Below are positions 1 to 64,000 of a DNA stretch of 64,000 nt, in pieces. This DNA comes from Phaeosaccion multiseriatum (lineage: Eukaryota > Protista > Ochrophyta, other classes), in NCBI GenBank assembly GCA_965112735.1, contig OZ218953.1, positions 4,526,001 through 4,590,000 of the forward strand, written 5' to 3'. Made by a program: the position numbers and the translations under genes. The notes beneath the pieces were generated by a model. It searched no databases. It was not told the DNA's origin and worked only from the letters and a program-made list of their open reading frames with translations. Numbering within the stretch: position 1 is the stretch's first letter; each line of letters begins with the position of its first letter.

Positions 1-142
1 AGTATGTGTGGGTTGACGGAAAGCAATCAAGCAAGCAACAAGCATCTATTGGAGAGTAGCAACCACTAGTCCCACTTCCACAAAGAGAAGCAGCAGGTCA
101 TTGAAAACGGACCCCGACCATGCGCCGTATAGAGATACATAC

Positions 143-364
143 CTGGGGCGTGTATTCGAAGTTCTGGCTCTCATCCATGGCCAACCGCCGCATGGCTTCC
201 CTGACCACGGGCAGAGGAGCAGGGTCGCCATTCTCATCCCGGTACGCCCCCACGCTCACGTTGACCTTGGGTGAAGCTTTGTCTTCCTTGAAAGCTTGCA
301 CCAGGCTCAGAACCACATCAGGAGGAGGGGCAACCACCTCGGACCAAAAGGACGAAGCGGTCAT
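143..364 (-). CDS. Aspartate aminotransferase (class I PLP aminotransferase), first exon; gene continues off the left edge
   Basis: MTASSFWSEVVAPPPDVVLSLVQAFKEDKASPKVNVSVGAYRDENGDP..LPVVREA matches the AspAT N-terminus (PPD, F..D..P.KVNLxVGAYRDE, LPxVRxA). GTATGT donor at 142. Confidence 0.9.
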
Positions 365-912
365 CCCTTTCCTTCTTCCTTTCCTTATCTGATCTGTACC
401 GTCGCTTGATTGATGGATATTGATGGTGGTTGGATATCGTGGTTGTAAGGGAGGGAATTTCCGTTTCAGTTTTTACTTTTTTTTTTTTTTTTTTTTTTTT
501 CTCTCTCTCTTCTTTCATCTTCTCATCTTCTCTTTCTTTTTGCTCTGGCTCTAACCACACACAGTAAAAACGTAGCTCCGTTAGTTACCGAGCGTACGTA
601 GCTCAGTTGATTTGAGCTGGAGAAAAAGGGAGGTTCAATTATTTTATATCCTTTCTTCCCTCTTCCTCGATCTTTCACTCTTCCTTTCCTTTGCTTGCTT
701 TGCTTGCTTTGCTTGCTTTGCTTGCCATCCTACCTCGTCCCCCTTCCCAACCTCTTTCATACAAAATCTTCTTCCTCCTTCTACGACCGAGATGAAGACT
801 TGCTTCAGTTTCAGTTTCAGCCGTAGGACAAAGGCCGGCCCACCAGCAGCCAGGTGCTTCCGCCACTGCTCCATTGGTCAGTGTGCCGTAGCTAGCTGCT
901 CTTCCCCTGCCT

Positions 913-3784
913 TTAGAGGTCGGCAAGAGTCGCAACAGGCAGGGGGGCAGGCCGCCAAGAAGCGGGACCAACATATTTGGGCACTCCGTCCTGCTGCCTC
1001 ATGGTAAAGGCAGGGGGGTTCCGAGTCGGTATTGCCTGCTGGGGCTGCGATTCTCCCACAGCAGCAGGACGTGGCGGTGCAGAAGGCGTAGGCTTAGCGC
1101 CAGCGGGCCCCTGCGTCGGCCTCTTGTACCTCCTCCAGAACAACACGCAGCAGAGGCAAGCAGCCGCCACAGAGATGACGACGATGCCGGCAATGGCTGC
1201 TCCAGAGAGAGCATCGCCAGACGCCCTCGTCGTCGCGAAGCACGTGGGCTCTTGCAGGCTGGCGTCAGCTTCGGAGCCGGTATCGCAGCACGCCCGCTCC
1301 ACGTACGACCAGTCAGCGGCGTCCGTGTTGGTCCATAGCGTTCTTGGGTACTCCCCGGCCGGCATGCAGTCCTCGGGAGTGAGCTCCTGCCGCGGGGGAG
1401 GAGGGGGGCAGGCAGAGGGAAGGGACAGGAATCAGCGCTTGCTTCGTGCAGTGGGAGGGAGGACGACGGAGCGGCGAGCTCGCCCCGCCACCCCGTTGAC
1501 TCGCTGCCTGAGCGGCAAACCAAGACCAACCTGAGTTGACTCGCACTGGTTCGCGCACACGCTGGCGTCAGAGATGGAGGCCCTGTAGGCTTGCTTGTCG
1601 CACTCGGACAGCTCGAAGACCGGGCACGTGCTTGACTCTGCGACGAGCCGGTCAAGGACGAAGCTGTACTCCACGTTGAGGTCTGTGAAGGTCGACAGCT
1701 TAAAGTCCACTGCCACCACCCCCAGAAAGGTGGAGGGGCTGCGGAGAGGAGAGAGGCGACGCGCAGAGCGAGAGAGGGGGAGGATGGAGGCCAGACTAAG
1801 CGAGGGAACAGACCTGGCTGCTTTCTGGGTTCCAAACACGATCTGCCACAGCAACGTCTTGCTTGTAAGCCGCCTACCTGGTGCTGTGGTCGTAGGCAGA
1901 CGCCGCGCAAGTAGTACCCAACTGGCCGCCCGTGTCGAAGATGTAGGGCTCTGTCCAGGTTGTGAGGTTTTGTGAGCTGCTGTTTCCGCTCCCGATGGCG
2001 TAGAGCTGGTAGTACGATGCCATCGCCCCGGTGAGATCGTCGGTGCTGCTGACGTGACGATAAACTCCGTCCGTCTCACAGGCTATCGCCTGTGTGGTGT
2101 CTTGGTCTGCGTCCTCGCCGAAGGAGAAGGTGAAGATTTCTGCACCAATGTCCGCGTTTCTAGTCTCGATGAGGCCTGTCGTCTCCAGCGGATCCAGCGG
2201 TCCGTCACTGATCTCTCCTGGAGTCAGTAGTGAGAGCAGAGAGCAGAGGAGAAGGAAGCGTCAGTCATCCTCTTTCAAATGCATCTCGTTGCTTGTGCAG
2301 TGCAAGCGACGCTTCCGAAGGTGTTCGGCTTGAGCTTGCTTACCATCAGTGAGGAAAAGAATTGTAGTGTGGCACCCCGCCGTGTTGCCGTTAGCGACGG
2401 AGCTGTCGAAGACATAAAGCGAAGCAAGTGGAACAAGTACGTAAGTGAGGTGAGGTGCCGAATCCAGGGATTGCTGCAGCCAGAGAGTATGTGATGCTCT
2501 CCGCTTGACTTGGCTGGGCTCACCTCTCGATGAGATCGAACGCCAAGTCGAAGGCTGCCGCAGAGGGTTGGAGCACATGATGGATGGGACGACAAGGAGA
2601 GACGTATGTGAGTACAGAAGCAACTGCTGGACAGTTTTCAGAGAGTGCCTCTCACTCACCTTCGTAGAAGTTCGTCCCGCCGTTGGGAGACAATTGGCCG
2701 ACCAGCCCAGAGAGAGCAAGCAGGTTTTCTTCCGTGGCCTGGTGGGCAGCAGCAGAGCGCAGTTTGTCAGCCAGTACAAACGATTCAAAGGGAGCGAGAG
2801 GAGCGAGGAGCTGTCCAGATAGACTACCGCTGTACCTGCAGCAGCGAATCCGTACTGCGGCTGAGCACCTCTGCCGAGGAGTCGAAAGAGATGACGTTGA
2901 CGTAATGGTCGAAGGTCATGCCGGTAAGCACCGTCTGTACCGCTTCGATGGCGAGCTCCATCTTGCCGTCTGCTCTCATGCTTCCCGACGTGTCGAGGAT
3001 GATGATGACATCCTTGGGCCCGCTGCTCGCTCCAACGAACCAGGGCCTGCGTACAGAGATTAACGGGCACGGGAGCGGGGGGGGGCAGACTGAGCCCATC
3101 GACGGCACGCAAGAGAGGTCGGAAACGCGTACCTTAAACGCGTGTCGAAGTTGCCGCATTCCTCCTCAGCGATGCCAGGAAAGTACCGAAAGACACCGCT
3201 CCAGCTTCCGAAGAAGGCTGCTTCAAGTCCGTACCTCTCGTTGTTGTCATCGTAGGCAGACTTGAGAGAGTCTGTCACATGTCACGCGGGGGAGAGGGAG
3301 AGAGAGTAATGGTATAAAAGCTTCGCCTGGTGCTGCCCCTCCTCCTGCTGCCTTTCGCTCACCTTCAACCAGTCCCGAGAAGCATGCAGCTTCAATAAGA
3401 CTTGCCTCCGTGGGGTTTCCGCTCTCTCCATCAGCTAGAGCCGCGGGGATCCTCACCACACTCAGCGTTTTGTCGACAAGGTATCTGAGCAGCAGGGGAG
3501 CGAAAATGAAGAGTGAGCGACGAGGAAGGACCGCCAGGCTTTCGCTGGGAAGATTCGGTGTGGCGCTTACTTGCTACTCACCCGCAAGACTCCTCCTCGC
3601 ACTCGTCGAGCACTCCGTCCGCCTCGCAGGTGGCCCCACTCCTGACGCTGCTGCAAGCGCTATTGTGGGAGGCCGTGCAGTCGCTCGACGTGATGGCACA
3701 CCTCGACGGGAAAGCATCCTCAATCTCCTGCTTGAGCTGCAGCACAACGGCCTCTGCGGCAGTGATGGCATCACTAAGGGACAT
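913..3784 (-). CDS. VWA/Cache-domain membrane protein, calcium-channel alpha2delta/CACHD1-like (multi-exon)
   Basis: Spliced exons give FFGSWSGVFRYFPG, FDTRLRPWFVGASSGPKDVIIILDTSGSM (MIDAS DxSxS), GGTNF, ILFLTDG, IFTFSFG, AIAC, WTEPY, FLGVVAVD, then a C-terminal TM helix (AAIAGIVVISVAAACLCCVLFW) followed by RRYKR. Start uncertain because no signal peptide is seen. Confidence 0.85.
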
Positions 3785-4538
3785 TCTGGGCTGCTGCTTC
3801 TGCTGTGTGTCTCACTTCGGCTACTGCTGCTTCTTCCACTGCGGCTACTACTTCACTGTCCGAAAACGATCCTCTGCTGCTGCTGCTGCTCTCTTAACTG
3901 ACTAACCTGAAGGCTGAAAGGCGTAGTAGCACGAACTTCCTCTTGGCGGTGATGAGATAGGCGCTGCGGGTCTCTCTCTTCTTTGTAGCTTTGCTGTCTG
4001 TGGAATATGAGGAAGGAAATGAGGAAGGGGAGGGAGAGGGAAACGAATCCAAAGAACGTTCCTATCCCTACGTAACGGTTTCTGTGCTTGACGAATCGCT
4101 TGACCCTAAATAATTTGCCCTGGACAGCACTGATACAAGGTGGTCCTTCGGGCTGCGCATAAAAAAGGATCATCAAACAGTTGTTATACTATGGCCGGCC
4201 GGCCCGGCTTCCTGATTCCTCCTCCCTCCTCCCCTGTCGGGTCCGGTCTTGTTCATGGCAGCAAGCGGTGCTCGCAACGTCCGCCCGCACATGCCCCGCC
4301 CACAGCATATCCTCCTCCTCCTCATCCGTCCAGCAGGGTTCAAACCGCGCTTCTGGGTTCTCAAGGGAGTGTTCCTGGACAGTTTGGCGAAGGCCACTCG
4401 CCCCCCCCCCCCTTGTGTCTCGTCTTAGATTGAGAGCCCGCGTGGAGAGGAGCCTAGCTTGAAGCGTGAAAGAACAAAAGGTCCCTGGTTTCCATTGGAT
4501 TTGGGAAGAGGAGGAAGAAGACACTACACTACTCATTA

Positions 4539-7500
4539 TTAGAGCGACTTCATGAGGGCATTCACTCTCGTTTTGCCATCTTGTCCTGCCCCAGCCTTGC
4601 CAATCTCTCTCAAGAGCGCGACCAGCGCATCAGCGACGCTCTCCTTCCCATCATCCTTCTTCTTCCCAGACGCCGCCTGCTCCTGCTTCTGCCGCTGCTT
4701 CTGCTGCAGGCCGGGTTTGGGTATCCGGAGGGTGTGAGCGGCCTCTCGCATCACGCTCGAGCTTGCACCCCCCCCACTTCCGTCGATGTCAGGTCCAGTG
4801 GGAAAGGTGATGGTCGGCTGATTCTCTGTGGACAAGAAAGACGGTGATGATGACGACGACGACGATGACGATGATGATGAGGGGAAGCACGACGCGACGG
4901 CTCTCTCCAGCACGGCCAGCAGCTCCGGCGCCAAAGAGGCATTGGCCAGCAGCAGGCTACGCATGCACGGCAACAACCGCAGCCCGACGAGGTCCACAAG
5001 CGCCAGCGCCGCAAGCCCGTCGCCCTCCACCCCCCCTGCGTCATCGTCCTCGCCATCGCCCACGTCGCGGCGCAAAGCCTCTCCCCACGAGCACACGTTA
5101 TCCAGCAGCTTGAGGCCCCTCCACAGCTGCGCTCTCAGCAGAGCAAGAACCCCCCCCGCCGTGCGCTTGCCCGCAGCCACAGGCACGCAGAGTGCGTCTA
5201 CTTCCAACCCAAGAGTGTCCAGCAGCGCCGTCTGCAGCCCCTCTCTCCACGCAGCTCCCATAGCTGCACCAGGCCCTCCACCCCCCCCTCCCCCTCCTCC
5301 TCCTCCTCCTCCTCCTCCTATTGCTGCTGCTGCTGTGTTTCGCCCCTCCTTCTCGCTGCCTGTAGCCGTCTTGCCCTTCTTCCCATGCTTCTCTCCATCA
5401 TCATCCTCAGCGTGGCCCAGCAACTCCCGAGCAGCGGCGACGAGGTGCAAAGTCTCCGTAGTGGAGTGAGGATCGTACGTGTGGCTCACAACGTCCACGA
5501 GCATGGGGAATATCACTCGACCCAGCAGAGCCGGTGCCAGCCAACGATCCGGGTCTTCGCGAGCAGGGTATGGGGCGGACAGGGGTGTCGGAATGCCCTC
5601 TCCGAAGAGCGCAGTTTCGCGATACCATTCAAAGTGGGAGAAGATGCCCTCTGTGGGAGAGAATGAATGAGAGGCGTGGGGTAGGGTGGCATGACAGGAC
5701 AAGGGTGCCAGGTGGTGAAAGGGAGTAGAACGTAAGAGAATGGAAAGTAGCAAAGGAGCATGTTGGAGGGAGAGAGAAGAGGAAGCATCACGCTCGCGGT
5801 GATGACGACAACAATGAGGACAAAGGACGACAAAGCGACTGAGAGAACAGATGGCACGCCCCTCAACCACTCGTCGATTTGGAACAGATGGCGGAAGGGG
5901 CTCATGCCGCCAGGCTTAAGATGAGGAGAGGCAGCGCACGAGGGATAGTTCGCCACTAGCTCCAGCGAATACTTGCTTCGTTGCTTGAGGGTTGTGTGAG
6001 GTGTAGAGAAGAGAAGAGAGTGCGTGGGCTACAAATCCACTTGGTGAGGTGAGAGATCCGTCTTTCTCTCGTTATGCCTCCTGTACCTGTTTCTGAGATT
6101 GCCTTTCCGTCCATGAGTCCCTCTGCGGGTTGCCAGCGGAAGGCCTCCAGACGCACAAAGGGCAGCAAAAGGTCGGGCAGAGCGGTGGAGCAGAAGCACT
6201 GCGTGTAACGCTCGCCAAAATTCCTCTTCCATTCCTCGAACATGCCCTGGAAGGAAGGAAGGAAGAGGAGGGGAGGGAGTGGGAGGGGAGGGAGGGGGGG
6301 GGGCAGCGGAGCGTGCACTTGAGAAAGAGAGAGGCGGATGGAGGGAGCCCTTGGCCACCCACTCACGGGGGTATGTTTGCGCTTCCTCTCCTCGTTCAAA
6401 CACACAATAGCTTGTCCTTCGCTCTTCACCCCGTCTGCCCCCCCCTTCCCTTAGACGCTCGAGACAGCGTAGCAAAGAGAGGGCAGATGAAAGCAAAAGA
6501 AGAAGTGGGTAGCGAATGGCTCTTCCAAAAGACGGCAAGAGAAAACAAACAAACAAACAAGTAACCAAATAGACGAGCAAACAAACGAACAACAAACAAA
6601 CAAACAAACACAAACAAACTAACAAACCAGCGAACAAACAAGGAAAGCCCCTGACTCCTCCTTACCCTGAGGGCGGCGAGAGACCGCACGTCCTGGTGCA
6701 CGTCCGCCAGCACCAGCTCGGAGGCCTCCACGAGGTTCAGTCTCCGTCCCTCCCACCGATCAGCCGCACTCTTGCTCTTCTTGCCCCTGCTCTTGCTCCT
6801 GCTCCTTGCTTTGTCTTTGTTCTTGGGGTCCCCTTCGTTGTCATTGTCGTCGTCGTCGTCGTCGTCGTCCTCCTCCTCCTCCTCCTCCTCCTCCTCCTCC
6901 TCCTCCTCGTCATCGCTCCCCCAGTCGTCCTCCTCCACGTCCGACTGGAGGGCAAGCATGACTGCTTCACACGTGGCCTGCCCCCACCCTAGCGCCGACA
7001 GTTCCCCTTCTAAGCGCTGGCACTCTTCCCTCGAGTCCACCTCTCGGCCAAGCCTCGCTCGTTTCCGATGCAGTCGCCCTGCATCCATCACCGCCGCACT
7101 GTTCAATTCGCCACTGGTGCTTGTGCTGCCCATGCCCCCGCTGCCAGCCGTACCGCCATTCTCCGCTTTGCCGGTGTGTCCTGCCGTTCCCACTTCCCGG
7201 CCAAACTTGTCGAGTCGATCTCCCGCTGCTCCCCGAGTCGAAGTCGATCCCTTTCCTCCCTCATTCCTATATGTCGCAGCAGAACACGTCTGCCAGGCAG
7301 CCACAGGCCCGTCAAGCATGGGTCGGTAGCTCTCACCTAAAAGCTCCAACCCAGCCCCGACCGTCCCGGAGACGACGCCCCCCGCCCCTTCCTTCTGCAA
7401 AACCTCCACCAGCCTCTTCTCCTGCCAATGCCTCCGTCGCTTGAGCCTATTAGCGTTGCGTCCAGCCTTCTCAGTGCGCATCATTTGCGCTGCATCCTCG

Positions 7501-9126
7501 AGCTCTTGGAGCATGCCCTCCTTCTCCCGCAACATGCCGCAGAGGTCGGAGAGACGATCGCGAATGCGCTGAAACGTCTCAAACGTACGCCCTGCCTGGG
7601 CCATTGCTTCGCGGGCGCCCTTTTCGTCCTTCTCTGCCTCTTGTATACCCGTCTCTGTGTCTCGCAGTCTCGACTCCCAGCGTCGATGGCTGTCCTCCAA
7701 CCGCTCAGTGGCCGACTTGATCCCTCTCCGGACCTCATCCACCGAGGCAAGCTTCACCGCTGCATCCGCCCCTCCCGATGCCTTCTTGTCTCGCCCTGGC
7801 CCTGCCCCGGACAGCCCCGCTCCTCCTCCTCTTCCTCCTGCTGCTGCTGCTCCTACTGCAAGGTCCCCTCCTCCTCCTCTGGTCCCGAGCACACGTCGGG
7901 CCTGCTCGTCCTGCCACTCCTCTTCTTCCTCCTGTACCTCCATATCATCCGTGTGGGTCATGACATGCTCCGTCAGCGTAGCCGTTTCGTGCCTCCAACC
8001 ATTCCGCATCGCGGCCCCCGACGCAGCGTCAAGAGGGATGAAGTCCGGCCCTGCGCTGCTGCTCGCTCCACCTCCTCCTTCCCGCCGCCTCACTCGACTC
8101 GCCGTAGCAGGATCGTGTTCGTCGTCCTCATCCCCAACTTCCCCTTCGCCGTAGCCTGCCCCCGCAGCCTTGAGACCTTGCTCTCTCATCTTGCGCTTCC
8201 TCTCCGCCTCTCTCCGCCGCTCTTGCTCGGCTTGCAGCCCCTCCATGGTCTCCCCCTGCAGAAGGTCCTTCACAGACATGCCCTGCTCCCCGCCCACGTG
8301 CAGTAGCTCTGCTTCGTCTCCCGTGAAGACCCGGTCCGTCTGCAGTACCTCGTCGTCGTTATTATTCAAGCCATCCCCTCCCCCCTTGCCTCCCTCCGAC
8401 CCTTTTGAACCATTTGTATTCTCACTCTGACCGCGCAAAAAAGGAGTATGGGGGAGAGGTAGAAGGCAATAGGACGGCGGTGGTCACAAGCAGGCAGGCG
8501 AGGAAGAGCAGACGGAGGGTGGACAAGAGGAATGGTGTCCTAACATTGATACTTACCAACGTGTACTTCTGGCTCTGCTTGAGCTGTGCCAACCCCTCAG
8601 AAGTATAAAGTCCTATCCAGACAAGAGAATGAGTAAGGGGATAAATATGGGAGCGTTAGGTGCGAAAGGTTGTGGGTCGTGTTTCAGGCTCCTCTCTCCT
8701 CAATCTCTTGCCTGCTGTGGAACTTTGCCAGGCGGATGCCGACGAGCCTTGCATCGGTGCGTCCAGCAGCACTTGCTGCTTTTGCACGCCATTACCATCT
8801 TCGCCGCCTCCTCTCCTCTTCTTTCTCCTGCCGCTGTCCGGCCCTACCCCGACCTTCTTCTGGAAGACAGGGCCTTCGCCCTCTCCCTCCTCCGCCCCAA
8901 AGCTTAGACTTGTCGGCCCCTTCGACGCATGCTTCTTCTTCTTCCGCTTCTTTGTCGCACCCTCAGCTTCGCTCCTCTTATCCTTCCCCTCTGCGCCTCC
9001 GTTCCCCCCACTCCCAGCTTCCGCTGAGAAATCTCGGGTATCGTCGCTTTGGTCTGCGTCTTCGTCCTCCACACCTCTCACTCGACGCTTCTGCTGCTTG
9101 CTACCGCCACTCTTCTTACGAAACAT
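4539..9126 (-). CDS. PAXBP1/GCFC2/ILP1-like spliceosome-disassembly factor (GCFC domain)
   Basis: Exons 9126-8712, 8612-8557, 8426-6666, 6246-6087 and 5650-4539 join in frame. Motifs LSFG.EE, YTSEGLAQLK, EEEEWQDEQARR, a coiled coil, FEEWKRNFGERYTQCF..ALPDLLLPFVRLE..RWQP, F..FEWY and YDPHST are typical of the family. Confidence 0.85.
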
Positions 9127-9601
9127 CCTCCACAGGCGACAGCAAATCGAGGATTCAGTTCACTACCCGTGAGGTAAGGAGAAGAGCGAAGAGAGAGAGA
9201 AAAAAGTGAAGCAGGGGAAGGAAGGGGAGGAAACTTAGAGTGCCATCTGCCTAAGAGTAAAGTTTTTCGGTCGGGGCCCGACCATCGTCAGCCGGCGGAA
9301 AGCCCTGAGCTTCTTTGGGGCCTTTGTCCCTTCGATGGGCACAAAGTCGCTATAGTAGTACCGCCTAAATCCTCGCATCTCGCCATGAGCTGGCCGCTCT
9401 GCAAGTGAAGAAGAGAGGAGAGGACGACAGAGGAGAGAGAGAGAGCAAGAGAGAGAGAGAGAGAGAGGGAGAAAGAGACGAAGTGTGGCCGGATCGGTGC
9501 TTGGGAGGGTACGCGGATGGTGATCAGCTGCTGAAGAAGACGGTGTGGAGGGATAAGGTATTGTGAAGCGGGAGGAGTGTGGCGACGAAGCTTGGGTAAT
9601 C

Positions 9602-12477
<2,876 letters not shown>

Positions 12478-12543
12478 TTTTTATCATCATGATATCGCAG
12501 CTTAAATATAGAAGAGGGTAGTAAAAAGGGGAAAAGGAAATGA

Positions 12544-13062
12544 TCGGCCCCGTGCACGCCTAGCGGCCTAGGCCTATTTTGGAAAATTGCCCGGCCTAGC
12601 GAGGGCCGTAGGCCCTCGGCCTTTTTATAGGCCGCCTAGGCGGCGGCCTAGGCGGGGGCCGGAGGCCCGCGGCCTAGGGCAGACGCCAACTAGGCGCAGG
12701 TCCAGGGCGGGTCATATACCCTTGGCTGGGCTGGCCCGGAACCCGCCCAAGTGTCGTCAGTTTTAAGCAAATGTATTGCATGGGATAAGTGAGGAGTAGA
12801 CTTGGTTCGTGTTGTCTCTTTCCGCCTCGCTGGCCCTACGGGGAGTGCAGGCCTGCAGGTGTGCTGCTACCCACTGGCTGGGCGGCACCACGCACGCGCC
12901 CACGGGCACTGGGAGGCTGCCTAGAGGCGGGCTATAGGCCGCCTAGGGCTGAAAAGTGAGCGGCCTAGAGTGGCCGGAGGCCGCCGGCCTAGGCTTATTT
13001 CGGCCGAAGGCCGAGCGGCCTAGCGGCCTAGAGCCTAGGCCGCTAGGCGTGCACGGGGCCGA
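12544..13062. mobile_element. MITE / non-autonomous DNA transposon, 519 bp, 30-bp perfect TIRs, 6-bp TSD
   Basis: TCGGCCCCGTGCACGCCTAGCGGCCTAGGC at 12544-12573 and its exact reverse complement at 13033-13062. Direct repeat AAATGA at 12538-12543 and 13063-13068. About a dozen subterminal CCTAG motifs; no transposase ORF. Confidence 0.9.
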
Positions 13063-13252
13063 AAATGAAAGTGGAAAAAGGAAAAAAGAAATGAAAAAAT
13101 TGGCGTACACCGGAGAATCAACTGCTCAAGAGAGGAGCACGCGCAAATCCGCAAATGGAATTCCCCTTCAAAACCCTTCACAGCCACTTTAAAACATATA
13201 CAGACTCTTCTCCGGTGTGCTCTGGTGTGGTGTGCTGTACTCTGCTCTGCTC

Positions 13253-14898
13253 ATGGTGACGAATGACGCACCTAAGCGTGTCATATCCCTTTTAGGAGCT
13301 GCCTCTGAGACTCTGTTCCGTCTCGGTGTGGGCGACAAACTTGTCGGCCGCTCGCACGAGTGCGACTACCCTCCGGCGCTTCTCCCGTTGCCCTGCATCA
13401 GCCGTCCCAGACTTGATGTGGACGCTTCGTCCCTCGATATTGACAACGCCGTTCGGAATCTCTCTGCATCAGGCGAAGCTGTCTACAAGCTGGATGATGC
13501 GAGTATTGCCGAGCTCAAACCCGACCTCTTGATTGCTCAAGATCATTGTAGGGTTTGTGCCGTGACTCCGGAAGACGTGGCACAGTCTGCGACGTGCTCC
13601 AACCTCCGTCAGCTGGTTTTGAGGCCAGCCACGCTGCAGGTGAGAACATGTCCTCGCGCTTTCCTTTCCACCTTTCAACCATTCCTTCTCATCGCCCTCC
13701 TCATCTGCCCTGCCGCTCACCCGAATTCTCTTGTGGAATATAGAGGAGAGGCAATTGAGTATGTTGATACTGTATACTGAAAGCCTGTCTCCCTTGGTCT
13801 GTACCCTCCCCTTGGTTAGGGCCCCGTTCCTTTACTTTCCCCGCTCTCCTGACTCGTGATATGCCCCGCTGATCACCTCCACAGGACTGCTTGGAAGACA
13901 TCACCACAATAGCTACTGCCATGGGCGTCCCAGAACGGGGAATCCGTTTACGACGGACTCTTGACGATCGTATACATCGTGTGAAGGAGGTGGTGGGGGA
14001 GATGCAGGAGGCGGGGAGCACTCTTCGTCCCCGTGTGGCGCTGCTCGAGTGGTGCAACCCCATCATGGGCTGCGGCTATTGGCTACCCGAACTTGTCGAC
14101 GTGGCGGGCGGAACAGCGCTGCACTGCCCTCCACCGGGCGGAGCAACACCGTCCATCTCTTTGGACGCCTTGCTGGCATCGGAGCCAGATGTGGTGATAT
14201 TTGCTCTCTGCGGATTCGGGTTGAGTCGTGCGGCCAATGAAATTATGCAATCGTGGACAACCGATCAGCTCGATCAACTCCGAGCTTGCTGCCAGGGACG
14301 CATCTTTGTGTGTGACGGAAACTACCTCATCAACCGCAGTGGACCGAGAGTTGTCGAGTCCTGCGAAGCCATCGCTGAGGCGATCCATCCAGCCCTCCAA
14401 GGCCATTTCAATCACTACGGCACGGAGCACCTAGCGACTCTCGACGCTGCCATGGATCTGGCCAAGGCTGGCGTCCAAACGGGAAGCAAGAAGGTGCGAC
14501 CGGCACCGAGCGACGAAGCCACCAACAGCGTTCCACCTGTGGAACAGTTGCCGAGTGGCAGCCCGGAGGACGCCTTACGCACTCAGTTGGAGTGTCTACG
14601 GATAAACAACATGGCAGGAGCTTTCTGCATGAATAGCGTGGCCAATCAGGGCCGCTGGTGTGATGCAGGCCGCTTCAAGCACGTCATGAAGAGCCATGAC
14701 ACCTTCTGCCGGCTGCTGTCCGAACGCACTACGGTAGTGGATTCCGCAGTCCAGAATGGCATTGCCACGGCCGTTGTGCGCCTCCCGGAGAAGGACGGCA
14801 AAGTCGCGGAGCTCGTGTGGACCATGGTGTCCGAGGTCCCACCGAAAGCAACTTCGGAGCAACCCGTGTGGCGGACGGAAAAGGTTGCCGTTAGGTAG
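13253..14898 (+). CDS. BtuF/TroA-like (helical-backbone) substrate-binding-fold protein with C-terminal DUF4864-like domain; may be spliced to the downstream CNX1
   Basis: Exons 13253-13639 and 13885-14898. KRVISLL..ASETLFRLG..LVGRSHECDYP, LKPDLLIAQDHCRVCAV, RPRVALLEW.NP....YWLPELVDVAGG, PDVVIFALCGF and DGNYLINRSGPRVVES..IAEAIHP match the prokaryotic 'cobalamin-binding protein' subfamily. The tail SPEDALRTQLECLR.NN..GAF..NS..NQ..F..WRTEKV resembles DUF4864. No signal peptide. Confidence 0.85.
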
Positions 14899-15120
14899 GG
14901 CAATCGTAAGAGTAACCACTCACCCCCAAGATGTGCAGTGCCACCCCTACCTGGGGAGCGTAACAAAAACGACTCAACTCGGCGATGGAGGCACTTTACT
15001 GTAGGGGAAGAGGGAGGGCCCTCTGGTCTTACGTAAGTGGAAAAAAGGAGGGAAAAAGAAACTCTTTATTACTCTTAGGCAACTGGATCCCTTTCTCCGC
15101 CCAGCCAGAAGAAGAAAATC

Positions 15121-18100
15121 ATGCGCCGCGACCGCCAAAGCGCTTTCCCAATGGTGGATGTGGACGAAGCCATGGCCACAGTGCTGCAGCAGGCCGAGGC
15201 ACTCCCTGCATGCTCTGTCGGCCTCTACGATATCCCACCTGGTCCGTGCTCTCGTCTCAATCAATCAGAGCCTTGGGCTCCCCGTCGACCTCTCTTTCTC
15301 CCCGCCCTCCTTCGTTTCACCCCCTCCCGTAGCGCAACTCCGGTCACACAATCTCATTATTCCCTTGTGTTCCAATCCCATTCTCCTCAGGGTCAATTCT
15401 GGCGGCGGATGCCGTGGCCCCCGATCCATTGCCGCCCTTCCCAGCCTCCACCATGGATGGGTACGCCGTCATTGCGGCTGACGGAGAAGGAGTGCTGGAC
15501 GTCGTAGGCAGAATCGTTGCAGGGTGAGTCGGGTCGGTCAGGAGTTTGAGAAGGGCGACTTGAGTGTAATTTGTGGGCGCGAATCTCGTGGAGAGGCGAA
15601 GACAACACTACAAAGATACGATGCCTAAGATGAATCGTTTCAACCTCTCATCATTCCACTAGAGTGGATCCTTCCACAGTGGAGCTCAAGCCAGGCCAGT
15701 GCGCCTACATCACCACTGGGGCCATGGTGCCGAAAGGGGCTGACGCCGTGGTCAAGGTGGAGGACACAGAGGCCGTGGATGGAGACGCCAAGACCTTCGA
15801 CGCAGACGAGAAGCAGGTGCGCTGGTTCCCATGGACGATTCACCCACACGGTCATCTCTCTATGTGTCTCTCTCCTCTCTCCCCTCTCATCCATCTTTGT
15901 GTAATGGGAGCTTGTCGGCCGTCTCTGTATGACGTGGGCACAGTCGTCAAGGAGACCGAGGGCTAGGGCCGGAGAAGTAGCTTACCCCCCCCATGCCCTT
16001 GGTTTGATGTAGTTAATTCAGCCTGAAGAGACTGCGACCGTTTTTGCTGTTCTCACTCCATCGATGACTCGATGCAGACGGAAGGATCGACGGGAAAGGC
16101 TTCGGTTCACCCCCTTTGCTTTATCATCATAGCACACTTTCCCTTACGTACATAAACTCTGCTCGAATACCGCTTCTTGTATCTGTTCCTCATTCGCTCC
16201 ATCCAAACTTGCCCACTGTTCGCAGGTGCGCATTTTGAAGGGCGTCAAGGCGGGCGCGAGCATCCGACCCGTGGGCCACGACATTCAGCAAGGGGAGGTG
16301 GTGCTGAGAGCAGGGGATACCATCCAGGCCGCAGAGGTACGTCTGGTAATAACGGGTGGAGGAAGGGAGAGGAGAAAGGAGAGTGGGGCGAAGGAAGGAA
16401 GGAAGGAGGAAGGAAAGGAGAAAGGAGCAGAAGGATTGCCCGCACTCGGATACGTAACACATGAAGAGGAGTAGGACTGTCGCTGATAGGACCGTCAATG
16501 GCTCACTCTCGCTTCTGAAGCTCACTCTTCCGAGTCCCCTTCGCTTCACGCCCCTGCAGATTGGACTGCTTGCCACGGTCGGCTTGGGCGAAGTAGACAT
16601 CGTACCGAGTCCGATTGTGGGGATAATGTCCACGGGAGACGAGCTGCAGGAGCCGGGGCAGCAGCAGCAGCAGCAAGAGGGAGGGGCGGGCTTAGCCAAG
16701 GGCTCCATTAGGGACAGTAACAGGTCCACTCTGCTGGCCGCGGTGCAGCAGCTCGGAGGGGTGCCCAAGGATCTGGGCATTATTCGGTAAGAACGCACAC
16801 GGAGAGATACTACCAGTGCTGCTGCTGCTGCTCCTCCTACTGTGCTACTGTTACTACTACTACTGCGGCTTCTGCTACTTCTGCTGCAACTACAACTACT
16901 CGTACTCCTACTCCTACTCCTATTACCCCTAGTAGTAGTAGTAGTAGTAGTAGTGTTACTATTTCTACTGCTGCTGCTGCTTCTGCTACTCCTACCACTG
17001 TGCTTTCTTGCTGACGCTCGTTCCTTTCATGATACCTCCCCTCCGCCCCTTGCTCCGCTCACCATCTCCCCTGTCAGAGACAAGACCAACTCCCTCCGAG
17101 AGGCCCTGATTGCCGCCGTGTCGAGCTGCGACATCGTCATCTCATCTGGAGGGGTGTCCATGGGCGAGGCAGACCTTCTCAAGCCCTTGCTGGAGGAGTT
17201 GGGAACGCTCCACTTCGGGAGAGTTAAGATGAAGCCCGGCAAGCCCACCACCTTCGCCACTGTCCCCGTGCCTGGCGAGCCTGACAGCAAGAAGGGTGGT
17301 AGGAGCTGTCTCGTGTTTGCCCTGCCCGGCAACCCGGTCAGCTGTCTGGTGACCACGCACCTGTTCGTAGAGCTCGCTGTCAAGAGACTGCGCGGCTACA
17401 GTGTGGCTGAGTGCATGCATCAGCAGCTCAACGTCAAAGTCTCTGCCACGCTCCGTCTCGACCCTGAGAGAGCGGAGTACCATCGAGCATGTGCGTTGGT
17501 GGTGTGGTGCGGTGTGGGTGTGGTGTAAATAATATCCCCCTCCTTCTCTCTCTCTAACCGGCTGACCCCCCCCCCCCCCCCCCGTCTCTTCCCTCTCCTA
17601 CGCCCCATACACACGCGTGCACACCCACACATACACAACTGCATATACACGCAACAGTTGTGTCCTGGGACGGCCAATCCTCAAGCTTCTCTGCGGTGTC
17701 CACAGGAAGTCAAATGAGCAGCAGACTTCTCTCCGCCAAGTCGGCCAACGCCCTGCTCTGCCTGCCCGCGAGGAGTGGAGTGGTAGAGAAGGGACAGGAG
17801 GTGACTGCCCTTCTCATTGGAAACTTGCCAGCCCCACAGCCGGGCACATGCTACCACAAAAAGGTGCGTGGGTGACTGGGTGATTGGGTTGTTAAATGTT
17901 GGTTGGTTGGGTTGACTACGTGTCGTGCGTGTCGTGTGTGTCCGCTCTGAACAATCTCCTCCGTAAAGCTTCCTGGGAGTGCCGCACGCGTGCCAACTGT
18001 ACCCACCCACGCACACACACACACACATACACGCTCTGATGGTGATGGGTGGCGTGAGAGGACGTTGGTTTCGTTGCCAGGCAGGCATGCATCCGTTCAT

Positions 18101-19598
18101 TGCCACGCCATTGCCCTGACAAGGCATCCATCCATTCATTGCCATCTCCCTCACCCACCCACTTTCTGTGTATATGGTGTGTGGTGTATGTGTGCGTGTG
18201 TGTGTGTGTGCGTGTGTGTGGAAATCCCCCCCCCGAATCATTGCCCCCGCTCGCTTCAGGCTGCTGCAGTGGGAACCAGTGCTGCTGCTGGGCAATCGTA
18301 CATATCTTTTCCATCGACGGTGCGTTACAACTCTACTCACTTGAGGCTGAGCAGAAGAGAGCCGAGAACGTTCGGACGGAGGGAGATAGAGATGGACAGG
18401 GAGGGAGAGCGAGGGAGGAGTGTAGGGGGGGTCGGGTAGAGGAGGGGGACGTCTGTTCTGCCGCTCGCTCACGTCCACAGCTGAATACGAATGGACATGA
18501 AGGTGACAACTTCCCTTTTGTTGTTTTTTGTTGTTGTTCCGCTTCGTCATGTGATGTTGATGTTGCAGGGGGAGGCGGGGGGGGGCGAATCACCAAGCGA
18601 AGGAAGGGGAGGCAAAGCATGCAAAGCAAGGCACTCCCACGACCATTCGCATGACCCCCACGCTCACGGCAACAGTGGAGGAGGAGGGGGGGGAGGAAAG
18701 AAGACGATGGTACGGGTATGTCTACTCACCATCAGCGACCGGGCCTCCAGAGGAGAGTATGAAGACCTCAGCGGGCCTTGCATGCGAGACCTTCTCGCGG
18801 CTGGAGACCTGCCCTTCCAGGCGGTAGTTGTGGGGGAGAGCGTGGTGCCTGACGAGCGGGATCAGATCGACGCCATCGTCCGGCATTGGTGAGTCAATCA
18901 GTCAGATAATCCGTCCTTCAATCAAGTCAGTAAGTGAGTGGGTCTGTCTGTCTGTCAGTCAGTCAGTCAGTCAGTCAGTGAGCAGTCAGTCATTCAGCCA
19001 GCCAATCAGTCAGGCAGGCAGGCCGTCAGCCAGTCAGTCAGTCAGTCAGCATGTTCGCACGCATCACTCACTCACGCACTCACGCACGCACTCACTCTCA
19101 GCGAAATATTGTAGGCAGATACATAGGGCAAAGTGAGTGAGTCGTTCTACCACTAGTGAGGCAATCCGAAGAGCCCACCCCTTAACTCTTGCTGCTTCAC
19201 ACTCTTGCTGCTTCACCCTAAACCAACTTGGCGTATCCCTCCCTTCCTGACTTGTGTGTTTGCACGACTTTGCCAACTCATGTCGCAGGGCGGATGGGAA
19301 GAGGTGCGATCTCATCCTGACCTCCGGTGGCACGGGCTTCAGCCCTCGGGATGTGACGCCCGAAGCCATCAAACCGCTGCTGCACCGCGAGGCTCCGGGC
19401 CTTGTGCTGGCCCTCTATAACGGAGGCCTCAAACACACCCCCATGGCAGTGCTGTCCCGCCCCGTTGCCGGCACTCGCTTCGACTCTCTCATTGTGACGC
19501 TTCCAGGCAGCGTCAAGGCCATCAAGGAGAATCTTGCAAGCATCGTGCCTCTGCTGCCGCGCATCATCCGCCTCATTAGAGGGGATGCCTGTAGCTAA
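15121..19598 (+). CDS. CNX1: Molybdenum cofactor biosynthesis protein CNX1/gephyrin-like: MoeA (E) domain + His-rich linker + MogA (G) domain
   Basis: Ten in-frame exons give PLPPFPASTMDGYAV, ITTGAMVPKGADAVVKVED, IMSTGDEL, IRDSN, SGGVSMGEAD, KMKPGKP, FALPGNPVS (MoeA); then HSHDHSHDPHAH; then LLTISDRASRG.YEDLSGP, VVPDE, LILTSGGTGFSPRDVTPEA, SRPVAG, TLPGS.KA (MogA). Confidence 0.95.
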
Positions 19599-19920
19599 GT
19601 GGGGAGGGGGGATCGTTCGTTCGACCGTCGTCAGAGCATCAGAGGAGATGCCTGTCGTGAAGGGAGGGCATCAGCGCCCCCTAGGTACCCCTCCCCGAGT
19701 GGACCAGTCAGCCTTGGTTCCTTCTCTAATGGCATTCGATTATCTTATATATATTAATGGCAGATTAACCGCCGGAGCCTTCCATGCTCTCCTTGTGCTG
19801 TATGATCAAACTTGAGTAACGTGGGCCTACGGAGCCCTTAAAGGAAGGGTCCGGACTCATCGGCAGCTCTTAGAACGTTGTAATGAATCAATGGATCAAT
19901 GAATCAAGGCCCTCTCTCTC

Positions 19921-21264
19921 CTACGTTACGGGCGTGATGTCCGCCTTTCTGTAACGGTTGATGGCGGCGGCCACTTCGAAGCGCCGAGGACGTGCGTAGT
20001 TGGCGATGAAGGCGCCGGGCAGCAGCACGTCAAGCCCCTGAAATGGATTGAAGAGAGGAGGGAGGGGAGGGACGGATGGAGAGAGGGGAGGGAGGGAGGG
20101 AGGGAGGGAGGGATGGCGTTAACTGATCCACAGTTCCATCGAAGAGAAGCATACGACAACGCGCAGAACATCAATATCTCCATCCCTCCTGCCCTCCCCT
20201 CCCTTAGCCCCCCACCCTCACGCACCTTGGTGTCAAACTCCCTATCCAAGAAGTCCAAGAGCTGTCCCATCGTAAGCCCCTTGACCATGGCCTGACTGCC
20301 ATGGCTGGCGAGGAAACGCATGGCGTCTCCAATGGCCCTCGTCTGAGACACTTCGACGAGCTGCTCCACAGCAGACAGGTCAATGTCTTCGTCGCCATAC
20401 TGAGAGGTTGCGAGTTGGAGGGGGGGGGGGGACAAGGATGGGGGTTTCGGTTCTCAGTTCTACGGTGGCCTTAATCAAAAATCGAGCTCAAAAATGGGTC
20501 AATCAAATCGAAGCGTCTGTACTTACTCGGATGGGGTCTGCCAATCACACAAATTCTTGCGACCGGCTGGTGATTGCACGACAAGAGTCTTCACACAAAC
20601 TCAAACTGCAACTCAACTCAACCTCAAACTACGAGACCATCCGAACTCTGAAGATGAGGTCCTCCTCTCATCGTATCTACCTTCTTACCTGAATCTTCTC
20701 CTTTCCTCTGGCCACCACCTTGCCACTCACGCCGAAGCTCGCTGCCTTGGGCACACGGTCAGAGCACACACCGAAGGTCGGGTAAGTGATGATGTTGCCC
20801 CCGCCTCCGTCTGCGGCGATGTCCTTCGCCTGCGCACTCACGTCCTATCGTACGTTGTCATTACGGCACAACAGGGTGGAGGGGTAAGGGTACTTACGTA
20901 AGGGTAAGGGTAAGGGGAAGGGTAGCAGTAAGGGTGAATGAATGGCACAGGAACGGGGATGGCAGTGGATGGGGTAGGGTAGGAATAGGGGGAGGGAGGG
21001 AAGGATCGGGGCGCCAACTCAACACAAGTGAGTCACAACTAAGTCCCAACTGAGTCTGAGCTAAGTCAACAACTGAGTCCCAACTGAGTGACTGACCTTC
21101 GTGTGGTAGCAGTCAAGCATGACGACGTTATCTGCCACGGTGAAGTAGTCGCCAGAGCCGCCGATCACCAACACGGACGACACGCCTTTGCCCGTGAACA
21201 GTGCACGGACCTGTGGACAGGCCAGCCAGGCAGGCAGGCAGGCAGGCAGGCAGGGAGGCAGGCA

Positions 21265-21299
<35 letters not shown>

Positions 21300-24200
21300 A
21301 GGTAGGCAGGCAGGCAGAGCAGATAGGCGGGTAGGTAGTCAGGTAGGCAGGGAGGTATGTAGGCAGGTAAGTACTTGGTACGTAGGAAGGAGGAAGGAGG
21401 TAAGGAAGTAAGTAAGTAAGAAAAAACTATGTGACGTACCTTGGAGATGAAAGGGGTGATAGGCTCCTTCTCCTTGGCCACGAGGCGCTGCATCCTCGCG
21501 TCGCGGATCATGAAGTTCGTGGCGCACGTGTCTTCGTCCACCAGCAGCACCTTGGGGGTGAGGAGGGGGTGGAGGACGAGAGGAGGAGGAGGAGGAGGAG
21601 GAGGAGGAGGTGGAGGAGGAGGAGGAGGAGGAGGAGGAGGAGGAGGAGGAGGAGGAGGAGGAGGAGGAGGAGGAGGAGGAGGAGGGGGGGGGGAGGACAG
21701 GGGGGAGAGGGGGCGAGAGGGGAGGAGGAGGCGAGGGAGGAGGGGTCAAACAACGCGGGCCCGATCGTGTCTTGCCTCGGCTCCTCTATGTACCTACTGG
21801 TCACTCGGTCACTTGAGGCTCGCCCCTTTCTCTCTGGCCCCATCTACTCTTTCCTCGGTCTTACTCGGTATCTGCGGGCCCGCTCGCTTGGTTGCTTACC
21901 TTGGCTCCTGCTTCGAGCGACTCGATGATGTTAGCTGCCTGGCTTGTGCTGCCCGAGCCATCTGGGGTGGAGAAATTCTGAAGAAGCGTTGTTTCGAGGG
22001 GTTCGGGGAGGGGGGTGGGGTGGGGGAGACAAGAAGCAGCAGCAGCAGTTGGTGATACAGGAGCAGTAGAGAGAGGTGCAGGAGGACTCACAAACACAAC
22101 CACCAACCACAACAAAGAGAATAAAGACACAACCTAATCCAACCCAAGCCACCCCACCCCCCCCAACCCAACCCAACCCCACCCCACTCCATCCCACCTA
22201 CCTGTGTGGATTTTCCGAAGGGCAGATTGTCGATAAAGGGTGATATATTGACCCCTGTAACCGCCCGTCCGTCCTCCGCGCGAACCTTGGCGCTCTCCTC
22301 CACCATGGCCACAAACTCCCTACCGTCCCCCGGGATGTGGTTATACACGCCCACCTCCAAGGCTTGGAGCAGGGTGCTCTTGCCGTGGAAGCCCCCCCCT
22401 ACGATGAGGGTGACTCCGGGGCGCACGCCCATGCCTGTTACTTTGCCCCGGTTGGGGAGCTCGAAGGCCACCTGTGTGTGTATGGTGTGTGTTTTGTGTT
22501 TGTACGTATACGTGTATGTGTGTACGTGTGTGATAAGGAGATGACAAGACGCTCTACAGTTACTTATGACACCCTTTCGACGCTCGCTGACTTGACCATC
22601 CACCCAGCACATGCACACGACCCCAATTCCTGCACCCCAATTCCTGCTAACCTCCAGGGATGGGGGTGATTGGAACGCGATGGCCTCGTCGGCTGCCATC
22701 GGCGCGTCATTGTTGCCACTCAGGCGGGGCAGAATACTGGGGGCAAGAGAAGGGGAGATGGAGGGGAGTGGAGGGGACCGGAGGGGAGGGGAGGGGAGGG
22801 GAGGTGAGGGCGGGGAAAGGGAACCGGACAAGATACAAAAAGAAGAAAAGATGACACTACAGTGGCATAGATTGGTCGATCGATACTACGTAAGGGTACG
22901 TAAGGCAATACATAATCGTAAATGCCATCAGATGGATAGAAAGATCATATGGGTACGAGATCAACACTCTCTCCCTCCCCCCTCCTCACGACGCACACAC
23001 AAACTAAGTAATATACTGGAATTTGATTCCCATTCGTCAATTTATCCTCCACCCTCCCCTCCTCACTCACCTGTTGTTGGCCACAAAGCCAATAAGACCC
23101 GCGGCAGGGAGCGCCTCTCTGAGGAAGTGTTGGTCCTCCACGCACTCCAAATGGCGCTGCACGTGAGGGGCCTGCAGGCTCCGGAACAGCAGCGCTTGCC
23201 TCACGAGCTGAGGAAGGTTCTTGGTGAGGATCTCGAGGGCCCATTGTCCGGTGATGTTGCGACCTCGGGCGGGTAGGGCCACAGTGAAGCGTGCCTTGTG
23301 TCATTCAGTCGGTTGGGGGATTGATTGGTTGGGTTAGGTTGGGTTAGGTTGGTTCAGTTGGTTTGGGTTGGGTTGGTTCAGGAGGTGGTGTTTGCATGTG
23401 TGTGTAGGTAGGCGCCTGTGTCGTGTTGTAGATGCGTGCGGGTGGGTCCGTTGAAGTGTAAGCTAAGGTACTGAGTCAAATTGAGCGCTGTACGTGAGTT
23501 GGGCAGTGCGAGTGGGCATCGGGTATCCATCCTCCCCGCCTTCCCGTGCCTCTAGTCCCTCACCTCGATACTCCCGTCGACGTGCACATGCACACTACTC
23601 CTCTCCAGCACGTGCTGCCCAGGCTTGTCGATGGTGATCTCTCCCCCCTGAGACAGGAGCAAGACCCACGCATCACGCCGAGGGAGGGAGGGAGGGAGAT
23701 AGTGAGTGAGTGAATGAGTGAATGAGTAAGTGGGTGAGCCAGAGAGTCAGTGAGTGGTTGACTCAGTGAGTGTGTGAGGGAACAGGTTGGTCAATGAGTG
23801 GGTGAGTGAGAGAGTCAGTGAGTGAGTGAGCGATTCGACAGAGTGACTAATTGAGTGAATAACTGAGTAAGTAAAGTAAGTTTGTGAGCCAGGAAGTGAG
23901 TGGGTGCGTGCGTGGGTGAGTGAGTGGGTGAGTGCGTGGGGGGGTCTAGGGAGGGGCGTGCTCCGCCCGACCTTAATTCCTTCCTTCCTTCCTTCCTTAC
24001 CTTCGCGCCGTGCCAACCCCCTCCCTCAAACCTCTGGTCGGCGCCTGCCTTACTCGCTGCATCCCAAAAGTTCCGGGTGAGGTAGTCACAGAGAGCAATC
24101 CCACGAATCTGTCACGCAAACGATCGATCGTAATCAACCGATCGAAATGTAGGCAGGCACGTAGGTAGGTAGGTAGGTAGATTGACAGGCAGGCAGGTAG

Positions 24201-25271
24201 GTAGGTAGGTAGGTAGGTAGGTAGATAGGTATGTGGGTAGGTGGGTAGGAAAATTGGTAGGAAGAAGGGGGAAGGGATGTAGGTGGGTAGGTAGGCAGGC
24301 AGATAGGTAGGTCGACGTGAATGGATGGCAATGAATGGCATGTAGATAGAGCGGATGGAGGGGGACATACATGGGAGGGGAGGGGAGGACAGTCACTGAA
24401 TGGAGCCAGAGCATCATGCTTCGAGCGTGCTTCACTCATTCTACAGCAAAAGGGGCGAACAAGGAAGCTTGTCCGGAGAAGTGAGCGTGTGTGCGTGCAT
24501 GTGCGTGTTTATGTAAAAGCGATGTCGCACGCGCAAAGAAAAGAAGGAAAGCCGGCAGTCACGTAAGGATGATGATTCTTGGCAATCGATGGATCATTCC
24601 CTCCAACCCCTTCCCCCCCCCCCCCCTGCCCTCCCCTCCCCGTCCTTCTCACCTTGGAGGCAAACAACTCCTTCGGAAAGCCCGCGACCTGCCCAGGCAC
24701 AAGCACGTGCATCCTCGAGGGTGCGGCAAAAGGGTCCGCCTGCACCTTGTCGACCGCCAGGAGGAACTGAAGAGAGAGAGGGAGAGAAGAGAGATTGAGA
24801 CGATATGAATGACCATCCATCCTCGCTACCTCTGTCACAGCGGATTTACCAATTCCCCACCCACATCTCCTCCACCGCTGACTCGCTTACCGAAGGGAGG
24901 CCGGCGCCGCCAAACTCAAAGGTCCCTTCAAGGTCTCGGTAGGCCGCGTAGGCCTTTCCGTCGATCCTCCGCAGAGTATCGCACATGTCCTGAGCTGAGC
25001 CTCTCCGCGCTTGGCAGTAAGACTGCATGGCCCCTCCCCCCCCACCGCTGCCTCCTCCTCCTCTTCCCCCTCCTCCTTCTCCCCCCCCTCCCCGGCCCCC
25101 GCCGTATTTGTTCTTGTAATACTCGCCCCTCCCTCCTCCTCCCCCACCCCCTCCTCCTCCGCCTCCTCCGTCGGACCCTCCTCCCCCTCCCCGCCCCCCG
25201 CCATACTTGTTTTTGTAATACTCACCCCTTCCCCCTCCTCCCCCTCCTCCTCTCCCGCGTCCTCCGTACAT
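19921..25271 (-). CDS. ABC-class ATPase (COG3044 / ABC_ATPase family, MRB1590-like) with N-terminal RGG/Gly-rich region; multi-exon
   Basis: LRRIDGKAYAAYRDLEG, VDKVQADPFAAPSR, ILPRLSG, ELPNRGKVTGMGVRPGVTLIVGGGFHGKSTLL (Walker A), GVYNHIPGDGRE, DGSGSTSQAANIIE, LLVDEDTCATNFMIRD (Walker B), KEPITPF, IDLSAVEQLVE.SQTRAI, ARPRRFEVAAAINR. Stop TAG at 19923-19921. Confidence 0.93.
21581..21685. repeat. (GGA)n microsatellite, intronic
   Basis: About 100 bp GGA array forming the pyrimidine tract of a minus-strand intron in the ABC ATPase gene. Confidence 0.9.
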
Positions 25272-25726
25272 CCTCGCCCTCCCCGCTTCTCTAGCTCCTC
25301 CGCCTTCTTCGGTGAATACTGCTGCGGCTCTGTCTCGCAGACTGCTCAACAGATATCCTCTCCTTTGGGGCCCACGCGTAAATATGGATAAAAACCCGTT
25401 GCCTGTATGGAGGAGTGTTCACAAAAGCAGGCGTGGGGGCAATAGGAAAAGATGGTGAGGGAGCAAAAGCGGGCCAGACAAAAAATGGCTCCCCATCTGC
25501 AATTATTGCACTATGGTGGTCCCATCAACATCTTGCGTCTCTCGTCGACCAACCTGTGGCTAGTAGCGCTAGTGTGAGGGTGGCTCGACGATAGGGGATA
25601 AAGGACGGCAACGGCATAGAGAGAGGGAAATGTTGGGGCCGAATAAGTTAATAAATGTGATTTTAATAAAAAAAAAAAACAAAAAAAAAACATCAGAAAA
25701 ACATGCGTTTTTTTGTATTTTTTTTA

Positions 25727-26122
25727 CTGTGATTTCGCGGTTGAGTGGCACTTTTGACGCCCAATTACGCCCCATTAATTTTTTTTTACGCCAAATGACG
25801 ATTTTTTTGACGGCGTTTGACGACGTTTGACTACGCTTTAGCCCCCTATTTTGACGCCCTTTGACGCCTTTTGACGCTCTTTGACGCCCTTTGACGCCCT
25901 TTTCCGTGATTTTTTTTACGTGATTTTTTTCAGACCGAATTAAGGCGAATTAAGATAAAAGGGCGTCAAAGTGCGTCAAAGTGCGTCAAAGGGCGTCAAA
26001 TAGGGGGCTGAAGCGTCGTCAAACGTCGTCAAACGTCGTCAAAAAAATCGTCATTTGGCGTAAAAAAAAATTAATGGGGCGTAATTGGGCGTCAAAAGTG
26101 CCACTCAACCGCGAAATCACAG
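25727..26122. mobile_element. Foldback-type MITE, 396 bp, TA target duplication (Tc1/mariner-pogo-like)
   Basis: TA|CTGTGATTTCGCGGTTGAGTGGCAC...GTGCCACTCAACCGCGAAATCACAG|TA. TIRs identical for 86 bp (25727-25812) and imperfect for roughly 170 bp, with internal 10-bp TTTGACGCCC-type tandem units. Confidence 0.9.
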
Positions 26123-26633
26123 TACATGGCATTTTTTTCAGACCTTTTCAATCATTGACTGACTCACTGACTGCACTCCATCCACCCCTCACTCCGCACA
26201 TTCACATTCACAAACTGTACTCTCTCACTGCACTCACTCAGAGCCTCACGCGCGCAGATACGCTCCGTCTCCTCGTCGGAGCTTGCTTGAGCTCGAGTCA
26301 GAGCTCGAGGAAGAGGTGGTGGCGGTCGCCTTGCCCTTGCCCTTAGGCGCACCCGGGGACTTGCTGTCGTTTTTTTTGCGGTTTTTTGCGACGGCGGCCG
26401 GCGGTCGATAGCGCGTTATCAACCATTGAGACTCTACTACTCCAGCAGGGAGGGAGGGAAAACGGCAGCATATGGTAGAAGCTCCTTTGTTGCTGCCGGT
26501 ATGGCTGCTGCTGCTGGTGTCAGGTAGTGTGTTGCCCATTTTTTAATTTAGCCTCTCCCTCCCCACAAAACCTCTGTTCACTCTGTACAATGTAGTTCCA
26601 CCCCCCCAAAAAAAACAAAAAAAACTCAATCCA

Positions 26634-28878
26634 TCAATCGAGAATTTTGAAGATGCCCTCCACGGGATGTTTGCACAGCGGGCAGTGGCTGAGGTCCCTC
26701 TTGTGACTGGAACTGGAACAATGCGGCGCGCTGCAGAGGCATCGGTGCCCGCACGGAATAATACACATATCGGCCCGGGGCTCTTGGCATATTACACAGA
26801 GGCTCCGTGTCACCGCTTGTTGTGGCCGTCCACCGGCCGCGGCCGCCTCTAATGCTTTCCTCTTTGTGGCGAGAAGGTCCAGTGCGTTGGTGGTGGCGCC
26901 TCGAAGCTGTTGCACGAGCGTCTCCAGTTCGGACATGGTCATGTCTGAGAAGGGTAGGGTTGGGGTAGGGGAAGGTAAGGTAAGGTAAGATAAAGGCAAG
27001 GTAGGGTAAGCACAGAGAGACAAAAGGGCGATAGGGACAAAAAAACATACTTATCTCAAAGGCAACAGCGACAAGCGCATCCAAATTGTGGTACTGGTTT
27101 GTCGAAAAGGGGTACAGCCTCACTCACTCACTCTTATACGCACCCATTCACTCACTCACTCACTCACTCACTCCCTTTCTCACTCATACACCTACACACT
27201 CAATCACTCACTCACCTACGCACTCATTCACTCACCCACCCACTCTCTCACTCACTCACTCACTCACCAACCCACCCTCTCCCTCTCTCCCTCCATCCCT
27301 ACTCACCCTTCCTTCCCCCGTTGCGCCAAGCTTCAAAGTCCCTCACCACGGAAGCTTCGGCCTCTCTGACAAGCCTGATTTCTTCCTCCGCCTTGGCCGC
27401 TCTGTCCACGAGCTGACACCGTATCACGTTCCATGACTTACGCAGCCTCTTCTCCTCCAAGAATCGCTCTCTCATCACTCGCTCCAGCTCCCCCGTTTTC
27501 CTCTCCGACTCCTCGAGCAGCGTTTGCCGTGTCGGTGTCGCTACCGTGTTGCCGCTGCCGCTGCCACTGCCACTACCTCTCTCACCACCGCCGCCCTTCC
27601 TACTCCGACTGCTGCTGCTACTGGTGCTCGCCGCTGCAGGGGCAGAGGAGGAAGCTGCGCCAGGTGTGTGTGCACCACCACCACCACCACCCGTTGAACT
27701 CTTTCTCTTCCTCCGGTCCTCCGACGCTCCCATCCGCTGCTGCTGCTTCCGGACGGGGTGGTCGCGATGTTTCTGCTGCTGATTAGGTTTCTGGGTGCCG
27801 TTCTTTGCCCTCTTGTGAGCAATCACCAGTGTAGCATCGTCCAACTCATCCTCGTCCTCGTCGTCGTCGTCGTCCTCCTCCTCCTCCTCCTCCTCCCCTT
27901 CTTCCTCCTCGTCCATCTCGCTGTGGTGCCAGGCCTTCTCGCCAGACCCTTCGAGCGCTTCCCAGTGCGCCAGGCGTGGATCACCGCAGAGCCAGCAACA
28001 GCTTGACCCCTCCTCCGACCCTGACCCTCCAGCCGTTGGTGCTGCCGTTGCCACCAATGCTGCTGCCTCTGCTGCCCCCATGCCCCTGGTGCTCCCACAA
28101 CTAAGCTCTTGGCCGTCGCCGCTGCTGCAGCCTACGGATGACTCCCCCTGCTGCTGAAGGGCAGGCAAGCCGTGGCCTACCCGTAAGCCACTGAGGGACA
28201 TGAGCGGCAGCCGCATCACCTTCAGCACCGCAGCCGCACCTCCTCCTCCTCCCTCGCCGCCTCCATCCACGCCCGAGTCAGCAGCAGGAGCAGCTGTGCT
28301 CCTTGCGGCCACTGCAACGACGATGTGGCGCTCTCTTGCCCCCCTCGCACCCTGCGGCCAAAACCCGATGCGAGACATGTGTGTCAGGGGCTCCACATGC
28401 CCTGCAAAGGTACACACCCTCTTCAGCGTCAGGCCGGTCCTCATGCTCCTCGCGGGGGGGGGGCGGCTTTGCTCCTCTCCCTCCTCCTCCACCTCCTCCT
28501 CCTCCTCCTCCTCCTCCTCCTCCTCCTTGTTCTCCTCTTGCTGTCGACGTCTCCCTTCTGTTGCACTCGCCTCGCTTGCCTGGCCCTGGCAGATGTGTAA
28601 TGACCCGTCGCTGCAAGTCACCACCGCCGCGGCACGAGAGTCCAAAGCCACAGCAGAGACCTTCGTCACTGTCCTGAGGTGCCGATGATGCCCTCCCCCC
28701 CGTCGTCCTCCTCCTCCCCCCGAGCCTCCCAAGGCACCACCACTGCTGGTAAGAGACTCAAATTCGGCTTCTTCCGCTCCAACTACTCTGTACTTGGAAA
28801 TGTCATCCTCCGGCCAGTGAATCTCCTTTCTCTTAAACGTCTCGCTTCCACCAAACAGCACCACTTTCACCATCAACC

Positions 28879-28966
<88 letters not shown>

Positions 28967-29106
28967 GCTGCTGCTGTTGTCGTCGTTGTCTTGCAGCGTC
29001 ACTGTCGTCCTCTCTACAGCGTTAACCCCGACACGTGTGACCTCTATTCCACGTGCAGTCTCTCCTAAAGACTTTCCACACGCCCCTTCTCTTCTTCTTC
29101 CTCCTC

Positions 29107-29140
<34 letters not shown>

Positions 29141-32100
29141 GTCTGCAGTAGAGGCGGCGCAGACCCATCCAGGCGCTGCCGTCGCGACAACGTCCCCTGC
29201 CCAGTGCATGTCAACAGTATCCTCAAGCTTCTTCGAAAGCGTCGACCTCACCCACGGTTTGCGTAGGTCCCAAAGCCGCATCCGCTGCTCCGCCACCTTG
29301 GTGATTGCAAACTGCCCCTTCAGATGGAGCGAGCCCCAGTTCATCTGTGCCCCCCCTACTGCCTCATTGAACACCTCTGTCCAAGTAGGCTCCTTTACTC
29401 CGGCCTCAAATAGCACGTTCCACACCACAAAGCGCCCGTAGCCGAGGCCGCACAGGATGCGGTAGAGATAGTTTCGGGGGGTAGCCACTTGTCTGTGGCT
29501 GCAACTACTACCACCACCACCACCAACACCACCGCTGCAATCACTACCCAGGCCCCCGTTCCTGCTGCTGCTGCTGCTGCTGCTGCTACCCTGGTCGCCC
29601 GCACCGTTAATGTTGCTACTGCTACTGCTCCTACTGCTGTGGTCGTGCATGACGGCAACTGCTGCCAAGGCCTGCAAGCCTGCCTTCGTGAACTCGTGGG
29701 TGCGCAGCTCCTCTGCAGAGGCGGACCCTCGCCGCTCAATCAGCTCGTGGTAATGATCGAGATCGAAGATCTGCCCCGGACACGGGGAGCAGCGAGCCGT
29801 AGGGCAGCACCAGGGGGGGGTAAGGGTGACAGTGAGCAACGAGGCGAAGCTTGCTTGTGGACGGAAACTGCGGGGACTCCCACCCCACAGGCGCCGTTTC
29901 TATTTGTTCGGTGATGTGAGGTGTTGTTTTTGTAAAGCGCCCTTTTACAGAGAGAAGCAAACCCTCCTCCTCCTCCTCCTCCTCCTCCTCCTCCTACCCC
30001 TCCCATGCGTCCCCACGTGTTCATACCTGCATTCTGCTGACGCTGCCAGAGCCGGACGATGCGAAGGCAAGTCGCCCGTCTGAGGAGATGAGCACTCGGG
30101 TGATTTTGTGCTGTGCACAGAGGAAGAAGGCCAAGAGTGCAGGAGAGGAGCAAAACGGTCAGACAGGGCACAATGGGCATGGGCATACGGAATGCATTGC
30201 ACAAGGAAGGAATCTGCTGGCAGCTGCAGGGGTGTTAGGGGAGGGGAGAGGAGAGGAGGGGTTTGAGGAAGAAAGACAAGAGGACGTTGATTTGGCAAGG
30301 AACAACAACAACGCACCCCGCCGAAGGAATTGCCGTTGGTGAAGGTTCCCAGCAGACATCCTGACGAGATGAGAGAGAGAGAGAAATAAACAGCAAAAAT
30401 CCAGACACAGGGGGGAGGGGAGGGGTGAGAAGAAAAAGCGCTGTGGGGGCAAGTATGCATGCTATGATACGCGGACGACAAACAGCGAAACACTACCGCG
30501 AGAGGCAGAGAAAGACAGATACAAAGGACACAAAAAAACGCCGGCCCCGTGCCCGTGCACGACTGTCTACTCACCCCAGCGGTCCTCCGGTTGCGCATTT
30601 CCTGCGGGGCGGCAGGGACGGACGTGGGCGCACAGTTGTTAGAGGAGGCGGGGCAGGCAGGGTTGATGGGGAGACAAGAAAACACACTCACAGAGAGAGA
30701 GAGAGACATCGGGTATATATAGAGAGAGAAGAGAGAGTTTCCGTGCGCCCACTACGCTACGGAGGGCAGCAGAGGGGCGGGCGCTTAACACACTCACTGA
30801 CACTTACTTACCAGTTGCCGTCATGTCAAAGAGGCGGACCTGACCGTTGCCAAAGCCGCACACAGCGTAGCTCCCGTCAGATGCCACGTCAATGGACGTC
30901 ACTTTCCACTCGGCACTCAGCGCAAAACACATGCTGGGGAGGGGGGTGCCGGCGTCAACAGCAGTGGCGCCTCTCCACCCCGAGCCTGCCGGCCGCTGGA
31001 CGGGCTGGGCGTGAGGCTCGGCGAGCTGCTGAGGGGTGGTGATACTCAGTACTGATTGCTCCGTGCCGCTGCTCCTGCTTCCTGCCCCCTCCTCCGGAAG
31101 ACGAGGAGAAGGAAGCGCAGGAGCAGAAGCAGGAACAGGAGCCACTGGTGAGCTGGTGGCGTGGTCTGTGGACGGCTGTAGTGCCTCTCGCGAAAAGGCC
31201 GGCAATGGCTGTGCTACTGTTCCAGTGGATGGAGAAGGAGAGCAAGATGACGCAGAGAGGGGGGCTGAAGGCGGGCGTCGAGGCTGATGAGATGCCTCCA
31301 TTTGTCCTTGTCCTTGTGAGCGCTGCTGAGGTACTTGTGTCGCCGCCTCTCTCCCTGCCCCGGAAGCTGCCCCTTCTACTGCCCTTAGAGCCAAAGCCCG
31401 TGTCGAGGTATCCTGCCCCTGTAGATAAGCAGCGAGCACACTAGGCGTTGGCACCACCGGGCTGCTTGCGGCGAGACCCCTCCCTCCTCCTCCGCCTCCT
31501 CCTCCTCCTCCTCCGCCTCCTCCTCCTCCTCCAACAGCCGGGGATGCTGCGCTTGGCGGTGGCGTTCTCTTTCTCTTGCACTCCGCCGCTTGTGGGCCGT
31601 CGTCGCCTTTTCTCTTGCCTCCATCTCCTGCCCCTCCTCCACGTTTCTGCGATGAAAAAGTCTCCATGTCGTCCACTGCTGCAGTTCCCACGTCCATTCT
31701 CAATCCTCCTCCTCCTAAAGACGCCGACTCTAGCACTGCCCGTTTAGCTGTCTCCTCCCCAAACCTGACGACTGGGGCGGTGCTTTCAGAAGGAGGAGGA
31801 AGCGGTGGAGATTGAGACGCAGACTTGCTGCTGCTCGCTGACTCCCTCGGCTGCTGCACCTGTCGTGGGGACGCTGGTGGTGCTACTGCTGCTGCGACTC
31901 CTCCTGCATTGGAGGCGGTGATTCTATTGATGTGAGAAAAGTTGCGAAAGCTTTTCCCAGCGTTGCCGAGGAGGTGATTTCGAGCACTTGAGTTGGACAG
32001 GGCGCGGCGGTGGTTGGCACTCGGATGTAGATGGTCCCCCACCAGCAAGGCGTTCTCCTGCCCGTCTCGACTGTCGCTCCCTCCGGCACTCAGACCAAAT

Positions 32101-32621
32101 CCGTCTCGACTGTTGCCCCCTCCTCCGACACTCGCACCGCTGGCGCACGACAGCCCTCCTGGCCAACTGTCGCGACTGGCGCTGCCCACACTGAGGCCGT
32201 CATTGGAGTTCATGTCGGTTGCCCCAAGACCTAAAATCGAGAGAGCTTGCTTGTTCTGAGATGTGAGAGGGCTCCAACTGCCGCCGCTATCGCTGTAAAG
32301 AGTACCACTCCGCGCGCCAGGCTGGGCAGAAGCCGCGGAAGCCCCACGAGGAGCAGGAGGAGCAGCAGGAGCAGCGGCAGTTGCAGCCACCGCCGCCGTT
32401 ACGAGGTTTGCGGCCGTTGGTCGCGAGAAGGAATCAGAAGAAGACGGGGAGGTATGCTGCTGCTCGGGCTGCTGTCGGTGCTGCTGTCTTGCCACCAACC
32501 CCCCCCCTCCCCCGCCTCTTGCACCTCCTCCAGCGCACGCCGCTGCACCTCCACCTCCTCCTACTTCTGATGCAGCAGCAGCAGCTGCTGCGGCAGCCAA
32601 CGACGCGCCCCGCTTCCCCAT
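26634..32621 (-). CDS. Large low-complexity protein with WD40-like beta-propeller segments, coiled coil and C-terminal C3HC4 RING (IAP/MDM2-type); probable E3 ligase
   Basis: VTSIDVASDGSYAVCGFGNGQVRLFDM, ITRVLISSDGRLAF, MRLWDLRK and VVTCSDGSLHI are WD-like. The last exon has CVICQEPRADMCIIPCGHRCLC..C..CPLCKHPV. Small internal exons uncertain. Confidence 0.7.
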
Positions 32622-32937
32622 TTCAATTGATGAAACAATGAAGGGGAAGGCAAAGCTGATTTCCTGTAAAAAAAAAAAACTGTGCTCTGCTTCTTCTACT
32701 ACAGCGGCCCCTGCTGCTCTACTGCTCCCTACGGTAACTACTGCTGCTCCTTCAACTACTGCATCAACCTCTACTGCTGTTTTTCACTCTCTTCTCTTTC
32801 CAAAAGGAAAAGGAAATAAGGGGGTGTTTGAATGGAAGTGGTGGCACTTGGGTATCAAAGAATAATACCCAACCATACGAAGGCCCCCTGGGTCTTATGG
32901 GCTGTGAGCCCAGCAGCAGACAAAGAAAGCAAGGAAG

Positions 32938-33806
32938 ATGGGGAAGAAGAAGAAGAAGGTAGAGGTGGTGATCGCACCCGATATTTGGTGCTTTTACTGC
33001 GATCGCACCTTCGAGCATGAGGATGTGCTCATCAATCACCAGAAGGCGAAGCATTTCAAGTGCTCGATTTGCAACAAGAAGTTGGGCAGCGCGGCGGGGA
33101 TGAAGGTGCACGTGCAGCAGGTGCATGGTGAGGAAGTGGACAAGTGAGTGCTGTAGTGCGTGTTGGCCACAAGTCTTTGTCACAATGATGCTGTGCTTTT
33201 TCTTAAAGGGGGGAGTCTCTGGCCTGGGGGAGAGCGGAATGTGGGTTTGTCTCTGACTGGGAGAGTCAGAGGGGGTTATGGCAAGGCTGCGCTCTCCTCT
33301 CTCCTGTGAAGAGAGCGTTTTTTTCTGTGTTCGTGCAGCTTCCCTCTTCTTCCACTCTGATACCCGTCCTGCTTCCTCCTCCCTCCCTTTTGCCGCGGTA
33401 TTGGCATTGGCACAGAGTTTTGAATGCGAAGGAAGGACGGGACGACATTGACTTAAATATCTATGGAATGGAGGGCATTCCTCCAGAGTTTTTGGCAGAG
33501 CGGGCAGCGAAGCGGGCGCGCACAGAAGGGAACGGCGCAGGGAATGGGACGTTCCAGCCTCCAGTGCCCGAGCAAGTGCAGGCGATAGCTCAGGAGCAAC
33601 AGCAGCAGCAACAGCAGCAGCAACTACTGCTTCACCAGCAGCCGCAGCACGGGGGTCATCATATGCAGGGTATGGGAGGGCCCCCTTTACATGGCCAGCA
33701 TCCACAGCACCATTTACATCAGCAACCCCGCCCACAGTTTGGAATGCCGCCGTATGGGCACGGGCACCCCCCTGGGCAGCACCCGCACCAGCACCCGAAC
33801 CACCAC

Positions 33807-33848
<42 letters not shown>

Positions 33849-34499
33849 TTCCAACCAAGAGGCATACCCGGGCAGCCCCCACCTCGACCCAACTTTCCCC
33901 CCTTCGGTCAGCAGCAGCAGCAGCAGCCTCCGCGCCCCCCCGTGTTCGGGCAGCAACCCCCGCGAGGAATGGGGCAGCCCCCTCCCCAGCCGCCTCGTGG
34001 TATCGGAGCCCCTCCTCCGCGCCCTCCTATGTTCGGCGGTGCTGCAGGGGCTGCGCCGCGCCCTATATTACCCAACTTCCCCCCTGGGGGACCCCGGGGC
34101 ATGAACGGCGCGATGGGGCGTGGCCCTCCCCGACCGCCGACCTTCATGATGCCCCCTCGGGGAGTGGGGGGCATGCCAGGAGCTCCCCCGGGGGCAGGAC
34201 TGACTGCAGCAGCAGGAGTAGCGTTGGCAGCACCGGGAGCCTCGGGCTCGAGTATAGCGCAGGCCATGGCAGCGGCGACTGCTGCCATGAAGGGATCCGC
34301 GGCCGTCGTGTCCAGTGGGCCCGTTATGACTGCGCCCCCCGTCCCTCCTCCGGGGGTCGGGGCAGTAGCGGCAAGCGGTGGCACATCTTCGTCGACGGTT
34401 GCCGCGGCAGCAGCACCCGCACTCGCAGCACCTGCCGCGTTGGAGGAGGAAAGCATGGAGGAGCAGAGAGCCAAGTTGGCCAAGTATAAGGTGGAGTGA
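32938..34499 (+). CDS. ZNF207: BuGZ/ZNF207 (SUF4-like) C2H2 zinc-finger protein
   Basis: [48 protein letters not shown], intron 33144-33415, then [16 protein letters not shown], a Pro/Gln-rich middle and C-terminal [12 protein letters not shown]. Confidence 0.95.
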
Positions 34500-35664
34500 G
34501 TGAGTGAGTGAGTGAGTGAGTGAGAGAGATGGGGGGATGGGCGGGGCCAGTGGGGGACAGGTGAGAGGTTTCAATCTCTGTCCTGAGCAAGTAGTGAGCA
34601 TGTCGGGGGTGAAGAGGAGAGTACGCGCTTTGGGAATATGCGTATGTACTTGAGGTTCCTGCGCTCCTTTCTCCTCTGCACAAGGATGGGGAAGAAGAGG
34701 GACAAGTGCGACGCGAGGTAAAGTGACCACAACCGATCGTGTATGGAGGATGGCGGGTCGGAGGTACATCAATCGTCCAGCAAACTTCTTCTTAGCACTG
34801 CTCTTCTCTTACATAAAAAGGTGCGTTGGTTGGCAAGAACAAAGCCCTGCACTCTTATATAAAAGGTTCGTTGGATCGTTGGAAAAGGTTGAAACACACA
34901 CACATACCTGTCCACTCTTTTTCCGATTTCCCTCTCGCGACAGCCCGCGGTGTACAGATTGCGGTAAAGAGAAACTTGTTGCCCCGGTGCTTTTGCCTCT
35001 CACCCCTGCCCTGAGCCAAGAATTGGCCCTCTCTCCCCTGACTCCTGGCGTGTAAGCATCTCACCAATTCCCTATAATGAAGTGAGTTATCCTTTGGAAG
35101 CAAACTTTTGATTCCTTCCTTAGATCATAAAGCTAATAATAGCAATGGGGACGTTTACTGTCCTCTCTCGCCCACTTGGCCGGCCGGCGAGGGTGCCTAC
35201 ACGTACCACGTCAACAAATGGATCGTTCCGCGGAACAGTTGCCAAAGTTGAAAGACCCATACGTAGAGTTACGTATTTATTTTTTAAGGGGTCCGAGCAG
35301 AAGCATCTATCACATGATCATTTGTCCTTCGCCTCTTCTCCTGTGGCGGAAGAGCTGGAGAGGGGAAGGGTCACGCGCTAGGCAAGGGCTGTGGAGGAAA
35401 AGAAGCCTCCTCGGGAACTGTCTTCTTCGCGGCGAGATAGATATCTCGCGCTCAAACACACAAACGCTGTCTGTCGCGTGTTGGTCCATGAGAGCAGCAG
35501 CAGCAGCAAAGGCACAGCCTTGTAGGAGTTAGATGCTCCGTCTACGGTAGCCGAGCCTCCGCAGCATCCGCTACGCGCAGCCCGGACGTGAACGATAGGC
35601 CTGTCTCAACTCCCTCCCATCGGGAGAAAGCCAGGGAGCGGAAGAGTGGAAAGAGGGAACTAGA

Positions 35665-35736
35665 ATGCTTGCTGACTGGTTCCAGAAGATCTTCCAGCCC
35701 AAGGAGGGAGAAGAGGGACAGCCGCAGCAGCCGCAG

Positions 35737-35777
<41 letters not shown>

Positions 35778-38655
35778 GCAGCAGCAGCAGCAGCAGAGCG
35801 GTGGAGCAGGAGGGGGGGGCTCCGCGGGAGGTGTGACGGCAGTAGCAGCCGCGGCTCATGGTACAGCGCCACTTACGCAGGGACAACTGCAGCAACTACA
35901 TCATCAGCAGCAGCAAAACCTCTACAATGTGCAGCAGCGCGAGCAGCGGGGCTTGCTCGAGCAGCAGCGCCAGCAGCAGCACCAGCACTTCCTCCAGAGC
36001 CAGCAGCAGCACCAGGACGCACAGCACTCTCAACAAGCTCAGCAGCAGCAGCAAGAAGAGCTGCAGCGCCAGCAGCACCTGCATCGGCAAGAGCTGCAGC
36101 AGATGCACGAGGCGCACCATCAGCAGCAGCTTCAGCTGAGCCAACAGCAGCAGCAGCAAGTACAGCAGCGGCAGTACCAGACTAGCCAACCGCGACAGTA
36201 CCAGCAGCAGGAGGAGCGAGCACATGATAGTTTGGGCCACTCCAATAGCAGCGCCTGTCCGCCTCCACCCCCGCACAGTCGGCAAGAGCAGCCGCAGCAG
36301 CAGCAGCAGCAGCAGGGCAAGGGAAGCTTTATGGGCGGCCTCTTCCGCCGCGCCTCGGGTGGAGAAGTCGGAGACCAGCCGAGCGGCTCTCGCACAGAGA
36401 GTATGGCCAGCGTCGACGCACAGCAAGGAGACCGTATGATGGAGTCGGTGGACGCGAGGGACGTCACCTCGGACCTGGGTGGGATGGACAGGGGAGGCAG
36501 GGACGTAGAGGGAGTATACGGGAGTGGCGGGGCAGGCGCAGGCGGAGGCAGCGGCATCGACTCGTCGGGCAGTGGCTCGCTCGGTGGGGCGAGTGTGATG
36601 GGGGGGGCACCCCTTCGATTGGGGGAGGAGGCAGAGCCCATAGATCTACTGGATGGAGACGGCAACCCCAGCCAGGATGAGGGAAAGGTCAAGCCCAAGA
36701 TTGAGGACTTTACTTCCATCCGGGTGCTGGGCAAAGGGTCCTATGGAAAGGTGATAGAGAGAGAGACAGAGAAAGAGAGAGAGGAGGGGGGAATGTAGCG
36801 TAGACGGCTTCCCAAGTTGGGGGTGGCGAACCTCTCGTGGCTGGTTTGATTGGCAAGACGTTGATGGGTATTGTGCTGGATGCCTTATTGTCGCTCTCGC
36901 TTCACTCGTCTGATCCTTTCTACTGCCATGTACTGCCATCTGTGCATGCTGCCATCCTAAAAGGTGATTCTGGTACGCAAGAAGGACACCGACACCCTCT
37001 ACGCCATGAAGATTCTCAAAAAGGGAGATGTGGTACGCAAGCGGCAGATTGAGCGCACCAAGATCGAGAGGAGGGTGCTGGGTTTTGTTGATCACCCCTT
37101 CCTCATGAGGCTGCACTACGCCTTTCAAACGGATGCAAAGGTGCGAGACTGGCGCAGGGACGGAGTATAAGAATATACGGGAAGACGGGGGGGGAGTTGG
37201 GGGTAGGAGAGAGGTCCAGCCGGGCTGGGGGTGGGTGGAGAGAGGGGAGTAGGGCAGCAGGCGCAAAAGAAACGCGTCGGAGTGGAGAGATGATTGCGTC
37301 AGATTTGATTGGGGAGTATAGAGGGCCGGCTGATAGAAGCTCACTCATCTCTCATTTGGTATCTGCTGGGGACCTCTCGCGACCCACCCCACACAGCTCT
37401 ATCTCGTGCTGGACTATTGTCCCGGGGGTGAGCTCTTCTTCCACCTCAGCCGGTACAAGCGCTTCCCTGAAGGGGTGGTGCGCTTCTACAGTGCCGAGAT
37501 GGTGCTCGCCCTCAAGCATTTGCACGACAGAGGCATCATCTACAGGGATATCAAGCCCGAGAACATCCTGCTTGACAAGGATGGACATGTGAAGCTCGGC
37601 GACTTTGGCCTAGCCAAGGACAACATTACGGAGGCCACGGTCGGCGCACAGGTGTGTGTATGTGTGTATGTGTGTGTGTGTGTGTATGGGTCGGTAGACG
37701 GGCCAAGCGGGGTGGGTGAGTGAGTGTGTCGCATTACAGCTGCTTGCTTGCCAGCAGGCAGCTTGCCCCTATCCCTGCCCCTCCTGCTTCTAATGCTGCT
37801 TCTATACCGCTACTGCCTCCCCCTCTCCCCCTGTATGCATACACTACACAAATGGATGGATGGCAGTCTGTGTGCGGTACCCCCGAGTACATGGCACCAG
37901 AGGTCATCACCAAGGCCGGCCACGGACAGTCTGTGGATTGGTGGGGGCTCGGGATGCTTATGTACGAGATGCTCACGGGTCTCCCTCCCTGGTACACCAA
38001 GGATCGCCAGAAGCTGTTCGAGCGCCTTCGCAACGCGCCGCTGGTCATCCCTAAGGGCATCTCCCCCCCGTCCTCGGGCATTATACAGGGCCTCCTGAGG
38101 AGGGATCCCGCCAAGCGACTCGGGGCCTTGGGAGCCACACAGGTGGGTACGTGTGTGTGTGTGTGCGTGGGCGGCGGCTGGTAGAGTCCTCTGCCAGCTG
38201 TTGTGATGTGTGGAAGGGCAGATGGGTGGATAGGTCCAGAAGCTTGGGAAGTCGGGACACTGGCGCTCTTCGCTGCCTGCGCTGCTACTCCGATTCCTCA
38301 TGCGTCCTCTTCCCCAATTGTCCGCCCACCCTCCCCCCCCTCGCTTCCTCTCTCGTGTGCGCATGCCCTCCCATGCCCTCCAACACATTCGCAGGTGATG
38401 AGTCACGACTTCTTCCGTGGCTTGGACTGGAGCGCCTTGCTCGGCCGACGCATTCCAGCGCCCCTCAACCCCTGCCGCAGCCAGCCCAAGGACAGCGAAA
38501 GCACGCACAACTTCGATCCGCAGTTCACTCGGCAGCCGATTGAGTCCTACGCCCAGCCCGGAGCCCCCCAACTCCAAGACTCCCATATGCTTAACTTTGA
38601 GGGTTTCACATACGACGAGCCCAACCTGTTGATGCGGGACATGGGAGAGAGCTGA
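35665..38655 (+). CDS. AGC-family Ser/Thr kinase (S6K/SGK/Akt-like) with polyQ N-terminus
   Basis: Five exons: [74 protein letters not shown] and the hydrophobic motif FEGFTY. Confidence 0.95.
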
Positions 38656-39352
38656 GAGTAGAGATTTGTGTGTACGTATAGGCGTAAGGGCATAGACGAA
38701 GATGATTAGTATGGGGTACGTGTAATGAGCGAGAACCCCCCCCCCCCCAAACAAATCCCCCATTTCGGGGAAGGGATGTAGGTACATAAGTAGTTAGTTG
38801 CGTGTGACTATCACACACAGTAGGTTAATTGAAAGAATAGCATCACAGCAGAGGAAAATGAACTTTATTACAACCGCTCGCGTCGCTCCATCTCACGCCC
38901 CACAAACGCAAGAGACTCGTGCCCATGCAAAAGAGAAAGAGAGAGATGAAAGATGTCGAAGCTCTGAAGACTCGCGGGGAAGGCGGGGGGGGGGGTTCGA
39001 AGCACTGAAGCACGCTGTCGTAAAAAAGCTCTCCACGGCCCCGTTTTGTCTCCGCATTCATAGCATCGGAGTTGTCCTTCCTCGGTTTTCAAGACTTTCC
39101 TTCTTGTGGCTGATGGATGGATACAATGCACCCGGCAGCCTCCTGCTCGCGCTCCCCTGGCGGTCCGTCGGAGCATGCACTCACTCACTCCCTCGCTCCC
39201 TTCATTCACTCCCCGCTGCACTGGCAGTCCCGTGCCGCTCCATCGTTGCCCACCTCTCCACCCCCCTAGCATTGATTGGCATTGGTATGGCCGTTTGGCA
39301 TTTTGCATGGGAGGGAGTGAGTGGGATGGCTAAGGCTCCTCTGTCATCCTCT

Positions 39353-41306
39353 TCAAGACTCCATCTCATTGATGGCCACCAAGTGCGCCTCAATTTCCTC
39401 GTCGCTGAGCTTCCTGAACTTCTTTGCCTCTCCACCCACCACGCCCACCTCCACCTCGTTCCCTCTGAAGTCAGTCACGCTTTGTAAGCACTGTAGGGGG
39501 AGGGAGTGAGCGGCGGTCCAGATCAGAGAGAAGAACGAGAAGACACACGACACCCACACCCACACACACACACACACACACACACAGAGCGAGTGAGAGG
39601 GAGAGAGGGTGTGAGCACGTGAGCTGTATCTCATCCCCTCCACATGAAAGACTTCACACTATGCGACGCAGGATATCGAGTAGGGGGGTCCGGCGCCCCA
39701 GCCGAAATGGAGCACAGAGAGGGTGGGGTGAAGAGGAGCATCAAAGCAGGTGGCAAGATCAAAGACTAAGACTATATCAACACAACACGCCCACTAGCAC
39801 GCAGCGCACACACACAAGCACACACCTGAATTGCGGTTCGCACTGCCTCTGTCTCTGCCAGGCCGGGGATGTCCTCCACCTTCTTCTCCAAGTAGTTAAT
39901 GGCCTCAACCTCCTTGGCGCCCGACGAGCACGCGCGGTATGGTAAGAAATGACCCGCGGGGTCAACTTTGAAGCACTGCGGGCCCTTCTCGTCATCCACC
40001 GCTACCAGAATGGCCACACAGGCCAATGCGCGTAACCCAGCATGCTGAGTGTACACCTTCGGGCCGAGGAGGAGAGGGAGGAGGGGAGGGAGGAATGGAG
40101 AGGCATGACAAGGGGCAATTAGAACAACCTTCTGTCCGAGTACCGCGTCACGAACATACCTCAACACAAGTCATACAGAATGCCGAGTACCGCTGCCTGA
40201 CCGACCGACAGGATGGCTGACTGCCTCATTGACATACCTGTGACAAGTCTGCTAGCCGTTGTGCCAGCACATGCACAGGGCAGTCATAGCCGAATTTGAA
40301 GCGGAAGTCGTGCGCCTCATACCGCATCCGCTGCACCTGCGCCCTCGAGTCCGCTGTAGCAGCAGCGGCAGCCGCAGGGGAGAGTGGGCGAAAGAGGGTA
40401 ACGGCGGCAGAGACAAGGACACGGGGGCGGAGGGAGGAACCAGTCATTAGACTTCTGGCTGTCTCAGCAAGATTGCGAGAGAGAACTAGCTGGTCGACAG
40501 TACCTGGTCTACTTTCATCAAATGGCACACAAAGGATCCTCTACACCAGACCAAACACAAGGCCCGTCGTTAACACGAAGCTTCTCCTTTTCCCCGGTGT
40601 AAGCGCCCAAGAGGGTTTCGAACGCTTCTCTTCTCCTCGATACAAGCCAATGCCCCCCTTCTTTCACCAGCCGGCCGTAACACTCCCCCATCCCTCCTCC
40701 CCACCGCTTTCTCACCAATCATGCCAGTCATGAGCACTCCGATCCTGTCGGTGATGGTGAAGAGGTTGGTCATGGACCCCGGGTCTATCAGCTTATCGGG
40801 AACCTTCTTCTGTGTCACCACTACGCAGCTGTCCTTCCCCCGCACGGCTACTGACGTCAATCCGCTGCTGTTCGCTGCCTTGAAAGCATACTCTGTGGGG
40901 AATCAATCATCCGGTCACGACAGTGCAGTATTCGTCACCAGTGGCAGCGTCACGGCGTACGGAAGGGGCCACAGGGCGAGAGGGAAGGTGAGGACTCCTT
41001 GTGGGGAGGAAGCGCGGAAGAGAGAGAGAAAGAGAGAGAGCGAGACGAAGAGGGAGCGAAGGGCAATGTTCTCCCAAAAATAGTCAACCCCTGCACACCA
41101 CGCCCCCGCCCAGCCCACCGTTCCGGGCACCCCACCTCCTCCCCCCCCCCTCTGATCCCTCACGCAAACTTCTCCTCCTCCTTCTGCTGCAGCTGCTCCT
41201 TCTCCCCTCCCATGTCTCCTTTATCAACTTGCTTACCGATTTGATACAGTCTTCCCTGAGGAGAGAAGATGGTGATGTGGCTGTCATAGTTGGAATCTCT
41301 CGACAT
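39353..41306 (-). CDS. PSMA6: 20S proteasome subunit alpha type-6 (alpha1)
   Basis: Five exons: [82 protein letters not shown]. Confidence 0.97.
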
Positions 41307-41652
41307 GGCTGCTACCGCCTAACCACAAGAGACGAACAGGAGCTGTCACGAGGATGCGGCTGGTGTGCTACAGCCTTGCAAGCTCTCTATTTTGCTCTTT
41401 CCCTCGATTTCGCTCGCAACGAGCGAAGCCCCCCTGGGCGCTGGGCCATGAAACTAGTTCCGTACTGCCTCTCTTGGCCTTCCCCCCCTTCCACAATAGA
41501 GAGAACTGACGACCTTGGCTTGCTCACCGCGCCATAGTAGAGCAGGAACTTTCTCTCCTTTCTCTCCAGTCTAGTCTGTACGCCCAAACGCTTTCCTCCA
41601 CGGCTGGAGAGGAGTTTACCCTTGTGCTTGAGGACGCGGTTCGGACCAAGAG

Positions 41653-43727
41653 ATGGCTTACAGACCTGCCTTCCTCCTGCTCCTCTGTCTTTCGAGCGCT
41701 CTGGTCGTGCGTGTTCGGGGATTTGTCCAGGCCCCTGCAGCAGTACAGTCCAGCAGCAGCCGGTTGAGCAGCAGAGGCAGCAGCAGTAGAAGGAAAGGGG
41801 GGGAGGGAGTTTTGAGGAGGCCAGCATGGGAGGGGAGCACCAGCACCACCAGCAGGTTACTCGTGGCTCCTGCAGATCAAGAAGAGCAACAGGAGGAGGT
41901 AGAGGGCGAAGGTAACAGCAGTAACACAGTGTCAGCAGGAGCAGCAGCAGCAACAGCAGCAGCAGGGGCAGGTGATGAGGGCGACAATCCAGTGTATAGT
42001 GCCATCATAGACCAATGTCTGAAGGTGCGAGACGCTGGCGAAGACTTCTCCGAGACCGTCAAGAGCTTCTTGGACATGTGCGACCAGGGGTTCCTCGTGT
42101 ATCTGGACAAGGAGGTCAAGAAGGTTGGCCACGAGTCTGAGAGGGTAAGTTGGGTTGATTATGGGATGAGGTCCAACGAAACTGAGGTCGGGGAGAAATA
42201 GATGGGGATGCTGAAGTACGAGTGGATTGAAGAGACGGGACTGTTCGTGTACCTGTCGCTCTTCCCGGTCGAATCAGATCACCCACGCCTTTGCATAGCA
42301 AACCACAAAACATCCACCCCCATCCCTAATGCCAACCTGTCTCTCCCCCCCCCTCCCTCTCTCTCTCTCTCTCTCTTCCATATTGCCGCCGCGTTCTCTC
42401 CTCTCTGTCGTATCACACCCCCCCCCCAATCTCAACTCCACCCCCAAACAGGGCCAAGGGCTGCTGGCGATGTCCGCAGAAATCAATATAGCCATGCAAC
42501 AGCGCCTCGTGGCGGCTGATCAGAACCTCCGCGTCATCCTGCAGGACTCACCCGACATTATGAAGATGGAGACCAAGCTCAGGCAGCTCTTCCGCGCGGG
42601 GAAGGTCGACGTGGCCTTCATGGTCATGCTCAACATGAATTTGCAGCAAGCCGAGGAGGCGGAGGCGACCAATGCGGTGGCCATGCTCAAGCACCTCAAC
42701 GCCAAGGTGAGTGTAAGGTTGTGAAGGTCATTCTCTTCTCTTGTGAGCTGTACGGTCTGGTGTGGTTATGTAGGCTCCACTGCGCTTCTACGTGGGAGAG
42801 AGGAGAGGTGGTTGGAAGCCGCAAACGTTCTCTCTCTCACACACACACACACACAACACACACACTCACACTCACACTCACACTCACATTCACACTCTCT
42901 CAGGTGATGGACTTTCAGGACGATACGGTGGCGCCAGAGGTGCGTCTCATGCGCAGACTAATCCGCACGGACTGCGACGGCGTGCGCAAAACCATCCTCG
43001 AGAACAGCCTCGTGCTGCCCTTCATGGAGGCGGACCCGCTCAAGGCCCTCAACGGGTGCGTGCGTGTGTTCGTGCGTGCCGTTTGTCAGCTTGCCTTGGG
43101 AGGGTTGGGTGCTCCTCGTGGAGACGTAGGAGAGACGGGGCAGGCATGCATGGCGCCAACCTGTCACTGTCACTCTCTCTCTCTCTGCCTCTCCGGCCTC
43201 TCTGTTGTCCCTGTCGGTGGGCACGGCACTCATTGTGTGCTTGCCTTGGCGCTTGCCTTGTCGTCCCCTTTCTTCCCCAACAGCAACATGTGGGGCAAGG
43301 CTGAGATCTCCCCAGAGGCTCTCTTCAAGGCCATCGAGGACCTTGCCGATCAGGTGCGTGTGCGTGTGCGTGTGCGTGTGCGTCACTTTCAGTTGTTAGA
43401 GCCCTCGTGGTTGTCAATGAAGAGGTCGATGGTCTGTCATTGGTCCTCTCTTACGTTCAAGTCTGTGTCAGCAGCAGGCCGTTTCTGGCACGTCTTCCCT
43501 CCATTCACTCTCTGTATATGCTCTTGCGCGCGTCCCTGCCAACCCCTACCCCGACCTTCCCTCCCCTATGTATGTCACATGTGCCTTCCTTCCCCTCAAA
43601 ACAGGCGAGAGGGGTGGACGATGGCGTGTTTGACAGGATCGAGTCGCTTCAGAAGGAAGTGAAGGCGGTGGTTGACGGCTCGGTCCGGCCCGGCCCATTC
43701 CGTGCCAACCTCAGCCCTCAGCAATAG
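41653..43727 (+). CDS. Probable plastid-targeted alpha-helical protein of unknown function (weak resemblance to plant At4g37920/PALE CRESS-type proteins)
   Basis: Signal peptide MAYRPAFLLLLCLSSALVVRVRG|FVQAP followed by a Ser/Arg-rich transit peptide. Spliced helical core includes GKVDVAFMVMLNMNL and APEVRLMRRLIR. Family resemblance is by eye only. Confidence 0.6.
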
Positions 43728-44238
43728 CGTGATGAAGCCATCTTTCCCAAAGGGCCCGAAAGGAAGAAGGATGTCAGGTGGTGGTTTGTGGCATAGAGCT
43801 AAGCTATACCCTGGGCCGTCTGGACCTACCTGCCCCGCCGGATGTGTGCCGACTGCTCGATGGTCGGACATAAAGGCTACCAATGCCAATGGCAGCCCTT
43901 TCCTTGCTGTCTTGGAAGTGTGTCGGGAGGGTAGCCTTGGTGCCTGGATATCGACATCGACACGAGTAGCACCAGAGAGGGTTTGAGTTTGAGCTTTGAT
44001 GGGGAGGGGACGCGCATGGGACATCGACCGCACGTTTAGCGGTGTCGTCATGCGAGGAATCCTGGACGGCGAGACGAAAGGCGGCGTGTACAAAGATTCA
44101 AAGCTTACATAGAAAGAGGGGAGGGGAGGGAGGGCGTTTTTGCTTTAGTATTTAGATCCTTATTGGACTTGCACGCACATTTCCTCCCCACCCACCCCCC
44201 CCCCTTTTTTCCTCTGTGAGTGCTACTTAAAATGCTAT

Positions 44239-45003
44239 TTAAATCTTTTTAGTCACATTGATGCTTGTCCTGATGGCCTTCTTGGCGGTTCCCAAGGCGG
44301 TCAACATGCCTCCACTAAGGGCGCTGTAGTTGAGCAGCGCTCCCTCCGCCACCCGCACCCGAATAGGGTCGTCTCTTCTCGCCTTGAACACGCTCTTCAG
44401 TGCTGCTTCTGCTTCTTTGGAAGCACAGTTACCACCACCAGATGCGTGGGCCATCATGGTCCGAAGGTTGTCCGTGTATTGCTCGTTCATGAGGCTGGTC
44501 ACCACTGCCGTGGTCTTGCTGCTGGCAGAGGGAGAAGCAATCGCAGTCGTGACGCCAATCGTGTAGCCGACAAGGTGCCACACCGGATTGAGCAGACTGG
44601 GCCGCACTCGTCGCTCCGCAACAAGGGCGTCAATCTGCTCATCTCCGGCCGTCGCCTCCTGCGATCCTTCCTTGTGGTCTGGCGTGCTTTCTGCTGCAGC
44701 TGCTGCAGCGTGATCCCGTGCTCTTGCCTTGGACACCAGGCATGTGGATCTAATTGCCGCATATTGCCCTCCCTTGAGACCTTTCAGGAGAAACTCCATA
44801 GCTTGAGAGACGCGCACCAAGTCCTCTAGGTGGGGGGGATACCTGTAGCTGCTAGTGGATATGTCCTTCCCTCCCTCACCAACTTTCCAGCCTCTAAATG
44901 GGCCCTTCCCGCGGGATGACGAGCCTGCGAGCGAACTACTGCTCCTGCTCCAGGTGGTGCTGGTGATACTCCTACCACCCATGATCCCCCGCATTCTCTT
45001 CAT
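44239..45003 (-). CDS. COQ7/CLK-1-like ferritin-fold protein, apparently lacking most di-iron ligands; intronless
   Basis: LVRVSQAME..GGQ, ERRVRPSLLNPVWHLVGYTIGVTTA, EQYTDNLR, FKARRDD and I.VTKKI* are collinear with COQ7. Basic/Ser-rich mitochondrial-type presequence. Confidence 0.75.
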   Translation of the reverse strand: MKRMRGIMGGRSITSTTWSRSSSSLAGSSSRGKGPFRGWKVGEGGKDISTSSYRYPPHLEDLVRVSQAMEFLLKGLKGGQYAAIRSTCLVSKARARDHAAAAAAESTPDHKEGSQEATAGDEQIDALVAERRVRPSLLNPVWHLVGYTIGVTTAIASPSASSKTTAVVTSLMNEQYTDNLRTMMAHASGGGNCASKEAEAALKSVFKARRDDPIRVRVAEGALLNYSALSGGMLTALGTAKKAIRTSINVTKKI

Positions 45004-45287
45004 CCTTATTTTCTATAGTTTCACACCGATCCCTCCAACGGGAACGGAGACCGGAGAACGTGGGTTGCCATCCTCCTCACCTCTCGTTGTGAGTTGTGAG
45101 TGAGTGAGTGTATTTCTCTCCTTTTCTGCTCTCTTAGTAGGCTGCTTACTTCTCTAGGACATCATCTATTCAAAGGAGTGTGGACGAGGAAGCAGCGGCA
45201 GACATATCTTTCGTCTCGCTCCCTTGCATCCAAATCCTCTCCAGGGATCTATTCAAAGCGACAGAAGCAGGGGAGAAGAGGGGGAGA

Positions 45288-49912
<4,625 letters not shown>

Positions 49913-51151
49913 GACGGGCTACTGCGAGCTGCTACGCAAAGAACCAACGGCCACACTGGCGATGACCAGCCCACCTGCTGTCAGCTGGTACTGCTCTTGC
50001 TGGAGGTGCTCCTGCGGGCGTGACCCGTTCGTGGAGAGGAGGGCGCCCCATACCAAGAGAGCAGTGGCCGCCTTGGATTCGATTTTTGATCGCAAGAAAG
50101 GGGACAGCAAGGTACACACCTACGGGAACATCGGGGAGGGGAGAGCCAAGGCCGGGAATGGTCTGGAGACGAACTGCCCCCCTCACTCAGCGAGAGTCAG
50201 TATGTGCGCTTCAGAACTTGGAGACCCAATGGGCACGCACTCACTGGGAGGCCTTGCCTTGTCGATTCTCCACCCCCCTCCTCCCTCCTGAGTTTTGAAG
50301 TCGTGGACCGCAAGGATGGAGTTGCACGTCTCTCATCTTCTCTTGGTGGCCCGCCATGGACGCTAAGTGATGTGAAGGGACTGAGAAGCAGCGACCTTTG
50401 GCACTGGTGTGTTTGGACTGTTGGCGGAGAGACAGACACTGCCTTGCAAATATCCAGAGCCTCGTCCTGCACTGCACAGGCTCTGTGTGGCAGAGCAACG
50501 GTGAGCTGAAGGCTCTGAGTGGCAGAGCAATAGTGAGCACGCGCTCGCTCTTCTTGCTGGCGTCTCTGGCTTAAGCGCCACAGAGACGGATGGGAAGAAG
50601 GGTAGAGAGGACTTGGAAGGCGCGCAGAGCCCGTCAGTCTTCCGTCCGTGTGTGTGGGCCCGGAGCCATGCGTGCGACAGTGGATGCCCGCCAGGTAAAA
50701 CGAGCTCGACTCGCGACTCTCGAGCTTACACTCTTCGCTGAACACAAAGTACTAAGCTAAGCACTATCAGTGTCCTGCAAACGCATCGAGTCTGGGGCGC
50801 TTCGCGTGCGACTACCATACCATTGCCCACTCTCTCGTAGCTTTATTCATATATTCATGCGTTTCGCGTGTCATGCCCGCCTGGGGCTGCCAATCCAATC
50901 ATAGATACGTACTTGTCTTCCACCGCAGTCCCAGCCTCCAGGAAGCCGCGGTACGAGGCGCACAAGCTCAGCGTGAGGATCATGATCAGTGCGTTGTCAC
51001 AGAGAGAGAGAGAGAGAGAGAGGCATGCGCGTGCCTCGCAACAGACGAAAGGAGAGAGACAAGTCGCGGCCTGCTTGCTTGCTCAAAGCTCTCGTCCCCC
51101 CTGCTGCCTCGCTCATGTGATAAGAATGCATCTGCCTTCGCCTTTCTTCAC

Positions 51152-52222
51152 TCATGTGATAATAAAGCGATTGGCGATCAGAAAGCGCCGCATGCTCAAG
51201 GCTGTGGTGTGGTACTCGCTGCGTGGGTCGCTGTTGTACGCCAGGCTGAGGGGGTTTGGGGTTGAGGGTGTGTGTGTGTGTGTGTGTCGGGGGGGGGAGG
51301 GGGAAGGAAAGGAAAACCCAAATCGTTTGTGATGAGACAAAGTGAAGAAGACGACACGTCAACAAGGAGCGAAGAACCGCACACAGCAGGGGAAGCGCGC
51401 ACAGAAAGAGGGAGGTCAGGTGGGGGCAGCAAGCAAGAGAGAGTGTGACCGGTTTGGTCACCCTCACTGACGACCCACGCAGCCACGCACGCACGCAAGC
51501 AAACAAGCAAGCAAGCAAGCACCCTTGCTCCCCCACCTCCCCTTGCCCCTTGCGATGAAGCTAGGCATCGACCTCACAATCGCTTACCAGTTGTCGACCA
51601 TGAGCTTCAGGTCGTCGGAGAAGGCCGCAGAGGTCAGGTACTCGCCACGGACGATCTTCTCGTGAATGATAGTCAAATCTGGGTAGATGGGAGTGAGCGC
51701 ATGCAACGGCAGCGACAGCAAATGCGGCAGCAGCAGGAGGGGCGGCAGGGGCGGCAGGGGATGGGGCACCTTACCTAAGAGCAAGCGACGCACGCGGGCG
51801 TACCATTTGCCTTGCTGCGTTCATGTGTGTGTGTGTGTGTGCGTGCATGCACAGGTAGCCATCCCCTCGCCCAACTACCAACTTACCTATCTGGTGTGGC
51901 ACAATGGAGGCGTAGTCTGGAAACTCCGTCAGGTCCACGGCGTCGACGAAGGGCCAAGCGTGGTCAGAGCTGCGGCACATCTGCCACGAAGTCTCCAACA
52001 GGTCGGACACCTGATGCACGCAAGTCGCATGAAGCAGGCCGACGGTACCGGTGTCGGGATGTCAGTGAGCAACGCATGAAGGAGCAGCGAAACACGACAA
52101 CAACCGTCACGAGCATTATCAAATAACCCTCCCTCCCTGACTACTGGACCTACGCGCTCGCGATGCCCTTCCTCACCTGGTGCTTCCTCCTCCTCTTCCT
52201 CGGAGTCTGCGGCGGCGGCGGC

Positions 52223-52287
<65 letters not shown>

Positions 52288-54825
52288 AGACACCCCTCGG
52301 CGAGGAGTAGTGACAGCCGCTGCTGGCGCCCTCTCTGACTCGTAGCTCGCCCCCGTCATCTCGCTAGCCCCCGCCATGCCATACGTGCTCTGTTGCGAAG
52401 CTTGCGCGCTGTCAAGGCCATTGCTTGTAGCAGCTTTGGAAGGGCCAAGGCTCTCCATGTGGCAGCTGTCGCTCCTCGTCGGACTCGCGCTTCTCGACGC
52501 CACGCTATTCTCCTTTCCCCTCCTAAAGGAGATGCCATCCACGGCGGCATTTTGGTCCAGCGACTCTCCAGCCATCATCCGAGCGTACACGTGTTGAGTG
52601 TCGTCCTCGCTCTGCCCATGTCTACCTTGCTGGTCCGTCGCGGCACTTGCGAACGTATGCATAGGCTGCTGTGAAGGATGAGAAGGAGGAGGAGGAGCCG
52701 CTGTTGCCGCTACGAGAGCGGTCGGCGATGTCTCGAGCGAATCACGGCTTCGCTCGGGCTGATGGGGTACCTGCGGGGGTTTCATTTGTCCAAGCGGAAC
52801 CCTATCCTGTTGCTGTGATTGCCCTCCTCCGCCCTGCTCTTGCTGCGATGACACCGACCTCAGCGACCCCCCGGACTGTGCTTGTGTGTGGCTGTGGCTG
52901 GCAATGGCACTAGCACTCATACTACTGGACTCGGCCGGTGGGGGAGCGGAGTTCCGACACGCCTTCGACTGCAGCGGTAGCGGCGGTGGCTCCTGCTGCT
53001 GCAGAGGTTGGAGAGTGTCTTGCCTCTGTGTGGGTGGTGTGTCTGAGTCTCCTGGCGACGAAGATGCACCATTTAGCCGTGGAGGAGCCACGCCCAGAAG
53101 GCTCAGGCCTGTTGACTGGTGCTGGTGCTGGTGGTCGAGCTCCTGAAGTGGTGCTCGGCCCAGCCTGCTCAGCGAGTCATCAAGTAATACATCAAGCCTC
53201 TGTTCGAAGCAAGGCAATCGGCCACCAGCACCCACACAAGTCGAGGGAGTGGAGCGAAGCACCGAGTGAGCCAGTCGTTCATGGCCCCCAATTTAGCGAC
53301 AGGTAGTGCAGAAAGGCTTGCTCGGTCTACTATGCCTCGTTCTCTGTCTCGATACTCCGGGCAGCGTGGCTGCAGGACTCGTATGGTCTCAACCAAACAC
53401 GGTGCGACATCACACACACACGCACGCACGCACTCTCTCACTCACTCACTCACTCACTCACTCACTCATTCACTCACTCACTCACTCACTCACTCACTCA
53501 CTCACTCACTCACTCACTCACTCACTCACTCACTCACTCACTCACTCACTCACTCACTCACTCACGCACTCACTCACTCACGCACTCGCTCACTCACTCA
53601 CTCACTCACTCACTCACTCACTCACTCACTCACTCACTCACGCACTCACTCGCTCACTCACTCACTCACTCACGCACTCACGCACTCACTCGCTCGCTCA
53701 CTCACCCACCTGCGCGAGTTGGATGAATGGATCGTCGAAGAGCAGCCTCATGACGAAGGCCTGCACCTCTGGAGTGCTGAGGTCGGGGATGGCAGTGGAG
53801 GGCTCAGAGGCTGGCGGGAGGGCCTGCAGCGCGGCCACGGCGGGGGTTGGAGTAAGAGCAGTCCCAGGTGGAGAAGTGCTTTCATTTGGCTGAGCCGTCG
53901 CACCAACATCTTTACTCGGATGAATCAGAGGACCACCGAAGTGAGGCGTGTCTGTGGGTAGCGCAGCCTTGGTCTCTTCTCGCACGTTCACACCTGGGAG
54001 TAGTGTGGTGGTGTTCGCGGGAGTGCGTGTGGGAGGGGTGATTGGGATGAGGAAGGGCGGGCAAGCCAGCCCAATCGCCTGAACAGATCTTCTCTATCTC
54101 CGGTCCTACTCGTTCGACATGACTTCCGAGCACTCTCCTGGATGTCTTACCGTAGTCCCGCAGCTGCCTGCACATGGCCCTCATCACTTCGGGCTCTCCC
54201 GGCCCTCCCACCGCCTCCACGGCGAACTTACGGACGGGGGACCCTGCGCAGTGGAACTTAAGGACAGTAGTGCCCTATCAGAGCAGAGAGAGAGAGAAGA
54301 GAGAATGAGAGAATAGGCGCCAGGCAGACGAGCAAGGCGAGGAGGTGAACGTGAGAAAGAGAGGAGCGGTACTGTGTTGGGGAACAGGCTGTGGCTTGCG
54401 AGGACGCCGCTGCAACAGCCAGGGAATCAAGTCAAGCAAGCAAGCGCTGGAACAGGGGATCAAGCCAAGCTCTCTGCCTCTCACTCTCCGATCGGCCTCT
54501 GGCTGACTGCTGCGCCGGCAGCAACAAACGAGCACCTTACCTTGAGACTGGTGTACAAGTACGCTCTGAGGACATTCCCAGGGAGCGCGATAGTCTCCTG
54601 ATGGAGGATCTGACGAGGCCCTCCCCGCTGTGTGTAGCTCAGCACCAAGATCGCTCGTCTCGGCAGGGGCAGCGTGCTCCGCTCCGCCGCCCCTGCTGTT
54701 TGTTCAGCAGCAACGATCTGAAACGTGTGCCTCTCGCTGTGCCGGTGCCAGCCCCTTTGAGGGAGCTTCCTCAAGAAGAGGCACGGCAGCGGCGCAGCAC
54801 CAGCAGGCGCAGTGCTGCACAGCAT
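51152..54825 (-). CDS. 674-aa protein: REC114/PHS1-like N-terminal module (tentative) + disordered linker + C-terminal bromodomain
   Basis: Seven exons (54825-54541, 54274-54151, 53993-53710, 53199-52177, 52010-51887, 51678-51588, 51245-51152) splice in frame, total 2025 nt. The bromodomain is clear: AWPFVDAVD..FPDYASIV..IDL..I.EK..GEY....FSDDLKLMVDNCLAYN. The REC114 resemblance is by eye. Confidence 0.75.
53437..53705. repeat. (CTCA)n microsatellite, about 270 bp, intronic
   Basis: CTCA array with CGCA/CTCG variants, immediately after a minus-strand donor (GTGG(GTGA)n). Confidence 0.95.
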
Positions 54826-55126
54826 CTCTCTCCTATTTTGCGCTCTTCGCGCCCTTTTCCTGAAAGGAACCCGGGGGGACGTTATTCATTCGAAGGAATA
54901 CGGGAAAAGCTGTTGCAGGGGAGCAAAAAAAAAAAATGGCAAAAAAATTTCGACGGCCCGCCGCACTTCTCTCCCAGAGTATTAGAGCGCCACGCCGAGC
55001 AGCAACCCTCACAAGGATGAAATAGCGCAGACGCACAGCTTCATTCACGCACGCGTGAAGTACGGAGAGGAAGGCAGAGAGAGACGCTTAATCAACAAGA
55101 AACATCGTCGAAGTGGTGGGCCAAAG

Positions 55127-55508
55127 ATGGGCTGCACCACGGGAGGAAAGTTCTCCCTCACCCTCCCGGGCTCTCTCCTATCCCTGGTTGGGAGAGGAGG
55201 GTGCGGCTCCCACTCGCTATGGAAGGTATGAAAGGAAGACAAGGCCTGATGGCTGAGAAGGGAGGCAGCAGGTCTCACTCGCCTTTTTGTTCAACAGGTG
55301 TGGAGGTGCTTCGCAGCCGCCCTAATGCTCTCCATCATGCTGTGGTCCATATCATCAAACAGCACTGTAAGTGGTGGTGTAAGTGGTGGAGGGTGAAGGT
55401 GACCTCCCGCACTAGAAGCCCGGAGAGGAATGTCCAGAGAGGGATGTCCCATGTAGGTCAAAACAAAACCCACCTCTGTATCTCCCTTCCCCTCTCATTG
55501 CGTCTTGC

Positions 55509-55554
<46 letters not shown>

Positions 55555-57468
55555 ACTGCTGCTGCTACTGCTGCTGCCCCCTCATCGAGTAGCCGCGCTT
55601 GTGGGCGATATACCTCACCAACATCACCTTGGTGCTGCAGGTGAGCAAGGGAGAAGACGCCAAGGAGAGTGGGGGGGCAGAGTAAAGGGTGATGTCCGCT
55701 TTGCAGTGACTCAGCTACTCCCTTCCCTTCTCCTCTCCTCCGGCCAGGTAATTTATCACTTCCTAGCGGTTGCAGTGACCTTTAAGCAGCCGAAGTGGGA
55801 CGCTTTGGGCAGACAAGCAGCAGCATCAGCAGACCCCGAGGCGTACGTGTCCCCACCTACCCTGGTCTCTTTGAATTGGGCATTCATGAACGTCGTGTAC
55901 CCTGGAGCGCTCGCGGTCGCTCTCCTATTCTGGTGAGTCAAGTGCGCCACGCAAGGCGTTGAAGCATCGCCCCTCTCCCTGCTCGGTTTTGGTTCGGGGC
56001 CCTGCTTGTTTGTGTGGTACTAAATGCACTTACAATAGTGTTGCTTGGAGGGGAGAAATCTCCACCGCGGGGAGAGGAGTGGGGTCACGAGTAGTTAACC
56101 TGCACCCTGCGTTGGCTGTGCCCTCACCTCCTTTTACCTCGCACCTCCCTGCCCTTTTGCTTTCTGTGTTTGCCCAGGCTCCTCGTGTACGAGGGAGGCA
56201 CCCCTCGGGCCGTGTCTGTGGCCACGCATGGCATGTGAGTGTGGCCTCTCGACGCAGAGAAAAGGGAGGAGCGATTTGATCCTCCCCATCCCGTCAAGAA
56301 TCCCAACACATTGTTCAACTCTCCTTCCCACCTGACTAACAAGAACCACTTCCGCTTGTGTTGTCTCGTGCCCTTCGCCCACGATTTTGATGCTTGAGCA
56401 GCAATTTTGTGGTGATTGCCATCGACGCCTTCTTTACAGCCCATCCCTTCTACCTCAAGCACTTTTGGATGGTGCAAGTGTACGGGGTGCTCTACCTGAT
56501 CTGGACCATCATCCACAGCCTTGTCGATGTCAAGGTGAGGCGACGCGTCGTGCCGGACTTGAGAGCCTTTCACTTCCTTTGCCTGCTATTAGCTGAGACT
56601 GAGACACACACACATAGAGAGAGAGAGTGAGAGATTGACTGGACCATCATTCACAGCGGAACCTATGTGAAGAGCCTTTGCCTGCCACCAGCTGTCTCCC
56701 TCGCTGGCTCACAATGCTTCGCGTTTCGCGCTCTCTTCCACGAGGGAGTGCATGCACAGCAGCCAGACCGAAACCAGACAGATGACTGGAGATGACAGGG
56801 GGGGTTTCATCTGCGGCACCCGTCTTCTGCCTCACTGAGCTTGTCCGCACCCTATGGTCCTGCCCTGCCGTGTGTGTATGTGTATGTATCTATCCTCCTG
56901 CACGGGTTGTATTGCGTAGAACCCCGACGGTGACGACTATGTCTACGAAACACTCAACTGGAACAAGCCGGGCGGCGCGGCGGCGTACGGCATCGTTATC
57001 GTCGTGATCATCTTACCCATCTTCCATGCCATGATGACCGGGATCCATAGGGTTGGGAATCGGTACGTAACTGCTATGATCGCAGTGCCGGCTGCTGCGT
57101 GAAATCCTTGCTCTTACATTCCCTCATCACCACCCTTTATCCTTTTACTATCCTTACATCTTCTTCACCGACACCGCCCTCCTGGGTCGCTGCCAACCCT
57201 TTGTCCCTCCCTCCCTCACTCCCTTCATTCCCTCCCCCTCCTCTCCTCCCATCCCTCCCTCCCTCCCTCAATCACTCGCTCCCCCTCCTCTCCTCCCATC
57301 CCTCCCTCCCTCACTCACTCACTCGCTCCCCCTCCTCTCCTCCCATCCCTCCCTTCCTCCCTCCCTCCCTCCCGTCGCAGTGTCGTTGAACGCAAGCTCA
57401 TAGTGAATACGGCAGTGGCGAACGAGCCCCAGCAAGTGGTGAAAACCGGCACAGTTTTAGAGGTTTGA
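55127..57468 (+). CDS. Multi-pass membrane protein, rolling-stone / FAR-17a-AIG1-like family; about 8 exons
   Basis: Spliced: MGC..., WAIYLTNITL, ALLFWLLVY, VATHGINF, HPFYLKHF, YLIWTIIH, YVYETLNWNKP; several TM helices; stop at 57466-57468. Confidence 0.75.
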
Positions 57469-57718
57469 GAGCGCCGAGGATTCCTCACTCCCTCAGCACC
57501 TCACGGCAATACGTCCAAACCGCCAGCCACAAGCTCCTTCTCTGTACGGCCAGACCTAATACATATAACACCCCACAATGCTAGACATCCCGGGGAAAGA
57601 AGAAAAAAAAAATTTTAAGTGCCATATATATATATTGTCTAAAAGTAATGTCAGGAAGAGGAGCGATGGAATCAATGAGTCACGTTCGCTTATCAAACCT
57701 GATATAAAACAGTCCAGG

Positions 57719-59282
57719 ATGGGGCGAAGAAGCAGGCCTTCCGAGAGCAGCACGGCGTGGCACCTTCTTGCTTTCACGCTCGCGACCTCGGTGCTCCGGT
57801 GTCAAGAGAGTGCGGCTTTTGTCCTCCATGCCAATCCCTCCCCCCGCACGTGCTCTGGTCGCCTGTCTGGGCGCCTTTCGATGACTCTGGGGAAAAGGGA
57901 GGCCTCCCCGCTCACATGGAGGCAAAATCTGGAGCTGCTGGGCCTTCCAGGAACTTCAGGCGCGGAGAGGCAAATCCTATTGCTGAATCTGCTTGGGGCG
58001 CCTCCGGTGGCCGTGCAAGACGTGATGACAGCGGCGACCAGGGGAAGGATTGTGGAGGACATCATACTGCAGGAAGGGACAGAGGCGAGGAAGTTAGCGG
58101 ACGGGGTGAAAGCGGTCCGTAAGCAGCTACAAGAGGTGAGACATCACGTGGTATTGACAAGATGAACGAGAGAACACTTGTCTTGAGAATGTGTTTGACT
58201 TTGCTCCGCCGCTGCCCATCTCCGCCCCTGACCCCTCCTCTTCATCTTCGCGCCTGTGTTATCGAAATCGAAAGGATTTGCTGCCTCAACTGGCGAAGGA
58301 GGGCCCTGCCATGAGCCGTAAGCTCGCCAGCCAGTTGACAGAAGAGCTCCCCAAGGAGCTGAAGGAGCAGCTTCCCACCGCAGTCGCTGCAGCATCAGCA
58401 GCCGTCGCCAACCCGGCCACTGTGCTCTCCGCGGCCCGCTCTCTGCAGGAGGAAGCGAGTAACGTGTTTCAGAGCACGCCCGAAGGCCTCTACACCCCGC
58501 CCTACGACGTTGTAGCGGTTGGCGATGGAGGCAACGGAGGGGCGAGCAAGTACGAGCTGCGCTTGTACGATAGCTATGCCGTGTGCTCCACCGAAATGGC
58601 AGCGCCAGAGGTGTCCAAGTCAGGGGCAGGAGGAGACGGGGGAAGGCAGGAGGAGGAGGGGGAGAAGGGGGAAGAGGAGCGCGAGGCTGCCTTGACCACG
58701 GCCGCGAGTGGGGAGGGGTTTAACACGCTCGCGGGCTACATCTTTGGCGGGAACGAAGGGGGAAAGAAGATGGCCATGACCATGCCGGTGCTCATCGACA
58801 AGGAGCAAGGGGGTGGGCAGACCATGTCCTTCGTTATGCCCAAGGAGGTTGGCGGCGAGGGAGCGGGGGGAGAGGAGGCTCCGCAGCCCAACGACCCCAA
58901 AGTGAAAGTGTCCAGGAGACCCAAACAGCTGGTAGCGGTGGCGACGTTTCCCGGCTTTGCGACGGAGGGAGAAGTAAAGCGCCAGCTGGACGGACTCAAG
59001 GACGCCGTGCAAAGAGACGGCCTGCTGCTTCTCGACCAGCGGCCGGGGGCTCTGACGGGGGAGGAGAAGGACAAGGAAGACAAGGAGGGGGAGAAGGAGA
59101 CGGTTCCTTCAAAGGGTGGGAGTACCGGTGACAACGTCGCATACACGTTGCTGCAGTACAACCCGCCTTACACGCTACCCTTTCTTCGTCGCAATGAGCT
59201 CTCTCTGACCATCGACGTTAAAGGATCTAGAGCCGTCCTGGAGGGGCTCATGGACCTCGACGGGTGGGCAGAAGGAGGATGA
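57719..59282 (+). CDS. SOUL haem-binding protein, probably plastid-targeted
   Basis: Signal peptide ending ESAA|FVL. SOUL motifs YELRLY, GFNTLAGYIFGGN, KMAMTMPV, MSFVMP, PQPNDPKV, VAVATFPG, QYNPPYTLPFLRRNE. Intron 58136-58274. Confidence 0.92.
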
Positions 59283-59686
59283 TGAAGGGTGATTGTATTT
59301 ATCCTCGCTGTGTTCGACTGTGTGAAGTCGAGGCTCACAGATTTTTTTTTTTAAAATACTACCAACAGCTCTACAGTTACGTTTTCCTTTTTTTTCTTCT
59401 CTCCTTCTACCCCCTTTTATACTTCAGTAGTGATTCTGCTCGAGGCCAGCAGCAGCAGAGATCGGAAGGTCCAGCAGTCGTTCTCTTACCCTCTTTCCTC
59501 GTCATTTGTCCCTCAGTGAGTGCTTCTGCTCGAGGAGGCCAGGAGCCGCAGGGACTGATGTAAATGCCATGACATGACTGGTGTGAGGCCAGTGCCCAGC
59601 AGCAAGGAGGAGACCCTTGTTCAGCTGACTGTGTGAGGCCAGCCAGAGCCCAGGAGCGAAGGTATAGCTGCTGTAGGACGTTCTCG

Positions 59687-62600
59687 ATGTATATGCCCCC
59701 ACCGTGGGTGCTCCTGTCCTTGGTGGTTGGGTTCACCAAGGACGTGCAGAAGTTTAAGGACTTGGGAGTGAATTTCTTCTACACGGTGACTGGCAAAGGG
59801 GGGCAGTGCGCGCTTTGCGACAACATTATCGGGCTGGTGATGCGCTTCGAGCAAGATAACCCCGAGGACATAAACTGCGAGGCCATCTGCTTCTTCTCCT
59901 TCAGCAAGTGTGTGACCATGTGCGAAAAGATTGTCGCCGCCTTGGATAGCTCTAGTCACTACCCTTGCGTGGCTGCCAATCTCTGCCCAGAGCTCGATGA
60001 ATTTGGAGAAGCAGACACTTGCGCGTGGTCCTGGAAAGAGAGAGAGTGCGAGCCCGCTGCGAAATGCGACCTCAGCTTTGGTGGGCGCAAGAATCCGCTC
60101 AGCAAGGTATTCCCCAAGTGCAGCATGAAGGCCGGCTACAAGCGATGGAACTATTACAACAAAGCCGTGGCCAAGCACGGAGGCGCTCTCCTCAGCGCCA
60201 TTCAGTCCGCCCCGCGATGTGGACAGGCTGCAGCCAAAGACGCCTTATATTGCGTCAATGAGCCTACGGGGGTGGGCCGCTTGAGCATGTACGCGGGTTA
60301 CCTCTTGCTGTCCCTCGCTGTCGTCAAGAGTATCGGAGCCATCGAGACCCCCGGTGGGGACGATGACCGACAGTGGCTGGCGTTTTGGATGATCATGTTT
60401 CTCTTCTTCCTGGTGGAGCGATTCAGCGACGTTCTACTGTCGCGCTTCTCTCTCTACTACCAGTTCAAGCTGTTGTGTGTCATGTACATGATGTTCGGCA
60501 GGGGCGCGGACCTGGCCTACCGCCGAGTGCACAGGGGGTTTACTCGTCTGCGCTCTGTGCCCCTGCTGCACCGCCTGTTGCTCTCGACGAACATGGACAC
60601 AGAGAAAACCATACACGAGTACACAGAGAGCCTCGACAAGGACCCCCGCATGCTCGCCTTTGTCAGGGACGCGTGGAGGGTGGGGCTGGAGGAGCTACTG
60701 GGAAGCTTCTCGTGCCCGAGGGACATGAGAGAAAGATACCCGCTCGCCGCCCCGGCCCTGCTGGAGCAGTGGGACAGCCTAGAGCCGCGCTATGTGCAGG
60801 TCGAACTCACGAGCGCCGGAGGGCTGGTTCCGGCCTCCTCCAACCCCTTGGACTGCGACGCCTACTGCATACTTCACCTCGTTGCCCCCGAGGAGAGTCA
60901 GAGCCCCACCGCCACCCCCACCGGCACCGGCACGGGTACCATCAACCTTGCATCCACCTTTAGTTGGGACGAGTCCGCCTTAGAAGCAAGAGAAGAAGAA
61001 CAAGAACAAGAACAAGAACAAGAAGACGACAACGACGACGACGAAGAGGACAGGCAAGGGGAAGGGGGAGGTTGCGGCGGAGACGTGGATGGGGAGGATG
61101 AGAAGACAGGAGGGGGGGCCTCAGTGACTACTACAAGTACCGCCACGACTCCACTGCCGCGCTACTTTTCTTCTCGTGCGAGGTCGAGGATCTTTGGGGG
61201 GAAGGAGGGGGAGAAGGAGGAGGAGGAGGAGGAGGAGGAGGAGGAGGAGGAGGAGGAGGAGGAGGACGAGGAGGAGGAGGAGGAGGAGGAAGATAGTCCT
61301 AGCAGGGTGGGCAAGGGGGCAGAGAACAGTCGGCAAACAGGGATACTACCACAAGGGTCAACGAGCCACAGCGAGGACATGGCACAGCCTTCAGAGAGTG
61401 GCACTGGGGGGAGGGAGGGGGGGGGTGGGGGTTCTACAGACAGACAGGGGCGGGTGCGGAGGAGGAAAGCAGTATGGGGGCACCGGCGACCAGTTTCGCA
61501 ATCTCTCTCTCTTGAGGAGGACTCACTGTTCCACTTGAGCGAAGAGCGACAAGACACAGTACCCGCCGCATCATCTCCGTTTCGTCGACGATCGAGCAGC
61601 TTGTCCGCTCTCAAGGTCTTGACATCGACCCGCAGCCCCAAGACGCTTCAAGCCTTGGGGGAGTTGTCGTTAGGAGGTACAGTAGGTATCGTGAGTCACT
61701 ACTTTCTTGGCTTGCTTCCCGCTGCTCCTCCCCCTGGCCATGGCCCCGCTGGGGACAGGGCAGGGGCTGGGGCGGGAAAGGGTTCAGCTGCTCCACTCAC
61801 CTCGCTTCGTCAGCCAGCTCAAACACTCATGCACTCACCTACCTTTCCCCACCTTTCCTACTCCCTTGCCTCTCTGACTCACTGCTCCTAAAGCTACGCG
61901 GGATCGTTCTTGGAGTCCGGTGGCCGCCCTTGTCAATCCTGGCGTCAAAGGAGTCAAAGTGAGTTTGAGTTCGAGTTAGGTAGGCATACGGGGAGAGTGC
62001 GGGTGTGGTTGTGGGTGCGTGAATAAGAGGGACTCAAGGTTTGATCTAACACATACGCATGTTATGTACATGTATGTAACCGAATCGAATACACACGTAT
62101 GTTATGTACTCCTCCTCCCCTCCTCCCATCGATGTGGACAGATACTGAAGAGGAAGTTGGTGGGGAGCGATCCCTCGCCCGGGGAGAGGTACGGCCGTCA
62201 GCGCTCCAGGACCGTGACGAGGACCACAAGCCCCGAGTGGGAGCAGCAGGTAGAGTAGGAGGGTGTACCTAACCGAACCTTCCCTATCCGAACCTTACCC
62301 ATTCTGAATCGTAGAGTACCAAACCGAAGCTTCCCGAACCTAACCTAACCTTTTTATCAATCGCAACGATCGATTGATCGAATCTCAACGAACACTTGCG
62401 TGCGCTCAGCTGAATGGGGATACTTTGCTTTGCGCTTGATTGAGCACGCACGGCGGAGAGCAAGAGAGCAGGCAGGTGGCCATCCGGTCAGGTCGTCGCC
62501 AGCCCTTCTCACCCCCTCCTCCTGCTTCCTCTTTTCCCTCCCCAACTCTACTCTACTGCCATCCATCTGTATGTCTACCTCCACACTATCCACTACTATC

Positions 62601-62893
62601 CACTACCCGCCTCCGTCCAGATCGAAATGTACCTGGAGGGCGGTTACGTTAACCCCGGGGGTGAGTACCGCCACCGAAAGGCTCCCTGGAGCTCTCTACT
62701 ACTCGAGGTGTACGATTGGCACTTCGGCATGGGAGACTCCTTCCTTGGGCAGGTACGGGCATACGGGCACACAGGGGTGAAGGATTCAATACGGGCCTAA
62801 GAGATGAACTTGAACACTTCACCCGCCCAGCCGTCCTCCCCGCCCGCCCTCTCTGCTTGAGGCCTTGCTTCCTGCGGCTCTCGCTCTCCCTCT

Positions 62894-62970
<77 letters not shown>

Positions 62971-63709
62971 CTCTCTCCCTCTCTCTCTCCCCCCTCTCTC
63001 TCTCGCCCCTCTGCCATCCGCCTTGGGTCACTGTTGGCACTGTCTCCGTCTCGTGTGGACTGCCTCTCTCCCCCCCCTCTCCCTCCGCTCACACACCTCT
63101 CCCTCCCTCTCTCCTTCCCTCTCTCTCCCCCCCCCTGTCTCTCTGTTTCTCTCTCCCTCTCTCTTTCCCTCCCCCCCCTCTCCCTCCCTCCCTCCCTCCA
63201 CCCTCCGCCTGTCGTCTTGTCCCCGTATCATGTGGACTACCCCCGCCTACCCCACTCCCTCCCTCTCTCCCTCCACCCTCCACCCTCTCCTCCTCTCTCT
63301 CCACCCTCCCCACTCCCTCCTTTCCCTCTCCCCCTCCACACTTTACCCTCTCTCTCTCTATCTCTATCTGTCTATATCTCTCTCTTCCTTCACCCTCCCC
63401 ACTCCCTCCTCTCTCTCCCTCCACCCTCTCTCTCCACCCTCCCCCCTCCCTCCATTCTCTCCCTCCACCCTCCACCCTCTCTCTCTCTCTCCACCCTCCC
63501 CACTCCCTCCTCTCTCTCCCTTCCTCCACACTCCACGCTCCGCCCCCCCCCCCCCCCTTTTCTCACGTGTACAGGTGCAGGTACCCCTGACCCCCCTCAT
63601 GCATGGTCTCACTCACGAGGGCGAATACTCTCTGCAAGACCCTGACGGAAGGTGCCCCCCCGGAAGGGCTTGCGCTGGCACCCTTCATCTCAGGCTCAAA
63701 GTCTGCTAA
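59687..63709 (+). CDS. Saposin-like domain + TB2/DP1/HVA22 (REEP/Yop1) domain + C2 domain interrupted by a long acidic insertion
   Basis: CALC..CEAIC..C..MCEK..PCVAANLCP (saposin-like). KSIGAIETPGGDDDRQWLAFW..VERFSDVLL..YYQFKL..GADLAYRR (HVA22). YVQVELTSAGGL..DCDAYCILHL ... RSRTVTRTTSPEWEQQ, LLEVYDW, DSFLGQVQVPL, GTLHLRL (C2). Confidence 0.8.
62896..63560. repeat. (CT)n microsatellite and C/T-rich low-complexity minisatellite, intronic
   Basis: CT run at about 62896-62966, then repeated CCCTCCACCCTC/CACTCCCTCCTCTCTCT units in the last intron of the saposin-HVA22-C2 gene. Confidence 0.85.
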
Positions 63710-64000
63710 TGGTAAGGTCAAAAAGGCTAAGCCAAGGCTTAAGCTAACAAAGCTACTTCGCAAGCGAAACCTCCTCGTAAGGAGGAATGAGGCTATCACC
63801 CCATCACCTCAGGCTCAAAGCGTGCTGAGCGAAGGTCCCAAGGTGCTAAGGGAATGAGGTTGCATGTGAATCCAGTCAATTTAAACGGAGCGGCGTCTCC
63901 GTCTCTGACTGAGGCCGTGGTGCCATTTGGTGCCATGGTGTAGTAGAGTAAGCAAGTGTTAATATATATACGTATGTAAGTATCCGGGATGAAGATGGAT

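Follow-up and report, generated by a model that had tools for sequence, protein, structure and literature searches.

Whether a single protein of the alga Phaeosaccion multiseriatum joins a meiotic double-strand break (DSB) factor to a reader of acetylated histones is the question raised by a gene within 64,000 nucleotides of its contig OZ218953.1 (positions 4,526,001 to 4,590,000, hereafter the window). The sites at which SPO11 breaks DNA are tied to chromatin marks, namely to H3K4me3 via Spp1-Mer2 in yeast and to PRDM9 in mammals, and to our knowledge this link has been established in just a few model organisms. REC114 is expressed in meiosis and required for DSBs, and it binds the N-terminal MEI4 helix in a 2:1 complex. 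The original prediction saw in the algal gene a REC114/PHS1-like protein fused to a bromodomain. The reading preferred here, tentatively, is a single gene of seven exons that encodes a chromatin adaptor of the nucleus, the N-terminal module of which has no detectable relatives and an ancestry that is left open.

Gene structure

The gene occupies positions 51152–54825 of the minus strand, and its seven exons join into one frame of 674 codons. Exon 1 (54825–54541, aa 1–95, donor GTAAGG) encodes most of a putative beta-rich N-terminal domain and contains the start ATG (54825–54823), its sole Met. Exon 2 (54274–54151, aa 96–136) contributes a strand-turn-strand (TVLKF / RKFAV) followed by the helix EVMRAMCRQLRDY, which closes this domain. 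Exon 3 (53993–53710, aa 137–231) carries a P/A/T-rich linker and then the first of the two helices that form a helix-turn-helix, along with its turn and its Phe. The remainder of the second helix (RLDVLLDD..) is encoded by exon 4 (53199–52177, aa 232–572), together with a disordered stretch, a polyQ run and the basic string PRKRRRK. The last three exons encode a bromodomain: helix Z, the WPF shelf and PDY in exon 5 (52010–51887, aa 573–613), helices A and B in exon 6 (51678–51588, aa 614–643), and the BC-loop YN and helix C in exon 7 (51245–51152, aa 644–674, with the stop TGA at 51154–51152).

All six introns are of the GT-AG type, an AG-free zone of 83–215 nt precedes each acceptor, and the phases are compatible at every junction, including 52177^52010 (phase 0/0). 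The frame of the model has the highest codon score among the three sense frames in each of the seven exons, and in exon 4 this holds for all 150-nt sliding windows. The open frame of exon 4 extends over 370 codons, and about 0.01 frames of this kind would be expected by chance per window. The neighbours of the gene include SOUL and HVA22. The frame-consistent seven-exon gene of the original prediction thus stands, the peptide strings quoted there are all present in the translation, and the locus, judged from its sequence, is one real gene.

The C-terminal bromodomain

An intact bromodomain of the GCN5/BPTF class at the C-terminus is confirmed by profile and structure matches to its sequence, as had been claimed from the motifs WPF, PDY and YN. 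Exon 5 corresponds to positions 9–37 of Pfam profile PF00439 (E 0.0057, 17 bits) and exon 6 to positions 39–67 (E 3.4e-4, 21 bits). Each of these single-exon scores lies under the Pfam gathering score of 21.7, and the two pieces are colinear across the predicted junction. In the PDB, exon 5 matches GCN5, PCAF and BPTF, and exon 6 matches BAZ1A and BRD9, at consecutive chain positions. The pocket residues are intact (WPF 591–593, PDY 603–605 with the ZA-loop Tyr605, YN 647–648), Asn648 in the BC loop is the predicted acetyl-lysine-binding residue, and the protein terminates with this domain. Exon 7 alone gave no match. By eye, exon 7 fits the GCN5-type motif NCxxYN..SEY.

The bromodomain was the sole match in the Pfam, PDB and Atlas searches of the exon pieces, and neither a metagenome scan with the exon 5 open reading frame nor a word-indexed homologue search with exon 5 yielded a match. 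No in-frame ATG precedes the WPF helix in exon 5, so the bromodomain must be spliced to upstream exons. Its phase matches that of exon 4, and the claim that the bromodomain and the N-terminus belong to the same gene is borne out to this extent.

The disordered tether

The disordered stretch of exon 4 comprises about 320 aa, is rich in Q, S, P and A, and includes a run of 21 Q (52225–52287); a word-indexed homologue search with exon 4 found no relative. The NLS-like PRKRRRK is found as described, at aa 564–570 (52183–52203), just before the bromodomain. The SQ/TQ dipeptides of this region had been put forward as Rec114-like phosphosites, but eight are present where 10.8 are expected from composition, and with no enrichment this argument is lost.

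The N-terminal module

The N-terminus had been described as beta-rich and helix-capped. This description is weakly supported: for exon 2 on its own, AlphaFold2 predicts a strand-strand-helix (E3–7, E15–19, H27–40) with a pLDDT of 69.7, and exon 1 on its own reaches a pLDDT of 46.8 with one hairpin (57–65/71–80). Fold searches with the 41-aa model of exon 2 returned generic beta-beta-alpha matches only, and exon 2 has no Pfam match. A phmmer search with exon 1 against 1.84 billion representative proteins gave no match, not even to its own gene, which means that this genome is absent from the library. Searches with exon 1 in Pfam, the PDB, the ESM Atlas and metagenomes likewise found nothing.

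Exon 2 is also weakly alphaRep/HEAT-like. An assignment to such repeats (alphaRep/PBS-lyase), which are tandem helix-turn-helix units with the consensus VRxxAAxALGxIGDxxA, was rejected in view of the beta-beta-alpha arrangement given by AlphaFold2, in which VRKFAV lies in strands and not in a helix. The repeat is present in a single copy of at best 10 bits, and no HEAT family of Pfam matches.

The linker that follows (aa 138–208) is rich in P, A and T, with 65% disorder-promoting residues. It leads to the helix-turn-helix of aa 209–246 (53778–53155, spanning intron 3), which resembles the motif SSM7 of REC114. In SSM7, the turn is directly followed by a Phe that hardly ever varies, F+4, F+7 and F+11 are hydrophobic, and F+8 is acidic (Liu et al. 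2023, PMC10393192). All of these features are present here: the turn DDP is followed by F226 and I227, the hydrophobic positions are taken by A230, L233 and L237, and the acidic one by D234. The counterparts in yeast are F411/I412/V415/V418/E419/L422 (PMC10393192).

REC114 ancestry

The strongest rival to an adaptor of open ancestry is that the gene is a REC114/PHS1 orthologue to which a C-terminal tether and bromodomain have been added, with aa 1 to about 246 representing the PH domain (SSM1–6), linker and SSM7. This is a serious possibility, though a doubtful one. An equally doubtful corollary is that the SSM7 helices would dimerise around the N-terminal helix of MEI4/PRD2 and that the bromodomain would place REC114-MEI4 on acetylated chromatin.

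Besides the full set of SSM7 features, with residues matching those of yeast, several observations point to such an origin. In an ungapped 29-aa BLOSUM62 alignment, the helix-turn-helix scores 42 against the C-terminus of Arabidopsis thaliana PHS1 (sequence from PMC9957857), whereas shuffled sequences score 24 ± 3.4; the match lies 5 sd above the shuffles, with p of about 7e-4 per protein. The SSM7-like motif is complete only across the predicted splice 53710^53199, and the regular expression for its core matches the 674-aa protein once, at the helix-turn-helix. Size and spacing are as in mouse REC114, where the PH domain spans residues 15–159 and the MEI4-binding region residues 203–254 (PMC6288613). 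The beta-beta-alpha unit modelled for exon 2 is what would be expected of the last PH strands and helix. By eye, GTTV..RKFAV resembles GTTI..RMFRV of mouse and also QKFAL of Arabidopsis.

Other results speak against a REC114 origin. No exon piece matches a REC114 profile in Pfam (E ≤ 10) or a solved chain in the PDB; this includes the 48-aa helix piece, which has no Pfam or PDB match of its own, and a two-sequence profile of this piece and the PHS1 C-terminus retrieved adenovirus fibre and Quaking from the PDB but no REC114. Two further comparisons were not significant (p range 0.13–0.7), one with the PHS1 segment KFALRF at the PH end and one with the mouse C-terminal motif used in the original prediction. 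The core SSM7 pattern has low specificity, with some 200 matches expected per proteome, and the score of 42 falls below the chance maximum of a proteome-wide scan. Furthermore, the algal motif is internal, with 428 residues after aa 246, whereas published accounts locate SSM7 at the C-terminus of the protein or close to it. The position of R117, which binds TOPOVIBL in mouse, is occupied by Ala, and the SQ/TQ sites are not enriched.

REC114 proteins evolve too fast for ordinary searches (PMC9957857, PMC10393192), and in a positive control the genuine C-terminal piece of PHS1 also found no REC114 in the PDB; nor did it give a match in the word-indexed homologue search. Little can therefore be concluded from the failure of single pieces to find REC114, and searches of this kind cannot settle fast-evolving spliced genes. 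A random orphan would be expected to agree less well with REC114 than this N-terminus does in its layout and its SSM7-like motif. As judged from these comparisons, descent of the first 245 or so residues from REC114/PHS1 is conceivable but somewhat less probable than the adaptor of open ancestry.

One transcript or several

A less probable explanation is that the exons united in the model share an mRNA only some of the time or not at all. The locus might, for instance, yield a short product from the N-terminal part, and the bromodomain might belong to a separate or alternative isoform with another 5' exon. No junction has transcript evidence: in public RNA runs, reads from the locus fall solely within the (GCAA)n repeat of intron 6 (51476–51522), and the read runs that contain the locus are genomic DNA, with the introns present. 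Short isoforms could arise by intron retention. Retained intron 3 introduces a stop after three codons, in the middle of the helix-turn-helix (protein end ..LAQVGE), and retained intron 4 a stop after eight. In addition, a (GTGA)75 microsatellite (53709–53410) begins at the donor of intron 3 and offers many alternative donors. Against separate products, exon 4 is coding-like from its acceptor onward and has its first ATG no earlier than aa 324, exon 5 lacks a start codon, the phases fit at all junctions, and the AG-free zones (115 nt upstream of exon 4) indicate exactly the acceptors of the model. A division of the locus is accordingly regarded as improbable.

That the N-terminal exons are noncoding (a shadow open reading frame or a decayed gene), leaving the disordered region and bromodomain as the real part, is very improbable: exon 1 has no homologue, a low pLDDT and a codon score that is near zero and roughly equal to that of one antisense frame, yet its GC3 of 0.72 exceeds GC1 and GC2. 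It also has a canonical donor, and the acceptor that follows is preceded by 95 nt free of AG. Furthermore, exon 2 has a positive codon score and folds at a pLDDT of 70, and exon 4 needs an upstream start.

Proposed function and comparison with known systems

As a chromatin adaptor, the protein would dock onto acetylated histone tails through its bromodomain. The Q/S/P-rich tether with its polyQ run would connect this domain to the N-terminal module, which appears to consist of a beta-rich, helix-capped domain of about 115 aa and the amphipathic helix-turn-helix. This module may bind partners or dimerise with them, and such partners would thereby be recruited to acetylated chromatin. If the module is not REC114, the protein would be a bromodomain adaptor peculiar to its lineage, and of ordinary interest.

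The more far-reaching proposal is unlikely on present comparisons: that this is the REC114 orthologue of the alga, in which the helix pair that binds MEI4 has come to lie inside the chain through the addition of a disordered tether and GCN5-type bromodomain, so that the DSB module reads acetylation directly. If true, meiotic breaks would be sited by a single chain in place of Spp1-Mer2 or PRDM9, and cryptic sex in an alga would become accessible at the molecular level. It would also place REC114 in an algal lineage; in one survey, the REC114 family was not detected in Chlorophyta (PMC9957857). The tethering of hotspots by a bromodomain and the occurrence of sex, both suggested in the original prediction, would be extrapolations from REC114 ancestry. 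Of 12 papers in which both REC114 and a bromodomain are mentioned, none names the two together in its title or abstract.

Like REC114, PHS1 and Rec7, the algal protein has within its first 246 or so residues a small beta-rich domain closed by a helix, then a disordered linker and a helix-turn-helix, with the Phe after the turn, the hydrophobic and acidic spacing of SSM7, and a nominally significant match to the PHS1 C-terminus. Unlike them, it gives no profile or structural match when searched by pieces, and its helix pair is followed by the 320-aa tether and the bromodomain. Under REC114 ancestry, the protein would be analogous to Spp1(PHD)-Mer2 in coupling a histone-mark reader to the RMM module; its reader would differ from Spp1-Mer2 and PRDM9 in being covalently fused and in recognising acetyl-lysine rather than H3K4me3.

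The bromodomains of the GCN5/PCAF and BPTF/CECR2 class are the best solved matches of exon 5, and their WPF, PDY, NCxxYN and SEY motifs are present. In contrast to GCN5, PCAF and BPTF, the algal protein lacks an acetyltransferase domain, a PHD finger and any other known partner domain, and the remainder is an orphan. It shares with GCN5 the position of the bromodomain at the extreme C-terminus.

Gene structure

The gene under study comprises seven exons on the minus strand (exon 1, 54825-54541; exon 2, 54274-54151; exon 3, 53993-53710; exon 4, 53199-52177, 1023 nt; exon 5, 52010-51887; exon 6, 51678-51588; exon 7, 51245-51152), which are joined through GT-AG introns of compatible phase into 2025 nt encoding 674 aa. 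In codon score, the model frame exceeds the other sense frames in each of the seven exons and is the best in every 150-nt window across exon 4. All six acceptors are the first AG past an AG-free zone of 83-215 nt, where about 20 nt would be expected, and keeping any single intron in leads to a stop after 1-79 codons. Judged by these three independent sequence features, the predicted seven-exon model is a real gene, in agreement with the frame-consistent gene of the original prediction.

Exon 1 is the least supported, with a codon score of about zero, the same as that of one antisense frame. An antisense ORF of 209 aa (54391-55020, plus strand) overlaps exon 1 and the promoter region. It has about the same codon score as exon 1, and the R/S/P-rich protein it would encode resembles the product of a shadow ORF. 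Intron 3 opens with a (GTGA)n microsatellite (about 75 units; 53410-53709, minus strand) that starts exactly at its 5' splice donor, so that dozens of tandem GTGAGT donor-like sites follow this donor. Reading through intron 3 meets a TGA after three codons.

No ATG precedes the bromodomain in the frame of exon 5, so the domain needs the upstream exons, and the open frame of exon 4 starts at its acceptor and holds no ATG before aa 324. These two features make a single predicted gene carrying both the N-terminal module and the bromodomain the best reading, and a fusion is the most economical interpretation of the sequence.

Bromodomain and disordered region

Exons 5 and 6 match Pfam PF00439 at positions 9-37 (E 0.0057) and 39-67 (E 3.4e-4), colinear over the predicted junction. 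Among solved structures, exon 5 matches GCN5, PCAF and BPTF, and exon 6 matches the adjoining chain positions in BAZ1A and BRD9. The WPF (591-593), PDY (603-605) and YN (647-648) motifs proposed earlier are all intact. Exon 7 searched alone gave no match; by eye, it shows a GCN5-type NCxxYN..SEY motif. Judged by sequence, the bromodomain predicted from these exons is real.

The disordered part contains the eight SQ/TQ dipeptides previously counted, but a region with its proportions of S, T and Q should have 10.8, which voids the argument built on them. Exon 4 also holds a perfect (CAG)21 repeat (52224-52287), whose length may be polymorphic; it encodes a 21-residue polyQ followed by five Pro, directly ahead of the basic PRKRRRK.

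Possible relationship of the N-terminal module to REC114

The N-terminal domain was searched and folded piecewise, as single exons. Exon 1 had no match among 1.84 billion representatives, Pfam, PDB, the ESM Atlas and metagenomes, and its predicted fold alone is poor (pLDDT 46.8). The only resemblance found for the exon 2 peptide VRKFAVEAVGGPGEPEVMRAMCRQLRD (54152-54274) is a weak one to the consensus of designed alphaRep/HEAT-like repeats (PDB 8aw4), with a summed E of 9e-4 and 10 bits in the strongest single repeat. A HEAT-like repeat is disfavoured because AlphaFold2 predicts a strand-strand-helix (pLDDT 69.7). This predicted fold agrees with the last part of a PH-like domain; the matches that fold searches returned for the 41-aa model were generic.

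The best evidence for REC114, a meiotic DSB accessory protein, is the helix-turn-helix at aa 209-246. SSM7, the MEI4-binding element of REC114, consists of two amphipathic helices with a near-invariant Phe after the turn (yeast F411), conserved hydrophobics V415, V418 and L422, and the acidic, near-invariant E419 (Liu et al., PMC10393192). In the algal protein, F226 directly follows a DDP turn, and A230, L233, D234 and L237 stand at SSM7 spacings; the motif is complete only via the predicted 53710^53199 splice. The core pattern is expected about 200 times per proteome. The C-terminus of Arabidopsis PHS1, the plant REC114, as printed in PMC9957857, aligns ungapped with aa 211-239 over 29 residues, with a BLOSUM62 score of 42 against 24 +/- 3.4 for shuffles (~7e-4 per protein). 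A scan of a whole proteome would reach scores higher than 42 by chance. Mouse REC114 has a PH domain at 15-159 and binds MEI4 through 203-254 (PMC6288613), and the algal protein mirrors these positions of domain, linker and helices. Counting against REC114, the algal helix pair lies inside the chain, ahead of 428 further residues.

Neither the mouse REC114 motif invoked in the original prediction nor the Arabidopsis PHS1 'KFALRF' segment matched the protein significantly, and the helix piece had no match in Pfam or PDB. Such negative searches have little power, because a genuine PHS1 C-terminus used as a control also found no REC114 chain in PDB. In Chlorophyta, both PHS1/REC114 and PRD2/MEI4 went undetected in a survey from 2023 (PMC9957857). 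REC114 ancestry of the module is a credible lead, though less probable than not, and it is safer to call the protein a lineage-specific adaptor that reads acetyl-lysine and whose N-terminal interaction module is an orphan. The proposed hotspot tethering and the suggestion of sex both depend wholly on the putative REC114 assignment.

Sequencing runs and neighbouring ORFs

The locus is contained only in runs X12-X15, all from one sample; these are genomic, with contigs colinear with the introns. RNA runs (marine, seawater and 'organism A'; word shares 0.05-0.06) match only a (GCAA)n microsatellite in intron 6 (51476-51522), so their shares of 5-6% were rejected as expression. The 14-mer AGTTGGTGATACAG occurs once, at 22047 on the plus strand, and is absent from the gene at 51152-54825. 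Two plus-strand ORFs, one with a SOUL haem-binding domain (58191-59282, E 2.4e-35) and one with a TB2/DP1/HVA22 domain (59633-61891, E 9.8e-16), are possible synteny anchors for orthologous loci in sister species.
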